Below are positions 1 to 64,000 of a stretch of DNA of 64,000 nucleotides, piece by piece (the first letter of the stretch is position 1; each line of letters opens with the position of its first letter). Source of the DNA: an uncultured Actinomycetota bacterium (GTDB taxonomy: Bacteria > Actinomycetota > Actinomycetes > JAFAQI01); contig CAVYQE010000001.1 in the NCBI GenBank assembly GCA_963770565.1, forward strand, positions 480,001 through 544,000. The letters are read 5' to 3'. Below the pieces are notes generated by a model that was not told the DNA's origin, ran no database searches, and worked only from the letters and a program-made list of their open reading frames with translations. Position numbers and translations under genes: made by a program.

Positions 1-2
1 AG

Positions 3-656
3 GTTCCCACCAATGCTGACCCTGGTGACTACACCGGTGGGGTCATCTCCGCGCTGAACGCGCAGGTGACGACCAGCGGCGGCCAAGCGATCTCTCCTAC
101 GCTCCAGCAGCGGGTTGCGGTACCGATGATCGCTCGGGTATCCGGACCACTCCATCCGGGCCTCTCGATCACGAATCTGCACACCTCCTACAAGGGGACG
201 TTCAACCCGATCGGCGATGGACAAGCGACCGTCACTTACCGCGTCGTCAACACGGGTAACGTCAACCTCGGGGCCCAACAGCAGGTCACGCTCCGCGGCT
301 TGTTCGGCACCACAACGCGGATCGGCGCGGCGAACGTTCCAGCACTCCTGCCCGGCAGCTCCGAGACGATCACGGTGCCGGTGGCCGGCGTCTTTCCGGA
401 GTTCCTCGAGACCGCGAAGGTGATCCTCCAGCCGTTGATTCCCGCCGGCGATGTCGATGGGCCGGTGCCCCAGCCGCACGCAAGTTCTCGATTACTCGCC
501 ATACCGTGGATGCTTATTCTCTTGGTCGCACTTCTTGTGGCGCTCGTCGTTCTCGAGGTGCGTCGCCGTCGTACCTCCGCTCGAAACCGGCGGGCTGCAG
601 CGTCTGGCCGCGCCGGCCGACTCGATACCGCCCCGAACGCGCCGGAAACAACATGA
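3..656 (+). CDS. DUF916/WxL-interacting-like surface protein with C-terminal TM anchor (5' partial)
   Basis: Frame open from window start: VPTNADPGDYTGGVISAL...RVAVPMIARVSG, Ig-like YRVVNTGNVNL, then hydrophobic helix plus RRRR stop-transfer. Confidence 0.7.
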   Translation, partial: VPTNADPGDYTGGVISALNAQVTTSGGQAISPTLQQRVAVPMIARVSGPLHPGLSITNLHTSYKGTFNPIGDGQATVTYRVVNTGNVNLGAQQQVTLRGLFGTTTRIGAANVPALLPGSSETITVPVAGVFPEFLETAKVILQPLIPAGDVDGPVPQPHASSRLLAIPWMLILLVALLVALVVLEVRRRRTSARNRRAAASGRAGRLDTAPNAPETT

Positions 657-669
657 CAGGTGAATCACG

Positions 670-1605
670 ATGAGTCGATTGCGCCGCGTGGCCAGCGTTG
701 GCCTCCCCCTCTTGATCGCAGTCGGCCCCATGGTCGGGCCGGCGGTTGTTGCGGCTCGTGCCGTCACAGCACCCGCCGACAACTACGCGCAGGGCTACGT
801 CGGGCTGTGCGACAAACAGGGCCAGAATGTCACCAGCGGAAGCGTGTACGACAAGCCGTTCATCTGGCGCGCGGTCGGCTCGGTGGCGGCGCCGGTGCCG
901 TTCAACGCCTCGAGCCGCAAGGCCACTCTGTATGCCTTCCAACCCCGTCCAGGGGTCGACGCGAGCGAATGGAGCGGTACCACCATGACCGCCGCCTCGC
1001 CCTACTCGAACCCGTCGGTCCCCATGGCGCAGGCGAACCATCGCGACCTGGGGCTATCGGACTACCTCAACGACTATCCGGCCGAGGTGAACGGAATCGT
1101 GGAGCTTCGGCTTCTCTACAGCTCCGCGGATACCGGCTTCTCCACGAGCTACGCCGCGTCGTTTATCCAGGTTCACGGCACGACTTGGACCCTGATCAAG
1201 GGGGGCAAGGTCAACTGCACGGCGGGCAGGGCGACTTCCCCGGAAGCGAAGCTGCCCAAGTACGACAAGGCGGGAAAGCAGCCTCCCCAGTTGTTGTCGG
1301 TCGTGGCGGCCAAGTCGGTCGGCGCTCCGACCAGCCGGGCTGCGAACCTTGCCGCTCGGAACGCGGCGCTTCACGGTCCCGGCACGGAGACGTCACCGTC
1401 TGCGACTTCTTCGACAGGGTCGACCCCTCCCTCCGGCTCGCCGATCGGCGCTTCTACTAGCCCCGCGACGTCCGGTGGTGAGGCTGCGGCTGGCGGCTCA
1501 AGCGGATCATCCGCTGGGCTGATTGCTCTCGCGATCGCGATCGCGGTCGTCATCGCGGGCGGCGGATTGTTCTGGTGGAAGCGCGGAACGGGCGCGACCG
1601 GGTAG
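670..1605 (+). CDS. Secreted protein with Ser/Thr/Pro linker and C-terminal membrane anchor
   Basis: Signal peptide, Cys pair, low-complexity linker, LIALAIAIAVVIAGGGLFWWKR anchor. Confidence 0.75.
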   Translation: MSRLRRVASVGLPLLIAVGPMVGPAVVAARAVTAPADNYAQGYVGLCDKQGQNVTSGSVYDKPFIWRAVGSVAAPVPFNASSRKATLYAFQPRPGVDASEWSGTTMTAASPYSNPSVPMAQANHRDLGLSDYLNDYPAEVNGIVELRLLYSSADTGFSTSYAASFIQVHGTTWTLIKGGKVNCTAGRATSPEAKLPKYDKAGKQPPQLLSVVAAKSVGAPTSRAANLAARNAALHGPGTETSPSATSSTGSTPPSGSPIGASTSPATSGGEAAAGGSSGSSAGLIALAIAIAVVIAGGGLFWWKRGTGATG

Positions 1606-1640
1606 CGGTAGCGGACCTGACGGATTGAGCCCAGCCAGAC

Positions 1641-2666
1641 TTACGGCTGGTCCGACGATCCCCCGCCGTCCGGTGGGCCCTGAACGGCGGCCGCGTGCTT
1701 GGCCCTGATTCGCCGCTTACGTCGTCCCATTGCCCACCAGAAGCCCGTGCCCGCCAGAAACGTCAGGGCTGCTGCGCCGGCCAGTGCGGGAAGCCGGGTG
1801 GAGGTGTGCCGCGGGGCGGAGGGCGTGCTCGTCGAGGGTGGTTGGCCGCCGCCCACCACCGCGGTCGTGATGGGCGCGGGACTCGGGCTCGCAGTCGTAC
1901 TCGGGCTCGGGCTCGCACTCGGGCTCGGGCTCGGGCTCGGCCTGGCACTTGGGCCGGCCCCTGGACTCCGGTGGTGCTTGTGGTGGTGCTTGTGGTGGTG
2001 CTCGTGGTGGTGCCGCTTCGGTGGCTTCACCGGAACGACGGCTCTGCTGCAGCCGACGGTGAACGTCAGCGTGCCGCGGTAGCTGCCAGGCGGTGTGGAC
2101 GTGGGTGCCACCACCCGAAGATCGCCCGACAGCGTCACGACTCCGCGACCGCGTCGGGCCGATGCGATGACGTGCGGTCGGCCGCCCAACCCATCCGTGC
2201 CCTCGGCATCCTCAGCGACGGCGGGGTCCGCGGGAGGGTTGTTGTGCAAACGGAGGTTTCGCGCTGATGGGTCGAAAGTTGAGCCCTTGGATGCGATGAC
2301 GTGCACATGGACCAGCCCGACGTCTTGGTCGTCGATGGCGTTGATCGTATGGTGGATCGAAACCTTGGCCCGCAGCCTTGAGGCCTCGCCTCGCAAGGTC
2401 CAAGGGCGCTCCCTGTGGCGCGAGTCGTGGACGGTAATCCCGCTAAACGCGACGGTGGCGACGTACTGGTCCGCGCGTGCGTTCAAGACCAAGAGGAGCG
2501 TGAACCGGAGCGGATGGCGGCTCGTGTAGGGCGATGACACTCGAAGCTGGCAGTGCGGATGGCGAACGGGTGGGGCGGCGGCGGCCGGGACGGTCATCCA
2601 GGCGGAGCCAAGCGTGAGGATCGCCGCCAATGCCGATCGGAACCCGACCTCCGACCGACCGCCCAC
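1641..2666 (-). CDS. WxL-like domain surface protein with His-rich tract, (SP)n linker and TM anchor
   Basis: ITVHDSR...PWTLRGE and VVAPTSTPPGSYRGTLTFTV resemble the WxL domain; HHHEHHHKHHHKHH; C-terminal TM then RRKRR. Confidence 0.6.
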   Translation of the reverse strand: MGGRSEVGFRSALAAILTLGSAWMTVPAAAAPPVRHPHCQLRVSSPYTSRHPLRFTLLLVLNARADQYVATVAFSGITVHDSRHRERPWTLRGEASRLRAKVSIHHTINAIDDQDVGLVHVHVIASKGSTFDPSARNLRLHNNPPADPAVAEDAEGTDGLGGRPHVIASARRGRGVVTLSGDLRVVAPTSTPPGSYRGTLTFTVGCSRAVVPVKPPKRHHHEHHHKHHHKHHRSPGAGPSARPSPSPSPSASPSPSTTASPSPAPITTAVVGGGQPPSTSTPSAPRHTSTRLPALAGAAALTFLAGTGFWWAMGRRKRRIRAKHAAAVQGPPDGGGSSDQP

Positions 2667-2788
2667 CTCTGAGTCAACTCCCGCGATGGCTCGGTGTCGT
2701 GAATTGGCTTGAGAGTACGACGTCGGCCGACTCCGGGATGGGCGTTTTGGATCATTTCACCCACTCGGGTAGTAGTCGCAATCGAGCG

Positions 2789-3865
2789 TCAGTGATGATG
2801 CGGGAGCTTCGTCGGCAGCGAGGGAGACGGGGTAGGGGTTGGGCGGGCTGACAAGGTCGGGCTCGGAATCGGCTGGGGCGGCGCCGGCGAGGCCGGAGGG
2901 GTCGGGTTGGTTGGTGGAATCCCGGTCGGCTGACTCGGCGGAACGATCTGCATGGGGATTAGTCGTCGGCGACGCTTGGGCAGGCCGTTGATCCCTAGCT
3001 TGGCCGGGTTGATGTGGCGATAGGCCGCAATGGCGGTGAGTACCGAGCGCACGTATATATGGGAGTGGTTGTAGGTGTAGACCGCCCGGATCAGGTTGGG
3101 CGGGCGATTAAGGCTGCTGGCCGCCGCACAGAGGTAATGTGCCGCCGCGAGAGTGGCATCGTCGATGTCCTGCGGGTTTCGCATTCCGTCGTGGTTGCCG
3201 TCGGCCCCGTAGTAGGCCCACGTCGACGGCAGGATCTGCATCGGGCCGACGGCGCGGTCCCACCGACGGTCGCCGTCGTAGGTACCGCGGTCGGTGTCCG
3301 GCACGCGCGCGACCCCGCCATTCCCGTCGAGAACGGGACCGTAGATCGGAGGATTCGCAACGCCATCCCAATGGGGGCTAGCCGACCCTCCGGACACTGC
3401 ATTGTCCGACTCCACAAGACCGATGCCGGCGAGTACCTGCCACGCCAACCTGCATTCACGATCGGACGTGGCGGTGAGGCGTGCTGCGTTCACATAGGCG
3501 GCGAGCACCGGGCGCGGGATGGCGGCCGCTGGCACCGGTACGACCCTGTTCTGCGGCAATGGCACGAGCGCGGCGACGGGCGTAGCCAGAGCTTGCGCGC
3601 TCGCCAGTCGCTGGATGACCCGGGCGGTGAGTGGGGTCGTTGGAGGGATCGCGTCGAAGGGCATGGTGGTGCTTGGTGCGCTCGACGCTTGGTCGGCGAC
3701 GCTGCCACGGGCGCTGCCCCCCGCGGGTTGAGTCGGTCCGACGGATAACCCGACCGCGAGCAGTACCGTCGCCGCGGCCAGCCTGCCTAGGCTGAATCGA
3801 GCGCGGGTCAACTCGGCCACCCTCTTACACCTCCGGGCGCCGTAGCGGGCATCGGACACACTCAC
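2789..3865 (-). CDS. Lytic murein transglycosylase (MltB/SLT-like); start uncertain
   Basis: WQVLAGIGLVESDN, AVGPMQILPSTW and YNHSHIYV motifs; Pro-rich tail. Confidence 0.85.
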   Translation of the reverse strand: MSVSDARYGARRCKRVAELTRARFSLGRLAAATVLLAVGLSVGPTQPAGGSARGSVADQASSAPSTTMPFDAIPPTTPLTARVIQRLASAQALATPVAALVPLPQNRVVPVPAAAIPRPVLAAYVNAARLTATSDRECRLAWQVLAGIGLVESDNAVSGGSASPHWDGVANPPIYGPVLDGNGGVARVPDTDRGTYDGDRRWDRAVGPMQILPSTWAYYGADGNHDGMRNPQDIDDATLAAAHYLCAAASSLNRPPNLIRAVYTYNHSHIYVRSVLTAIAAYRHINPAKLGINGLPKRRRRLIPMQIVPPSQPTGIPPTNPTPPASPAPPQPIPSPTLSARPTPTPSPSLPTKLPHHH

Positions 3866-4031
3866 GCTAGAAGCCCTCCAGGCGCTGCGGGCGCTGGTGC
3901 CCGACCATTCATCCAGGCGTCACTTGTTGTCCACGACCGTCCGATGCACGGGTTGTCGCGACGTGTTCGAGCGCCTTTTATGAGTGGGACGCGCCGAGTG
4001 GTCGAACTTCTGCTTGAGTCGATCTTGGACT

Positions 4032-4064
4032 TGTGGATAACGTGCCGTGTAACCGAAACGTGAC
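4032..4064. promoter_or_regulatory. DnaA box plus OmpR-family (MtrA/GlnR-type) direct repeat
   Basis: TGTGGATAA at 4032-4040 is the reverse complement of TTATCCACA; GTAAC-N6-GTGAC at 4049-4064. Confidence 0.45.
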
Positions 4065-4097
4065 CTGCTGACCTCCCCTGGTTAGCGACGTCTCGGG

Positions 4098-4262
4098 ACC
4101 GCCGAGTCGCGTGGGTTCACCGGTTGTGACGCCGGGGGGCTCGCCAGAGCCGGGGACCCGTTCCCCAGGGGTGAGTCGGCGTCGCGCAAGCGGCGTCGTA
4201 GGGCGAAGTTCTTCCGCGCCCGAACCCGGCAGCTAACCCGGTAGGCGGGGATGACGGAAGAA
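4098..4262 (+). ncRNA. Cyclic di-AMP (ydaO/yuaA) riboswitch
   Basis: GCCGAGTC...GGGGACCC...GGGGTGAGTC...GTAGGGC...CCCGAACCCGGCAGCTAACCCGGTAGGC directly upstream of an NlpC/P60 gene. Confidence 0.92.
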
Positions 4263-4278
4263 AGGCGCCGCCCCGCTG

Positions 4279-5409
4279 ATGCTGCGACAAGCTAAGTTGA
4301 CGGGGCGCAGGCTGGTGGCAACCGGGATTGCCGCGACCGTGATCACCGGTTTTGTGGTCGCCGTGCCGCTCTCCGCGCACGCCGAGAGCGCGAAGCAGGT
4401 CAAGGCCGATATCGCCGCTGCCCAGGTCACGCTGCGCGCCCTCGACAACCAGGCCGAGGCCGCCAGTGAGCGGTACGACGCCGCGCGGATCAAGCTCGCG
4501 GCAGCTCAGCGCGGCGCGGCGGTGGCGAAGGACAACTTGTCCCGGGCGCAAGCCAAGATGGCGGCCCTGCAGTCCTCGGTGACGGCTTTCGCGGTCGCGG
4601 CTTACCGCGGTCAGACCGACACCTCGATGCTCACGTTGATGAATGGCTCGGCCAACAACCTGGTCGGTCGGGTCTCCTCACTGCAGGCGATTTCCGCGAG
4701 CGAGGCCGAGACGCTGGTCCGCGTCGACGCGGCCCGCCGGGTCGAGGAGCAGGCGCAGGCGAGCGCAACGGCCGCACTGGCCGCTCAGCAGTCAGCGACG
4801 ACCGCAATGGCCGCGGACCGCACCGCGATCCTCGCTGCCGCGGCGAAGGAACAGACGATCTTGCAAGGGCTTCAGGCTAAGGAGGCCGCGATCATCAAGG
4901 CCGCCAAGGCCCGCGCCGCCCGGTTGGCGGCCGAGCGGGCGGCCGCTGCGTTGCGGCGGCAGCGGGAAGCGGCTGCGGCGGCCGCACGGCAGGTGAAGTC
5001 ACAGCCGGTCTCGCCGCCGACGCCCACCCCGGTGCCGGGCTCGGGCGGAGCGGCGACCGCGGTGGCCTGGGCTTACCGCGAGATCGGCAAGCCATACGTG
5101 TGGGGTGCGGCCGGGCCGAACTCCTTCGACTGCTCAGGTCTGGCGATGTACGTCTGGGCCAAGGCCGGCGTCGCACTCGAGCACTTCACCGGCGACCAGT
5201 GGCACGAGGGGACGCACGTCTCGCGGTCGCAGCTCGAGCCGGGCGACCTGGTGTTCTTCGCCTACAACACCTCCGATCCCGGGACCATCCACCACGTGGG
5301 CATCTACATCGGCGGCGGCGAGATGATCGATGCGCCGTACACCGGGGTGGACGTCCGCAAGGACCCGGCCTTCCGCTCCGACTACATCGGCGCGGTCCGT
5401 CCGGGCTAG
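4279..5409 (+). CDS. NlpC/P60 (C40) peptidoglycan endopeptidase with coiled coil, RipA-like
   Basis: Signal peptide, long coiled coil, GKPYVWGAAGPNSFDCSGL and HHVGIYIG. Confidence 0.95.
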   Translation: MLRQAKLTGRRLVATGIAATVITGFVVAVPLSAHAESAKQVKADIAAAQVTLRALDNQAEAASERYDAARIKLAAAQRGAAVAKDNLSRAQAKMAALQSSVTAFAVAAYRGQTDTSMLTLMNGSANNLVGRVSSLQAISASEAETLVRVDAARRVEEQAQASATAALAAQQSATTAMAADRTAILAAAAKEQTILQGLQAKEAAIIKAAKARAARLAAERAAAALRRQREAAAAAARQVKSQPVSPPTPTPVPGSGGAATAVAWAYREIGKPYVWGAAGPNSFDCSGLAMYVWAKAGVALEHFTGDQWHEGTHVSRSQLEPGDLVFFAYNTSDPGTIHHVGIYIGGGEMIDAPYTGVDVRKDPAFRSDYIGAVRPG

Positions 5410-5589
5410 TCCCGTTTCGCGCCGGTAGAGCCACCAGGTACGCCGGATCCGGGCCGGGTGATGATCATCCGCAATCCGCCGGATTGCGCGCGCGAGCGCC
5501 TATAGTCACCCCGACCCAGCAATCGCCTGAGCAACCGTCCTGCTCGCTCGGCCACAAGCCGTGGCAGCAGTCGTTCAAAGGGGCTGGCT

Positions 5590-6858
5590 ATGCACCTCAA
5601 CGCCGGTGACACCGCCTGGATGCTGACATCGACCGCTCTGGTGTTGTTCATGATGCCGGGGCTCGCGTTGTTCTACGGCGGGCTGGTGGGCGCCAAGAAC
5701 GTCGTCGCGACCATGGTCCAGTCGTTCATAGCGATCGGCCTGATCAGCGTGTTGTGGGCGGTCATCGGCTACACCTTGACCTTCGGCCCCGATCACGGCG
5801 GCGTGATCGGCGGCCTGCGCTACTTCATGCTGCACGACGTCACCGGCCAGCCGAACGCCTACGCCCCGACCATTCCGGCCTTGGTCTACATGGCGTTCCA
5901 GATGAAGTTCGCGGTGATCACGCCAGCGTTGATCGCGGGCGCCTTCTGTGAGCGGATGCGCTTCCGCGGCTATCTCGTCTTCATCGGGCTGTGGTCACTT
6001 TTCGTCTACTCGCCGTTCGCCCACGCAGTGTGGGGCGGCGGATTCCTCGGCAGTGGCGGCCTTCATGCGATCGACTTCGCCGGTGGCTCCGTCGTGCACG
6101 AGCTGGCCGGAGCAGCGGCCCTCGCGACTGCGTTGTATCTGCGCCGGCGGCACCAGCTCGAGCGACCGCACAGCGTGCCGCTCGTCCTGCTCGGTGCCGG
6201 CATCCTGTGGTTCGGCTGGTTCGGTTTCAACGCCGGCAGTGCGCTCTCAGCCGGGCAGGTCGCCGGCTATGCGTTGGTGAACACCCAGCTCGGAGCCTCG
6301 ACCGCGATGCTCGCCTGGATGGCGATCGAGTGGTGGCAGCGCGGCCGGCCGACCGGCGTCGGCATCGCGACCGGCGCGGTGGCCGGGCTGGCCGCGATCA
6401 CCCCGGCGTCCGGATACGTGCAGCCGTGGGCATCGATCGTGATCGGTGCCGCCGCTGGAGTCATCTGCTACGGCGCGGTGCACCTGAAGGACATCTTCCA
6501 TTACGACGACTCGCTCGACGTCGTCGGCGTACACATGGTGGCCGGCGCGATCGGCGTGGTGTTGACCGGCGTCTTCGCCAGCCTGGCGGTCAACGCGGCC
6601 GGGGAGGCCGGCGGATGGACGCAGCTCGGCCGACAGTCGGTGCTGGCTGTCATCGCGATCGCCTACCCGTTCGTCATGACCTGGATCATCTTGTGGATCA
6701 CCGACCGGGTCGTCGGCCTGCAGGTGAGCCCGGAGGTCGAGGAGCGCGGGCTCGACCTGGCCGAGCTCGGGGAGTCGGGCTACGAGTGGCCCCTGTCGGG
6801 CAGTGACACGACCGATGGCATGGTCGGCGCGGCGGGGGGCGCCCAGTCCGGCGGGTGA
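5590..6858 (+). CDS. amtB: Ammonium transporter
   Basis: GDTAWML...PGLALFYGG, DFAGGSVVH, WFGWFGFNAGS, DDSLDVVGVH. Confidence 0.97.
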   Translation: MHLNAGDTAWMLTSTALVLFMMPGLALFYGGLVGAKNVVATMVQSFIAIGLISVLWAVIGYTLTFGPDHGGVIGGLRYFMLHDVTGQPNAYAPTIPALVYMAFQMKFAVITPALIAGAFCERMRFRGYLVFIGLWSLFVYSPFAHAVWGGGFLGSGGLHAIDFAGGSVVHELAGAAALATALYLRRRHQLERPHSVPLVLLGAGILWFGWFGFNAGSALSAGQVAGYALVNTQLGASTAMLAWMAIEWWQRGRPTGVGIATGAVAGLAAITPASGYVQPWASIVIGAAAGVICYGAVHLKDIFHYDDSLDVVGVHMVAGAIGVVLTGVFASLAVNAAGEAGGWTQLGRQSVLAVIAIAYPFVMTWIILWITDRVVGLQVSPEVEERGLDLAELGESGYEWPLSGSDTTDGMVGAAGGAQSGG

Positions 6859-6871
6859 GCCGACGACAACC

Positions 6872-6926
6872 ATTTACCTAGGGTTTCCGAACCGGTCACC
6901 ATCGGTTGCCGACCCGGTCAACTTGC
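6872..6926 (+). promoter_or_regulatory. Putative PHO box array (PhoP operator), five 11-nt phased units
   Basis: ATTTACC, GTTTCCG, GGTCACC, GTTGCCG and GGTCAAC start at 6872, 6883, 6894, 6905 and 6916; resemble the GTTCACC direct-repeat unit and precede a phosphoesterase. Confidence 0.6.
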
Positions 6927-6942
6927 GGGGAAGGCCGACCGC

Positions 6943-9843
6943 ATGTCGACTTCCAGCAGCCCATTCGCCACTGCCAACGCTGCTCGACCGCGCCACCGGA
7001 CCACGCGACGATCGCGCGCTGTCCTGGCGTCGGTGGGCGCACTCACCCTCGTGGCGGCCTCGATGGCCGCGGCCCTGCCCGCCGTCGCCTCGACCGCGCA
7101 CAACCGGGTACCCCGAAACGTCACGATCTCCAGCACCGGGCTGAAGCCCGGCCAGATCAAACACGTCTGGCTGATCATCCTGGAGAACAAGTCCTATGAC
7201 GCGACGTTCACCGGCCTCAACCAGAACAGCTATCTGTGGAAGACCCTGCCCAGTCAGGGGGTGCTGCTGAAGAACTACTACGGCACGGGGCACTCGAGCA
7301 TGGACAACTACCTCGCGATGGTGTCCGGGCAGGCGCCCGAGGAGGACACCCAGAGCGACTGCAGCGTCGCCGACACCAACTTCTCCAGCAACGCCGACAT
7401 CGTCACCGCCGGCGGATCGCTGCGGAACAACCCGAACTACGGCCAGGCCGCCTCGGCCGCGAACGCAGCCCAGCCGTCAGGTGCGAACGCGCCGAACGGC
7501 GCCAACGGCTGCACCTACCCGCTGGATGTGCCGACCCTGTTCAACCAGCTCGACGCCGCGGGTCAGACCTGGAAGGGCTACGCCCAGGACCTGCACAACC
7601 AGCCGAATCGTGAGGACGCCGTCTGCGGCGGCCCGGGCGAGGCGAGCAACAACCCGGACACCAACCCAACCTTCCTGACCCCGACCGCGAGTAACCCGTT
7701 GCCGCCCGGGGTCACCAGCTTCACCGGTGCCCAGGCCAACGACCAGTACGTCGCAAAGCACTTCCCGTTCCCCTGGTTTCACTCGATCACCGGCAGTGTG
7801 ACCTCGACCGGCACCACTCCTGGTCTGACCACGCCGGTCCAGGGCGGCACCGACTGCGACAGCGCGCACATCGCCAACCTCGACGACCCGAGCAACGGGC
7901 TGTTCCACGACTTGCAGCAGGCGTCGACCACGCCGGCTTTCTCCTGGATCACGCCCAACAACTGCAGCGACGCCCACGACGCGATCTGCAAGGGCAACAA
8001 CCTGTCCGGCTCGTTCACCTCGAGTGGTCAGCCGATCTACCAGTCCCCGACCCCCGACCCGCAGTCCACGACGCCGATCAACTTCACCGGCGGCCTGTAT
8101 GCCTCGGACCTGTTCCTCGAGTACTACATCCCGATGATCGAGAAGTCGCCGGCGTTCCGGAACGGCGGGCTGATCGACGTTACGTTCGACGAGGGGTTCC
8201 CGCCGTTCACCTACACCGGCAACAGCTTCAACAACGCGAACGCGTACGGCCCGACGCTGGGCGACCGGCCGGACGCGTCGTCGAGCCTCACCGCCGATTC
8301 CGCGGGGGAGTACCTGTTCGGGCAGAACGTGCACACCGAGCCGACCGGACCGAACTCCACCCTGGGCACCGACAGCAGCGGCAACCAGCTCTACCCCGGT
8401 CCCGGCAACAACACGTTCATCGACCGGCCACCGGCATGTACGTCGACCAGCCCGAACGTGCCGTCGGACTGCGTGCCGGGGATCGTCCGCGGCGGCTCCG
8501 GCAACAGCCCGGGCGCGCGCACGGACGCGGTGGCCGGCAACTCCTCGTCGAGCTTCGTCGAGGACAAGTCAATCGTCGCTGACGACACCGGCCGTCAGGT
8601 CACGGACACCACGGACAGCCCCGACCCGATCCCGGCGAACACCTTCGTCGGCGCGGTCAGCGACACCGGACCGGACTTCCCGACCAGCAGTTCCGGACAG
8701 GTCACGAACGGGTCGTTCCAGCTGGTCGACCAGAGCGGCAACCCGGTCACGCCGACCGGCACGGTCTCGAGCCTCACGCTGAGCGCCGAAGGCGATCCCG
8801 GTGACCTCGCTCCCGGCCAGACCGCGGACCCGCTGTGGGACGCCGCCCACCCGACCACGGGCGGTGGCGACACCGGCAGCGTGCTGATCAGCCCGCTGAT
8901 CCTGCCCGGCTCGGTCAGCACCACCTTCTACAACCACTACAGCTGGTTGCGGACGATGGAGGACATCTTCGGGGTGTCGCACGGGCATGATCACGCCCCG
9001 CTGCCGGCCGGGACGGTGTCCGGCGGCCTGGACGGCAACGGCCACATCGGCTACGCCGCTCAGCCCGGTCTCGCGCCGTTCGGCCCCGACGTGTTCAACA
9101 ACGCGCGGGGGTTCGGCGGTGGGCACGGCCACCAGGTCGCGGTCCCGTGGCTGCCGCTGACCACCGGCGGCGGCTTGGCGGTCGTGACGGCGCTGGGTCT
9201 GCTGGTCTGGTACCGCCGTGAGCGCCGGCTGGTCGCACCTGAAGGCCGTGCTGGCCACGTGAGGTTCCGAAGCCGCCGAGCCGTGCTCGGAGTGGCCGCC
9301 CTCGTGGCGGCCGCTTCGAGCCTGCTCGGTGTCGGCATCGCGGAGGCGGTTAGCGGGGCGAGCGGGCCCGGCGGCGGGTCATATGGCGCCTTGCCGGCGT
9401 ACTTGCCGACGTCGACGATCCAGCCCGACTCGACCCTGACCGGCTCGGCTGCGCACCCGGCGCTCACCTCGGAGGGCGACGCGGTCGAGGTGCGGCTACC
9501 GCACGGATCGGTGCTGGCAACCGTGTCGGGGCCGGTGGTGCCCGGTGAGGGCTTGCCCTACCAGGCGAGTGCGACGACCGCGACCTGGACGGTGACGCTC
9601 TCGCACGCCACCACCCGGATCCCGATCGACATCAAAGCGTTCAGCGCGATCGACGAGCAGGGCCGGATCTACCACCCGGGGCTGGTCCCCGGGCAGCGCC
9701 GTCCGCCGGGTGCGATCGGTCCGGGTCAGACCGTGCGGTTCGAGCTACGCCAGGTCGTCGCGGTCGGCGAGGGGATGATGCGCTGGGCGCCGGCGCACCG
9801 CGATCTGGTCGCCACCTGGGACTACGTGGTCGAGAACGACTGA
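6943..9843 (+). CDS. Secreted phosphoesterase (acid phosphatase/phospholipase C family) with two TM segments and an extra C-terminal domain
   Basis: IKHVWLIILENKSYD, GHSSMDNYLAMVSGQ, YVAKHFPF, ITPNNCSDAHD, VTFDEG, YNHYSWLRTMED. Confidence 0.85.
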   Translation: MSTSSSPFATANAARPRHRTTRRSRAVLASVGALTLVAASMAAALPAVASTAHNRVPRNVTISSTGLKPGQIKHVWLIILENKSYDATFTGLNQNSYLWKTLPSQGVLLKNYYGTGHSSMDNYLAMVSGQAPEEDTQSDCSVADTNFSSNADIVTAGGSLRNNPNYGQAASAANAAQPSGANAPNGANGCTYPLDVPTLFNQLDAAGQTWKGYAQDLHNQPNREDAVCGGPGEASNNPDTNPTFLTPTASNPLPPGVTSFTGAQANDQYVAKHFPFPWFHSITGSVTSTGTTPGLTTPVQGGTDCDSAHIANLDDPSNGLFHDLQQASTTPAFSWITPNNCSDAHDAICKGNNLSGSFTSSGQPIYQSPTPDPQSTTPINFTGGLYASDLFLEYYIPMIEKSPAFRNGGLIDVTFDEGFPPFTYTGNSFNNANAYGPTLGDRPDASSSLTADSAGEYLFGQNVHTEPTGPNSTLGTDSSGNQLYPGPGNNTFIDRPPACTSTSPNVPSDCVPGIVRGGSGNSPGARTDAVAGNSSSSFVEDKSIVADDTGRQVTDTTDSPDPIPANTFVGAVSDTGPDFPTSSSGQVTNGSFQLVDQSGNPVTPTGTVSSLTLSAEGDPGDLAPGQTADPLWDAAHPTTGGGDTGSVLISPLILPGSVSTTFYNHYSWLRTMEDIFGVSHGHDHAPLPAGTVSGGLDGNGHIGYAAQPGLAPFGPDVFNNARGFGGGHGHQVAVPWLPLTTGGGLAVVTALGLLVWYRRERRLVAPEGRAGHVRFRSRRAVLGVAALVAAASSLLGVGIAEAVSGASGPGGGSYGALPAYLPTSTIQPDSTLTGSAAHPALTSEGDAVEVRLPHGSVLATVSGPVVPGEGLPYQASATTATWTVTLSHATTRIPIDIKAFSAIDEQGRIYHPGLVPGQRRPPGAIGPGQTVRFELRQVVAVGEGMMRWAPAHRDLVATWDYVVEND

Positions 9844-9846
9844 GTC

Positions 9847-10527
9847 TCAGCTGGCGAGGGAGCAGGATCGGCGCGGAGCGGCGCCCGGCTGTCCGGCGAC
9901 CGCCTCGTCGTAGCGGTCGAGGACGATCTCGGCCAGCAGCGGGTGGGCGCCGAGCGGAGCGGCGCGCACGGGCGAGCGGACGCCCGTGATGACGGCGGCG
10001 TAGCGGCCGGGACCGATCAGGTACGGCACGACCGCCTCGCCCGCCACCGTGGCGAGCGCCGGCTCGCCGGAGCCCGCGAACACCGCGCGGGCAGCAGCGC
10101 CGGTCAGCTGGGTGAGGGCGTGCGCGACCCGTCGTACGTCGTCGAGCGCGGCTTCGTCCGCGGATCCGGCGCCGACGACTGCGACGGAACGGCGCCCGTC
10201 CCAACCCGCCTCCCGCAACCGGTTGGCGAGCACGCGTGCGAGCCGCGGATCCGGTCCGATCGCGGCCGCGATCGTCGCCCCCGGCGCGCGGGACGGAATG
10301 TCGATGTGTGCGTGGTAGCCGTTGGTCAGCAGCGCCGGGACGACGACCGTGCCCGGGTCGGCGACATCAGCAAGGTCGGGCGGGCCGTGCTCGAGATAGC
10401 CGATCCGGACGTCGAGACCCGGGCGCGCGGACGCAACGGTCGACGCCAAGGTGGTGATGACCGCGTGGAACCCGGGGTCGGCGCTCCCGTGCGCAGCAAG
10501 CACGAGCGGCGCCGTGGCGCGCGTCAT
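9847..10527 (-). CDS. sirB: Sirohydrochlorin chelatase (SirB/CbiX family)
   Basis: LVLAAHGSAD, GYLEHGPP, GYHAHIDIP, PLGAHPLL; ATG at 10527 overlaps the cysH stop. Confidence 0.85.
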   Translation of the reverse strand: MTRATAPLVLAAHGSADPGFHAVITTLASTVASARPGLDVRIGYLEHGPPDLADVADPGTVVVPALLTNGYHAHIDIPSRAPGATIAAAIGPDPRLARVLANRLREAGWDGRRSVAVVGAGSADEAALDDVRRVAHALTQLTGAAARAVFAGSGEPALATVAGEAVVPYLIGPGRYAAVITGVRSPVRAAPLGAHPLLAEIVLDRYDEAVAGQPGAAPRRSCSLAS

Positions 10528-11294
10528 CCGTGCAGTCCGCACTCCACTTTCGGTAGTCCGAGCCATCGGCCGGTCCGGCCCTCCCCGCGATGGGTGCAGG
10601 GCGCGCAGCCGATCGAGCCGTAGCCCTCCGACATCAGCGGGTTGACCAGGATGTCGTTGTCGACGATGTAGCGCTGGACGTCGTCGTGGGTCCAGGTCGC
10701 GAGCGGGTTGACCTTCACCATCTGGTGCCGCTCGTCCCACTCGACCACGCCGACGTCGGACCGCGTGGTCGTCTCGTCGCGCCGGATCCCCGAGATCCAC
10801 GCGACGTACGGCGCAAGGGCCTTGGCGAGCGGTGCGACCTTGCGCATCGCGCAGCACAGGTCGGGGTCGCGGGCGAACAGGTCCTGGCCGAACGCGGCGT
10901 CCTGGCCGGCGACCGAAAGGTGCGGCCGGACCCGGACCAGCTCGATCGGCAAGGTGGCGTCGAGCGCATCCGCGGTGCCGATCGTCTCGGCGAAGTGATA
11001 GCCGGTGTCGAGGAACAGCACCCGGATACCCGGCCGGACCGCGGCGGCCATGTGCGCCACCACGCCGTCGGCCATCGAGGAGGTGACGACGAGGCGTTGG
11101 CCGAACCGGTCGACGGCCCAGCGCAGCACTTCCTCGGCGGTCGCGCCTTCCAGTGCCGCGCCGGCATGCGCCGCTAGATGGGCGAGGCCGTCAGAGCTGT
11201 CATACAGATCTTGAAGCACGGTGGCCTCGTCGTGCAGGAACGACAGCGACGGTGCCGTTTGCGACGCTGCTGCCGTGGCAGTTGTGGTAATCAC
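10524..11294 (-). CDS. cysH: APS/PAPS reductase (4Fe-4S type)
   Basis: FLDTGYHFAET, CCAMRKV, SIGCAPCT, ECGLH. Confidence 0.95.
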   Translation of the reverse strand: MITTTATAAASQTAPSLSFLHDEATVLQDLYDSSDGLAHLAAHAGAALEGATAEEVLRWAVDRFGQRLVVTSSMADGVVAHMAAAVRPGIRVLFLDTGYHFAETIGTADALDATLPIELVRVRPHLSVAGQDAAFGQDLFARDPDLCCAMRKVAPLAKALAPYVAWISGIRRDETTTRSDVGVVEWDERHQMVKVNPLATWTHDDVQRYIVDNDILVNPLMSEGYGSIGCAPCTHRGEGRTGRWLGLPKVECGLHG

Positions 11295-11336
11295 CCGATG
11301 TCCTCAAGGCAGTGGAAATGGTGCGGGCGCGTAGGT

Positions 11337-11417
11337 TCAACGCGCGCAACACACAGAGCTCTGAACGCGCTGCAGGTCGATGTGCAGGCGCGCTACCAGG
11401 AGCAGCTGCGAGGACAT
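11337..11417 (-). CDS. Cys-containing leader peptide (26 aa) upstream of cysH
   Basis: MSSQLLLVARLHIDLQRVQSSVCCAR matches the actinobacterial RxHIDLxRVxSxxCC leader-peptide pattern; a -10-like CAGACT lies just before the ATG, consistent with a leaderless transcript. Confidence 0.8.
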   Translation of the reverse strand: MSSQLLLVARLHIDLQRVQSSVCCAR

Positions 11418-11524
11418 ACAGGTAGTCTGCCATACGACGGGAAGGCCTGCCCAGCGCAGTGACCCCGTCCCGTCACGCGAGACAACGGCGTCTCCCTCCG
11501 CAGCCCGATCGGAAGCCTCGTCTG

Positions 11525-13168
11525 ATGCCACCACCACGCCGCAGCCCAGGCCAGGGCCAGTGGGCGCTCGGTCACCTCGAGCCGCTCACGCCTCAGGAGC
11601 GGATGAAAAAGGACGACGACGGCCTCAATGTCCGCGCCCGGATAGAGAACATCTACTCCAAGGCCGGTTTCGCCTCGATCGACCCTTCTGACCTGCGCGG
11701 GCGGATGCGCTGGTGGGGGCTCTACACCCAGCGCCGGCCCGGGATCGAGGGCGGCCGGACCGCGATCCTCGAGCCCGAGGAACTCGACGACGAGTACTTC
11801 ATGCTGCGGATCCGGATCCCCGGCGGGGCCATGACCAGCGAACAGCTGCGGGTCGTGGCCGGGATCGCGTCGGAGTTCGGCCGCGACTTCGCGGACGTCA
11901 CTGACCGGCAGAACATCCAGCTCCACTACATCCGGATCGAGGACGTGCCCGAGATCTGGCGGCGGCTGGAGGAGGTCGGGCTCAGCACCGGCGAGGCGTG
12001 CGGCGACACCCCGCGCAACATCCTTGGCTGCCCGCTGGCCGGCGTCGACGCCGACGAGGTCCTCGACGCCACCAAGGCGCTGGTCGAGATCAACGACCAC
12101 GCCCTCGGCAACACGGAGTTCTCCAACCTGCCGCGCAAGTACAAGACCGCGATCAGCGGCTGCCCGGTCCAGTGCACGGCGCACGAGATCAACTGCGTGT
12201 CGTTCGTCGGGGTCCGTCACGACGACGGCCGGGTCGGCTACGACCTGTGGGTCGGTGGCGGCCTTTCGACCAACCCCAAGCTCGCCCAGCGACTCGGGGT
12301 CTTCATCCCGCCCGGCGAGACCCTCGAAGCCTGGGTGGGGGTGACCCGGATCTTCCGCGACTACGGCTACCGGCGCTCGCGCAACCGGGCCCGGCTGAAG
12401 TTCCTGGTCGCCGACTGGGGTCCGGAGCGCTTCCGCGAGATGCTCGAAAGCGCCGAATACCTCGGCCACCGGCTCGAGGACGGGCCGGCGCCGGTCGAGC
12501 TGACCGGAGACCGCGACCATGTCGGCGTACGCCGGCAGAAGGACGGCCGCAACTACGTCGGTTTCGCCTTCCGAACCGGCCGGACCAGCGGCACGGAGCT
12601 CACCGCGATCGCGGACCTGGCGGACCAGCACGGCAGCGGCCGGGTCGCCGCGACGGTCGAGCAGAAGATGGTCATTCTCGACGTGGCGGACGACCAGGTC
12701 GAGGACCTGGTCGCGGCGCTCGAGGCGCGTGACATCGCGGTCCGGCCGTCGGCGTTCCGCCGCGGGATGATGGCCTGCACCGGGATCGAGTTCTGCAAGC
12801 TCGCGATCGTCGAGACCAAGGCCCGGGCGATCGACCTGTACGCCGAGCTCGACCGGCGGCTGCCGGACTTCGACACCCCGATCACGATCAACCTCAACGG
12901 CTGCCCGAACTCCTGTGCACGGTTCCAGGTGGGGGACATCGGGCTCAAGGGCATGATCGTCGACGACCGCGAGGGCTTCCAGGTGCACCTCGGGGGTGCG
13001 ATCGGGATGGATGCCGGGTTCGGCCGCAAGCTGCGCGGGTTGAAGGTCACCGCCGACGAGCTGCCCGACTACGTCGAGCGGGTGCTCCGCAACTACCTGG
13101 GGGATCGGACCGAGGGCGAGCGGTTTGCGACCTGGGTCCGGCGCGCCGACGAGGCCCTGGTCCAGTGA
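11525..13168 (+). CDS. sirA: Ferredoxin-dependent sulfite/nitrite reductase
   Basis: WWGLYTQR, LPRKYKTAISGC, CTGIEFCKLA and NGCPNSCAR siroheme/FeS motifs. Confidence 0.95.
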   Translation: MPPPRRSPGQGQWALGHLEPLTPQERMKKDDDGLNVRARIENIYSKAGFASIDPSDLRGRMRWWGLYTQRRPGIEGGRTAILEPEELDDEYFMLRIRIPGGAMTSEQLRVVAGIASEFGRDFADVTDRQNIQLHYIRIEDVPEIWRRLEEVGLSTGEACGDTPRNILGCPLAGVDADEVLDATKALVEINDHALGNTEFSNLPRKYKTAISGCPVQCTAHEINCVSFVGVRHDDGRVGYDLWVGGGLSTNPKLAQRLGVFIPPGETLEAWVGVTRIFRDYGYRRSRNRARLKFLVADWGPERFREMLESAEYLGHRLEDGPAPVELTGDRDHVGVRRQKDGRNYVGFAFRTGRTSGTELTAIADLADQHGSGRVAATVEQKMVILDVADDQVEDLVAALEARDIAVRPSAFRRGMMACTGIEFCKLAIVETKARAIDLYAELDRRLPDFDTPITINLNGCPNSCARFQVGDIGLKGMIVDDREGFQVHLGGAIGMDAGFGRKLRGLKVTADELPDYVERVLRNYLGDRTEGERFATWVRRADEALVQ

Positions 13169-13353
13169 CCCAGCGGGCCGTCCCGTTCTACTGCCCCTAC
13201 TGCGGTGACGAGGACCTGCAGCCTTACGCCGACCATCACGGCGCCTGGTGGTGCCAATCGTGCCGCCGGGCGTGGTCGCTGTCGATGATCGGCACCGGCA
13301 CCCCGAGCCAGATCGCGGCGCAGGTCGCCGACGACGCCGAATCGACCCGCTAG
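13165..13353 (+). CDS. Small Zn-ribbon protein conserved downstream of actinobacterial sirA
   Basis: PFYCPYCGDEDL...WWCQSCRR; GTGA overlap with sirA. Confidence 0.8.
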   Translation: MTQRAVPFYCPYCGDEDLQPYADHHGAWWCQSCRRAWSLSMIGTGTPSQIAAQVADDAESTR

Positions 13354-13454
13354 CGCGCTCGTGAGCGAGCTGGGCCGATTCCGGTAGGTCGGCCTATTGG
13401 CGAGGCCGGATGGATCTGCCACGATGCGCGCAACGGGCGTGAGTGAGGTGGCGG

Positions 13455-13943
13455 ATGAGCGGCGAGGCCGGCGAGTGCATCGCCGTCGTCGTATATCGGG
13501 AGAACGGCGTCTGGCAGTCGGGCGTCCTGCCGGATCGGGTCGGGAGCGATCTCGACGGTCTGATCCAGGTGCTGCGCCAGCAGCCGGCGGAGAACGTCGC
13601 GATCGCGCTGGTCAACGTCGCCGACGAGTTCTTCGTCGCGGTGCGGATGCGCGGCGACGACGTCCGCCTGATGTTGTCGGACGTGACCGCCGCCGTCGAG
13701 TGGGATCTCGCCCGCCAGGTGGTCGAGCGGCTCGGCATCGAGGCGCCGAGTGACGACGGCCTCGAGGAGGTGTGGCCGGTCGGCGACGTCGCGATCTTTG
13801 CCGATCTCGGACTCGACGAGATGGAGCTCAGCGCGATGCTGGGCGATCTCGACGCGTACGCCGACGAGATGCTGTTGTCAGTAGCGGACCGGCTCGGCTT
13901 CGCCGAGGTCTACGACCGCGCACTGGAGGCGCTTCCGCGTTGA
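13455..13943 (+). CDS. tRNA adenosine deaminase-associated protein (acidic)
   Basis: DEFFVAVR...RLMLSD...PVGDVAIFADLGL; upstream of tadA. Confidence 0.8.
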   Translation: MSGEAGECIAVVVYRENGVWQSGVLPDRVGSDLDGLIQVLRQQPAENVAIALVNVADEFFVAVRMRGDDVRLMLSDVTAAVEWDLARQVVERLGIEAPSDDGLEEVWPVGDVAIFADLGLDEMELSAMLGDLDAYADEMLLSVADRLGFAEVYDRALEALPR

Positions 13944-13980
13944 GTATTTTCAAGGTCGGTAACGACTTGAGGAGTGGCTC

Positions 13981-14508
13981 GTGACCTACGCCGCGGCGGC
14001 CCTTGCCCGCGTCGATGGCGCGTGGTTCGGCGACGAGCTCGACCTGGCGGACGTCGAGGATCTCGACGGCGTCGTCGAACTGCTTCGCGAGGTGGTCGGC
14101 GACGACGCCACCACCGCATTGCTCTTCGTCGAGGAAGACGATGAGTGGTTCGCCGTACTCCGGGTCGACTCCGACAACGAGCCGCGAGTGTTCGTCTCCG
14201 ACGCCAGGGTGATCGCGTCGAGCGACACTGCTGCGCTGTTCGCCGAGGCGGCGGTGGAGGTCAGCGTCGATGACGATGACGACGCGGACGAAGATGACGA
14301 GGCGGACGAGGAAGAAGACGCCGACGAAGGCACTCGCGCGGACGGCGACCCGACGGGCGACGCGACCCTGCTGGCCGATCTGGGCACGCCCGCACATCGG
14401 CTCCTGGAGCTGTGCGCCGAGGAAGGCCAGCTGCCTGCGGACGTCATCACGGCGCTCTGCGAGGCGGCCGGCTGCCTCGACGTGCTGGAGAAGCTTCGCG
14501 GCGTGTGA
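13981..14508 (+). CDS. Second tRNA adenosine deaminase-associated protein paralog
   Basis: DEWFAVLRVD...RVFVSD...PTGDATLLADLG; acidic tract; coupled to tadA. Confidence 0.75.
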   Translation: MTYAAAALARVDGAWFGDELDLADVEDLDGVVELLREVVGDDATTALLFVEEDDEWFAVLRVDSDNEPRVFVSDARVIASSDTAALFAEAAVEVSVDDDDDADEDDEADEEEDADEGTRADGDPTGDATLLADLGTPAHRLLELCAEEGQLPADVITALCEAAGCLDVLEKLRGV

Positions 14509-14960
14509 GTGCCGACGAGACGTCGATGCGCCTGGCGCTCGACGAGGCCCGGCAGGCGGAAGCCGCGGGCGAGGTCCCGATCGGTGCGGTCGTCGTCGAT
14601 GCCGGGGGCGAGGTCATCGGCGCGGGCCACAACCAGCGCGAGTCGAGCTCCGACCCGACCGCGCACGCCGAGGTGCTCGCGATTCGTGCGGCGGGCGCTC
14701 GGCTCGGCAGCTGGCGACTCGAGGGCTGCAACCTGTTCGTGACCCTGGAGCCCTGCACGATGTGTGCAGGTGCGATCGTGCTGGCCCGCCTCGACCGGCT
14801 GGTGTACGGCGCGATCGATCCCAAGGCCGGCGCGGTTGGCTCGCTGTGGGATGTGGTCCGGGACCGGCGGCTCAACCACCGGCCGGAGGTCGTGAGCGGC
14901 GTACTCGATGCCGAGTGCGGCGAGCTGCTGCGTGGGTGGTTCGACGCCAAGCGCGGGTAA
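14505..14960 (+). CDS. tadA: tRNA-specific adenosine deaminase
   Basis: EVPIGAV, DPTAHAEVLAIR, TLEPCTMC. Confidence 0.95.
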   Translation: MSADETSMRLALDEARQAEAAGEVPIGAVVVDAGGEVIGAGHNQRESSSDPTAHAEVLAIRAAGARLGSWRLEGCNLFVTLEPCTMCAGAIVLARLDRLVYGAIDPKAGAVGSLWDVVRDRRLNHRPEVVSGVLDAECGELLRGWFDAKRG

Positions 14961-15101
14961 CGAACTGGGCCGCCGGCCGTCGTCCTCCGAGGTTCACATG
15001 ACAGACGGTCGAGAAGACCGGCTCGACCCTGCCGGCTCGCGTAGGCCTAGTCAGTCCCGGCCGCCGTCCCAGGGATGAGCGCGAACGTCTAGCCTCGTGC
15101 C

Positions 15102-16133
15102 GTGAAGGCATTGGTCAAGGCAGCGGCCGAGCCCGGCTTGGTGTGGTCGGACGTGCCGGTCCCCGGGGTCGGCCGTGACGACGTACTGATCAAAGTGCTT
15201 CGCACCGGCGTCTGCGGGACGGACCTGCACATCTACTCCTGGGATCCCTGGGCGCAGTCGCATGTCCCTGTCCCGCTCGTGGTCGGCCACGAGTTCGTCG
15301 GCGTCATCGCCGAGATCGGCAACGACGTGCACGACCTTGCCGTCGGCGACTTGGTCAGCGGCGAGGGGCACCTGGTGTGCGGACGCTGCCGCAACTGCAT
15401 GGCCGGACGTCGGGTGGAATGCGCGCGGACCAAAGCTGTCGGCGTCAACCACCCCGGTTGCTTCGCCGAGTACATCGCGCTACCAGCGACCAATGTCTGG
15501 CGGCACCACGACGACATCGACCTCGACGTCGCGGCGATCTTCGACCCGTTCGGCAACGCGGTGCACACCGCGCTCGCCTTTCCGGTGCTCGGGGAGGACG
15601 TGCTCATCACCGGAGCCGGACCGATCGGCGTCATGGCCGCGCTCGTCGCCCGCCACGCCGGTGCGCGATTCGTTGTCATCACCGACGTCTCGGACTACCG
15701 CCTCGATCTGGCCCGGCGGCTCGGGGTGAGCCGAGCTGTCGACGTGCGCACCGAAACGCTGGACACGACGATGCGTTCCCTCGGCATGACCGAAGGGTTC
15801 GATGTCGGTCTGGAGATGTCCGGGCGCCCGGAGGCGTTGCGCTCGATGCTGGCGAGCATGCGCCACGGCGGGTCGATCGCCATGCTCGGCCTGCCCACCG
15901 AAGACTTCGGCATCGACTGGAACTATCTCGTCCTCAACATGATCACCATTCGCGGCATATATGGCCGGCGCATGTTCGAGACGTGGTACGAGATGGGCGT
16001 CCTCATCCAGTCCGGCCTCGACATCTCCCCCGTCATCACCCACCGGTTCGCGGCCGCCGATTTCGAGGCGGCTTTCAGCGTTGTCGGCGGTGGGCAGTGC
16101 GGCAAAGTCATCCTCGAATGGGGCGACCGCTGA
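15102..16133 (+). CDS. tdh: L-threonine 3-dehydrogenase
   Basis: [36 protein letters not shown]. Confidence 0.97.
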
Positions 16134-16145
16134 CAGGAGGCTCAC

Positions 16146-17327
<1,182 letters not shown>

Positions 17328-17469
17328 TGCTCGGCTGGACCTGAGCAGCTGGTGACCAGTTACCGCCCGGTAGGTGACCTTGGTCTCTAGGATCGAGCAC
17401 CGGCGATGCGGGATCTTCGGGGATGGTCGGCTGGCGACCGCTGGTGATGGAGGCGATGCGGTGCCTGCG

Positions 17470-19101
17470 ATGAGCGTGTCCCCGACCCTGCGCCCGATCG
17501 AGGCGGTCGCCTCCGACCTGGGGCTGTCCGCCGATGACATCAGCGTGCACGGGCACTACCGCGCAAGGGTGCATCTCGACCTCCCGCAATCGGATCGACG
17601 CGGCCGCTATGTGCTGCTCACCGCGTCCACGCCGACCGCATCGGGCAGTGGCAAGACCGTGTCGGCGATCGGACTCGGCATGGGCTTGCGGCAGCTCGGT
17701 CACCGCAGCGTCGTGACACTTCGGGAGTCGGCCGTCGGGCCCACCTTCGGGATGAAGGGCGGCGGGGCGGGTGGTGGAGCTGCGCAAGTGTTGCCGCTCG
17801 AGGAGTGCCTGCTACGACTCACCGACACTCCGGCAGTCACCGCAGCCCACAACTTGCTGGCGGCCGTCGTCGATGACGCACTGCACCGCGGCACCGGCAT
17901 CGACCCGGCTGCCATCACCTGGCGGCGGGTCCTCGATGTCGATGACCGCGCCCTGCGGCACATCGTGGTCGGGCTCGGCGGAGCGGCCAACGGGCCGTCG
18001 CGCGAGACCGGCTTCGACATCACCGCCTCCAGCGAGGTCATGGCTCTGCTCGCGCTCAGCCGCGATCCCGCCGACCTGCGCGACCGGCTCAACGCCCTCG
18101 TAGTCGGGTGGGACCGCGAGGGCAAGCCCGTCACGGCGGGCGGGCTGGGCGCCGCCGGGGCGATGGCCGTGTTGCTGAGCGACTCCCTTCAACCAAACCT
18201 CATGCAGAGCAGCGAGGGGACCCCGGTCGTCGTACACACCGGCCCGTTCGGCAACCTGGCCGCCGGCAACTCGTCAGTCATTGGCGACCGATTGCTGTTG
18301 CCGAGAACCGACTACCTCGTCACGGAGGCCGGCTTCGCCGCAGACCTCGGCGCGGAGAAGTTCTTCGACATCAAGTGCCGCGCGTCCGGACTCGAGCCGG
18401 ACGCGGTCGTCCTCGTCACGAACGTCCCGTCGTTGCGCGCGCACGGAGGTGGCGAGCCACGCGAACCCGACGTAGCCGCAGTCGCGGCCGGCTGTGCGAA
18501 CCTGCGCCATCACGTGCGGGTGTTGCTCCGCTACGGCCGCCCGGTGGTCGTCGCGATCAACACCTTCCCCGATGACCAGCCCGATGAGACCGCTGTCGTG
18601 GTGGAGGCCGCGCTCGGCGCCGGCGCCGTTGCCGCCGTACCTCATCACGCTTTCACCCGAGGCGGTGCCGGTTGCGAGGACCTCGCTGCCGCCGTTGTCG
18701 GCGCGTGCGACGACGCACCCACGACGCCGATCACTCCCGTCTACGCCCTTGAGGCGAGCTATGAGGACAAGGTGCACGCCATCGCGACGGGGGTGTACGG
18801 CGCTGCTGATGTGGCGTGGTCTGCGAGCGCGCGGCGCGACCTCTCCCGGTTCGTCAATGCCGGGTACAACGGCCTGCCGGTATGCATGGCCAAGACACCG
18901 CTGTCCCTTTCGCACGACCCGACGCTGCTCGGCGCGCCAACCGGGTTCACGCTGCCGGTGCAGAGCGTCCGGCTAGCCGCAGGTGCCGGCTATCTGACGG
19001 TGCTGACCGGCGACATTATGACGATGCCGGGGTTACCTGCGCACCCGCGCCTGCTCGACATGGACGTCGACGCCAGCGGCGCCATCGTCGGTTTGGTCTG
19101 A
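17470..19101 (+). CDS. fhs: Formate--tetrahydrofolate ligase (divergent)
   Basis: GPTFGMKGGGAGGG, GFDITASSEVMA, HTGPFGN, TEAGFAADLGAEKFFDIKCR, MTMPGLP. Confidence 0.9.
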   Translation: MSVSPTLRPIEAVASDLGLSADDISVHGHYRARVHLDLPQSDRRGRYVLLTASTPTASGSGKTVSAIGLGMGLRQLGHRSVVTLRESAVGPTFGMKGGGAGGGAAQVLPLEECLLRLTDTPAVTAAHNLLAAVVDDALHRGTGIDPAAITWRRVLDVDDRALRHIVVGLGGAANGPSRETGFDITASSEVMALLALSRDPADLRDRLNALVVGWDREGKPVTAGGLGAAGAMAVLLSDSLQPNLMQSSEGTPVVVHTGPFGNLAAGNSSVIGDRLLLPRTDYLVTEAGFAADLGAEKFFDIKCRASGLEPDAVVLVTNVPSLRAHGGGEPREPDVAAVAAGCANLRHHVRVLLRYGRPVVVAINTFPDDQPDETAVVVEAALGAGAVAAVPHHAFTRGGAGCEDLAAAVVGACDDAPTTPITPVYALEASYEDKVHAIATGVYGAADVAWSASARRDLSRFVNAGYNGLPVCMAKTPLSLSHDPTLLGAPTGFTLPVQSVRLAAGAGYLTVLTGDIMTMPGLPAHPRLLDMDVDASGAIVGLV

Positions 19102-19139
19102 GCTGTTGGCGGGTCCAGCGCTCGGCTAGGCTCGACGAC

Positions 19140-19229
19140 GGTGGAGTGTCCGAGCGGTCGAAGGAGCACGCCTCGAAAGCGTGTGAGGGGGCAACTCCTC
19201 CGTGGGTTCAAATCCCACCTCCACCGCCA
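19140..19229 (+). tRNA. tRNA-Ser(CGA)
   Basis: GGTGGAG...CACGC-CT-CGA-AA-GCGTG, long variable arm, GGTTCAAATCC, CTCCACC-G-CCA. Confidence 0.97.
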
Positions 19230-19307
19230 AGTGCTCGGCCGCTGACCTGGGGTTTTGCGGCTGCGCGGCCTGAAGGCGTCTTCAGTTGCGGTCCCTACAC
19301 TCCGAGC

Positions 19308-20918
19308 GTGGCGGTCCTGACGCGCGCCGGCCCATTGGGTCGCGACAACGCACCTGAAGTAGCTGGCGCAGCCGCTTCGCTGATCGTCGCGATCGTGTTG
19401 TTCACGCGATTCTCGCTGGCTGACTCGCTGGGCCGCGACGAGGCGATCTACGCGTACGGCGGGCAACGGATGGCGCACGGGGTCCCGCCCTACACCAGCA
19501 TCTTCGACCCGAAGACCCCGATGGCGACGCTGGTGTCGGGGGTCGCTGCGGGCCTCGCGCGACTGACCGGACGTAACGAGCTGGCCGCCATCCGGCTCGC
19601 TTTCTTCCTGATCGCCCTGCTGATGGTCCTGGCGATCTACGTGCTCGCCCTGCGGCTCTGGCACTCGGTTGCCGGCGCCGTGATCGGCGCGGTCGTGTTC
19701 GCGAGCTTCAACCTCATCGCCAGCGATGCTCTCGGCGGTCCGGACGCCAAGGCGCCGGGCATCCTCGCCGCGATCCTCACGATGTGGCTGGTCATTGAGC
19801 GACGCTGGTTCTGGGCGGCGTTCGCCGGCGCGGCCGCGTTCCTGAGCTGGCAGCCGTTGGTCATCTACCCGGTCATGGTCGGTGTGATCGTTCTGGTCGA
19901 GGCGATCAAGAAGCGGGAGTGGCGGACATTCGCGAACATGCTGGCCGGCACGGCGTTGCCGTTCGTCGTAGTGACGATCTACTTCGCGGCCACCCAGGGG
20001 CTCGGCAACTTCTGGGTGTCGGCCTTCGAGTTTCCGGCGACCGGGATCGTTCGCCCGCCGTACGTCTTCAGCGCCCACATGCGGCGCATCTTCGACACCG
20101 TCACCGATGCGTACGGATTCAGCGGGGCGCTGCTGTGGGCAGGTGACCTGATCCTGCTGGGGCTGATCGTCACTTACCTGATTCGCCACCGTGACAACCT
20201 GCGTGGCGCGGTCCGTAACCCGCTGGTCTGCATCGTTCTGGTCACGATGCTGGCCGAGTTGGGCTACGCGATCTATGACTTCGAGGGTCCACCCGACGTC
20301 TACCCGTTCCTGGCGTATCCGCCGCTCGGGTTCGCCGGGCTCACGGCGCTCGCGGTCAGATCGGTCGCCTCGACCACGCGCCGCCGGGTGGCGACCGGGT
20401 CGGCGCTCACCGCGGCGGCGGTTCTTGCCGGCTTCTCCTTCGTGTGGTTCAAGGACAGCCCGATCCACGACGGCGGTCTGCGCGCCCAGCAGGCCGACGC
20501 CTGTGCCGTCGACCGAATCCTCGGCGCCGGATCGGGCTTGTACTCGGTCGGCGATCCGATCCCGCTCGTCATGACCCAGCGAGTGAACCCCGATCGATTC
20601 ATCTACCTGCTCGAGAGCGTCGACCGGTGGAAGATCGACCACACGCCGGGCGGGTTTGCGGGATGGACCCGCCAGATCCAGGCCGCCGATCCTTCTGTGC
20701 TCATTGTCGAGAAGTTCCCGAGCCGGTACCAGGACGAGATGAGGGCCTGGGCCAAGTCCGATGGATACCAAGCGCGCTTCGCGGGTCACTGGCACCTGTT
20801 CCTGCGGCCCGCGACGGTCCGGCAGGCGGCGCAGCGCGGAGTGGCACTGACCGCAGGTCCGACGGCGTACGCCACCGGGGTCGACGGTCGGGAACTGCCG
20901 ATCGGCGGATGCCAATGA
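19308..20918 (+). CDS. GT-C fold multi-TM glycosyltransferase (DolP-mannose/ArnT-like)
   Basis: RDEAIYAYGG...PPYTSIFDPKTP loop after TM1 and many TM helices; start uncertain. Confidence 0.75.
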   Translation: MAVLTRAGPLGRDNAPEVAGAAASLIVAIVLFTRFSLADSLGRDEAIYAYGGQRMAHGVPPYTSIFDPKTPMATLVSGVAAGLARLTGRNELAAIRLAFFLIALLMVLAIYVLALRLWHSVAGAVIGAVVFASFNLIASDALGGPDAKAPGILAAILTMWLVIERRWFWAAFAGAAAFLSWQPLVIYPVMVGVIVLVEAIKKREWRTFANMLAGTALPFVVVTIYFAATQGLGNFWVSAFEFPATGIVRPPYVFSAHMRRIFDTVTDAYGFSGALLWAGDLILLGLIVTYLIRHRDNLRGAVRNPLVCIVLVTMLAELGYAIYDFEGPPDVYPFLAYPPLGFAGLTALAVRSVASTTRRRVATGSALTAAAVLAGFSFVWFKDSPIHDGGLRAQQADACAVDRILGAGSGLYSVGDPIPLVMTQRVNPDRFIYLLESVDRWKIDHTPGGFAGWTRQIQAADPSVLIVEKFPSRYQDEMRAWAKSDGYQARFAGHWHLFLRPATVRQAAQRGVALTAGPTAYATGVDGRELPIGGCQ

Positions 20919-21019
20919 GCGAGCGGCTGCAGTCCGTCGGGTCAGGTACCGTCGTATCAAAGGCAGCGCCAGGGGGCGAGGCGTCCGCCCCGTCGACCCC
21001 CTGGACGGTAAGGCCATGA
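20915..21019 (+). other. MIRU-like mini-ORF (34 aa) coupling both neighbours by ATGA overlaps
   Basis: ATG 20915 overlaps the upstream TGA; its TGA overlaps ATG 21016; internal CCAGGGGG...CCCCCTGG inverted repeat. Confidence 0.55.
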
Positions 21020-22221
21020 CCCGCCCCGCAGGCTTCTCTCACGACATCGTCGTCATCGGCGGCTGCGGCCGGGTGGGTCTCCCGCTCGCGATCGCATTCG
21101 CCGACCGCGGAGCCTCGGTCGTCATCTACGACATCAACGAGGCCGCAGTGGCCCTTGTCAACGACGCGACGCTGCCCTTCGACGAGCCCGGCGCGGACGA
21201 CGTCCTGAAGGCCGTCATCAACAGCGGCGCGTTGTGGGCATCGACCGACCCCGCGGTGGTGGGCTGGGCCGAGAACGTCGTCGTGGTCATCGGCACTCCG
21301 GTGGACGAGCATCTCAATCCGGACCCGCAGGCTTTGCCGCGCGCCCTCGACGTGGCCGGTCAATGCCTTCGCGACGGGCAGCTGCTCGTGCTTCGAAGCA
21401 CGGTGTTTCCCGGAGTGACCGCGCTGATCGAACGGCTGATCCACCAACGCGGACTGGCCATCGACGTCTCGTTCTGCCCGGAACGGATCGCCGAGGGCCG
21501 GGCCATGACCGAGCTCTACGACCTGCCGCAGATCGTGTCCGGCAGCGACCAGATCAGCCGTGACCGGGCAGCCGCGTTGTTCCGGCGCCTCACTGACGAG
21601 ATCGTCGAACTCGAGCCCGAGGAGGCCGAGCTGGCGAAGCTGTTCACGAACGCCTGGCGCTACATCAAGTTCGCGGCCGTCAACCAGCTCTTCATGATCG
21701 CGGACAATCGCGGACTGGACTTCGAACGCATTCGAATTGCGCTCGTTCACGACTACCCGCGGGCTGCTGACATGCCATCGGCCGGTTTCGCGGCCGGGCC
21801 GTGCCTCTTCAAGGACACGATGCAGCTCGCCGCCTTCAACGACAACGACTTCGCCCTCGGCCACGCTGCCATGCTCGTCAACGAAGGTCTCCCGCTGCAT
21901 GTCGTGAGCCGCCTCGCCGAGCAGTACGACCTGTCCACGCTGACGGTCGGGATTCTCGGTGCGGCGTTCAAGGCCGGCTCCGACGACATCCGGTCGAGCC
22001 TGGCCTACAAGCTCAAGCGCATCCTGACCTTCAAGGCGCGGCGCGTGCTGATGACCGATCCCTACGTCACCGTCGACCCGGATCTTGTTCCGCTCGGGCA
22101 GGTGCTCGACGAGTCCGATGTGCTGATCGTCGCGAGCCCGCACCCCGAGTACGCCGGCATTGTGACCGACAAACCGGTCGCCGACGTGTGGAACATCCTC
22201 GGCCGGGACGCCCGCACATGA
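21016..22221 (+). CDS. Nucleotide sugar dehydrogenase (UDP-glucose/UDP-ManNAc DH family)
   Basis: GGCGRVGLPLA, LRSTVFPG, FCPERIAEG, AGPCLFKD, FKAGSDDIRSS. Confidence 0.92.
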   Translation: MTRPAGFSHDIVVIGGCGRVGLPLAIAFADRGASVVIYDINEAAVALVNDATLPFDEPGADDVLKAVINSGALWASTDPAVVGWAENVVVVIGTPVDEHLNPDPQALPRALDVAGQCLRDGQLLVLRSTVFPGVTALIERLIHQRGLAIDVSFCPERIAEGRAMTELYDLPQIVSGSDQISRDRAAALFRRLTDEIVELEPEEAELAKLFTNAWRYIKFAAVNQLFMIADNRGLDFERIRIALVHDYPRAADMPSAGFAAGPCLFKDTMQLAAFNDNDFALGHAAMLVNEGLPLHVVSRLAEQYDLSTLTVGILGAAFKAGSDDIRSSLAYKLKRILTFKARRVLMTDPYVTVDPDLVPLGQVLDESDVLIVASPHPEYAGIVTDKPVADVWNILGRDART

Positions 22222-23000
22222 TGTTGATCGAGCCCCGGGTCGCGGTGGTCATCCCGGCGTACAACGAGGGTGCGGCCATCGTGCCGGTGCTGGACCGGCT
22301 GATCGAGTTCGTCACCACGCCGTGCGAGGTCCTGGTCGTCGTCGACTTCCCCGAAGACACCACGGTCCCGGTGGTCGAGGCGTATGCGGCCGACAAGCAG
22401 CCGAGCATCCGGGCGGTGGTCAACGACTTCGGGCCCGGGCCGGCCAACGCGATCCGCTTCGGCATGCAAGCCGCCCGCGCGCCCGTCGTGGTCGTCACGA
22501 TGGCCGACGGGTGCGACGACCTGCAGCAGATCGATGTCCTGACCCGGCTGGTCGAGCGGGGAGTGGTGATCGCCGCCGCCTCGCGCTACATGCCGGGAGG
22601 GCAGCAGGTCGGCGGGCCACTGCTCAAGAAGTGGCTGTCCTCCGGCGCCGGCCGGTCGCTGTTCTGGTTCGCCCGGGTCGGCACTCGGGATGCGACGAAC
22701 TCGTTCAAGGCATACAGCAAGGCCTTCATCGACGACGTCGGCATCGACAGCCGCGACGGGTTCGAGATCGGTTTGGAACTGACCGCCAAGGCCCGTCGCC
22801 TGCGCTTGCCGGTGGCGGAGATCCCCACCATCTGGCTGGACCGGGAGGCCGGCGTGTCACGCTTCAGGCTGGCCAGATGGCTTCCCAAGTACCTTCGGTG
22901 GTATCGCTTTGCCTATGGCCCGAAGCTGGACCTGCCGGCGCTCGAAGCGCACCTCCCTGAGGCGGCCAAATCGCCGTCGACCGAGGGAGTCATGACGTGA
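22218..23000 (+). CDS. GT2 glycosyltransferase (polyprenol-phosphate sugar synthase-like)
   Basis: VIPAYNEG, VTMADGCDD, ASRYMPGG, DATNSFKAY. Confidence 0.9.
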   Translation: MMLIEPRVAVVIPAYNEGAAIVPVLDRLIEFVTTPCEVLVVVDFPEDTTVPVVEAYAADKQPSIRAVVNDFGPGPANAIRFGMQAARAPVVVVTMADGCDDLQQIDVLTRLVERGVVIAAASRYMPGGQQVGGPLLKKWLSSGAGRSLFWFARVGTRDATNSFKAYSKAFIDDVGIDSRDGFEIGLELTAKARRLRLPVAEIPTIWLDREAGVSRFRLARWLPKYLRWYRFAYGPKLDLPALEAHLPEAAKSPSTEGVMT

Positions 23001-24019
23001 GGACCCTGGTCAGCGGTTCGGCGGGGTTCATCGGCGGTTACGTCGTCGATGAGCTGCTCAAGCGCGGCCACGACGTGGTGGGGGTGGACAACCTCTCGAA
23101 GTACGGCAAGGTGGCGAAGTCCTACGACGACCACCCGCGCTACACCCTGGTGCTGGGCGATGCTCGCGACACCGACCTGATGTCGGACCTGCTTGCCGAC
23201 TGCGACCACTTCATCGCCGGTGCGGCCCTGATCGGCGGCATCTCGTACTTTCATGCCTACGCCTACGACCTGATCGCGGCCAACGAGCGGATCATCGCCG
23301 CCTCTTGTGACGCGGCGATCAAGGCACACGGTGCGGGCCGACTGCAGAAGGTGACGTACCTGAGCTCGTCGATGGTCTTCGAGTCGACGACGCACTGGCC
23401 GTCGACCGAGGGGGACGAGCTCAAGGTCCCGCCGCCGCTGTCGTCGTACGGCTTCCAGAAGCTCGCGGTCGAGTACTTCGCCCGGGCCGCGTGGGATCAG
23501 TACTCGCTGCCGTACACGATCATCCGGCCGTTCAACTGTGTCGGAACCGGCGAGGGCCGCGCCCTCGGCGACGTGGAGATCGAGTCCGGCAACGTCAAGC
23601 TCGCGATGAGCCACGTCGTCCCCGACCTGGTGCAGAAGGTGCTCAAGGGCCAGGACCCGCTCCACCTCCTGGGCACCGGTGAGCAGGTGCGCCACTACAC
23701 CTACGGCGGCGACCTCGCGCGGGGAATCGTCGATGCCGTCGAAAGTGACGCGGCCCGCAATGACGACTTCAACCTGTCCACCGCTGAGTCGACGACGGTG
23801 CTCGAACTCGCTGAGCTGATCTGGACGAAGATCAAGGGACCGGACGTCGCGTTCAACTACGTCCTGGACCCCGGGTACGAACACGACGTTCAGCGGCGGG
23901 TCCCGAACACCGAGAAAGCCGAACGGGTCCTGGGCTTCACGGCGACTACGAGCCTGTCGGAGATGCTCGACGAAGTGATCCCGTGGATCGCTAAGGCAAT
24001 CGAGAACGGCACCATCTGA
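22997..24019 (+). CDS. NAD-dependent epimerase/dehydratase
   Basis: GSAGFIG Rossmann motif, SSSMV, YGFQK. Confidence 0.92.
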   Translation: MRTLVSGSAGFIGGYVVDELLKRGHDVVGVDNLSKYGKVAKSYDDHPRYTLVLGDARDTDLMSDLLADCDHFIAGAALIGGISYFHAYAYDLIAANERIIAASCDAAIKAHGAGRLQKVTYLSSSMVFESTTHWPSTEGDELKVPPPLSSYGFQKLAVEYFARAAWDQYSLPYTIIRPFNCVGTGEGRALGDVEIESGNVKLAMSHVVPDLVQKVLKGQDPLHLLGTGEQVRHYTYGGDLARGIVDAVESDAARNDDFNLSTAESTTVLELAELIWTKIKGPDVAFNYVLDPGYEHDVQRRVPNTEKAERVLGFTATTSLSEMLDEVIPWIAKAIENGTI

Positions 24020-24050
24020 CCGGGTTGGGCCGAGCGTGCGCGCCGTGTCC

Positions 24051-25427
24051 CTACAACGCAGGGAGCCGGGCGGAGTAGATCGAGTAGCCGTCGAGGTAGC
24101 GGGCGACCGTAGTGGCGATCACGGTCGCGACGATCATTGCCACGACGAGCGAGTTGGTGGTGTTAGTGAGTTCGAGCATCAGCACCAGTCCGGCAAGTGG
24201 TGCCTGCAAACCCGCGCCCAACATGGCCGCGGCGCCGACGACGGCATAGGCCCCGATCGGTGCTCCGGACCACAGGTGGGTCCAGGCAAGGCCGAGGAAG
24301 CCACCGAGGACCGCGCCGATGCTCAGAGTCGGCGTGAAGAGCCCTCCGGTCGCGCCGCTTCCGATACACGCCGCGGTCGCCAGCGGCTTGAGCGCGGAGA
24401 GTGCGAGGAGCAGACCCGTCGACCCCACGCCGAGGAACGCCGGCCCGGCCATATCGGCGCCGTTGCCCAGCAGCTGTGGGTAGTGCAGTCCGACCAGGCC
24501 GACGAGGGTGAAGGCGATCAACGGGCCGACCGCCATTCGCCAGCCGGTCGGCCGGTGTGCGGACACCCAACCGATCAGCCGAACGTGACACACGCTGAGC
24601 GCTCCGATCAGCACCCCGGCCGGCAGGGTCCAGACCAGCAGCGCCGCGTCGAGGTGGTAAACGGGAACCAGCGTGTACGTCGGCCGGTTTGGCAGCACCA
24701 GCCAGGACGTCACAGTCGCGATGACCGAGCAGGCGAGAGCCGGTAGCACCACGGCGAGCGCCAGGCTGCCGTACAAGACCTCGGCCGCGAGCAATGCGCC
24801 GCCGAGCGGCACGTTGTAGATCGCGCCCATGCCCGCGCCGCCGCCGCAGGCGACCAGCAGTCGCCGCTGCTCCGGAGTCAGTCCCGCCCAGCCGGCCAGG
24901 GCACTTCCGGACGCCGCACCCACCAGTTTCGGCGCGGCCTCGAGGCCCATCGACGCCCCGCAGCCAACTGCGATCTCGGAGAGGACACCGGAGGCAAAGC
25001 TGCGCCGTAGCGACAATTGCGCGTGCCCGGCCCACAGCGCGTCGTCGAGGTCCGAGCTGTGCGAGGACATGACCCGGCGCAGGACGTACCAACCGATCCC
25101 GGTGACAAGACCACCGACCGCAAGCGCGAGCACGCGCCTCGATCCGGCTGCCTCGGCGACGCCGGCAGCGAAGGTCCCGTGGTCGAAGCCGAAGGCCACG
25201 TGCTCCACCAGGGTGAGCACCTCGTGCATCACGATGCCGAGCAGGCCCGTGACGACGCCGGTGACGCAGGTCAGCAGCCACGTCATCGGTGTCAGCTGTG
25301 CGTCCTCGTCGCCGGTGGCATTCGGCTGTTCGGTCGCGCCACGGCCTGACGGCAGTCGCCTGCGCAGCAAGGGAGGCGGGTTCCGGACCCGGTCGAAGCC
25401 CGGTTTCGACGCGTCCTCGCGACTCAC
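24051..25427 (-). CDS. ClC-family chloride channel/transporter
   Basis: GASMGLEAAP, YNVPLGGALLAAE, GATGGLFTP. Confidence 0.88.
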   Translation of the reverse strand: MSREDASKPGFDRVRNPPPLLRRRLPSGRGATEQPNATGDEDAQLTPMTWLLTCVTGVVTGLLGIVMHEVLTLVEHVAFGFDHGTFAAGVAEAAGSRRVLALAVGGLVTGIGWYVLRRVMSSHSSDLDDALWAGHAQLSLRRSFASGVLSEIAVGCGASMGLEAAPKLVGAASGSALAGWAGLTPEQRRLLVACGGGAGMGAIYNVPLGGALLAAEVLYGSLALAVVLPALACSVIATVTSWLVLPNRPTYTLVPVYHLDAALLVWTLPAGVLIGALSVCHVRLIGWVSAHRPTGWRMAVGPLIAFTLVGLVGLHYPQLLGNGADMAGPAFLGVGSTGLLLALSALKPLATAACIGSGATGGLFTPTLSIGAVLGGFLGLAWTHLWSGAPIGAYAVVGAAAMLGAGLQAPLAGLVLMLELTNTTNSLVVAMIVATVIATTVARYLDGYSIYSARLPAL

Positions 25428-25442
25428 GGTCGGCTCGCAGTC

Positions 25443-25898
25443 CTAACTCGCGGCAGTGGCCGTAAGGATCTTCTCAATCGCGGCGTCCTGGGCCGCAAGG
25501 TGGGCCTGGATCTGTTTTGCCTCGGCGAGCACGGCGGCCGCGTCTTGGTACGTCGCCAGGGAACGGGCGTCCGCCGCGGCGGCCTGCACGTTCTGGCCGA
25601 CGATGATGATCGGCAGCAGGACCAGCTGGAGGAAGGTCTGCGCGATCCAGGCCACGATGATCAGCTTGTCCCCGCTGCTGAAGGCGGTCGGCGCGCTGAT
25701 GAGGGCGAGCAGGGTGAACACGTAGGCGCACCACATCGTGCCGACGATCACGGTGATGCGCAGCCCGATCTTCGCGTTCAGCCGGCCGAGCCGGCCCGGG
25801 CCATGGATCTCCTCGAGTGCCTTCGCAACGGTCGGTGGGCCGGCCGCCTTACGGGCCTCGATGTGTGGATGCGGAACGTATTGGAACAGCGATGACAT
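25443..25898 (-). CDS. DUF1003-like membrane protein
   Basis: ITVIVGTMWCAY...QTFLQLVLLPIIIVGQN followed by a coiled coil. Confidence 0.7.
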   Translation of the reverse strand: MSSLFQYVPHPHIEARKAAGPPTVAKALEEIHGPGRLGRLNAKIGLRITVIVGTMWCAYVFTLLALISAPTAFSSGDKLIIVAWIAQTFLQLVLLPIIIVGQNVQAAAADARSLATYQDAAAVLAEAKQIQAHLAAQDAAIEKILTATAAS

Positions 25899-26026
25899 GC
25901 CCTAAAGGTCCCACGAGACAACGCGATCACCGGCCATTGCCGAGCGCCGTCGCCTTGTCGCCGACCAGTGGTTTGCGGCCGGCACGGTGGCATCAAGGGT
26001 GAGCCGTCGTACGTCGATACAGAACG

Positions 26027-27340
26027 GTGCGTACCTGCGGGCAGTGCGGCGCCGTTACGCCGCCTTCGGCTGCCTGGTGCGGCCAGTGCTACCTGCCCTT
26101 CCAGGCCGCGGTGCCGGTGATGTCGTACGCCAGGGTGGCTGCGGGGGTCGCCGCCGGTCCCGCTGTTTGGCCGGCCCCGCCGGTCGTCGCGCCACGTCCT
26201 GGCTGGGCGCCCGCGCCGCTGGCCGCGCGCTACACCGAGGCCGAGGCACGGCGCGACGGACGCCTGCTCGACCACCGGGCGCTGGTGCTGGTCGTCGCGG
26301 CTATCGGTCTGGGCGGGCTCATCCAGCTGGTGGCCGTGGCGCTGTCGCACATCACGTCGATCGAGCCGGAAGCCTTGATCCGGTACGACATCGTGCTGAC
26401 CGTCGGCATGTACGCGATCGTCGCCGCGATGATCGTCAGCCAGATCACGCCGTCGGTGCGACTCCGCTGGGGTGAGGGCGCACTCGCCGGTCGAATCGGT
26501 CTAGGCGCTTGCGTCGGCGTGGGCATCAGCCTGGCTTTGCTCGGGCTGGTGTACGTGATTGCCGGTCACGTGCAATCCGATCCGCGGATCGTCCTGTTGA
26601 TGAGCGAGGGCGACCCCACGCACATCATCGCGACCGTCTTCATCGGCTGCGTTGCAGCGCCGCTGGTCGAGGAGACCTTGTTTCGCGGGTTGCTGCTCGA
26701 GTCGCTGCGGCCCCGCGGCAAGGCGGTCGCCGTCGTTGGATCAGCCGGTGCCTTTGCGGTCTGGCACTTCATGCCGGCCTCGCTGATCTACTACGCCGCG
26801 CTGGGTGCGGTGCTCGGCGGGCTGTATCTCAAGCGCGGGCTGGCCTGTTCGATCGCGGCACACGTCGGATTCAACGCGGTGCTGACGGTGGCGGCCATCT
26901 CGATCGTGCTCGGACCGGCCCGCACGATCGAGGTGGGCGGGCTGAACCTGACCGCGCCGAGTGGCTGGTCGGTTGCGTCGATGTCGGCGGGGGAGACGTT
27001 CCCGGGCGTGGGGATGCTGCTCGGTCCCGATGATGCCCAGCTGGAGGTCGTTCACGCGCAGGTCGCCCGGCAGTTGAGTCCCGACGAGGTGGCGACCCGG
27101 TTGCGGAGCGGGACGCTGGCGCTGCCGCCCGGACTGGAGCTTGACTCGAGCTCGGTCACCGAGACGTCGTCGCCAGCCGGCGAGGTGGTCGAGGACGGCC
27201 TCACCGTCGAGGGACGGCAGGGCGAGGTCGCGTTCCTGCAGGCCGGTGGCCAGGGCTATGAGCTGGTGTTTCTCAGTGCCGGGAGCAATCGGGCTCAGCG
27301 GGACTTCCAGGCCATGCTCGGCTCGCTCCAGGTCGCCTGA
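26027..27340 (+). CDS. CPBP (CAAX/Abi) intramembrane glutamic endopeptidase with N-terminal Zn ribbon and C-terminal extracellular domain
   Basis: EETLFRG, FAVWH, AHVGFN; N-terminal CGQC...CGQC. Confidence 0.85.
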   Translation: MRTCGQCGAVTPPSAAWCGQCYLPFQAAVPVMSYARVAAGVAAGPAVWPAPPVVAPRPGWAPAPLAARYTEAEARRDGRLLDHRALVLVVAAIGLGGLIQLVAVALSHITSIEPEALIRYDIVLTVGMYAIVAAMIVSQITPSVRLRWGEGALAGRIGLGACVGVGISLALLGLVYVIAGHVQSDPRIVLLMSEGDPTHIIATVFIGCVAAPLVEETLFRGLLLESLRPRGKAVAVVGSAGAFAVWHFMPASLIYYAALGAVLGGLYLKRGLACSIAAHVGFNAVLTVAAISIVLGPARTIEVGGLNLTAPSGWSVASMSAGETFPGVGMLLGPDDAQLEVVHAQVARQLSPDEVATRLRSGTLALPPGLELDSSSVTETSSPAGEVVEDGLTVEGRQGEVAFLQAGGQGYELVFLSAGSNRAQRDFQAMLGSLQVA

Positions 27341-27405
27341 TTCCCGACTGCGAAAACCAGGTCGAACCGTGGCCGCGCGTCACCCGCACGGCCACGGCCG
27401 AGCCG

Positions 27406-28038
27406 TTAGTGCGTGCGGAGCTTCAGCTTCAGCTTCTCGCCGACCCGGATGACGCCGGGGTCGGCCCCGATCACGTGCCGGTTGTCGCGATAAATCGCGT
27501 GCCACCCTCCTTTGACATCGTGGCGGCGCGCGATCTCGGCGAGGGTGTCACCGTGCTTGACGGTGTAGTGCACCCAGGTGCCGTGCTGGTGCGTGCCCTT
27601 GGCGTCGTGGTGGTGGCGGCCGGTGTGACGGTGGGCCGCGCGCAGCTCAGGGGTGCTCGGCCCGGGCGCTCCGGCGTACTGCGAGCACACCGGCCAGGCG
27701 TGCCAGCCCTGCCGCTTGAGAACGCGGTTGGCGACATCCATCTGCTGCGCCTTGGTGGCGAGGTCGGCGCGGCTGGCGTAGTTGTCGACGTCGAACGACG
27801 TCCACGTCGAAGCGGAGAACTGCAGGCCGCCGTAGTAGCCGTTGCCGGTGTCGATGTGCCAGCGGTCGCCGGACTCGCAGTTCGCGACCCGCTCCCACTG
27901 GACGTTGGTCGCCGCGTGCGCGGCGGCCGGGCTGAGGATGGATGCTGCGATCGTGCCGGCCCCGATGGCACTGGCGGCGGTCAGCCGGCCGGCGTTCGAG
28001 GGTTTGCGATGACGGCCCCGTTTTTGGGCGTGGCGCAT
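27406..28038 (-). CDS. rpf: Resuscitation-promoting factor (transglycosylase plus LysM)
   Basis: WERVANCESG...GYYGGLQF...QGWHAWPVC; LysM YTVKHGDTLAEIA. Confidence 0.95.
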   Translation of the reverse strand: MRHAQKRGRHRKPSNAGRLTAASAIGAGTIAASILSPAAAHAATNVQWERVANCESGDRWHIDTGNGYYGGLQFSASTWTSFDVDNYASRADLATKAQQMDVANRVLKRQGWHAWPVCSQYAGAPGPSTPELRAAHRHTGRHHHDAKGTHQHGTWVHYTVKHGDTLAEIARRHDVKGGWHAIYRDNRHVIGADPGVIRVGEKLKLKLRTH

Positions 28039-28045
28039 TGAAGGG

Positions 28046-28220
28046 TCCCTTCCCTGCGCCTACGAAGTGAGCTGACGGGTTCGGGCTGGAAGGTGCCCGG
28101 CCGGCCCTGGTTCGGCCGACTTAACCCCATGCGTGCGGTGTCGGAATCGACGCCGTCCGCGGTGGGTCCCCCGCTCCTGCCGTGAGGTTCTGATCGCTAC
28201 GGCCGGCAGGACTCGGCGCA
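28046..28220 (-). ncRNA. Cyclic di-AMP (ydaO/yuaA) riboswitch
   Basis: Minus strand GCCGAGTCCTGCC...GGCAGGAGCGGGGGACCCA...GGGGTTAAGTC...CCCGAACCCGTCAGCTCACTTCGTAGGC upstream of rpf. Confidence 0.92.
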
Positions 28221-28278
28221 CCGTAGTGGTCTCAAGCGTTTGCTGTGAGCAAGCGCCAGGCTAGTCAACTAAGCGTTG

Positions 28279-29712
28279 CTAAGCCAAATCCGCAGGTCGG
28301 ATCGCGTGTCGGGCGCTTGCAACAGCTAGCACTACGAGGAGAGCGATCAGCAGGACCGGTGACACGACGTCGCGCATCCCGAACGCCACCGTGTGCATCG
28401 CCCCGTGCAGCGTGACGGCAGCCCGGCCGGGGATATACGCGAGGGACAGTACGGCGGTATGTGCGAGCAGCAGCAGGTCGAGCCGGCTCGCGGCCAGCAG
28501 CGGGATCAGCACCCAGGGGACCGCGTCGTACCAGGGCAGTGAGTACGGCGCGGACAGGACGTAGCCGAGCGAAAGCGCGAAGGCGAGGGCAGCCGGTGCC
28601 CCGCTCCTGACCTCGGCGTTGACCCGTTGGAGTGCGTACACGATTGCGACAAATAGGACAATAGCGAGGGCGCCGATCAGCTGCCTCGAGGCGCCGTGGC
28701 CGAAGGCCGGGTCGGTCAGGTCGGCGAGCGGGCGCCAGGGGGTCGCGAGCGAGACCTGGTGGGAGGCGCGGCCGAGCGCCCGCAGCGCGCCGAGGCCGGC
28801 GAACCCGTAGCCGATGCCCACCACCGCGGCGGCGCCCACTGTGACCTCGATCAGCGAGCGCCGCGACCGGCGGGCGGCCCAGACCAGCGCGATCCAGACC
28901 AGCCCGGCGGGTGCCTTGACCGAGGCGGCGACGGCAGCCAGCACGCCCGCGGCGAGGCGGCTGCGGGCCGCGACCGCGATCGCCGCCAGCACCCCGACCG
29001 CCGCGATGACGTCGAGATGGGCGCCGGCGACTAGCTGAAGCCACATCAGCGGATTGGCGGTCCACAGCAGGGCACTGCGAAGCCGCCCGGGCTCGGTACG
29101 GGCGATCCGCTGCAGCAGGAGTGCGGCGGCGATGAAGGCGGCGGATCCGACCAGGTCGAGCAAGAGGACCGTGACCGCGATGTCGGTGCCGGCCAGCTGC
29201 GAGGCGGCCGCCTGCTCGGCGGTGGCGACCGGCCCGTAGACCGAAGGGGTGTGCTGCCAGGGCACCTCGACTGCCCGCTCGACCGGGTCGGAGGCGGCCA
29301 GCTGGGACGGCTTGGTGGTCCAGGGGTCGTGGCCGGTGGCGACCATCCGGCCGTAGGCGGCGTAGGACAGCGGGTCGGCCGAGCCGATCGGCGCCAGCAG
29401 GCCGAGCGCGGTGGCGGCCAGGATCCCCCCGACGACCAGCCGGCGCGGGTCGGGCCGCCAGCGGCCGCTGAGCCCGAGTGCGACGGCGGCAACGCCCGAG
29501 ACGATCGCGATCGCGAGCAGCGCGGTGACGAGCCACGGCGACGGCGAGGCGGCGACGTGCCATGGCGGGGTGGCGCCGTTGTCATGGACGCCGAGCGGTG
29601 CTTCGGCAGCGCTCGGTCCGAGCAGCTGCGTGGTCGCGATCGCGACGAAGCTGAGCGCGAGCAGGGCGGGTCCGGCGTACCGGACCGAGGCATCGGAGCG
29701 ATCGGATGGCAG
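28279..29712 (-). CDS. Polyprenol-phosphomannose-dependent alpha-1,6-mannosyltransferase (MptA/B-like); probable CTG start
   Basis: Frame stays open upstream of the Met at 29346 through GSADPLSYAAYGR and several TM helices; SVYGPV, GAHLDV, LPWYD. Confidence 0.75.
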   Translation of the reverse strand: MPSDRSDASVRYAGPALLALSFVAIATTQLLGPSAAEAPLGVHDNGATPPWHVAASPSPWLVTALLAIAIVSGVAAVALGLSGRWRPDPRRLVVGGILAATALGLLAPIGSADPLSYAAYGRMVATGHDPWTTKPSQLAASDPVERAVEVPWQHTPSVYGPVATAEQAAASQLAGTDIAVTVLLLDLVGSAAFIAAALLLQRIARTEPGRLRSALLWTANPLMWLQLVAGAHLDVIAAVGVLAAIAVAARSRLAAGVLAAVAASVKAPAGLVWIALVWAARRSRRSLIEVTVGAAAVVGIGYGFAGLGALRALGRASHQVSLATPWRPLADLTDPAFGHGASRQLIGALAIVLFVAIVYALQRVNAEVRSGAPAALAFALSLGYVLSAPYSLPWYDAVPWVLIPLLAASRLDLLLLAHTAVLSLAYIPGRAAVTLHGAMHTVAFGMRDVVSPVLLIALLVVLAVASARHAIRPADLA

Positions 29713-29778
29713 GGCTGGTGGCTCCGCCCGGCTGGCGATCGCAGGCCTCCAAGTCGGGGATGTCGGCGGGCGATGACC

Positions 29779-29867
29779 TGGCGGAGGATGCGAGATTCGA
29801 ACTCGCGAGGGGTTGCCCCCAACACGCTTTCCAAGCGTGCGCCATAGGCCAACTAGGCGAATCCTCC
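29779..29867 (-). tRNA. tRNA-Ser(GGA)
   Basis: Minus strand GGAGGAT...CACGC-TT-GGA-AA-GCGTG...GTTCGAATC...ATCCTCC-G-CCA. Confidence 0.97.
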
Positions 29868-29897
29868 GTCGCGGAGTCTATCGAAACCCGCCGTGTC

Positions 29898-29982
29898 CCA
29901 AGCAATGTCACATTGCCCCGCACTTCGTGGGGGCAATGTGACACCACCCCCACGAATCCCGGGGCAATGTGACATCGCTTGG
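29898..29982. repeat. Palindromic dispersed repeat, family A, copy 1
   Basis: CCAAGCAATGTCACATTGCCCC...GGGGCAATGTGACA...GGGGCAATGTGACATCGCTTGG; second copy at 46737. Confidence 0.85.
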
Positions 29983-30044
29983 GGGTGTTGGGGTGGGTGC
30001 GCGGGCCTGGCCGGGTGTCGGCGGGCGCGGCTACAGTGGGCGCC

Positions 30045-30132
30045 GACCCCTCGTGCGGCGTTATCCCGCCCAACTCCCCCAGGGCCGGAAGGCAGCAAGG
30101 GTAAGCGGGCTCTGGCGGGTGTGCGAGGGGTC
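30045..30132 (+). ncRNA. ffs: Signal recognition particle RNA (small bacterial SRP)
   Basis: CAGGGCCGGAAGGCAGCAAGG helix 8 motif; GACCCCTCG/CGAGGGGTC closing stem; upstream of dnaX. Confidence 0.93.
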
Positions 30133-30158
30133 CTCGTTTTGGGTGTGGAGGCCGCTCG

Positions 30159-32078
30159 ATGTCGTTGGCGCTGTACCGGAAATACCGGCCTGGCACGTTC
30201 GCCGAGGTGATCGGGCAGGAGCACGTCACCGAGCCGCTGTGCCGGGCGCTCGAGTCCGGGCGGATCCACCACGCGTACCTGTTCAGTGGGCCGCGGGGCT
30301 GCGGTAAGACCTCCAGTGCGCGGATCCTGGCCCGCTCGCTCAACTGCGAGAAGGGCCCGACGCCCACTCCGTGCGGGGTCTGCGACTCGTGCGTCGCGCT
30401 CGCCCCAAACGGCCCGGGATCGCTCGATGTGATCGAGATTGACGCGGCCTCGCACGGTCTCGTGGACGACGCCCGCGACCTGCGGGAGCGGGCCTTCTTC
30501 GCGCCGGTCTCCTCGCGGTTCAAGATCTACGTGATCGACGAGGCGCACATGATCACGACCGCTGCGTTCAACGCGTTGCTCAAGGTGGTTGAGGAGCCGC
30601 CGCCGCACGTGAAGTTCATCTTCGCGACGACCGAGCCGGACAAGGTCCTCGTGACGATCAAGTCACGCACCTTCCACTACCGCTTCCGGCTGATCCCGCC
30701 GCAGGTCATGCGCGAGGACCTGGCCCGGCTCTGCGAGCGCGAGGGCATCACGATCGAGCCGGCCGTCCTGCCACTGATCGTGCGGGCCGGCGCCGGGTCG
30801 GCGCGCGACGCGCAGTCGATCCTGGACCAGCTGGCCGCCGGGTCTGGCGACGCCGGGATCAGCTACGACCGGGCGCTTTCGTTGCTCGGCTACACCGACG
30901 CGGCGCTGCTCGAGGAGGTGGTCGGGGCGTTCGCGGCGGGCGACGGCGCGGCAGTCTTCCAGGCGGTCGACCGGGTCATTGACGCCGGCATCGAGCCGCG
31001 CCGATTCGCGCAGGACCTGCTCGAGCGCTTCCGCGACCTGCTCGTGCTCGACGCCGTACCCAATGCCGCCGACAAGGGACTGATCGACGCACCCGCCGAC
31101 CAGCTCGACCGGATGCACGCCCAGGCCGCGCACTACGGCCGCCCGTCGCTGTCCCGCGCCGCCGATGTCATGGCACAGGCACTCGTGGACATGCGGGGTA
31201 CGACGTCGCCGCGGCTGGTCCTGGAGCTGGCCTGCGCGCGGGTGCTCCTGCCGGGCGCGGCCGACGACACCGCCGCCCTGCTGGCCCGCCTCGACGCCTT
31301 CGAGCGGCGCCTCGGTGCCACCGGCGCCGCGGTGCCGCTTGTGGCTGACCTCCCGGCCGCCGAGCCGGCGGCCCCCGCGCCGAAGGTTTCGGCGCCGAGC
31401 GATGTGCCGGCCGAGACTGCCGCACCGCCGGCCGAGGTCACCGAACGACCTGGCCTGGCGGCGCCCGACACTGAGCGGACCGAGCCGGCTGCGGCCGACG
31501 GCATGCCGGCCGAGCCGAGCGCCCCGACCGTGCCGGGCCGGATCGACCTGGTCGCGCTGGAACGGCTGTGGGACCCGGTCCTCGACGCGGTCAAGAAGCG
31601 CAGCCGCACCGCGCACGCGCTGATGTTCTCGGCCGAAATCGAGTCGCTGGAAGGCAAGACGCTGACCCTGACCTTCCAGACCCCGACGCTGGCGACCCGG
31701 TTCGCCAACGACGTGTCCGACTTCGTCGTCGAGGCGTTGAAGGAGGTGCTGGGGGTCGATCTCGTCGTCCGCACCACGCATGCCGCCAGATCAGCACCCC
31801 CGCCGCCCGATGACCCGCCGTCGGCGGCCGAGCCCTCGACCGGACCGTCCTCCGGCCCGCCGGCCGGCCCGGCGAGCCCGTCGACACCAGAACCGCCCGG
31901 CGGTCGGTTGAGCGGGCCGGCGTCCGGCTCGGTGGCCGCCGGCGAGCCGCAGCCCGAGGATCTCGACGAGATGGGTGACATCGAGTCTTCGACCACGGTC
32001 GACCCCGAGGACTCCGCGCTTGCGCTGCTCAAGGAAGGCCTCGGCGCCCAGGTGATCGGCGAGATCGACCGCAGCTGA
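30159..32078 (+). CDS. dnaX: DNA polymerase III subunits gamma/tau
   Basis: LYRKYRP, GPRGCGKT, IDEAHM, FNALLK. Confidence 0.97.
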   Translation: MSLALYRKYRPGTFAEVIGQEHVTEPLCRALESGRIHHAYLFSGPRGCGKTSSARILARSLNCEKGPTPTPCGVCDSCVALAPNGPGSLDVIEIDAASHGLVDDARDLRERAFFAPVSSRFKIYVIDEAHMITTAAFNALLKVVEEPPPHVKFIFATTEPDKVLVTIKSRTFHYRFRLIPPQVMREDLARLCEREGITIEPAVLPLIVRAGAGSARDAQSILDQLAAGSGDAGISYDRALSLLGYTDAALLEEVVGAFAAGDGAAVFQAVDRVIDAGIEPRRFAQDLLERFRDLLVLDAVPNAADKGLIDAPADQLDRMHAQAAHYGRPSLSRAADVMAQALVDMRGTTSPRLVLELACARVLLPGAADDTAALLARLDAFERRLGATGAAVPLVADLPAAEPAAPAPKVSAPSDVPAETAAPPAEVTERPGLAAPDTERTEPAAADGMPAEPSAPTVPGRIDLVALERLWDPVLDAVKKRSRTAHALMFSAEIESLEGKTLTLTFQTPTLATRFANDVSDFVVEALKEVLGVDLVVRTTHAARSAPPPPDDPPSAAEPSTGPSSGPPAGPASPSTPEPPGGRLSGPASGSVAAGEPQPEDLDEMGDIESSTTVDPEDSALALLKEGLGAQVIGEIDRS

Positions 32079-32079
32079 C

Positions 32080-32186
32080 CCACACGCATGGCCCATTGGT
32101 GGGGCTACAGCCACACCCGTGGCCCATTGGTGGGGCTATAGCCCCACCCGTGGCCCATTGGTGGGGCGACACCACACGCATGGGCC
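32080..32186. repeat. Tandem ~31-bp repeat, about 3.5 copies (family B)
   Basis: Units CCACACGCATGGCCCATTGGTGGGGCTACAG start at 32080, 32111, 32142 and 32172 (partial). Confidence 0.9.
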
Positions 32187-32255
32187 GTTCGTGTTGCCGG
32201 GCCGACACCGGCGTCCGCAGCCGGGAACGTCGGATCCGGGCCGTAGGCTCGGGGC

Positions 32256-32585
32256 ATGCCTCCGCAGCCCAACATGCAGCAGCTGATGAAGCAGGCGCAG
32301 CAGATGCAGCAGCAGCTCGCTGCCGCCCAGGACGAGCTCGCGTCGACGACCGTCGACGGCAGCGCCGGCGGCGGGTTGGTGCGCGCGACAATGACCGGCA
32401 CCGGCGAGCTGGCGACGCTCGAGATCGATCCGACGGCGGTCGATCCGGACGACCTCGAGACCCTGCAGGACCTGATAGTCGCCGCGGTCCGCGACGCCAA
32501 GCGGGCCGCCGACGAGCTCGCGGCCCAGAAGATGGGACCGCTAACCGGCGGCATGGCGGGCAGCCTCGGGCTGTCAGGCTTCTAG
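32256..32585 (+). CDS. ybaB: YbaB/EbfC nucleoid-associated protein
   Basis: [28 protein letters not shown]; dnaX-ybaB-recR synteny. Confidence 0.93.
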
Positions 32586-32597
32586 GCCGAGCCCGCG

Positions 32598-33197
32598 TTG
32601 TACGAAGGCCCGGTCCAGGACCTCATCGACGAGCTCGGGCGGCTCCCCGGCGTGGGTCCCAAGGGCGCCCAGCGGATCGCGTTCTACCTGCTCGCCGCCG
32701 ATCCCGATGACGTCCGGCGCCTGGTTAGCGCTCTGACCGAGGTGAAGGACAAGGTGCGCTTCTGCACGATCTGCGGCAACGTCGCTGAGCAGGAGCAGTG
32801 CCGGGTCTGTCGCGACCCGCGGCGCGACCTGTCCGTCATCTGCGTCGTCGAGGAGCCGAAGGACGTCGTCGCGATCGAACGCACTCGCGAGTTCCGCGGC
32901 CGCTACCACGTGCTCGGCGGCGCGATCTCCCCGATCGAGGGGGTCGGCCCGGACGACCTGCGGATCCGCGAGCTGATGACCAGGCTGGCCGACGACACGG
33001 TCACCGAGGTGATTATCGCGACCGATCCCAACCTCGAAGGCGAGGCGACCGCGACGTACCTCGCCCGGATGATCAAGCCGATGGGCCTGCGGGTCACCCG
33101 GCTGGCCTCCGGGCTGCCGGTCGGTGGCGACCTCGAGTACGCCGACGAGGTCACGCTGGGGCGCGCCTTCGAGGGCCGTCGCTTGCTCGACGTCTAG
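32598..33197 (+). CDS. recR: Recombination mediator RecR
   Basis: [12 protein letters not shown]4 zinc finger, [15 protein letters not shown]. Confidence 0.97.
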
Positions 33198-33267
33198 CGT
33201 TCACCGAGGTCGCAAACGCCGATAAATGGCAAGGGTGTGCGCAGGAAGCGTCCGTAGACTTGAGGGC

Positions 33268-34531
33268 ATGGCCCTGGTCGTCCAGAAGTACGGCGGGTCG
33301 TCGGTCGGTGACGCCGAGCGGATCAAGAGCGTCGCGCAGCGGATCGTCGACGCGCGCCGGTCGGGCGACGACGTCGTCGTCGTCGTGTCGGCGATGGGCG
33401 ACACCACTGACGAGCTCCGCGACCTCGCGCAGCAGGTGTCGCCGCTTCCGCCGCCGCGCGAGCTCGACATGTTGCTGACCGCGGGCGAGCGGATCTCGAT
33501 GGCGCTGCTGGCCATGGCGATCGCCAACCAGGGCTTCGAGGCACGTTCGTTCACCGGCTCACAGGCCGGCGTGATCACCGACTCGAACCACGGCCGGGCC
33601 CGGATCATCGACATCACCCCCGGCCGGATCGTCGAGGCGATCTCGGCCGGCTACATCGCGATTGTGGCGGGATTCCAAGGTGTCTCGCAGGACACCAAGG
33701 ACATCACCACGCTCGGCCGCGGCGCGTCGGACACCACCGCGGTCGCGCTTGCCGCTGCGCTCGACGCGGACCGCTGCGAGATCTACACCGACGTCGACGG
33801 CGTCTACTCCGCCGACCCGAGGCTGGTGCCCAACGCGCGCAAGCTCGACCGGATCAGCTACGAGGAGATGCTCGAGTTCGCGGCGAGTGGCGCCAAGGTC
33901 CTCATGCTGCGATGTGTGGAGTACGCCCGGCGCTACGGCGTACCGGTCCATGTGCGCTCGTCATTTTCCGACCGCGACGGCACCTGGGTCGTACGAATCC
34001 CCGAGGAGGAACTGGTGGAGCAGGCGATCATCTCCGGTGTCGCCCACGACCTGTCCGAGGCACGCATCACGGTGGTCGGGGTGCCCGACAAGCCGGGCGA
34101 GGCGGCGGGGATCTTCCGCGCGATCGCCGATGCGAACGTCAACATCGACATGATCGTGCAGAACGTCTCCGGCTCGACCGGCCGCACCGACGTGTCGTTC
34201 ACGTTGTCGCGCGCCGATGGTGCGACTGCGATGGAGGCGCTCGAGCGGGTACGCCCGGCGATCGGCTTCGAGTCGCTGTTGTACGACGACCGAATCGGCA
34301 AGGTCTCGTTGATCGGCGCCGGCATGCGGTCGCACCCCGGCGTCTCGGCGACGTTCTTCGAAGCGCTCGCGTCGGCCGGCGTCAACGTGCAGAACATCTC
34401 GACCTCGGAGATCCGGATCTCGGTCGTCTGCGAAGACAGCGAGGTGCAGGCTGCGGTGCGCGCGGTGCACGAGGCGTTCGACCTCGAGGATCCCAACGGC
34501 GCACCCGCGACCGTGCACGCGGGGACCGGTA

Positions 34532-34536
<5 letters not shown>
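33268..34536 (+). CDS. ask: Aspartate kinase
   Basis: [24 protein letters not shown] domains, STSEIRIS. Confidence 0.97.
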
Positions 34537-35670
<1,134 letters not shown>

Positions 35671-35711
35671 CCGCCGGTCGCCCCACCTCGCCGCCGACTG
35701 TCGCCGGCGGA

Positions 35712-36650
35712 ATGCCCGCGATCGAGGTCCACGGCTTGGTCAAGTCGTACCCGGGCACCCCTGCCGTTCGCGGCATCGACCTTGCGATCCGCCAGGGCGA
35801 GGTCTTTGCGCTGCTCGGCCCGAACGGCGCCGGCAAGACCACGACGGTTGAGATTCTCGAGGGGTATCGGTCGCGCGACCAGGGCGAGGTGAGCGTTCTA
35901 GGGGTCGACCCGGGGCGCGAGCGGGCCAAGCTCAAGAACCGGATCGGGATCGTGTTGCAGTCGACCGGCGTCGATCGGTATCTCACCGTGCGCGAGACGG
36001 TCGCGATGTACGCGACCCTCTACCCCCACCCGAGACCGGTTGACGAGGTCGTCAGCCTGGTCGGTCTCGACGACAAGAGCGGGGCGCGGGTCCTCAAGCT
36101 CTCCGGCGGCCAGCAGCGGCGGCTGGACGTCGCGATTGCGTTGGTCGGAAACCCGGAGCTGCTCTTCCTCGACGAACCGACGACTGGCTTCGACCCGTCG
36201 GCTCGGCACGAGGCCTGGGTGGTGATCAAGACCCTTGCGACGCTCGGAATGACGGTCTTGCTCACCACGCATTACATGGACGAGGCACAGTTTCTCGCCG
36301 ATCGCGTGGCGGTGATCGTGGCTGGCCGAATCGTCGCCGAAGGCCCACCTGCCACGCTTGGTGATCGCAACCTGGCCAAGTCGCGCATCCGATACCGCGT
36401 CCCCAACGGCATTGACCTTCCCGCCGATCTTGACGTCCCACCGGGGCCGGACGGATACGTCGAGATCACGCCGGACGAGCCGCTCCGGGTGATGCATCGG
36501 CTCACCGGCTGGGCGATCGATCAGGGGATCGGCCTCGATGAGCTGGAGATGACGAGGCCTTCGCTCGAGGACATCTATCTCTCGCTCACCGCCGACCCGT
36601 CGGGTGACGCACGATTCCGACCACCCGAGCCGACCGTGACCGAGCAATGA
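35712..36650 (+). CDS. ABC-2 type exporter ATP-binding protein
   Basis: GPNGAGKTT, LSGGQ, LDEPTTGFD. Confidence 0.93.
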   Translation: MPAIEVHGLVKSYPGTPAVRGIDLAIRQGEVFALLGPNGAGKTTTVEILEGYRSRDQGEVSVLGVDPGRERAKLKNRIGIVLQSTGVDRYLTVRETVAMYATLYPHPRPVDEVVSLVGLDDKSGARVLKLSGGQQRRLDVAIALVGNPELLFLDEPTTGFDPSARHEAWVVIKTLATLGMTVLLTTHYMDEAQFLADRVAVIVAGRIVAEGPPATLGDRNLAKSRIRYRVPNGIDLPADLDVPPGPDGYVEITPDEPLRVMHRLTGWAIDQGIGLDELEMTRPSLEDIYLSLTADPSGDARFRPPEPTVTEQ

Positions 36651-37417
36651 GCGCGGCAAGGCTCACGCTGTCGCAGATGCGATACGTGAACAAGGCCTAT
36701 TGGCGGAATCCTGCCTCGGCGTTCTTCGCCTTTGCGTATCCGCTCATGTTCCTGGTGATCTTCACCTCGATCTTCCGTAACTCGACGGTGCAGTACGGCG
36801 CGAGGACGGTGAACGAAGCGACGTACTACATACCGGCGATGGTGTCGCTGGCGGTGATCACCGTCTGCTTCAACAACATCGCGGTCGCAGTCACCTTCCA
36901 ACGCGACTCCGGGGTGCTCAAGCGCATCAACGGGACCCCGCTGCCGAGCGGCCCGTTCTTCGGCGCGCGAATTTTGCACGCGGTGCTCGTCTCACTTCTG
37001 CTCGTGGTCATCACGGCTGGGTTCGGTCGCCTGTTCTACAGCGCCGACATCCCCACCGGGGCCACCCTCGGGCGCACGCTCGTGATGCTCACCGTCGGTG
37101 CCGCTGCGTTCTGCGCGCTCGGATTCGCGATCTCTTCGATCATCCCGAACTCGGATGCCTCGCTGCCGATCGTCAACGGGGTCATCCTGCCTTTGTTGTT
37201 CCTCTCCGGCGTGTTCATCCCGCTCGGAAGCAACCCGCCCGCCTGGATGAACTGGGTGGGCCGGGCCTTTCCGATCAAGCACTTCCTCAACGGCATGCAG
37301 GCTGCCTTTCTCGGCGGTTCCTTCGACTGGATCGACGTACTGATCGTGGCGGCGTGGGGGGCTGGTGGGCTCGCGTTTGCGATTCGCTTCTTTCGTTGGG
37401 AACCGCGGACGGACTGA
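36647..37417 (+). CDS. ABC-2 type exporter permease
   Basis: Six TM helices, RDSGVLKR, LFLSGVF. Confidence 0.9.
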   Translation: MSAARLTLSQMRYVNKAYWRNPASAFFAFAYPLMFLVIFTSIFRNSTVQYGARTVNEATYYIPAMVSLAVITVCFNNIAVAVTFQRDSGVLKRINGTPLPSGPFFGARILHAVLVSLLLVVITAGFGRLFYSADIPTGATLGRTLVMLTVGAAAFCALGFAISSIIPNSDASLPIVNGVILPLLFLSGVFIPLGSNPPAWMNWVGRAFPIKHFLNGMQAAFLGGSFDWIDVLIVAAWGAGGLAFAIRFFRWEPRTD

Positions 37418-37452
37418 CCCAGTCGGTCGTAGCGCCTCCGAGCGGTCACCAC

Positions 37453-38208
37453 CTAGCCGCGAGTGATCCGCAGCTTCGACTGAACGTGTCCGAGTTGCTC
37501 CCAGTCGTCCATGAACTCCGCCTTGAGGCCGTGCCGCTCGGCCGCCGCGACCAGGGTCTCAGTGCGGTAGTACCAGTCCTCACCCAGCCGTGCGTGTTCG
37601 CTGCCGTCGGTGCGGTTGAAGGTGAAGTCGAAGAACGCATCGGGCTTCATCACCCGCGGCAGGTTGCTGAAGCACTCCTCGATCACGGCGAGTGGTGAGT
37701 GCGAGAACACGCTGTGCGCGTGTACGACGTCGAAGTACTCGCCCGGCAGGAAGCTGAACGTCATGTTCTTGACGAGCGTCAAGTGCGGCAGCTTGTCGGC
37801 GAGATCGTGGTCGGCGACGATCGCCTGTGCCGCGAAGAGCACCTCGAGCGAGATGTCGATGCCGTAGTAGTTGCCGGCGTCGAGATAGTCGATGAACCGC
37901 CAGCCGGCTCGCAGGTTGCCACAGCCGATCTCGAGCAGACGATCCTGCGGCGTCAGCCCGTGCTGCTTGAGGTAGTTGAACTGCATCAGACCGATCTCGT
38001 TCCAGCCGCGTCGGCCGGTGTTGCCGACTGCGGTCGCCTCGCCGTGCACGATCGCGTCGTCGACGACGGCGCTGTAGTAGGCGATGTGATCGCGGTGGCG
38101 TAGCCGGAGGACGACGTCGCGTCGCAACCGGCGCAGATAACGGCGCGCGCGCTGCGGATACTGCATGGCGTGTCGAACTGATCCGAGCGCTCCGCGTCGT
38201 TGCGCCAT
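37453..38208 (-). CDS. Class I SAM-dependent methyltransferase; start uncertain
   Basis: LLEIGCGNLR, YYGIDIS, HSVFSH. Confidence 0.85.
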   Translation of the reverse strand: MAQRRGALGSVRHAMQYPQRARRYLRRLRRDVVLRLRHRDHIAYYSAVVDDAIVHGEATAVGNTGRRGWNEIGLMQFNYLKQHGLTPQDRLLEIGCGNLRAGWRFIDYLDAGNYYGIDISLEVLFAAQAIVADHDLADKLPHLTLVKNMTFSFLPGEYFDVVHAHSVFSHSPLAVIEECFSNLPRVMKPDAFFDFTFNRTDGSEHARLGEDWYYRTETLVAAAERHGLKAEFMDDWEQLGHVQSKLRITRG

Positions 38209-38344
38209 CGCCGTCCGGTCCGATCTGGCCCGCGAGGATCGCGAGGGAATGGCGGGCCGAGTGTGATGATGACACGACGCGGCCGGTTGCCGGTGTCGCG
38301 ACGAGCACGGCGCCGAGCTGCCCGCCAGAGCTGGGGTGGTTGAC

Positions 38345-38770
38345 ATGCACCTGCCGGACATGTGGATCGCCGGTGCAATGGAGCGGGCCGCCAAGACGGT
38401 GGCTCAAACGCTCGCCACGGGTCTGCTCGCGCTCAACATCGCGACGTTGACCACCTTCACGCCGATCAGGAACGCGCTGGTGGTTGCGGTGAGCGCCGGC
38501 GTCCTGTCGGTCCTCACCTCGCTTGGGTCCATTCGGTTGTCCAAGGGACAGTCCTTCGTCAAGAACACGATGTTGCGGTCCGCGCTGACTTTCGTGCAGA
38601 CCCTGGGTGGGGTGGCCGCCGCCGCCAAGCCGTTCAATGTCATTGACTTCCACTGGCCAATGGCACTTGCGACCGCCGGTGTCGCAGCCCTCGCGTCGGT
38701 GCTGACCTCGCTCGCCTCAGCCAAGCCCGGTCAGCCGGACTCGCCGTCACTGATCGCCGGCGTCGACTGA
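38345..38770 (+). CDS. r1t-type holin with two tandem holin domains
   Basis: ERAAKTVAQTL...AGVLSVLTSLGS repeated as RSALTFVQTL...AALASVLTSLAS...SPSL. Confidence 0.7.
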   Translation: MHLPDMWIAGAMERAAKTVAQTLATGLLALNIATLTTFTPIRNALVVAVSAGVLSVLTSLGSIRLSKGQSFVKNTMLRSALTFVQTLGGVAAAAKPFNVIDFHWPMALATAGVAALASVLTSLASAKPGQPDSPSLIAGVD

Positions 38771-38794
38771 TCAAGGGCACTGTCGTCACAGCAC

Positions 38795-38820
38795 AAAGCC
38801 CTGGACCCGAAGGCCCAGGG
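38795..38820 (-). terminator. Intrinsic terminator hairpin (probable original tRNA-Pro terminator)
   Basis: Minus strand CCCTGGGCC-TTCG-GGTCCAGGG followed by CTTTG. Confidence 0.6.
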
Positions 38821-38859
38821 ACCCGATCTCGGCGGAGATCAGATTGGTCGGGATGACAG

Positions 38860-40180
38860 TGTTCTGGTCCAGGACATCGGAATGGGGTGTCCCGCGACAT
38901 CGGAATAGCGTGTCGCAGGTCTTCGGAATAGGTGGTGGCCCGCAGGCTGCGGGATGTCGAAACGTCGTCTTGTCATCAGCGCTGTTCTGACCGGCCAGTC
39001 GCAGTCCGAGGTTGCCCGTGCCTACGGCGTCTCCCAGGGTTGGGTCAGCCGGCTGATGGCCCGCTACCGGGTGGAGGGTGAGGCGTCGTTCGAGCCGCGG
39101 TCCCGGGCCCCGAAGACCAGCCCCGGGCGCGACCGGGCCGGCGACCGTCGAAGGGGTGCTGCGGCTGCGTAAGCAGCTGGCCGAGGCCGGTCTGGACGCC
39201 GGCGCGGACACGATCGGCTGGCATCTGGCGCACCACCACGGCACCAGGCTGGGACGCACCACGATCAACCGGATCCTGGAACGCGCCGGAGTGGTCATCC
39301 CGGACCCGTCGAAGCGACCGAAAAGCTCCTACCTGCGGTTCGAAGCCGAGCTGCCGAACGAGATGTGGCAGTCCGACTTCACCCACTACCCGCTCGCTGA
39401 CGGCACCGGGACCGAGATCCTGACCTGGCTCGATGACTGCTCCCGCTACGCACTATCGGTCACCGCTCATGTCCGGGTCACCGGCCCGGTCGTGCTCGTC
39501 ACGTTCCGCAAAACGGTTGCGGCTCATGGCGTTCCGGCTTCTACCCTGACCGATAACGGGATGGTGTTCACCACCCGGTTCGCCGGCGGCAAAGGCGGCC
39601 GCAACAGCTTCGAACACGAACTACGCCGGCTGCACGTGACCCAGAAGAACTCCCGACCGAACCACCCCACGACCTGCGGCAAAGTCGAACGGTTCCAGCA
39701 AACGATGAAGAAATGGCTACGGGCCCAACCCGCCCAACCAGCAACGATCGGTGAGCTGCAAACCCTCATCGACGCGTTCGTCGACGAATACAACCACCGG
39801 CGGCCGCACCGGTCGCTACCGCACCGCGCAACCCCGGCCGCGACCTACCAGAACCTGCCCAAAGCCACCCCCAGCACCAGCCGCGACGCTGACCGCCTCG
39901 ACCGGATCCGCCGCGACCGCATCGACGACAGCGGCGTCGTCACGCTGCGCCACGCCGGCCGACTCCACCACATCGGCGTCGGCCGAACCCACGCCCGAAC
40001 CCCCATCATCCTGCTCATCCACGACCTGCAGATCCGCGTCGTCGACGCCACCACCGGCGAGCTCCTGCGAGAACTGGTCCTCAACCCCGACATCGACTAC
40101 CAGCCCCAACAACCCCCAGAAACGACAGAAAACCCCTGAACCCGCAGGTTCAAACGTTTCCTATGTCGCGAGAGATCACA
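38860..40180 (+). mobile_element. IS481-family insertion sequence with a 16-bp target-site duplication
   Basis: TGT...ACA ends; three 23-bp GACATCGGAAT-type repeats at the left end and one inverted copy at the right; TTGGTCGGGATGACAG at 38844-38859 and 40181-40196. Confidence 0.9.
38954..40139 (+). pseudogene. IS481 DDE transposase with a 1-nt frameshift near 39127
   Basis: N-terminal HTH (38954) and integrase core WQSDFT/LTDNG/GKVERF lie in different frames; removing one G from CCCGGGCGCG rejoins PKTSPGATGP. Confidence 0.85.
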
Positions 40181-40181
40181 T

Positions 40182-40258
40182 TGGTCGGGATGACAGGATT
40201 TGAACCTGCGACCCCCTCGTCCCGAACGAGGTGCGCTACCAAGCTGCGCTACATCCCG
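40182..40258 (-). tRNA. tRNA-Pro(CGG)
   Basis: Minus strand CGGGATGTAGCGCAGCTTGGTAGCGCA-CCTCG-TT-CGG-GA-CGAGG...GCAGGTTCAAATCCTGT-CATCCCG-A-CCA. Confidence 0.97.
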
Positions 40259-40286
40259 AAGCGTCAGCGAGTCTAGGGCAGATCGC

Positions 40287-41174
40287 TCACGGGCTCCGCG
40301 GAGTAAGGGTCAGCAGGGTTGCCTCCGGCGGGCAGGCGAAGCGCACCGGAGCGTACGGCGAGGTGCCGAGACCGGCCGACACGTGCAGCCAGCCGCCGTT
40401 CGGCCACTTCGACAGGCCGCGGGCCCGGCTGCGCTCGAGGCCGCAGTTCGTGACGAGCGCACCGACTCCCGGCACTCTCAGCTGGCCGCCGTGGGTGTGC
40501 CCGCTCATGACCAGCGAGAACCCGTCCGAGGTGAACGCGTCGATCACCCGCGGCTCGGGACTGTGCGAGAGCCCGATCGCGACGTCCCCGGTGGCCGCGC
40601 CGGCGATCCGGTCGTAGTGGTCGGCGTGCAGGTGTGCGTCGCTCACCCCGCCGAGCTCGACCTGCACTCCGCGCACCGCGATCGTCGTACGCCGGTGGGT
40701 GAGGTCGAGCCAGCCCGCGTCGGTGAACGACGATCTTAGCGGCCCCCACGGCAGCGGGCGGCCGGCGTCCCGGGGCTTGGACTCCGGGAAGAAGTACATC
40801 GCCGGGTTCTTCGGGATCGGCGCGAACCAGTCGTTGGAACCCGGCACGAAGGCGCCCGGCCGCTCGAGCAGCGGACCGTACGCGTCGAGCACGACCGGGC
40901 CGCCGTCCATCGACGCCAGGTTGTCGCCGGTGTTGACGACCAGGTCGGGCTCGAGCTCGCCGAGCGACCGAACCCAGGCGACCTTCCACGGCTGGCCCGG
41001 GGTCGCGTGCAGGTCGGAGACATGCAGGACGGTGAGGTTCGGCGCGCCGGGCGGAAGGATCGGCACCGAGACCTGTCGAAGCCGGAACGCCTTGCGCTCG
41101 TAGGCCCAGCCGTACGCCGCCGCGCCGAGTCCAGCGGCGGCGAGTCCCAGTGGCAGTGCGACGAAGCGGCGCAT
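40287..41174 (-). CDS. Metallophosphoesterase (Rv3683-like)
   Basis: HVSDLH, NTGDN, GSND, SHSPE, GHTHGGQ. Confidence 0.92.
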   Translation of the reverse strand: MRRFVALPLGLAAAGLGAAAYGWAYERKAFRLRQVSVPILPPGAPNLTVLHVSDLHATPGQPWKVAWVRSLGELEPDLVVNTGDNLASMDGGPVVLDAYGPLLERPGAFVPGSNDWFAPIPKNPAMYFFPESKPRDAGRPLPWGPLRSSFTDAGWLDLTHRRTTIAVRGVQVELGGVSDAHLHADHYDRIAGAATGDVAIGLSHSPEPRVIDAFTSDGFSLVMSGHTHGGQLRVPGVGALVTNCGLERSRARGLSKWPNGGWLHVSAGLGTSPYAPVRFACPPEATLLTLTPRSP

Positions 41175-41196
41175 GTGTCAAGCCTAGGCTGAGTGC

Positions 41197-41649
41197 ATGG
41201 CCCTCAAGGAACAACTGCGCACCGACATGGTGGCCGCGCTCAAGAGCAAGGACGAGTTGCGGTTGTCGACGTTGCGGATGGCGCTGAGCGCGATTACCAC
41301 CGAGGAGGTGGCCGGCAAGGCGGCTCGGGAGCTCTCCGACGACGACGTCGTGAAGGTGCTCGCGCGTGAGGCCAAGAAGCGCCGGGAGGCTGCTGAGGCG
41401 TTCGAGTCCGCGGGTCGCGCCGAGCTCGCGGCGAAGGAGCGCGCCGAGGGCACCGTCCTCGACGAATACCTGCCGACCCAGCTCGGCGACGACGAGTTGG
41501 CGGCGATCGTGCGCGCCGCGCTCGCCGAGACCGGCGCGAGCGGACCGCAGGCGATGGGTCAGGTCATGAAAGTGGTGCAGCCGCAGGTCGCCGGCCGGGC
41601 CGAAGGCGGGCGGATCGCAGCGGAGGTACGCCGACAGCTCGCTGAGTGA
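41197..41649 (+). CDS. GatB/YqeY domain protein
   Basis: REAKKRREAAEAF...YLPTQL...MGQVMK. Confidence 0.92.
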   Translation: MALKEQLRTDMVAALKSKDELRLSTLRMALSAITTEEVAGKAARELSDDDVVKVLAREAKKRREAAEAFESAGRAELAAKERAEGTVLDEYLPTQLGDDELAAIVRAALAETGASGPQAMGQVMKVVQPQVAGRAEGGRIAAEVRRQLAE

Positions 41650-41670
41650 CGCTGCGCCTGCCGGTGCGGC

Positions 41671-44077
41671 TCAGTGCCGGTGATGCCCGTGGTGATGGTG
41701 CCCATGCCCGCGGCGCAGCTTCGTCGGCTTGGTGGTCGGCGACACCGGTGGGCTCGACGGCGGCGGCGTCGGCGGTGAGGACGACGGCGGCGGCGAGCTC
41801 GGCGGCGGCGAGGGGCTCTTCGTCGGCTTGGGGGTGCCGTCGCTGAGGAAGACCTTGACCGAGGTGCCGATCGAAGCCTCCGAGCCGCCCGCCGGCGCGG
41901 TCCGCGCGACGGTGCCGGCCGGTTGGTTGCTGTGGACCGTCTTGGATTCGATGACCGGGCTGAACCCGGCTGCCGTGAGCGTGGCCTCGGCGTTGGCCGG
42001 GGTGTCACCGGTCACGTCCGGGACCTTGGTCAGGATCCCGATCTCGTAGAAGCTGTCCGGCCCGGAGAACGGCACGACCGGGTCACCCAGGAGGGCAGCG
42101 TTCAAGGTCGCCTGCCAGATCTTGCCGGCGATGGTCGCGCCGAAGACCTCGCCGTACGTCACTCCGCCGATGTTCAGCCCGTCGAGGGTCTTGTTCGGTT
42201 CGGCCGGGATGCCGGCCCAGACCGCGGAGGCGAGCTGCGGGGTGTAGCCGGCGAACCAGGACCCGTTGTAGTTGTCGACGGTGCCGGTCTTGGCCGCGGC
42301 CGGCCGGCCGGACAGCGCGTCCGTCGTCCCGGTCGCTCCCGGGATGGTCAGCACGCCTTCCAGGATCGACGTGACCGTGTTGGCCAGGCCCTGCGGCACG
42401 ACCTGCTGGCACTTCGACTTCGGCACCGGGTAGCTGTGCCCGGTGCGGTCGACGATGCTGGTGATGACGATCGGGCTGCAGTACTTGCCGTGCGCCGCCA
42501 TCGTCGCGTACGCCCCGGCGACATCGAGCGGGGTGAAGCCGTACTGCGCGCCGCCGCCGAGGACGAACGGGCCGATCTGCTCGGGCGGCTTGCCGGTGCC
42601 CTGCGTGACGCCCATCGCCTCGGCGAGCTTGACCGGCTCGCAGAGTCCGGTGCGCTCCTCGAGCTGGGCGAAGAACGTGTTGACCGAGAACCACGTGCCG
42701 GACTCGAGGTTGAACGTGCCGCTCTCACTGTCGCTCGCGTTGTGCACGGGCCACGGTGCGACCGGCTAGGCCGGCACAGTTGGTCAGGCCGTTGATCGTG
42801 ATCGACCCGGGCGCGTGGATCCTGGTCGAGAGCGGGATGCCCTCTTTCAATGCGGCCGTCAGCACGAAGAGCTTGAACGTCGACCCGGCGTGGAAGCCCG
42901 GGCTGCCACCCCACTTCTGGTCGACCGCGTAGTCGATGCTGTTCTCGCCCTTCTTCGGGTTGTTGCCGTACGGCGTACTGACCGCGAGCGCCTTCACCTC
43001 GCCGGTGCCGGGTTGGACTACTGCCTCCGCGGAGACGACATGGGAGGTCTTCTCGTGCGCGTGCACGTACTGGTGGATGCCGTTCTCGGCGGCCCTTTGC
43101 ACCTTCGGCGACAGCGTGGTCGTCACGGTTAGACCGCCGCGTTGCAGCATCGTCAGGCTCAGGCCGGGGGTGTGCTCGAACACGTGCTTCACGTAGTCGC
43201 AGAAATAGGCGTACCCGTGCTTCGAGGCGATGCAGTCCGCGGGCTGGTTGTGGATGTGCAGCTTGATCGGCTGGGCGACCGCCTGGTCGTACGTCGCCTG
43301 CGTGATCGAGTGGTACTTCAGCATCTGGCCGAGCACCGTGTCGCGGCGTTCGCGGGCGAGCTTCGGGTAGTAGCGCGGGTCGTAGGCCTCGGGTGACTGG
43401 ACCAGGCCGGCGAGCAGCGCGCTCTGGTCGAGGGTCAGCTTGGTGACCGGCTCGTTGAAGAAGTGCCGCGCGGCGGTCCCGATCCCGTAGGCGCCGTCGC
43501 CGAAGTAGGCGATGTTGAGGTAGTCGTCGAGGATCTGCGCCTTCGTCAGGACCTTCTCGAGCTCGATCGCATACCGCGCCTCTTTGAGCTTGCGCGCGAA
43601 GGTGTCTGCGATCGCGGCTTCGCGCTCCTTCTTGGTCCGAGCGTCCTCGATCAGGACGTTCTTCACGTATTGCTGGGTGAGGGTCGACCCGCCCTGGCTG
43701 ACCGACCCCGACGATCCGTTGTGCAGCAAGGCGCGAAGGGTGCCCTCGACGTCGAGGCCGGCGTGCTCGTAGAACCTGACGTCCTCGACGTCAATAAGTG
43801 CGGTCTGCATCTGTACCGGGATCTGCGAGAGCGGCACGATCACGCGGTCCTGGTCGTAGAACGTCGCAATCTTGGTTCCGTTGGCGGCCAACACTTTCGA
43901 CACCTGGGGCAGCGGGTTTCGCTTCAGGTCGGCCGGATACTTCTGGAAGTCGGTGACCGCAGTCCGGGCAGCGACCCCGGCGCCGCCGACGAACGGCAGC
44001 AGCATCCCGGCCATCAGGATGCCGGCGACGATGCTGACCGCGATCAGCACGCCGATGCTCTGCGTCACCCGCGCCAC
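41671..44077 (-). pseudogene. ponA2: Class A PBP (transglycosylase-transpeptidase-PASTA), split by a 1-nt insertion near 42768
   Basis: EDVRFYEH, QGGSTLTQQYVKN and GSTFK in the 5' ORF; SVN, KTGT and PASTA in the 3' ORF; GGC-CTAG-CCG junction. Confidence 0.85.
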
Positions 44078-44237
44078 GTCATTAGCCTAGGTGGGTGCCG
44101 GATCCCCTGGGCCGATTGCCACACAACCGGACAAACTTGATCGGCCGAACGAGTGAAGTTCACCCTCATTTCGGACTACGAGAAAAGGGTGCCAACGGGT
44201 AGTGTTGCCCGTCCTGTCCGGTTCGTACTGTTACCAC

Positions 44238-44546
44238 ATGCCGTGGACACATGATTGGACCCTGCGCGCCGCCTGTCGACGCGTGGCGCCCGACGAGTTG
44301 TTCACCACCGGCGCGGCCCAACATCGGGCCAAAACCGTCTGTCGCGGCTGCCCGGTCCGCACCGAGTGCCTCGCCGACGCCCTCGACAATCGGGTCGAAT
44401 TCGGCGTCTGGGGTGGGCTGACCGAACGCGAACGCCGATCGCTGTTACGCCGTCGGCCCAACGTCGACTCGTGGCAGGCGCTGCTGTCCAGTGCGATGCA
44501 GGAGTTCGAGCGGTCCGCGCAGGTCGACGGCGCGGTCGCGGTCTGA
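44238..44546 (+). CDS. whiB4: WhiB-family regulator (WhiB4/WblA-like)
   Basis: Four Cys, EFGVWGGLTERERR; divergent from ponA2. Confidence 0.9.
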   Translation: MPWTHDWTLRAACRRVAPDELFTTGAAQHRAKTVCRGCPVRTECLADALDNRVEFGVWGGLTERERRSLLRRRPNVDSWQALLSSAMQEFERSAQVDGAVAV

Positions 44547-44579
44547 CTCGACCGTCGTCCTCGCTTGCCCCTGATCCGG

Positions 44580-45746
44580 CTACTTGGCCGCCACCCGCGG
44601 GGCTGACGCTTCGGGTCCGTTCGACAGTTCGATGCCGATCTCGCGCAGACCGTCCAGATCATGGACATCCCCGGCCTGCGCCGCCACCGCGACCATGCGG
44701 ACGCTCGGGTACGCCGAGTGGAACTGCGCCGCCCGCCGGGCATCGCGCGCCGAGGTCGCCAGCCGTTCGGCGTGCACCCGCAGCACCGCGGCGGCCAGCG
44801 GCTCGTCGCCGGTCTCGTCGAGCGCCTCCGCCGCGGCGAGCGAGCGCTCGACCGACAACGCGGGTGCGGCGCTCGAGTGCACCCGGTTCAGGACCAGCCC
44901 GGCGAGCGGCATCCGATCGGTCTCGAGCCGCTCGACGAAGTACGCCGCTTCGCGCAAGGCGTCGCGTTCGGGCACTGCGACGACGATGAACGACGTACCG
45001 GCCTCTTTGAGCAGCTGGTAGGTCCGGTCAGCCCGCTCGCGGAAGCCGCCGAACATCGACTCGAGCGACGACACGAACAGGCTCAGGTCGCGCAGGGTCT
45101 GGCCCCCGAGGATTCGGTTGAGGACGTCGGTGAAGACCTTCAGGCCGATCGTGAAGACCTTGAGGTAGGCCCGGCCACCGACCCGTGCCGGCGCGGTCAG
45201 CATCCGGATCATCCGGCCGTCGAGGAACCGGCCGAGCCGCTGCGGGGCGTCGAGGAAGTCCAGCGCCGAGCGGCTCGGCGGGGTGTCGACGACGATGAGA
45301 TCCCAGCGGGCTTCCGCCTTGAGCTGGCCGAGCTTCTCCATCGCCATGTATTCCTGCGTGCCGGCAAAGCTCGACGACAGCGACACGTAGAACGGGTTGG
45401 CCAGGATCGCCTTGGCCCGGCCGGGTTCGGCGTGCGTGATGACGATGTCGTCGAACGTCCGCTTCATGTCGAGCATCATCGCGTCGAGCCGGCCACCCGC
45501 CGCGGTGTCGATTCCCTTGACCTCGCGCGGGGTGTTGTCGAGCTCGGTGAGCCCGATCGACTGGGCGAGCCGCCGGGCCGGGTCGATCGTGAGGACGCAC
45601 ACGTTGCGCCCGCGCTCCGCCGCGCGAAGTGCCAGGGCGGCGGCGGTGGTGGTCTTGCCGACGCCGCCGGCACCGCAGCACACGATGATCTCGGCGCGGT
45701 CGAGCAGCCGATCGACGTCGAAATCCTTCGTGGCGGCCACGGTCAC
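44580..45746 (-). CDS. ArsA/Get3-like ATPase (Rv3680-like)
   Basis: CCGAGGVGKTT, TIDPARRLA, VDTPP. Confidence 0.9.
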   Translation of the reverse strand: MTVAATKDFDVDRLLDRAEIIVCCGAGGVGKTTTAAALALRAAERGRNVCVLTIDPARRLAQSIGLTELDNTPREVKGIDTAAGGRLDAMMLDMKRTFDDIVITHAEPGRAKAILANPFYVSLSSSFAGTQEYMAMEKLGQLKAEARWDLIVVDTPPSRSALDFLDAPQRLGRFLDGRMIRMLTAPARVGGRAYLKVFTIGLKVFTDVLNRILGGQTLRDLSLFVSSLESMFGGFRERADRTYQLLKEAGTSFIVVAVPERDALREAAYFVERLETDRMPLAGLVLNRVHSSAAPALSVERSLAAAEALDETGDEPLAAAVLRVHAERLATSARDARRAAQFHSAYPSVRMVAVAAQAGDVHDLDGLREIGIELSNGPEASAPRVAAK

Positions 45747-46723
45747 ACCATCCCGACGTCGTGCAAGCGGGTGGCGAGCTCCTGCAGGCCGCCGAGCTCG
45801 GTGGCGTCCGCGATCATCGGAAGCTCGTACGTCGGGCGCTCGAGGGCCTCGAGGACGGCTCGCTCTTGCTGCTCCAGCATGACCCGGCCGGCATGATCGG
45901 CCGCCTCCGCGGTCAAGGCCGCAACGGTGGCCGGGTCTGGGTCGAGCCCGGCCGCCTTGAGGCCGCGGGAAACCTCGGCGCGGTCCAATCGGCCGGTGGC
46001 GGCCTCCTCGAGCCGACCCGGCGGCAGCAGCGGGCCCCGGACCATGTTCACGATCACTGCACCGACCGGGAGTCCGGCCTCCCGTAGCCCGGCGACGCCG
46101 TCGGTGGTCTCCTGGACCGGCATCTCCTCGAGGACGGTCACGATGTGGACCGCGGTCTTGGGCGACTGAATCAGTCGCATGACACTTTCGGCCTGGTTGC
46201 GCACAGGACCCATCCGGGCCAGCGCGGCGACCTCGGTGTTGACGTTCAGGAAGCGGGCGATCCGGCCGGTCGGTGGTGCGTCGAGCACCACCGCGTCGTA
46301 CAGCCGGCCCCCGCCACGCCGCTCGCGGGTCGCGGCTTCCATCACCTTGCCGGTCACCAGGACGTCGCGCATTCCCGGCGCGATCGTGGTCGCAAAGTCG
46401 ATCGCGCCGATCTTCTTCAGCATCGATCCGGCCCGGCGCAGGTTGTAGAAGCGCTCGAGATATTCGATCAATGCCAGCTCGGGGTCGATGGCGAGTGCGT
46501 ACACCTCCCCGCCGCCGCGGGCGACCGCGACCCGGCGTTCCTCGTACGGCAGCGGCGGCGTGTCGAAGAGCTGGGCGATGCCCTGCCGGGCCTCGACCTC
46601 GGTGAGGAGCACCTGTCGCCCACCGGCAGCGAGCGCGAGGGCGAGCGAGGCCGCGACCGTGGTCTTGCCGGTGCCGCCCTTCCCGCTCACCACGTGCAGC
46701 TTGACCGCGGGGAAGTCGCTCAC
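45743..46723 (-). CDS. ArsA/Get3-like ATPase (Rv3679-like)
   Basis: SGKGGTGKTT, LDAPPTGR, EEMPVQET. Confidence 0.9.
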   Translation of the reverse strand: MSDFPAVKLHVVSGKGGTGKTTVAASLALALAAGGRQVLLTEVEARQGIAQLFDTPPLPYEERRVAVARGGGEVYALAIDPELALIEYLERFYNLRRAGSMLKKIGAIDFATTIAPGMRDVLVTGKVMEAATRERRGGGRLYDAVVLDAPPTGRIARFLNVNTEVAALARMGPVRNQAESVMRLIQSPKTAVHIVTVLEEMPVQETTDGVAGLREAGLPVGAVIVNMVRGPLLPPGRLEEAATGRLDRAEVSRGLKAAGLDPDPATVAALTAEAADHAGRVMLEQQERAVLEALERPTYELPMIADATELGGLQELATRLHDVGMV

Positions 46724-46736
46724 GCATCGAGGGTAG

Positions 46737-46819
46737 AAGCAATGTCACATTGCCCCGCGCTTCGCGGGGGCAATGTGAGGTTCCCCCGGGGTTTGGCTGG
46801 GCAATGTGACATTGCTTGG
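46737..46819. repeat. Palindromic dispersed repeat, family A, copy 2
   Basis: AAGCAATGTCACATTGCCCCGCGCTTCGCGGGGGCAATGTGA...GGGCAATGTGACATTGCTTGG. Confidence 0.85.
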
Positions 46820-46863
46820 TACGGGGGTGGGGGGTCGATTGGGGTGGGTCGTACGCTCGGGCC

Positions 46864-47022
46864 GTGCAGAAATGGGAGTACGTGACAGTTCCGCTGCTCG
46901 TCCACGCGACGAAGCAGATCCTCGACACCTGGGGCATCGACGGCTGGGAGCTGATCCAGGTCGTCCCGGCGCCGGGCGGCGGCGATCAGCTGGTCGCCTA
47001 CATGAAGCGGCCGTTGCCGTGA
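46864..47022 (+). CDS. DUF4177 small protein
   Basis: KWEYVTVPLLVHATKQILDTWGIDGWELIQV...AYMKRP. Confidence 0.88.
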   Translation: MQKWEYVTVPLLVHATKQILDTWGIDGWELIQVVPAPGGGDQLVAYMKRPLP

Positions 47023-47077
47023 ACGCAGGCGCGTCGCGGTACGCCGGGCCGGGCGCGGCCATGGACGGGCGGGCGCC

Positions 47078-47554
47078 ATGACCGGGGCGGAGGCTCGACT
47101 CGCCGAGCTCGGGGTGGCGCTGCCGGCGGTCACCCGGCCGGTCGCGTCGTACATTCCGGCCAACCGGATCGGCGACCTGGTCTGGGTGTCCGGACAGTTG
47201 CCGATGGTCGACGGGCAGCTCGCCGCGACCGGAAAGGTCGGTGTCGAGGTGGAGCCCGAAACGGCCGCCGACCTGGCGCGGACCTGCGCGATCAACGCGC
47301 TCGCCGCCATCAAGTCGGTGACCGGCGACCTCGACGCGGTCGTGCGGGTCGTGAAGGTGGTCGGCTTCGTGGCGAGTGCGCCGTCGTTCACCGGTCAGCC
47401 GGCCGTGATCAACGGGGCGAGCAACCTGCTGACCGATGTCTTCGGGGACGCCGGCAAGCATGCGCGCAGCGCGGTCGGGGTCGCTGCGCTGCCGCTCGAT
47501 GCGCCGGTCGAGGTCGAACTGGTCGTGCAGGTGCGTTCCGACCTGGCCTTCTAG
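47078..47554 (+). CDS. RidA/YjgF family protein
   Basis: VSGQLP, VINGASNLL, HARSAVGVAALP. Confidence 0.92.
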   Translation: MTGAEARLAELGVALPAVTRPVASYIPANRIGDLVWVSGQLPMVDGQLAATGKVGVEVEPETAADLARTCAINALAAIKSVTGDLDAVVRVVKVVGFVASAPSFTGQPAVINGASNLLTDVFGDAGKHARSAVGVAALPLDAPVEVELVVQVRSDLAF

Positions 47555-47567
47555 AGGCGTCGGGGCC

Positions 47568-48434
47568 GTGGTCGACGACGCAACCGCGAGCCTGTTTTCG
47601 GGGCTGGTCGACGCGGTGAAGCGACTCGCCAGCGGCGAGGTGACCGCGGCCGAGCCGCGGTCGGCCGCAACCGTGGTTCTGCTCCGCGACCGGACCGGTG
47701 GCCCCGAGGTCTATGTGCTCCGGCGCAAACCGACGATGGCCTTCGCGGCCGGCTTCTTCGTCTTCCCCGGCGGGTCGGTCGATCCCCGCGACGAGAGCCT
47801 CCCCGACCACGCCTGGGTCGGACCGCCGCCGGCCACCTGGGCAGCGACCTTGGCCTGCGACGAGCCACAGGCGCGGGCGCTGGTCTGCGCCGCGGTTCGC
47901 GAGACCTTCGAGGAGTCCGGCGTCATGCTTGCCGGGGAGAGCGCGGATCAGGTGGTCGCCGACACCAGCGGCGACGATTGGGAGGCCGATCGGGTCGCGT
48001 TGCTCGACCGGTCGCTGTCGCTGGCCGAGTTGCTGGAACGACGCGGCCTCGTGCTCAGGGCGGACCTGCTCAGGCTGTGGTCGCACTGGATCACCCCGGA
48101 GGTCGAGCCCAAGCGGTTCGACACCCGGTTCTTCGTCGCGGTGATGCCGGCCGGTCAGCACACCCGCGACGTGGGCGGCGAGGCGGATCGGGTGACCTGG
48201 CTGACCGCGCCGGAAGCCCTGGCCGCGAACATTGCCGGCGAAATGGCGATGTTGCCGCCCACGCTGGCGGCGCTCGGCGATCTCGCGGCGTACCCATCGT
48301 CAGTCGCGGTCATGACGGCGGCCGACGCCCGGGTGGTCGAGCCGGTGATGCCCAAGCTGGTGCTCGACGACAACGACCGGGTCCGCTTCCTGCTACCCGG
48401 CGACCCGGACTATCCGGCCGGAGCGACGCCGTGA
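47568..48434 (+). CDS. NUDIX hydrolase
   Basis: VFPGGSVD...AAVRETFEESG, WITPE, RFDTRFF. Confidence 0.9.
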   Translation: MVDDATASLFSGLVDAVKRLASGEVTAAEPRSAATVVLLRDRTGGPEVYVLRRKPTMAFAAGFFVFPGGSVDPRDESLPDHAWVGPPPATWAATLACDEPQARALVCAAVRETFEESGVMLAGESADQVVADTSGDDWEADRVALLDRSLSLAELLERRGLVLRADLLRLWSHWITPEVEPKRFDTRFFVAVMPAGQHTRDVGGEADRVTWLTAPEALAANIAGEMAMLPPTLAALGDLAAYPSSVAVMTAADARVVEPVMPKLVLDDNDRVRFLLPGDPDYPAGATP

Positions 48435-49204
48435 GCGGGCTCGAGCCGGTTACCCGGCTGGCCGCCCGGATGCTGGCGCCCAACCCCGGCCCGATGACCC
48501 TGGACGGCACCAACACCTGGGTGCTCCGCGAGCCCGACGGCGAGAGCTGTGTCGTCGTCGATCCCGGTCCGCTCGACCATGGCCACGTCGATGAGGTCGC
48601 CGCACTGGGCCCGATCGACCTGGTCGTCCTGACGCACGGTCATTTCGACCACAGCGAGTCGGCGCCCCGGCTGCACGAGCTGACCGGAGCACCGGTCACT
48701 GCCCGCGACCCCGGGCTGTGCATCGGTGCCGAGCCGTTGTCGGACGCGACCGGCCGGACCTCGGTCGCCGGTCTCGACTGGCTGACGATCATCACGCCCG
48801 GGCACAGCAGCGACTCGATCTGCTTGTTGCTCGAGCCCGATGCCGCGCTGCTCACCGGTGACACCGTGCTCGGGCGGGGCACTGCGGTCGTCGCGCACCC
48901 TGACGGCCGACTCGGCGACTACCTCGACTCGCTGCAGCGGCTGCGCGACCTCGCGGCGAGCGAGGTGTCGGTCGTCCTGCCGGGCCATGGCCCGGTGGTG
49001 AGCCAACCGTTGCAGGTGCTCGACTACTACCTCGCGCATCGCCAGGAACGTCTCGACCAGGTCCGGGCTGCGCTCGCCGCCGGTGACGAGACGCCGGCCG
49101 CGATCGTCCGGCGGGTCTATGCCGACGTCGACGAGGTTCTGTGGCCGGCGGCGGAGCAGTCGGTGCGCGCGCAGCTCGACTACCTCCGCGAGGCTGCGGG
49201 CTGA
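48431..49204 (+). CDS. MBL-fold metallo-hydrolase
   Basis: APNPGPMTLDGTNT, THGHFDH, TPGHSSDS, LPGHG. Confidence 0.92.
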   Translation: MSGLEPVTRLAARMLAPNPGPMTLDGTNTWVLREPDGESCVVVDPGPLDHGHVDEVAALGPIDLVVLTHGHFDHSESAPRLHELTGAPVTARDPGLCIGAEPLSDATGRTSVAGLDWLTIITPGHSSDSICLLLEPDAALLTGDTVLGRGTAVVAHPDGRLGDYLDSLQRLRDLAASEVSVVLPGHGPVVSQPLQVLDYYLAHRQERLDQVRAALAAGDETPAAIVRRVYADVDEVLWPAAEQSVRAQLDYLREAAG

Positions 49205-49213
49205 CCGTCGCGG

Positions 49214-49888
49214 CTAGTGCGCCCGGCGGGCGAGCCGATCCGGGTCGAGCAGCAACACGCTGCGCCCGTCGATCTGCAGCCAGCCCCGATGCGCGAACTC
49301 CGACAAGGCCTTGTTGACGGTCTCGCGGCTCGCGCCGACCAGCTGCGCGAGCTCTTCCTGGGTCAGGTCGTGCCGCACCCTCGTCGCGCCGTCCTCGGCC
49401 ACGCCGAACTTCGCCGACAGGTCGAGGAGCGCTTTCGCGACCCGGCCGGGCACGTCGGTGAACACCAGGTCGGCCATCGCTTCGTTGGTACGGCGCAGCC
49501 GTTGCGCGAGCGCCTTCAACAACTGGACGGCGACCCCGGGCCGCTCGAACAACAGCGGTCGGAGGTCGTCGTGATCGAGTGAGGCCAGCGTCGAGGACGT
49601 GACGGTGATCGCGCTCGCGGTCCGTGGCCGCGGGTCGAACAGCGAAAGCTCGCCGAACATCTCCCCGGCCCCGAGCAGGGCGAGCAGGTTCTCCCGGCCA
49701 TCCGGTGCGGCTCGCGAGATCTTGACCTTGCCGTCGAGGATCACGAACAGGCGGTCGCCCGGGTCGCCCTCGGCGAACACGACGTGCCCGCGTGGCACCT
49801 TGCGGGTGGTCATCGTGGCTTCGAGGCTGACCGCCGACTCGGCATCGAGCGCCGCGAACAACGGCACGCCGGCGAGCAGCCCTTCCAC
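49214..49888 (-). CDS. crp: Crp/Fnr cAMP receptor protein
   Basis: FGELSLFDPRPRTA, LTQEELAQLVGASRETVNKAL; GGAGG RBS before the GTG. Confidence 0.95.
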   Translation of the reverse strand: MEGLLAGVPLFAALDAESAVSLEATMTTRKVPRGHVVFAEGDPGDRLFVILDGKVKISRAAPDGRENLLALLGAGEMFGELSLFDPRPRTASAITVTSSTLASLDHDDLRPLLFERPGVAVQLLKALAQRLRRTNEAMADLVFTDVPGRVAKALLDLSAKFGVAEDGATRVRHDLTQEELAQLVGASRETVNKALSEFAHRGWLQIDGRSVLLLDPDRLARRAH

Positions 49889-49989
49889 CGTTGACCTCCA
49901 CGATTCGCGACCGACTCGCGTCGAGTCTGCCCCACTTGTCGCGATCCGTGCGAGCCCGACGTCATGGGCCGGCAAAGCCGCCACCGACG

Positions 49990-50430
49990 CTATCCGCCGA
50001 TCGGGCCGAGGCTGACCGTGCCGTCGGGCGCCTCCGACCAGCCGGGGTTGGTCGCGATCTCCCACCGGAAGCCGCTCGGGTCGGCGAAGTAGCCGTGGAA
50101 GCCGCCGAAGTCGGCGCACTGGGCCGGCTTCAGGATCGTCGCACCGGCCGTCTCGGCCGCGGCGAGGGTGGCGACGACCTCGTCCTCGGTCTGCAGCACC
50201 TGGGCGAATGTGATCGGCGCCGGACCGACCCCGTGGCCGGGCTGGCCGATATCGGCGTCGAGGTCGTCTGACCCGAACAGTCCGAGCAACAGGCCTGGCC
50301 CGACTTGGATGAAGGTGATCACGCCCGGCACCTCGAAGGTGGGTGACCAGCCGAGCCCGTCGACGTAGAACGCCCGAGCCTGGGCGACGTCGGGCACGCC
50401 GAGGGTGATCAGTTGCACACGTGGTTGCAT
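49990..50430 (-). CDS. VOC/glyoxalase family protein
   Basis: ITLGVPDV...FY...LGW, GYFADPSGFRWEIA. Confidence 0.9.
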   Translation of the reverse strand: MQPRVQLITLGVPDVAQARAFYVDGLGWSPTFEVPGVITFIQVGPGLLLGLFGSDDLDADIGQPGHGVGPAPITFAQVLQTEDEVVATLAAAETAGATILKPAQCADFGGFHGYFADPSGFRWEIATNPGWSEAPDGTVSLGPIGG

Positions 50431-50464
50431 CGCTCGATCGTGCCAGCCCGGGCCGACAGGATCG

Positions 50465-50992
50465 CTACTGCGAGGCCGCCTTGGGTGTGGACGGCGACGG
50501 CAGGACGGTCAGGCACAGGTCCGGGTGCTCGCGATAGCGCGCGATCAACTCGCTGGTGGCACTCGACAGCCGGCGATGTAGTGCCGACCGGTACGCCGAC
50601 AACTGGACCTCCGCCGCGGACAGGTCGCGGATCAGCGAGGCGTTATGCCCGGTGTCGTCGATCTTCGGCTGGCGCGACCACAACCCGGCGAGATCCGGCA
50701 GCGGCGGCATGTCGTCGACCGGCAGGATCGTGATCAACGCGCTGCGGTTCCCGGTCAGCCGCTCCTCGGAGAACATCGAGCGCAGGTCCTCGACGCTGGC
50801 CGCCGTACCGGTGTCTGCGGCCCGCACGAGGTCGAGGCGGGCCTGGATGATGCGACGCCAGTAGGAGACCCGGCCCTCTTCGCTGCTCAAGGTCGCGCGG
50901 TAGTGGCGGAGTCCGTCCAGCGAAAGGTGGTCGAAGTCCGCGCTGCGCTCCGGCGGCGCTTGAAGTCGGTCCGCTGTGGGCCGGTTCGGCAT
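50465..50992 (-). CDS. rsiG: RsiG/AmfC-family anti-sigma factor
   Basis: EGRVSYWRRIIQARLD fits E-x3-S-x2-R-x3-Q-x3-D; C-terminal ELIARYR. Confidence 0.75.
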   Translation of the reverse strand: MPNRPTADRLQAPPERSADFDHLSLDGLRHYRATLSSEEGRVSYWRRIIQARLDLVRAADTGTAASVEDLRSMFSEERLTGNRSALITILPVDDMPPLPDLAGLWSRQPKIDDTGHNASLIRDLSAAEVQLSAYRSALHRRLSSATSELIARYREHPDLCLTVLPSPSTPKAASQ

Positions 50993-51100
50993 CGTCACTC
51001 TCCGCAACTGTTATCGCGGCATCGGCGGACAAACGGGGGTGCTTGAGGCATCCGGACCGCGCGTCACCCCTACGGACTACCCACCCGTAGGCTGAATGAT

Positions 51101-51817
51101 GTGTCCGAATCCGAAACTCATACGGCGTTGGTACGCCGGGCGAGACGGATCGACCGGATCCTCACCCAGACCTATCCGGACGCTCACTGCGAGCTTGATT
51201 TCACCTCTCCGTTGCAGTTGCTGGTCGCCACCATCCTTTCGGCGCAGTGCACCGACAAGAAGGTGAACGAGGTCACACCAGCGGTGTTCCGGCGCTACCC
51301 GGATGCCGCGGCCTACGCCGCCGCGGATCGCGCCGAGATGGAGGACATGCTCCGCCCGACCGGGTTCTTCCGGGCGAAGACCAACAGCCTGATCACGCTC
51401 GGGCAGGCGCTCACCGAGCGGTACGGCGGCGAGGTGCCTGGTCGCCTCGATGACCTCGTGACGCTGCCGGGTGTCGGCCGCAAGACCGCGAACGTCGTGC
51501 TCGGCAACGCGTTCGGCGTCCCTGGCATCACCGTCGACACCCACTTCGGGCGGCTGTCGCGGCGGTTCGGCTGGACCACCGAGGACGACCCGGTCAAGGT
51601 CGAACACGAGGTTGGCGCACTGTTCGAGAAGAAGGACTGGACCGGGCTGTCGCACCGCTTGATCTGGCACGGCCGCCGGATCTGTCACTCGAGAAAGCCG
51701 GCGTGCGGCGCGTGCCCGGTGGCGACGCTGTGCCCGTCGTACGGCGTCGGGCCGACCGACCCGGTCGAGGCCGCGAAGCTGCTGAAGCCCGCGTCACAGA
51801 TGGCGGCCGCACCGTGA
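51101..51817 (+). CDS. nth: Endonuclease III
   Basis: [24 protein letters not shown]-x6-C-x2-C-x5-C. Confidence 0.96.
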
Positions 51818-52416
51818 CCCGTCGGCGGCTGCTCGTGGCCGCTCTGCTCGTGGCGGCCGCGGCCGCGTGTTCGTCCTCGCCGTCCTCTATATCGCCGGGA
51901 CCCGGCGGCGACCAGTCGTCGCTGACGAAGCTGATCGCTACTGCCGACCTCCAGCGCTGCCCGGCATCGTCGACGACCGTGGTCTCCGGTGGCCTGCCCA
52001 ACGTCACCTTGCCGTGCCTCGGCAACGGCCCGGCGGTGCACATGGCCGGACTGACCGGCACGCCTACCGTGGTGAACATCTGGGGTTCGTGGTGCCCGCC
52101 CTGCCAGGCCGAGATGACCTATCTGTCGCGCGCGGCCCGGGCCGATCAGGGTCGGGTGCGCTTCCTCGGCGTCGATACGGTCGACGAAGCCGACAGCGCG
52201 CTCGACTTCGACGCTCACGTCACCCCGCCGGTGCACTTCCCGTCGGTGTTCGACGCGGACCGTAAGGTGCTGCTCGGCGCGCATCTGCCTCCGTCGCCGC
52301 CGGTGACCTTGCTGATCTCGGCGGCCGGCAAGGTGGTGCACACCGAGCACGGCGCCTACACCAGCACCGCGCAGTTGCAGGCGCAGATCGCGACTTACCT
52401 GCACGTCTCGGCGTAG
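51814..52416 (+). CDS. TlpA-family thiol-disulfide oxidoreductase lipoprotein
   Basis: Lipobox [12 protein letters not shown]. Confidence 0.9.
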
Positions 52417-52430
52417 CCCGCGCGCGTCCG

Positions 52431-53081
52431 ATGCAGCCTGATCCGACGAACCGGCCCGAGTGGCTGGCGCCATTGATCGACCGGCTGGAGTCGCCCGGCC
52501 GGGTCCCGTTCCTGGTCCCGCCGGCGGATCAGGTCGACGGCCTGCGGGCCGCGGCGGTTCTGGTGTTGTTTGGCGAGGGACCGCACGGCCCGGACGTGCT
52601 GCTGTTGCAGCGCAGCGCGGACATGCGCAGTCACCCCGGTCAGCCGGCCTTCCCCGGCGGGCGAATCGACCCGAGCGACGACGGCCCGGTCGGCGCGGCC
52701 TTGCGCGAGGCGGAGGAGGAGACCGGCCTCGACCCGACCGGCGTCGACGTGCTCGGGTCGTTGCCGGAGCTGTGGCTGCCGCCGAGCGGCAATGTGGTCA
52801 CGCCGGTGGTCGGCTGGTGGCGGACGCCGAGCGAGGTTGCGCCGGCCGATCCGGCCGAGGTCGAAACCGTTGCGCGGGTGCCGATCGCCGACCTCGTCGA
52901 TCCGGCGAACCGGCTCACCGTTCGGCACCCGCTCGGGCATACCTCACCGGCGTTTCGGGTCGCCAACATGCTGGTCTGGGGATTCACTGCAGGTGTGTTG
53001 AGTTGGCTGCTCGTGCTGGCGGGCTGGGAGCGCGAGTGGGACCGCAGCGTCGTCGAGCCGCTGCCGTCGGTTCTTGGCTGA
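52431..53081 (+). CDS. CoA pyrophosphatase (NUDIX)
   Basis: HPGQPAFPGG, ALREAEEETG, VWGFTA. Confidence 0.92.
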   Translation: MQPDPTNRPEWLAPLIDRLESPGRVPFLVPPADQVDGLRAAAVLVLFGEGPHGPDVLLLQRSADMRSHPGQPAFPGGRIDPSDDGPVGAALREAEEETGLDPTGVDVLGSLPELWLPPSGNVVTPVVGWWRTPSEVAPADPAEVETVARVPIADLVDPANRLTVRHPLGHTSPAFRVANMLVWGFTAGVLSWLLVLAGWEREWDRSVVEPLPSVLG

Positions 53082-54271
53082 TGGACGGTCTCGACGTCGT
53101 ACTGATCGCGGTGTGCTTGGCGTTCGCATGGAGCGGCTACCGGCAGGGCTTCGTCGTCGGGTTCCTGTCCTTCGCCGGGTTCATCGGGGGCGGCGCCCTC
53201 GGCGCGAAGTACGCCGACACGCTGCACTCGCACGTCACCTTCGGCCTCGATGCGGCGCTGTTCGGTCTGCTGGTCGTCGTGATCGGCGCGATGGTCGGTC
53301 AGCTGCTCGCAACCTTGCTGGGCGCGGCGCTGCGGCGCGAGCTGACCTGGCGCCCGCTGCGGACGCTCGACTCGGTGGCAGGCGGGCTGATCAGCGTGGT
53401 GTCCGTCCTGCTCGTCGCCTGGCTGTTGGGTGCGGCGATCGCCAACGCCTCGTCCGGCGGTGTGTCGGCGCAGGTCCGAAACTCGAGCGTGCTGCAGGGT
53501 GTCGACAAGCTGATCCCGTCACAGGCGAGTACTTGGTTCGGGTCGTTCCGACGGCTGCTCGACCAGGACCTTGACCGCAACGGCTTTCCCGAGGTGTTCG
53601 GCGGGATCGGACCGTATTCGATCGTTCCGGTTTCGCCGCCGGACGCGAAACTGGCTCGTAGCCCGGCCGTCGTCGCAGCGAAACCCGACGTCGTGAAGAT
53701 CGAAGGCATCGCCTCGTCGTGCAGCCGCTCGCTCGAGGGCAGTGGTTTCATCTACTCAGCGGATCGGGTGATGACCAACGCGCACGTCGTCGCCGGCGTC
53801 TTGTCGCCGGAGGTCCTCACCACCGACGGCCGCCAACTGCGAGCCACCGTGGTGTTGTACGACCCGCACCGGGACGTCGCCGTGCTGTCCGTGCCGGGCC
53901 TCGGCGGCACACCGCTGCAGTTCGCCGGCCCACTCTCGCGCGGCCAGAGTGCGATCGTCCTCGGCTATCCCGAGAACGGCCCCTTCTCCGCAGAGCCGGC
54001 CCGGGTTCGCACGGTTCAGAACGCCCGTGGTCCGGACATCTACCAAAGCCGTGAGGTCACCCGGCAGATCTACTCGCTCTATTCAATCGTGCGGCCCGGC
54101 AACTCCGGCGGCCCGCTGCTCACGCCGGGTGGGCGGGTGGCCGGAGTGGTCTTCGCCGCCGCCGTGGACAACTCGCACACCGGGTACGCCCTCACTGCGC
54201 ACGAGGTCGCGCCGGACGCAGCAACCGGGGTGACGGCCACGAGCACCGTTTCGACGCAGGGTTGCGATTAG
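53081..54271 (+). CDS. marP: MarP-family membrane serine protease
   Basis: CvpA-like TM domain, TNAHVVAG, RDVAVL, GNSGGP. Confidence 0.92.
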   Translation: MDGLDVVLIAVCLAFAWSGYRQGFVVGFLSFAGFIGGGALGAKYADTLHSHVTFGLDAALFGLLVVVIGAMVGQLLATLLGAALRRELTWRPLRTLDSVAGGLISVVSVLLVAWLLGAAIANASSGGVSAQVRNSSVLQGVDKLIPSQASTWFGSFRRLLDQDLDRNGFPEVFGGIGPYSIVPVSPPDAKLARSPAVVAAKPDVVKIEGIASSCSRSLEGSGFIYSADRVMTNAHVVAGVLSPEVLTTDGRQLRATVVLYDPHRDVAVLSVPGLGGTPLQFAGPLSRGQSAIVLGYPENGPFSAEPARVRTVQNARGPDIYQSREVTRQIYSLYSIVRPGNSGGPLLTPGGRVAGVVFAAAVDNSHTGYALTAHEVAPDAATGVTATSTVSTQGCD

Positions 54272-54375
54272 GCCAATATTCCCAAGAAATCCGACGTTTT
54301 CCGGCGGGAACACCGTGGGTGCTTGCTATAGTTAGCACTAGTGAGGTGCCATCGCGGCGACCGAAGGAGGCGGAC

Positions 54376-54717
54376 ATGCCCCGCATCGAGGTGACGCGAC
54401 GCGTGGCCGCCGATCCGGCCGGTGTTGCCCTCTTGCTCGCCGAGCCGCAACCCTGGGTGGAGCCCGATCAATCCTGGGCGGTTGAGGCACCACAACGGGT
54501 CGCGGACGGCTTCGACGCAGTGATCCGGGTCAGCGATCCGATCGGCCGGCTGGCCATCGGCTCCGTGACGGTACGCCCGGCCATCGGCCCGGGTTGCTAC
54601 ATCCGGCTCGAGATCGAGACCCAGAGCCGGGTCGTGGCCCGCCTCTTGAAGCAATCCGCGGCGAGTTTTCTCGACACGCTGTCGGAGCGGGCGCAAGCCC
54701 GCTCGTTCGCGGCCTAG
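54376..54717 (+). CDS. Hypothetical protein (possible SRPBCC-like fold)
   Basis: AAGGAGG RBS before the ATG; fold assignment is only a guess. Confidence 0.55.
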   Translation: MPRIEVTRRVAADPAGVALLLAEPQPWVEPDQSWAVEAPQRVADGFDAVIRVSDPIGRLAIGSVTVRPAIGPGCYIRLEIETQSRVVARLLKQSAASFLDTLSERAQARSFAA

Positions 54718-54730
54718 TCTCCCGCCGTCA

Positions 54731-54787
54731 GCCCCATGCATGGCCCATGCGTGGCGCTATAGCCCCACCGATGGGCCATGCGTGGGC
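54731..54787. repeat. Family B repeat in inverted (hairpin) arrangement between convergent genes
   Basis: CCCATGCATGGCCCATGCGTGGCGCTATAGCCCCACCGATGGGCCATGCGTGGG is related to the 32080 units. Confidence 0.75.
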
Positions 54788-55260
54788 TACTGGCCCGGCG
54801 TTCGGGTCAGTCGCGGCGGCCGGCTCGTCATCGACAGGTCGGCGCAGGCTGCATCGGCCCACCTCCGGACCCCGTCGACGTCGACCCGGTCCGTGGTCGT
54901 GCCCGCGAAGGCGGTCAGGCTGTCGCTTCCCCGCCGCAAGAGGGTGCGCGCTCCGGGCTCGTTGCCGCGCAAGGCATGGGTGATCCCCACCGCGATCTGA
55001 GCGAGGCCACGCCACAGCTCGCGGTCCGCGCCGCTGGCCTGCTTCCATACCGCCTCGAAGACCTCGTGCGCGGCGAAGGGCCGACCGGCATCGAGCAGTT
55101 CTTGGGCGTGTAGGAGCGCCACGGGTTTCGGCAGCGGGCCAGGTTCCTCGACCACCATGCCGGTGTCGTCGCGATCGAGCGGTCGGCCAAGTTCGTCGCG
55201 CGGCCGGGCGTTCTTCGGCCGGCCGCTCTGGTCGCGGTCCCGGTCGAGTTCACCAGGCAA
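54787..55260 (-). CDS. DUF309 domain protein
   Basis: ARPRDELGRPL, FAAHEVFEAVWK, WRGLAQIAVG. Confidence 0.88.
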   Translation of the reverse strand: MPGELDRDRDQSGRPKNARPRDELGRPLDRDDTGMVVEEPGPLPKPVALLHAQELLDAGRPFAAHEVFEAVWKQASGADRELWRGLAQIAVGITHALRGNEPGARTLLRRGSDSLTAFAGTTTDRVDVDGVRRWADAACADLSMTSRPPRLTRTPGQ

Positions 55261-55266
55261 CCGGAC

Positions 55267-56184
55267 TCAGCCCTTGGACCATCGCAGCAACTCCCCGGTC
55301 ACGAGTTCGGGTGACTCTTCGTGCGGGAAGTGGCCGACGCCGTCGAGCAGTCGCCACTCGTAGTCGGCGGCGACGTACTGTCCTGACCCCTGCGCGGTCT
55401 GCGGCAAGACGCAGCGATCGACGGCGCCATGTAATTGCAGCGTCGGGACCCCGATCGGCGCGGTCATTGCCCGGCGATAGCGCCGCCCGTCGGTGCGGGT
55501 GGTCGACCGGGCCGACCAGCGGAAGTACTCGAGCGACCGGTTGGGCGTGTAGAGGATCTGCATTCCGTCGCGGCAGCGTCGCTCGGTTTCCGGATCGGGG
55601 AATCCCGGTCCGCCCCATTCGTGCAGCAGGGCCGCGACGTTGGCAGCGTCGTCCTCGACCAGCCAGCGCTCCGGCCGCCATGGCAGCTGGAACCGCAAGG
55701 CCGGGCGGCTCGCAACCCGTTGCTTAGCGTCGTGGCGGAACGCCGGCACCCACCGGAGCGGATGCGGGCTCGACAGCACGACCAGCCGGCGAACCACGGC
55801 CGGGTGCAGGACCGCGAGCGACCACGCGAGATGGCCGCCCCAGTCATGCCCGACGACGATCGCGTCGCGCTCGCCAAGAGCGCGCACCATCCCGGCCACG
55901 TCCGAGGTGAGGGTCGGGGCGTCGTACCCGCGTGGTGGTTTGTCGCTCGCGCCGTAGCCGCGAAGGTCAGGCGCGACCGCGCGATATCCCGCGTCGGCAA
56001 GTGCGGTCAGCTGATGGCGCCACGACCACCAGAACTCGGGGAAGCCGTGCAGCAGGAGGACGAGGGGTCCTGCGCCGGCCTCCGCGATGTGCAGGCGGAC
56101 GCCGTTGGCGGTGATGTGCCGATGAGTCCACGGCCCGTCGATCATGACCGCGGATTCCTCGATCAGTCGCCGTTCGTGCGGCAT
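55267..56184 (-). CDS. Alpha/beta hydrolase (epoxide hydrolase-like)
   Basis: HGFPEFWWSW, GHDWGG, GHFPHEE. Confidence 0.93.
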   Translation of the reverse strand: MPHERRLIEESAVMIDGPWTHRHITANGVRLHIAEAGAGPLVLLLHGFPEFWWSWRHQLTALADAGYRAVAPDLRGYGASDKPPRGYDAPTLTSDVAGMVRALGERDAIVVGHDWGGHLAWSLAVLHPAVVRRLVVLSSPHPLRWVPAFRHDAKQRVASRPALRFQLPWRPERWLVEDDAANVAALLHEWGGPGFPDPETERRCRDGMQILYTPNRSLEYFRWSARSTTRTDGRRYRRAMTAPIGVPTLQLHGAVDRCVLPQTAQGSGQYVAADYEWRLLDGVGHFPHEESPELVTGELLRWSKG

Positions 56185-56215
56185 CGCTGCAGCGTCGCAC
56201 GTCGGCCCGGCCGCG

Positions 56216-56659
56216 TCACTCCGCGGAGGGGGTCTTCGTGCGTCGCGGGTGCCTGGCCCAGGCCAGGTTGGTCTTCACGGTGCTCGTCGTGCGGGCCGGA
56301 CCGCTCAACCCCTTCACCCGGAAGACGCCGAGCCCGCCGAGGATCGCGGCCAGGAAGGCATAGACCCCTGCCATGCACAGGAAGCCTGCCCACACCCCGA
56401 TGTCGAGGCCGGTAGAGAAACCGAACCCGCCGGCGAACGATGCCAGCACCAAGGCGAACAACCCCAGGATGCCGGCCCCGCTCAGCAGGCCGGCACCGAT
56501 CCCGACCCGGGTCGCCTGCGCCGCAAGCTCGGTCTTGGCGAGCTCGACCTCCTGGTGGATCAGCAGCGACATGTCGCGGCTCGCGGTGGCGAACAGCTCC
56601 CCGAGCGACTGCTCGTCGACCGGGGTGCCGTTGCCGCCGTACGTTCGGGTTGACGCCAT
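56216..56659 (-). CDS. Phage holin family membrane protein (Rv3669-like, chromosomal)
   Basis: SLGELFATASRDMSLLIHQEVELAKTEL plus two TM helices. Confidence 0.85.
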   Translation of the reverse strand: MASTRTYGGNGTPVDEQSLGELFATASRDMSLLIHQEVELAKTELAAQATRVGIGAGLLSGAGILGLFALVLASFAGGFGFSTGLDIGVWAGFLCMAGVYAFLAAILGGLGVFRVKGLSGPARTTSTVKTNLAWARHPRRTKTPSAE

Positions 56660-56721
56660 GTCGCCTCCAGAGGTGGTGCGTCGCGTTGCCTCAGTTGTAC
56701 CCGGGCCGGGTGAGCGGGTGG

Positions 56722-57522
56722 CTAGCCGGCCCGGCGGCCGTAGACCCGCACCGCACGCCAGCTGGCGGCCGCGGCGACGACCGCGGCTCCGGCCATGCCG
56801 ACCGCGACCGATCGGCTCGGCGCCGGCAGCTTCGGGAAGCGGGCGCGCAGTGGGACCGGGTGGTCGAACTCGAGCACCGGCCACTCCCGCGCCGCGGCCT
56901 CGCGCCGCAACGCGCGGTCCGGGTTGACCGCAAACGGGTGGCCGACCACCTCGAGCATCGGTACGTCGGTGAACGAGTCGGTGTAGGCGAAGCTCTCGGC
57001 CAGGCTCCAGTCGTACTGCTTGGCCAGGTCGTTCATCGCGTCGGCCTTGAACGGGCCGAAGGCGTAGAAGTCGACCTCGCCGGTGTAGCGGCCCTCGTCG
57101 ACGACCATTCGGCTCGCGACCACGTGGTCGGCGCCGAGCATCGCGCCGATCGGGGCAACGACCTCCTCGCCGCTGCTCGACACGATGACCACCGCGCGTC
57201 CGGCGGCCCGGTGCTCCTCGATCAGCGCGGCCGCCTCGTCGTAGACCAGCGGGTCGATCAGCTCGTAAAGCGCCTCCGCGATCACCGTACGGACCTGCTC
57301 GGCATCCCACCCGGTGACGGTCTTCGCCATGCCGTCGCGCAGCCGATCCATCCGGTCGGCGTCCACCCCACCGAGGTGGTAGACGAACCGGGCGTAGGCC
57401 CCCTTGACCACGTCCTTACGCGAGATCAGGCCGGCGTTATAGAAGGCCCGGCCGAGCGCGAGAGTGCTCGACGTCGCGATGATCGTCTTGTCGAGGTCGA
57501 AAAAGGCCGCGGATCCGGACAT
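56722..57522 (-). CDS. HAD-IB hydrolase (Rv3661-like)
   Basis: AAFFDLDKTII, VSSSG, YTDSFTDVPML, VNPD. Confidence 0.93.
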   Translation of the reverse strand: MSGSAAFFDLDKTIIATSSTLALGRAFYNAGLISRKDVVKGAYARFVYHLGGVDADRMDRLRDGMAKTVTGWDAEQVRTVIAEALYELIDPLVYDEAAALIEEHRAAGRAVVIVSSSGEEVVAPIGAMLGADHVVASRMVVDEGRYTGEVDFYAFGPFKADAMNDLAKQYDWSLAESFAYTDSFTDVPMLEVVGHPFAVNPDRALRREAAAREWPVLEFDHPVPLRARFPKLPAPSRSVAVGMAGAAVVAAAASWRAVRVYGRRAG

Positions 57523-57644
57523 GCGTCACAGACTAGGCGCCGCCCACGACCGGCGATCGATGCGCACAAAAGGTTTGAGCTCCCAGGTTTGACCGCGGTC
57601 GACCGGGGAATCACGGCTGATGTCATCGATGATGACCAGAGGAG

Positions 57645-57716
57645 CTGGTCCGACTCAACCCCCCCGGGTCGGGCCTTGCGACGGCCCCCGCTATCCCCCC
57701 CAGCGGGGGCCGTCCC
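57645..57716 (+). ncRNA. 6C RNA (B11-like)
   Basis: Two hairpins with C-rich loops: GGTCCGACTC-AACCCCCCC-GGGTCGGGCC and GACGGCCCCCGCT-ATCCCCCCC-AGCGGGGGCCGTC; canonical HAD-ssd position. Confidence 0.9.
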
Positions 57717-57793
57717 TTCCCTGAGGGCGCGTTGTGGGGCTCAGCTGGCCGCTGGCTGCGTTCTCGTCGCCTCCGATAGGTGACTATCGGAGG

Positions 57794-57989
57794 CTCCTCG
57801 GCCTTGCCAGCGCCCACCTGACCTCCCACACCGCGCCCCCAGCTCCTTCGTGGTTCGTGTCCTCCTCGGCCTTGCCGGCGCCCACCTGACCTCCCACACC
57901 GCGCCCCCAGCTCCTTCGTGGTTCGTGTCCTCCTCGGCCTTGCCGGCGCCCACCTGACCTCCCACACCGCGCCCCCAGTTCCGTCGTGG
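57794..57989. repeat. 68-bp tandem repeat, about 2.9 copies
   Basis: Units start at 57794, 57862 and 57930: CTCCTCGGCCTTGCCRGCGCCCACCTGACCTCCCACACCGCGCCCCCAGCTCCTTCGTGGTTCGTGTC. Confidence 0.92.
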
Positions 57990-58138
57990 GCGGCCCCCTG
58001 AGGTTTCTCGCTGCCGATCGCTGATCGGACCCCTGTTTCAGCGCTTTTGGTTTGTCCCCAGGTGGTCGGTTGGCGCGGGGAATCCACAGGGTGGACGGGT
58101 TGGTCGGCTAGGCGGACGTCGTACGCGAAAGTCGTGGG

Positions 58139-59206
58139 ATGTCCACTCCTCGACGGGTTGTTGTGCTGAGCACGAGCGAGGCGCTGGTGGCGACCGTGGT
58201 GCGGCTCGGTGCGCTTGCCGGGGCCGAGGTCGAAACGGTGCGGAGCAGCGCCGGGGCGCGCGCGGGCTGGCGGTCCGCGCACCTCGTGGTGGTGGGATCC
58301 GACCTGCTGGTGGTCTTGGCGTCAGCGCAGCTGCCGCGTCGAGCGGAGGTGGTGGTCGCCACCGGTCAGGCGCTTGACGAAGCGTCGTGGCGGGCCGCGA
58401 TTGACCTTGGTGCGCGTTGTGTCGTGTCGTTGCCGGCCGAGGAGCACACCCTGATGGAGCTCATCGGCGCCGCCGTTGATGAGGATCAGGGCCTTGGTAC
58501 GACGATCGCCGTGGTCGGTGGCTGCGGCGGCGCCGGGGCATCGACCTTGGCCGCAGCGCTTGGTGTCACGGCCGCTCGGGTCGGCTCGGCGGTGTTGATC
58601 GACGGCGACCCCTACGGCGGCGGCCTTGATGTGCTGCTCGGTGCCGAGCAACAGCCAGGGGCTCGCTGGCCGGATCTGGCCGCCACCCGCGGTCGGCTGC
58701 GCAGCGCCGCGCTCGTTGGCACGCTGGTCGCGCTCGACGGGCTGGCGCTGCTCTCGTGCGACCGTTCCGGGTCGGTCGAGTTGCCGGACGCCGCGGCCGC
58801 GGCCGTGATCGACGCGGCCAGGCGCGGGTTTCGCTGGGTGGTCGTCGACCTGCCGCGACGGTTCGACCAGGCGGCGGGCGTACTCGCGGGTGCCGCCGAC
58901 TTGGTGGTGCTGGTGGTGCCGGCCACCGTTCGGGCGGTGGCGGCGTCGTCGCTGGTCGTCGCACAGACTCAGGCCGTCTGTGGCGAGATCCGAGTCGTGG
59001 TTCGCCTCGGCGGATCCGGCCAGCTGTCGGTCGCCGAGATCGCCGGCGCATTGCGGCTCCCCGTGCTCGCTGCGGTCCAGAGCGAGACCGCGGTCACCGC
59101 GGCCGCTGAGCGCGGCGAGCCACCGTTGCGCCGGCCGAAAGGCTCGTTGCACGACGCGTGTGGGGCCGTCCTCGCCGCGGTGAACGAAGGGGGCGTTGCC
59201 GCCTGA
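58139..59206 (+). CDS. ssd: Septum site-determining protein Ssd (CpaE-like)
   Basis: GGCGGAGASTLA, DGDPYGGGLD, VVDLPR. Confidence 0.9.
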   Translation: MSTPRRVVVLSTSEALVATVVRLGALAGAEVETVRSSAGARAGWRSAHLVVVGSDLLVVLASAQLPRRAEVVVATGQALDEASWRAAIDLGARCVVSLPAEEHTLMELIGAAVDEDQGLGTTIAVVGGCGGAGASTLAAALGVTAARVGSAVLIDGDPYGGGLDVLLGAEQQPGARWPDLAATRGRLRSAALVGTLVALDGLALLSCDRSGSVELPDAAAAAVIDAARRGFRWVVVDLPRRFDQAAGVLAGAADLVVLVVPATVRAVAASSLVVAQTQAVCGEIRVVVRLGGSGQLSVAEIAGALRLPVLAAVQSETAVTAAAERGEPPLRRPKGSLHDACGAVLAAVNEGGVAA

Positions 59207-60354
59207 GCACAGATGACGCGCTGGTCGATCGGGTGCGCCGCCGGATGCTCAGCGCGCCGGGCGGAGTCGACGGCGGCGCCCTAGGTTCCGCGCTCCGCGA
59301 TGAGGCGCCGATGGCGGGTGCGACCACGCTGCTCGAGGTCGCCGGCACCGTGCTGGCGGACATCGGTGGCGCAGGGGTGCTCGAACCGCTGCTCCGGGAG
59401 CCGCTGGTCACCGACGTTCTCGTGAACGGCCCGGGACCGGTGTGGGTCGACCGTGGACACGGTCCGCAGCCGAGTCCGATCCGGATCCCGGACGAAGTGG
59501 CCGCCCGGCGGCTCGCCGTTCGCCTGGTCTCGGCGGGCGGCCGCCGGCTCGACGACGCCTCGCCGTACGCCGACGCCCGGCTGCCGGACGGCACCCGGGT
59601 CCACGCGGTGCTGCCGCCGCTGTCCGCGCAGGGGACCTGCATCTGCCTTCGAGTGCCACCCCGGCGGACCTTCACGCTCGCCGACCTGATCACCGCGGGC
59701 TCGCTGCCGGCGGCCGGCGCCGATCTGCTCCGGCGGCTGGTTGCGACCCGAGCCGCGATCCTGCTGACCGGCGGGACCGGAAGCGGCAAGACCACCGTTC
59801 TCTCGACCCTGCTGTCGAACGTCGAGCCGGCCGAGCGGCTGGTCCTCGTCGAAGATGCTGCCGAGCTGCGTCCCGACCACCCGCACGTCGTCCGGCTCGA
59901 GGCGCGCGCGCCGAACGCCGAGGGGGCCGGCGGCGTCTCGCTCGATGTCCTCGTCCGCCAGGCACTGCGGATGCGCCCGGATCGCCTGGTGGTCGGCGAG
60001 GTGCGCGGCGACGAGGTGCTCGACCTGTTGGCCGCGCTCAACACCGGGCACGAAGGCGGCTGCGGCACCGTCCATGCCAATCGCGCGGAGCACGTGCCGG
60101 CCCGGATCGAGTCGCTGTGCGGGCGGGCCGGTGTGCCGAGAGCCGCGGCGCACAGCCTGCTGCTGGCCGCCGTCGATGCGATCGTTCACCTGGTCCGCGG
60201 CGGTGACGGCCGGCGCCGGATCGCGGGCGTTGCGGTGCTCGCGACGGATCCCAGCGGACATGCGGTCGTCCTTCCGGCATACCGATTCGGTGCCGAGATC
60301 CTCATCCGCGGGCCAGGCGCTGACGCACTGGACCGCCGACTGGCTAACGCATGA
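59203..60354 (+). CDS. TadA/CpaF pilus ATPase; probable CTG start
   Basis: TDVLVNG, GGTGSGKTT, LRMRPDRLVVGEVRG, NTGHEG. Confidence 0.92.
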   Translation: MSTDDALVDRVRRRMLSAPGGVDGGALGSALRDEAPMAGATTLLEVAGTVLADIGGAGVLEPLLREPLVTDVLVNGPGPVWVDRGHGPQPSPIRIPDEVAARRLAVRLVSAGGRRLDDASPYADARLPDGTRVHAVLPPLSAQGTCICLRVPPRRTFTLADLITAGSLPAAGADLLRRLVATRAAILLTGGTGSGKTTVLSTLLSNVEPAERLVLVEDAAELRPDHPHVVRLEARAPNAEGAGGVSLDVLVRQALRMRPDRLVVGEVRGDEVLDLLAALNTGHEGGCGTVHANRAEHVPARIESLCGRAGVPRAAAHSLLLAAVDAIVHLVRGGDGRRRIAGVAVLATDPSGHAVVLPAYRFGAEILIRGPGADALDRRLANA

Positions 60355-61157
60355 CCGCGATCTGGCTGTGCGGGCTGTCGGTTGCGGCCCTGATCACCAT
60401 GTCTGCCCGACATCCGCCTGGCGGCCGGCTGGCCTGGTTGCGCGAACCGCCGCCTGATGGTGCCCGGCCGACGGCAACTGCCCTCGCTGCGGCGGTCGTC
60501 GCGATCGGTGGGCTGCTGATGGCGATGCAGGTGTCCCTCGCCCTCGTTGTCGTGATTGTCGCCGCAGTGGTTGTGGTGGACCGGTTACGACGGACCCGGC
60601 GACTGACCAAGGCGGCCGAGGATCGGCGCGCGGCCACGGTCGAAGTCACGTTCGCGCTGGCCGGCGAGCTGCGAGCCGGCCGGACCACCGCCGAGGCGCT
60701 GGCCGCCGTTGCCGGCGGCGCCGGTCCGCTCGAGCCGGGGTTCGCGGCCGCGGCGCGCGCGGTCCAGGCCGGAGGCGACGCATTCGAAGAGCTCGGGCGG
60801 CTGGCCGAGCTCCCCGGGGCCGAGCGACTTCGCTCGGTGGTTGCGGCCTGGTCGGTCGCTGCCGCGGCGGGCGGTCGAGTCGCGGTCGTCCTCGAGCGAC
60901 TCAGCGATGCAATGGACAGCGAGGACGAACTGCGACGGGAGCTCGACGCCGCGCTCGCGGGACCGCGGGCGACCATGGCGCTGCTCGCGATGCTGCCGGT
61001 GCTCGGGCTCGGCCTCGGGCAGGCAGTCGGTGCGCGCCCTTTGCAACTGCTGCTTCATCGTCCGCTCGGTTGGCTGCTGCTCGGCGGCGCGACGATCCTC
61101 GATGTCGGGGGCGTGGTGGCCACCAAGGCGATCGCGCGAACTGCGTTGCGGACGTGA
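60351..61157 (+). CDS. TadB-like type II secretion F protein
   Basis: LAGELRAG, LAGPRATMALLAMLP. Confidence 0.85.
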   Translation: MTAIWLCGLSVAALITMSARHPPGGRLAWLREPPPDGARPTATALAAAVVAIGGLLMAMQVSLALVVVIVAAVVVVDRLRRTRRLTKAAEDRRAATVEVTFALAGELRAGRTTAEALAAVAGGAGPLEPGFAAAARAVQAGGDAFEELGRLAELPGAERLRSVVAAWSVAAAAGGRVAVVLERLSDAMDSEDELRRELDAALAGPRATMALLAMLPVLGLGLGQAVGARPLQLLLHRPLGWLLLGGATILDVGGVVATKAIARTALRT

Positions 61158-61882
61158 GCGGAGTCGTTTGCGTCGCGGCGGTGATGCTCGCGGCCGGTTG
61201 CTTCGGACCCGCGCCGCAACGACGCGAGCGGCGCCTCGACACAGTGGTGCCTGACCCGACCACAGTCGGCGCGCCAAGCGCGGACCGTCGCCCAGCCCGA
61301 TCGTCACCACCGGCCCGACTACTTGTCCTCGCGGCGGTGGCGCTGCTCGCCGGGATCGTTGCGGTCGGCGGAATGATCGGCGTAGTGCTCGGTGCGGCGG
61401 GTGCAGTGGTGGCGATCGTCGTACGACCTGGATCTGCGGCCGCCCCCATCAACCCGGACGACGTGCCGCTCGTGGCCGACCTGATCGCCGGCTGCCTGGC
61501 GGCCGGCGCGCCGCTGCCGAACGCTCTGATGGCGGCGTCGACGGTGGCCGACGCCGCGATGCGCGGGTGCTGTGCGGCGGTGGCCGACGCCCTGCGGTCC
61601 GGCGCGCTCGCCGAGGAGGCCTGGCAGCCGTGGCTGGCGATCCCGGCCTTGGCGCCGGTCGCGCGGACCCTGGTGCGTACCACGGTGACCGGAGCCGCCG
61701 CCGCGGCCGACCTGGAGCGGACGGCGGCCCGGCTCCGGGCCCAGCGCCGAGCGGGCGCAGAGCACCGGGTCAGGCGTGCGTCGGTCTGGCTGGTGGTGCC
61801 GCTCGGGTTGGGTTTCCTCCCGGCGTTCGTGCTGGTCGCCGTCGTGCCGCTCGTGGTCGGCTTGGTGCCAGCGCTGCATTGA
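61154..61882 (+). CDS. TadC-like type II secretion F protein
   Basis: DLIAGCLAAG, VPLGLGFLPAFVLVAVVP. Confidence 0.85.
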   Translation: MSGVVCVAAVMLAAGCFGPAPQRRERRLDTVVPDPTTVGAPSADRRPARSSPPARLLVLAAVALLAGIVAVGGMIGVVLGAAGAVVAIVVRPGSAAAPINPDDVPLVADLIAGCLAAGAPLPNALMAASTVADAAMRGCCAAVADALRSGALAEEAWQPWLAIPALAPVARTLVRTTVTGAAAAADLERTAARLRAQRRAGAEHRVRRASVWLVVPLGLGFLPAFVLVAVVPLVVGLVPALH

Positions 61883-62042
61883 ACGAGATGCGACGGTCAC
61901 CTCCACAGCGGCATCGGCGGCCCGGGTTGTGCACATCGTGATCACGCCCGCGGCTCGACGCCCGGATTGCGGCGAGCCTCGGAAGCGTCCCGGCATCGCC
62001 GGGGTCCGCGCCGGTCGGCTGCCGGCGAGAAGGGAGTTGGCG

Positions 62043-62237
62043 ATGCGGCGAGTCTGGGCTGCGTTGCGCAGCCGTGCCCGCACAGTGTCCGACGCCGGAA
62101 TGTCAACGGCGGAGTACGCCGTCGGCACCGTGGCCGCCTGCGGCTTCGGCGCCCTGCTGTTCAAGATCCTCACCAGTGGCTTTGCGACCAGCTTGCTCGA
62201 GAGCATCATTTCTCGCGCGCTGCACCTCGGCTTGTGA
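62043..62237 (+). CDS. DUF4244 Flp-type pilin
   Basis: DAG|MSTAEYAVGTVAA class III signal. Confidence 0.9.
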   Translation: MRRVWAALRSRARTVSDAGMSTAEYAVGTVAACGFGALLFKILTSGFATSLLESIISRALHLGL

Positions 62238-62650
62238 CGAGTCGGTTCGGCCGGGTCGGGTCGGTAGTTGCCGGCCCGGCCGCGCCGCGTCGACTCGCGC
62301 GCGACGACGGAATGGTGACCGCCGAGTTTGCGGTGGCACTGCCGGCCTTCGTCGTCGTGGTCCTGCTCGCGCTCGGCGGCGTGGCGGTGATGACGGCGCA
62401 ACTTCGGTGCGTCGATGCGGCCGAGGCAGCGGCCCGAATGGCGGCGCGCGGTGACTCGGTTGCCCTCGTTCGTTCCACCGCGCTTGGTAGCGCACCCGGC
62501 GGCTCGACGCTCTCCGTGACGACGGCCGATGAGGTGGTGACGGCCACCGTGCAGGCGAACATTTCGTTGCCAGGACTGGCCAAACTGCTCCCTGGCATCA
62601 CCGTGCGAGCGCAGGTGTCAGACCCGCTCGAACCGGGTCCGCCCCAGTGA
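62234..62650 (+). CDS. TadE-like minor pilin
   Basis: DDG|MVTAEFAVALP, RCVDAAEAAAR. Confidence 0.88.
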   Translation: MTSRFGRVGSVVAGPAAPRRLARDDGMVTAEFAVALPAFVVVVLLALGGVAVMTAQLRCVDAAEAAARMAARGDSVALVRSTALGSAPGGSTLSVTTADEVVTATVQANISLPGLAKLLPGITVRAQVSDPLEPGPPQ

Positions 62651-63060
62651 CCCGCGACCAACGTGGCCGGACTCCCGATCGCGACGAGCGCGGGTTTGCG
62701 ACCGTTTGGGTGATCACCGCGATGGCCCTCGTCACGGTGATCACCGGGGTCGCGATCTGTTTCGGAGTGGCGCTCGTGCAGCAACGCCGAGCCGCCGCTG
62801 CGGCCGATGCAGCGGCACTTTCCGCAGCGCTGCTCGCCGTACAAGGTCCGACAGCGGCCTGCCAGTCGGGCACGGCGATCGGCCGGCGTGACGATGCGAG
62901 CATCACCCATTGCGAGTTGCGAGGCGCAGACGCCTACGTCGTGGTCGCGGTCCCGCTTCCGCCACCGATCAGGTGGTTGGGACCGGCCGTCGGCCGGGCC
63001 AGAGCCGGGCCGGCCGGCGAGGCGCCGACCTCATCCCCAGCACTCGCGGATGACCGCTGA
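62647..63060 (+). CDS. TadE/G-like protein (Rv3654c-like)
   Basis: DERG|FATVW, AADAAALSAA, ARAGP. Confidence 0.85.
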   Translation: MTRDQRGRTPDRDERGFATVWVITAMALVTVITGVAICFGVALVQQRRAAAAADAAALSAALLAVQGPTAACQSGTAIGRRDDASITHCELRGADAYVVVAVPLPPPIRWLGPAVGRARAGPAGEAPTSSPALADDR

Positions 63061-64000
63061 CAGCAGCCGCTGCGCGGCGGCCTTGTCGAGCGGCTCGTTG
63101 CCGTTGCCGCATTTCGGTGACTGCACACAGGACGGGCAGCCGGCCTCGCACTCGCATGCGGCGATGGCGTCGCGGGTCGCGGTCAGCCATTGCTCGGCCC
63201 GGTGAAAGGCGCGCTCGGCAAAGCCGGCCCCGCCGGCGTGCCCGTCGTACACGAAGACGGTCGGGAGCCCGGTGTCGGGGTGTAGTGCGGTCGAGACGCC
63301 GCCGACGTCCCACCGGTCGCAGGTCGCGACGAGCGGCAGCAGGCCGATCGATGCGTGTTCGGCGGCGTGGGCCGCGCCGGGCAGCTGCGCGGCGTCGATG
63401 CCGGCGTCGGCGAGCAGCTCATCGGTCACCGTCCACCAGGCGGAGGTGGTGCGCAGCTGGCGGGGTGGCAGGTCAAGTGGCTCCTCGCCCAGCACCTCGC
63501 CGGACCCGAGCCGGCGGCGCAGGAACGACACCACCTGCTGGGTGACATCGACCGTCCCGAGGTGAAGGGCCACCGGCCCTCGGTCGATGGACCGCGACGT
63601 AGCGACGATCGAGATGTCGGTGATGTCGCGGGCCGAGGTCGACCAGTCCGGCGTTGCCGGGTCGACAAGTGCGGTCGAGTCGTCGAGGTCGAGGGCGCGG
63701 ACCAGGAAGGTCTGGCCCTGGTGGAGATAGACCGCGCCGTCGTGCACGGTCGCATGGGACGCGGATGCGTCCACGGTCCCGAGCAGCCGCCCGGTGTCGG
63801 CCTCGCAGATCCTGACCGGTTCACCACCGGTGCCGCGCAGATCGGCCAGCGCGCTGGCGCGCTCGCGCCGGGTCCAGAACCACCCGGTCGGGCGTCGGCG
63901 CAGCAGCCCGGCAGCCACCAGCTCGTCGATCGCCGCGCTGGCCGCGGGTCCGAACAGCTCGACGTCGGCGTCGGTGAGCGGCAGCTCGGCCGCGGCGGCG
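63031..64000 (-). CDS. DEAD/DEAH helicase with DUF1998 (MrfA/SftH-like), 5' part beyond window
   Basis: HAAEHASIGLLP, CDRWDVGG, YDGHAGGAG, CEAGCPSCVQSPKC. Confidence 0.92.
   Translation of the reverse strand, partial: AAAAELPLTDADVELFGPAASAAIDELVAAGLLRRRPTGWFWTRRERASALADLRGTGGEPVRICEADTGRLLGTVDASASHATVHDGAVYLHQGQTFLVRALDLDDSTALVDPATPDWSTSARDITDISIVATSRSIDRGPVALHLGTVDVTQQVVSFLRRRLGSGEVLGEEPLDLPPRQLRTTSAWWTVTDELLADAGIDAAQLPGAAHAAEHASIGLLPLVATCDRWDVGGVSTALHPDTGLPTVFVYDGHAGGAGFAERAFHRAEQWLTATRDAIAACECEAGCPSCVQSPKCGNGNEPLDKAAAQRLLSAVIRECWG

Follow-up and report, generated by a model that had tools for sequence, protein, structure and literature searches.

Bacterial insertion sequences that encode a single DDE transposase are usually taken to have little target specificity or to follow a short motif, and the IS481 prototype duplicates 6 bp at a short palindromic target. 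Elements that home precisely to tRNA ends include those with tyrosine integrases, casposons, Tn7-like elements with selector proteins, and eukaryotic retrotransposons. In eukaryotes such precision comes from tethering to host factors: Ty3, Ty1 and the TRE elements insert upstream or downstream of the gene, not within its end, through tethering to Pol III factors. Tn7-like elements use a separate target selector and AAA+ proteins and leave 5-bp duplications, and IstA and MuA each need an ATPase partner, IstB and MuB respectively, to capture a target.

Casposons have a specific integration site, the extreme 3′ end of tRNA genes, where they produce duplications of 14-15 bp, and recognition by the casposase needs 15-30 bp of tRNA upstream of the duplication (PMC6977970). 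Tn7-like elements home to tRNA genes via TnsD/TniQ (PMC9881144, PMC11406308). Within the IS481 family most elements give 6-bp duplications (PMC10045372), and the same paper quotes 2-15 bp as the range given by ISfinder and 15/16 bp for IS481EU; its main text, from which the word tRNA is absent, reports no target specificity. In the full-text literature that we searched, we came across no account of IS481 elements targeting tRNA genes. Here we analyze such an element. The best explanation, which we consider rather probable, is an IS481 clade in which a single DDE transposase reads T-arm DNA and inserts at tRNA ends, with a subterminal hairpin acting as a terminator.

Insertion site and transposase at a tRNA-Pro gene

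The window (the whole 64-kb stretch of DNA that was analyzed) holds one IS481-family insertion sequence next to an intact tRNA-Pro gene, and this is the only copy of the element in its own genome (Table 1). All features proposed by a first-pass annotation of the letters lie where it had placed them, with the TGT start at 38860 and the ACA end at 40180. The exact 16-bp direct repeat that it had described around the element is likewise seen: the window holds two exact copies of TTGGTCGGGATGACAG and no more (38844-38859 and 40181-40196). One more window site resembles it with 3 mismatches, with 0 of 100 shuffles reaching 3 matches. ARAGORN agrees that the repeat is the last 15 nt of tRNA-Pro(CGG) including CCA, plus 1 nt, and that the tRNA is left intact. 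The uninterrupted site was observed directly at locus L111 of genome G003, from the same genus, where the left flank runs through one 16-mer copy straight into tRNA-Pro. Since this empty site holds a single 16-mer copy, the repeat is a true target duplication that arose on insertion, and the window copy inserted after its lineage diverged from that of G003.

Table 1. Annotated features of the element, its flanks and the tRNA gene, in window coordinates
Feature	Coordinates	Strand	Remarks
Probable relic of an older related element's right end	38786..38843		Hairpin, then CCGATCTC....GAGATCAGA
Left copy of 16-bp target duplication	38844..38859		Orphan of tRNA-Pro positions 62-76 plus 1 nt; exact repeat
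IS481-family insertion sequence	38860..40180	+	1321 bp, TGT...ACA; relatives at full length 1288-1391 bp
Left end of element	38860..38932	+	Terminal inverted repeat and three direct copies of GACATCGGAAT-like motif (38870, 38893, 38916; 23-bp spacing)
N-terminal transposase part (helix-turn-helix)	38954..39172	+	Pfam HTH_28, E 6.8e-10; three-frame reading; ended by frameshift
Rest of transposase: DDE (rve) core and C-terminal barrel	39078..40139	+	Pfam rve, rve_3; motifs WQSD, TDNG, KVER
Frameshift run CCCCGGG	39121..39127	+	+1 shift of frame relative to intact relatives
Hairpin TGAACC-cgca-GGTTCA, contains 12-mer 40143-40154	40135..40154	-	Tail GGTTTTCTGT on minus strand; terminator-like
Right terminal inverted repeat (...CCTATGTCGCGAGAGATCACA)	40158..40180	+	Inverted-repeat search, alignment A1
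Right copy of target duplication	40181..40196		3′ end of intact tRNA-Pro
tRNA-Pro(CGG), intact, CCA encoded	40182..40258	-	ARAGORN
T loop and 5′ strand of T stem (GATTTGAACCTGCGACC on + strand)	40197..40213	-	Directly past duplication; proposed recognition determinant

The left flank resembles the element's own right end for 21 nt past the repeat (15/21 identical), and a site within it (38820-38799) is terminator-like on the minus, tRNA-sense strand. This stretch is already present in the empty site of G003. A profile search for it gave no window match at E up to 10, with L112 at E 0.012 and L111 at E 1; as this search was not significant, the reading of the flank as what is left of an older related element's right end is graded only as probable. 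The left neighbor is a holin-family gene, and farther to the left lie dnaX, aspartokinase, asd, an ABC transporter and a methyltransferase. The holin-family neighbor hinted at a prophage integrated at tRNA-Pro; this reading was dropped, given the genes beyond it and the lack of a third copy of the repeat in the window.

A single open frame of 384-441 aa, without programmed frameshifting and in line with the IS481 family, encodes the transposase in 63 of the 64 distinct relatives that were read through, whereas the window copy is split by a +1 break and is probably inactive, as judged from its reading frames; the frameshift could also be an assembly error. In alignment A2, D140 and E244 are invariant and D199 is almost so, and we take these three to be the DDE catalytic residues. 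Against the NCBIfam IS481 model (NF033577, cut-off 224) relatives score 234.3 (the intact L056), 247.3 (L159) and 281.6 bits (L154); the truncated ORF of the window reaches 176.9 bits, under the cut-off, with IS481 still its best family. The element has the TGT...ACA terminal inverted repeats of the IS481 family, and we count its 15/16-bp duplication as within the family range. A Pfam search of the element found HTH and rve domains only, with neither a tyrosine nor a serine recombinase among them, and the element, which has one gene only, lacks an accessory ATPase gene. The modelled transposase has an RNase H-like core; its nearest solved folds are IS21 IstA, MuA and retroviral integrases, with TnsB also among the nearest, and Ty3 integrase (7q5b) is a sequence match. 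The GACATCGGAAT-like copies at the left end are presumed to be transposase binding sites, and within each relative the left-end motif variant agrees with the right-end variant.

Position, orientation and duplication length across the clade

For a census we fetched 80 of 555 reported relatives, and 83 window-clade loci with a readable right flank were reduced to 80 by dropping 3 duplicates; as both the genomes and the elements are related, these loci are not independent of one another. The first-pass annotation had proposed a tRNA-targeting IS481 subgroup and suggested reading the flanks of homologous transposases. The flanks bear this out strongly: tRNA-derived sequence adjoins the element at 79/80 loci, and duplications are of 15 or 16 bp. 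The T-loop motif lies 14 nt (48 loci) or 15 nt (25 loci) from the terminal ACA, giving 73/80. Among the others, three of the 80 loci are tandem elements with a tRNA-end spacer between them, L017 adjoins a tRNA-Met fragment and L160 adjoins tRNA-like sequence of poor quality. At L011 the orientation is reversed at the same tRNA-Ala site, and L053, with a 16-bp duplication, is the only non-tRNA insertion. Insertion thus has single-nucleotide precision and a fixed orientation at 78/80 loci; position and orientation are direct observations here.

Duplication length was read directly at the 52 loci that had a called tRNA and no fewer than 150 nt of upstream sequence. Repeats of at least 13 bp were found in 39 of them (15 bp in 25, 16 bp in 11, 13 bp in two and 17 bp in one); the remaining 13 gave only repeats of at most 11 bp, and the lengths refer to the 39 loci with resolved left ends. 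A 16-bp repeat could be thought of as 15 bp with a chance base, which is ruled out by the tip-to-T-loop distance, itself 14 or 15 nt and tracking repeat length. Indeed, one 100% identical element has a 15-bp repeat at one tRNA and a 16-bp repeat at another. Copies in one genome with 100% identity across 1344 bp are found at tRNA-Pro(GGG) and tRNA-Met, and copies with 99.93% identity lie at tRNA-Met and tRNA-Ser; identical copies at different tRNAs reflect recent movement.

These data also bear on whether the repeat is a transposition footprint at all. Insertions at tRNA ends are harmless and would be kept, and tRNA 3′ ends are classic att sites, which together could suggest random insertion with survival of harmless copies, or att-type recombination. 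Selection, however, cannot give the precision and orientation seen at 78 of the 80 loci. The repeat is fixed in length, differs in sequence tRNA by tRNA even for identical elements and is not carried by the element, so that no shared att core is found; tyrosine and serine recombinase domains are missing, and the empty site has exactly one copy. We therefore regard such an origin as scarcely credible.

In the transposase tree, a quick search rooted at the midpoint, a branch with SH-aLRT 98 unites all 61 tRNA-adjacent rows with 21 rows that lack a flank and three others, and the same targeting occurs across many actinobacterial families. A tRNA-targeting IS481 clade of Actinomycetota, with a fixed position, a fixed orientation, a 15/16-bp duplication and many tRNAs as targets, is strongly supported.

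Target recognition and the subterminal hairpin

After de-duplication, 57 full tRNAs of 16 anticodon types are targeted (Pro 20, Arg 14, Met 9, Ser 8, Val 2, Thr 2, Tyr 1, Ala 1), a breadth that is observed directly. Fragments of tRNA 3′ ends that ARAGORN did not call adjoin 16 loci, counted before de-duplication, and therefore only the 3′ part of a tRNA is needed. At the non-tRNA site L053, CAACCGAACGTGCGAC stands in place of the GATTCGAACCTGCGAC of tRNA targets, with 11/16 identities in the same register and outside the duplication. T arms of the CAGG..CCTG type are found in 49/73 targets versus 9/59 tRNAs of G000, the one genome used as background (Fisher p 1.2e-9). The T-loop motif is present in 47/59 tRNAs of G000, and Leu, Gly, Glu and others are absent among the 57 events, so the motif alone does not account for the choice of tRNA. 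Beyond the CAGG..CCTG preference, our search for a simple rule of tRNA choice found none; the choice could reflect selection against polar insertions in clusters, an extra sequence preference, or sampling.

How the T arm is recognized can be considered in light of these targets. The duplication matches the last 15 nt of mature tRNA and only the 3′ part of a gene is needed, to which a tRNA made elsewhere could pair; this would fit a transposase that binds mature tRNA paired with the gene (62-76), an R-loop or a transcription complex. Yet the L053 duplication is not a tRNA end while its T-arm-like motif lies outside the duplication, fragments without a promoter are used, the distance of the insertion point from the T loop is unchanged with or without an encoded CCA, and in a distant IS481 group the 15-bp duplication is located 6 nt farther along the tRNA. 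Targeting through RNA or transcription is on this evidence quite unlikely. The restricted set of tRNAs could instead reflect a host protein at or near tRNA genes that tethers the transposase, as TFIIIB/TFIIIC do for yeast Ty3. We know of no bacterial factor that would bind T-box DNA in tRNA genes, and the same targeting in many actinobacterial families, together with the use of promoter-less fragments and one non-tRNA site, speaks against a tether, which we hold to be very unlikely. Direct reading of T-arm DNA by the transposase is most likely, judging from the pattern of sites.

A further proposal, made by the first-pass annotation, was that the element selects its target by base pairing or T-arm mimicry. 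The 12-nt perfect complement on which it rested (40143-40154 / 40199-40210) was found again, and of 2700 shuffles of subterminal regions none reach 12 nt and 0.7% reach 9 nt. Real subterminal regions also have a slight edge over shuffled ones in their match to tRNA 3′ parts (6.5 versus 5.4 nt), and the hairpin has a core, ACC...GGT(T/C)C, that is invariant in sequence beyond what structure requires and resembles the GGTTC of the T loop. All three would suit a hairpin that pairs with or mimics the T arm as a nucleic-acid guide. The suggested covariation of the subterminal 12-mer with the T arm is nevertheless missing: the longest complement averages 6.5 nt for cognate and 6.51 nt for non-cognate pairs (permutation p 0.56), and the 12 nt of the window are the maximum of 54 cognate pairs, the other 53 having 4-9 nt. 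At L050, L057, L058 and L102, elements of one type, all with the same right end, adjoin tRNAs whose T arms differ, and whole identical elements occur at Pro/Met and Met/Ser. In many clade members the sequence is GGTCC, which departs from the T loop, and the mismatches of the hairpin indicate function on the opposite strand. Guiding by this hairpin is thus highly improbable. The annotation had itself named a hairpin without a link to the target tRNA as the outcome telling against its proposal, and that is what we find, with the terminator-like form on the opposite, tRNA-sense strand.

The hairpin takes this form on the minus strand only, facing transcription from the tRNA gene. Computed hairpin energies were -25.8 versus -14.2 kcal/mol. 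Compensatory changes are seen in 7/9 predicted pairs, and one pair has nine A.C mismatches on the + strand that equal G.U on the minus strand. The 10-nt tail has 6.0 U on the tRNA-sense strand versus 3.3 on the other; both the covariation and the strand bias are plain observations. With a G+C-rich stem, a U-rich tail and a conserved structure, the hairpin has the features of an intrinsic terminator, and it probably stops tRNA read-through into the element. The invariance of its core hints at a second role, for example in protein binding.

Taken as direct reading of DNA, insertion would proceed as follows. The transposase would recognize the double-stranded T loop and T-stem 5′ strand (GGATTYGAACC and a few bases), with the right end of the element facing the tRNA body. 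Two strand transfers 15 or 16 bp apart would fall between tRNA positions 61/62 and just after 76 or 77. Gap repair would then copy positions 62-76(77) and rebuild an intact tRNA gene at the right end, leaving a 15/16-nt orphan at the left end; because the tRNA end is duplicated, the host gene would stay intact and unharmed. The hairpin with its U-rich tail would terminate tRNA read-through in place of the displaced tRNA terminator, and would shield the transposase gene from antisense transcription.

Distant relatives and comparison with known systems

Four site types were seen among actinobacterial IS481 relatives with ~15-bp duplications. The window clade uses tRNA 3′ ends with the element's right end toward the tRNA; a second type also uses tRNA 3′ ends, with the geometry reversed and the site displaced by 6 nt; a third lies a fixed 29-30 nt from a TCGAAC-N4-GTTCGA palindrome resembling the actinobacterial LexA box; and a fourth lies at the center of a palindromic repeat. 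We tentatively put forward, as a possibility worth entertaining, that these relatives form a super-group of single-protein DDE transposases with ~15-bp duplications, each branch having evolved a sequence-specific landing site of its own. If the transposase alone reads these sites, they would be a natural series of compact, re-targetable site-specific transposases.

For the window clade itself, a one-gene element of ~1.3 kb homes with single-nucleotide precision to many tRNAs and rebuilds the gene that it enters. It offers a new and tractable example of safe-site targeting and, being compact, a candidate for studies of target reading by DDE enzymes, and it places the unexplained 15/16-bp class among IS481 duplications in a biological setting. 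For annotation, an ‘integrase core domain’ gene by a tRNA with a partial tRNA repeat can be misread as the border of a genomic island or prophage. Repeated insertions leave tandem copies and relics downstream of tRNAs, which may be reused as tRNA terminators.

Among known systems, the IS481 prototype of Bordetella pertussis shares with the clade a single DDE transposase with an N-terminal HTH and TGT...ACA inverted-repeat termini; the clade differs by its 15/16-bp duplications, one defined place in the tRNA and fixed orientation. ISMac4, ISA0963-1 and IS481EU (parabasalids) have both TGT...ACA ends and duplications of 15 or 16 bp, but their hosts are archaea and protists whereas those of the clade are Actinomycetota (PMC10045372). 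Casposons work similarly, with integration at tRNA 3′ ends and a comparable duplication length. Their enzyme, however, is of the unrelated Cas1 type and not a DDE enzyme, they are large archaeal elements that replicate themselves, and their duplication overlaps only the last few tRNA bases, unlike the 15 nt of the clade (PMC6977970).

Tn7-like elements also insert beside tRNA genes (PMC9881144, PMC11406308) and have a DDE transposase of the same structural class, but they rely on the separate selector and AAA+ proteins, whereas the element of the clade has a single gene. Phages and integrative elements with tyrosine integrases use the same tRNA 3′-end address, rebuild the tRNA and leave partial tRNA copies; the clade has neither the recombinase nor an element-borne att core, and instead has a tRNA-dependent repeat of fixed length. 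Ty3, Ty1 and Dictyostelium TRE share an integrase-fold enzyme and tRNA genes as safe sites, but are eukaryotic and move through RNA. Finally, the modelled transposase shares with IS21 IstA, MuA and retroviral integrases the order HTH, HTH, RNase H core and C-terminal barrel, while the element, unlike IS21 and Mu, carries its transposase without an ATPase partner gene.

The element and its insertion site

An IS481-family insertion sequence at the 3′ end of a tRNA-Pro gene, flanked by a 16-bp repeat that leaves the tRNA intact, had been proposed in the first-pass annotation, and the element, its termini, the repeat and the intact tRNA were all confirmed in the window (see the table). The 64-kb window holds only these two exact copies of TTGGTCGGGATGACAG. 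From the position of the tRNA call, the right-hand copy is made up of the final 15 nt of the tRNA (CCA included) and one further base. The termini form imperfect inverted repeats, and three direct repeats resembling GACATCGGAAT, with 23 bp spacing, lie at the left end. IS481 is the top curated family match for the transposase. The window copy is probably a pseudogene, barring an assembly error in the run CCCCGGG, because, set against intact relatives, it shows a +1 frame break there, while 63 of the 64 distinct relatives read through have a single open frame of 384-441 aa. The window's own genome contains no second copy of the element.

Features of the window at and around the insertion
Feature	Position	Strand	Remarks
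IS481-family element	38860-40180		1321 bp; TGT first, ACA last
Flanking direct repeat TTGGTCGGGATGACAG	38844-38859 and 40181-40196		exact 16-mer
tRNA-Pro(CGG)	40182-40258	minus	intact; ARAGORN
HTH domain frame	38954-39172		overlaps rve frame
rve integrase-core domain frame	39078-40139		overlaps HTH frame
+1 frame break	39121-39127		run CCCCGGG
Left neighbourhood genes			dnaX, aspartokinase, asd, ABC transporter, methyltransferase, lone holin-family gene
Phage_r1t_holin-family gene	38336-38770		E 2.2e-20
tRNA-like ARAGORN call	58505-58594		90 nt; two-base anticodon, undetermined; probably false, in G+C-rich sequence

The uninterrupted site exists in a congeneric genome (G003, locus L111), where a single 16-mer joins the left flank directly to the tRNA; judged from these sequences, the 16-bp repeat is a true target duplication. 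A prophage was considered for the left neighbourhood and rejected, as that neighbourhood is housekeeping in character. The lone holin-family gene has housekeeping neighbours and no other phage genes nearby.

Of the 21 nt to the left of the repeat, 15 are identical to the element's own right end, and the stretch is preceded by a hairpin at the position equivalent to that of the element's own hairpin; this stretch is also found in the G003 empty site. This flank is probably a relic left by an older insertion; the hairpin in it is terminator-like on the sense strand of the tRNA and may now be the tRNA terminator. The reading is no more than probable, because a profile search for the relic gave no statistical support. 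At the three remaining loci of the genus with a read flank for this tRNA, the sequence ends in ...TCACA in G004 (L112) and G002 (L114), and a live element of another subtype is found in G001 (L113). Left flanks shaped like an element's right end also occur in three relatives (ATCACA in L080 and L098, ATGACA in L103), which would fit tandem insertion. Downstream of tRNA-Pro(CGG), a relic resembling a right end or a live other-subtype element is seen in the window (38786-38843) and in G003, G004, G002 and G001 (L111-L114), and elements seem to have inserted here more than once.

The insertion rule among relatives

Relatives of the transposase were gathered by a DNA search of 61 related genomes, a one-genome-per-species scan (best 80 of 555 relatives kept) and a protein search covering 151 genomes of the class, and scripts placed the transposase, element tip and tRNAs at each locus. 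Counting was limited to loci with a readable right flank and 47% or more identity to the window protein, giving 83, or 80 once three duplicates were removed; the source genome of one of them (L006) is flagged unpublished, and no conclusion rests on it. In 73 of the 80, a T-loop motif is found at a distance of 14 nt (48 loci) or 15 nt (25 loci) from the ACA terminus, and in those 73 the tRNA and the transposase lie on opposite strands. The 80 also include three tandem elements with a tRNA-end spacer between, L017 at a tRNA-Met fragment, L160 at tRNA-like sequence of poor quality at a contig end, and L011, which has the same tRNA-Ala site and a 16-bp duplication but reversed orientation; only the insertion at L053 is away from tRNA-derived sequence. 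The tRNA 3′ half alone adjoins the element in 16 loci (before de-duplication), so a complete, transcribed tRNA gene is not needed; partial tRNA copies of this kind are left by integrated elements. A quick maximum-likelihood tree places all 61 tRNA-adjacent rows on one side of a branch (SH-aLRT 98), together with 21 rows without a flank and three others, and the hosts of the clade span many actinobacterial families. The tRNA-targeting IS481 subgroup suspected from the window alone is real and broad.

Duplications were counted in the 52 loci where a tRNA was called and the upstream sequence was long enough. Of these, 39 are flanked by a repeat no shorter than 13 bp (15 bp in 25, 16 bp in 11, 13 bp in 2 and 17 bp in 1), and the left end was not placed in the other 13. 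The repeat ends at one fixed T-stem base every time, and therefore spans tRNA positions 62 to 76 or 77. Sixteen anticodon types are represented among 57 full tRNAs after de-duplication (Pro 20, Arg 14, Met 9, Ser 8, Val 2, Thr 2, Tyr 1, Ala 1). Leu, Gly and Glu are absent from these 57 events, though 47 of 59 host tRNAs carry the loop motif, which by itself does not account for the restricted set. Identical or near-identical copies adjoining different tRNAs show recent movement under one target rule: one genome has copies 100% identical over 1344 bp at tRNA-Pro(GGG) (15-bp repeat) and tRNA-Met (16-bp), and another pair, 99.93% identical, is divided between tRNA-Met and tRNA-Ser(GCT).

Related elements also form tandem arrays with 15-17-bp tRNA-end spacers between them (L108, L084, L055, L074, L045). 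Successive spacers of L108 are unlike each other, which suggests recombination between copies at different tRNAs.

Target choice and the subterminal hairpin

It had been proposed that a 12-mer near the right end selects the target by pairing with the tRNA T arm or mimicking it. This 12-mer is one half of a hairpin directly past the transposase stop codon, in which 7 of 9 predicted pairs show compensatory change across 37 relatives and the core ACC...GGT is invariant. When the subterminal region is compared with the 3′ part of the tRNA, the longest complementary stretch averages 6.5 nt for an element's own target versus 6.51 nt for non-cognate tRNAs (permutation p 0.56), the 12 nt of the window being the highest of 54 pairs (others 4-9 nt), and identical right ends are found at tRNAs with different T arms. 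The hairpin does not follow the target, and pairing or mimicry is not supported. A terminator is the explanation that suits the hairpin best. It scores as terminator-like on the minus (tRNA-sense) strand alone, with the tail GGTTTTCTGT; its folding energy is -25.8 kcal/mol there versus -14.2 on the plus strand, A.C mismatches of the plus strand correspond to G.U pairs on the minus strand, and the 10-nt tail averages 6.0 U on the tRNA-sense strand versus 3.3 on the opposite one. The best reading of these features is an inward-facing terminator, which would stop transcription leaving the tRNA gene, stand in for the terminator displaced by insertion and shield the transposase gene from antisense transcription.

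The T loop and its stem, just outside the duplication on the right-end side, are the sole sequence common to all targets. At L053, the duplication is a clean one of 16 bp in non-tRNA sequence, and next to it stands CAACCGAACGTGCGAC in the place taken by GATTCGAACCTGCGAC at tRNA targets, a match of 11/16 in the same register. The comparison speaks for a direct reading of double-stranded T-arm DNA rather than for pairing inside the duplication. The CAGG..CCTG type of T arm occurs in 49/73 targets versus 9/59 host-genome tRNAs (Fisher p 1.2e-9, with one genome as background and target events that are related rather than independent). The structure modelled for an intact relative (pLDDT 84.7) contains two HTH domains, followed by an RNase H-like core and a C-terminal barrel of six strands; among solved structures, IS21 IstA, TnsB, MuA and retroviral integrases are closest to it in fold. 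These enzymes rely on partner ATPases for target capture, and the element, with one gene only, encodes none; the transposase itself is thus the likely reader of the target.

Other IS481 groups and known systems

A more remote IS481 group with 28-38% identity to the window protein (L147, L148, L163-L167 and four copies in G074, L154-L157) is also found at tRNA 3′ ends (Lys, Arg, Thr, Met), arranged the other way round: tRNA and transposase point in one direction, with the tRNA at the element's left end, and the 15-bp duplication covers the last ~7 nt of the tRNA and ~8 nt downstream. A group 33-37% identical (L138, L149 and L150 in G184; L025; and L168, G000:C1:1456090-1459668, in the window's own genome outside the window) has 14-15-bp duplications and, at 5/5 loci, a TCGAAC-N4-GTTCGA-like palindrome 29-30 nt from the right tip. 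This palindrome, which we take to resemble the actinobacterial LexA (SOS) box, shares TCGAAC of its half-site with the T loop. In a further group (L140 and L151-L153, four copies in G158), insertion with a 14-15-bp duplication is at the GGGCGCATATGCGCC-like centre of a larger palindromic repeat, the arms of which flank each copy. The window's own genome also has, outside the window, about a dozen tRNA genes within 1 kb (G000:C1:1157415-1158406; Trp, Pro, Gly, Leu, Gln, Lys, Asn, Arg, His, Arg), resembling the tRNA arrays of phages or mycobacterial plasmids.

The full-text literature searched contained no report of IS481 elements targeting tRNA genes, and ISfinder and supplements may hold notes. 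Duplications of 15/16 bp are described for ISMac4, ISA0963-1 and IS481EU without target specificity in the parts consulted of the paper on IS481EU, the main text of which does not contain the word tRNA (PMC10045372). The clade is a new, target-specific variant inside the known IS481 family, and its precision and small size give it clear interest for transposition biology. Its nearest functional parallel is the casposons, for which the specific integration site is the extreme 3′ end of tRNA genes; they produce 14-15-bp duplications and depend on tRNA sequence upstream, but use Cas1 as their enzyme, unlike the DDE transposase of this clade (PMC6977970).
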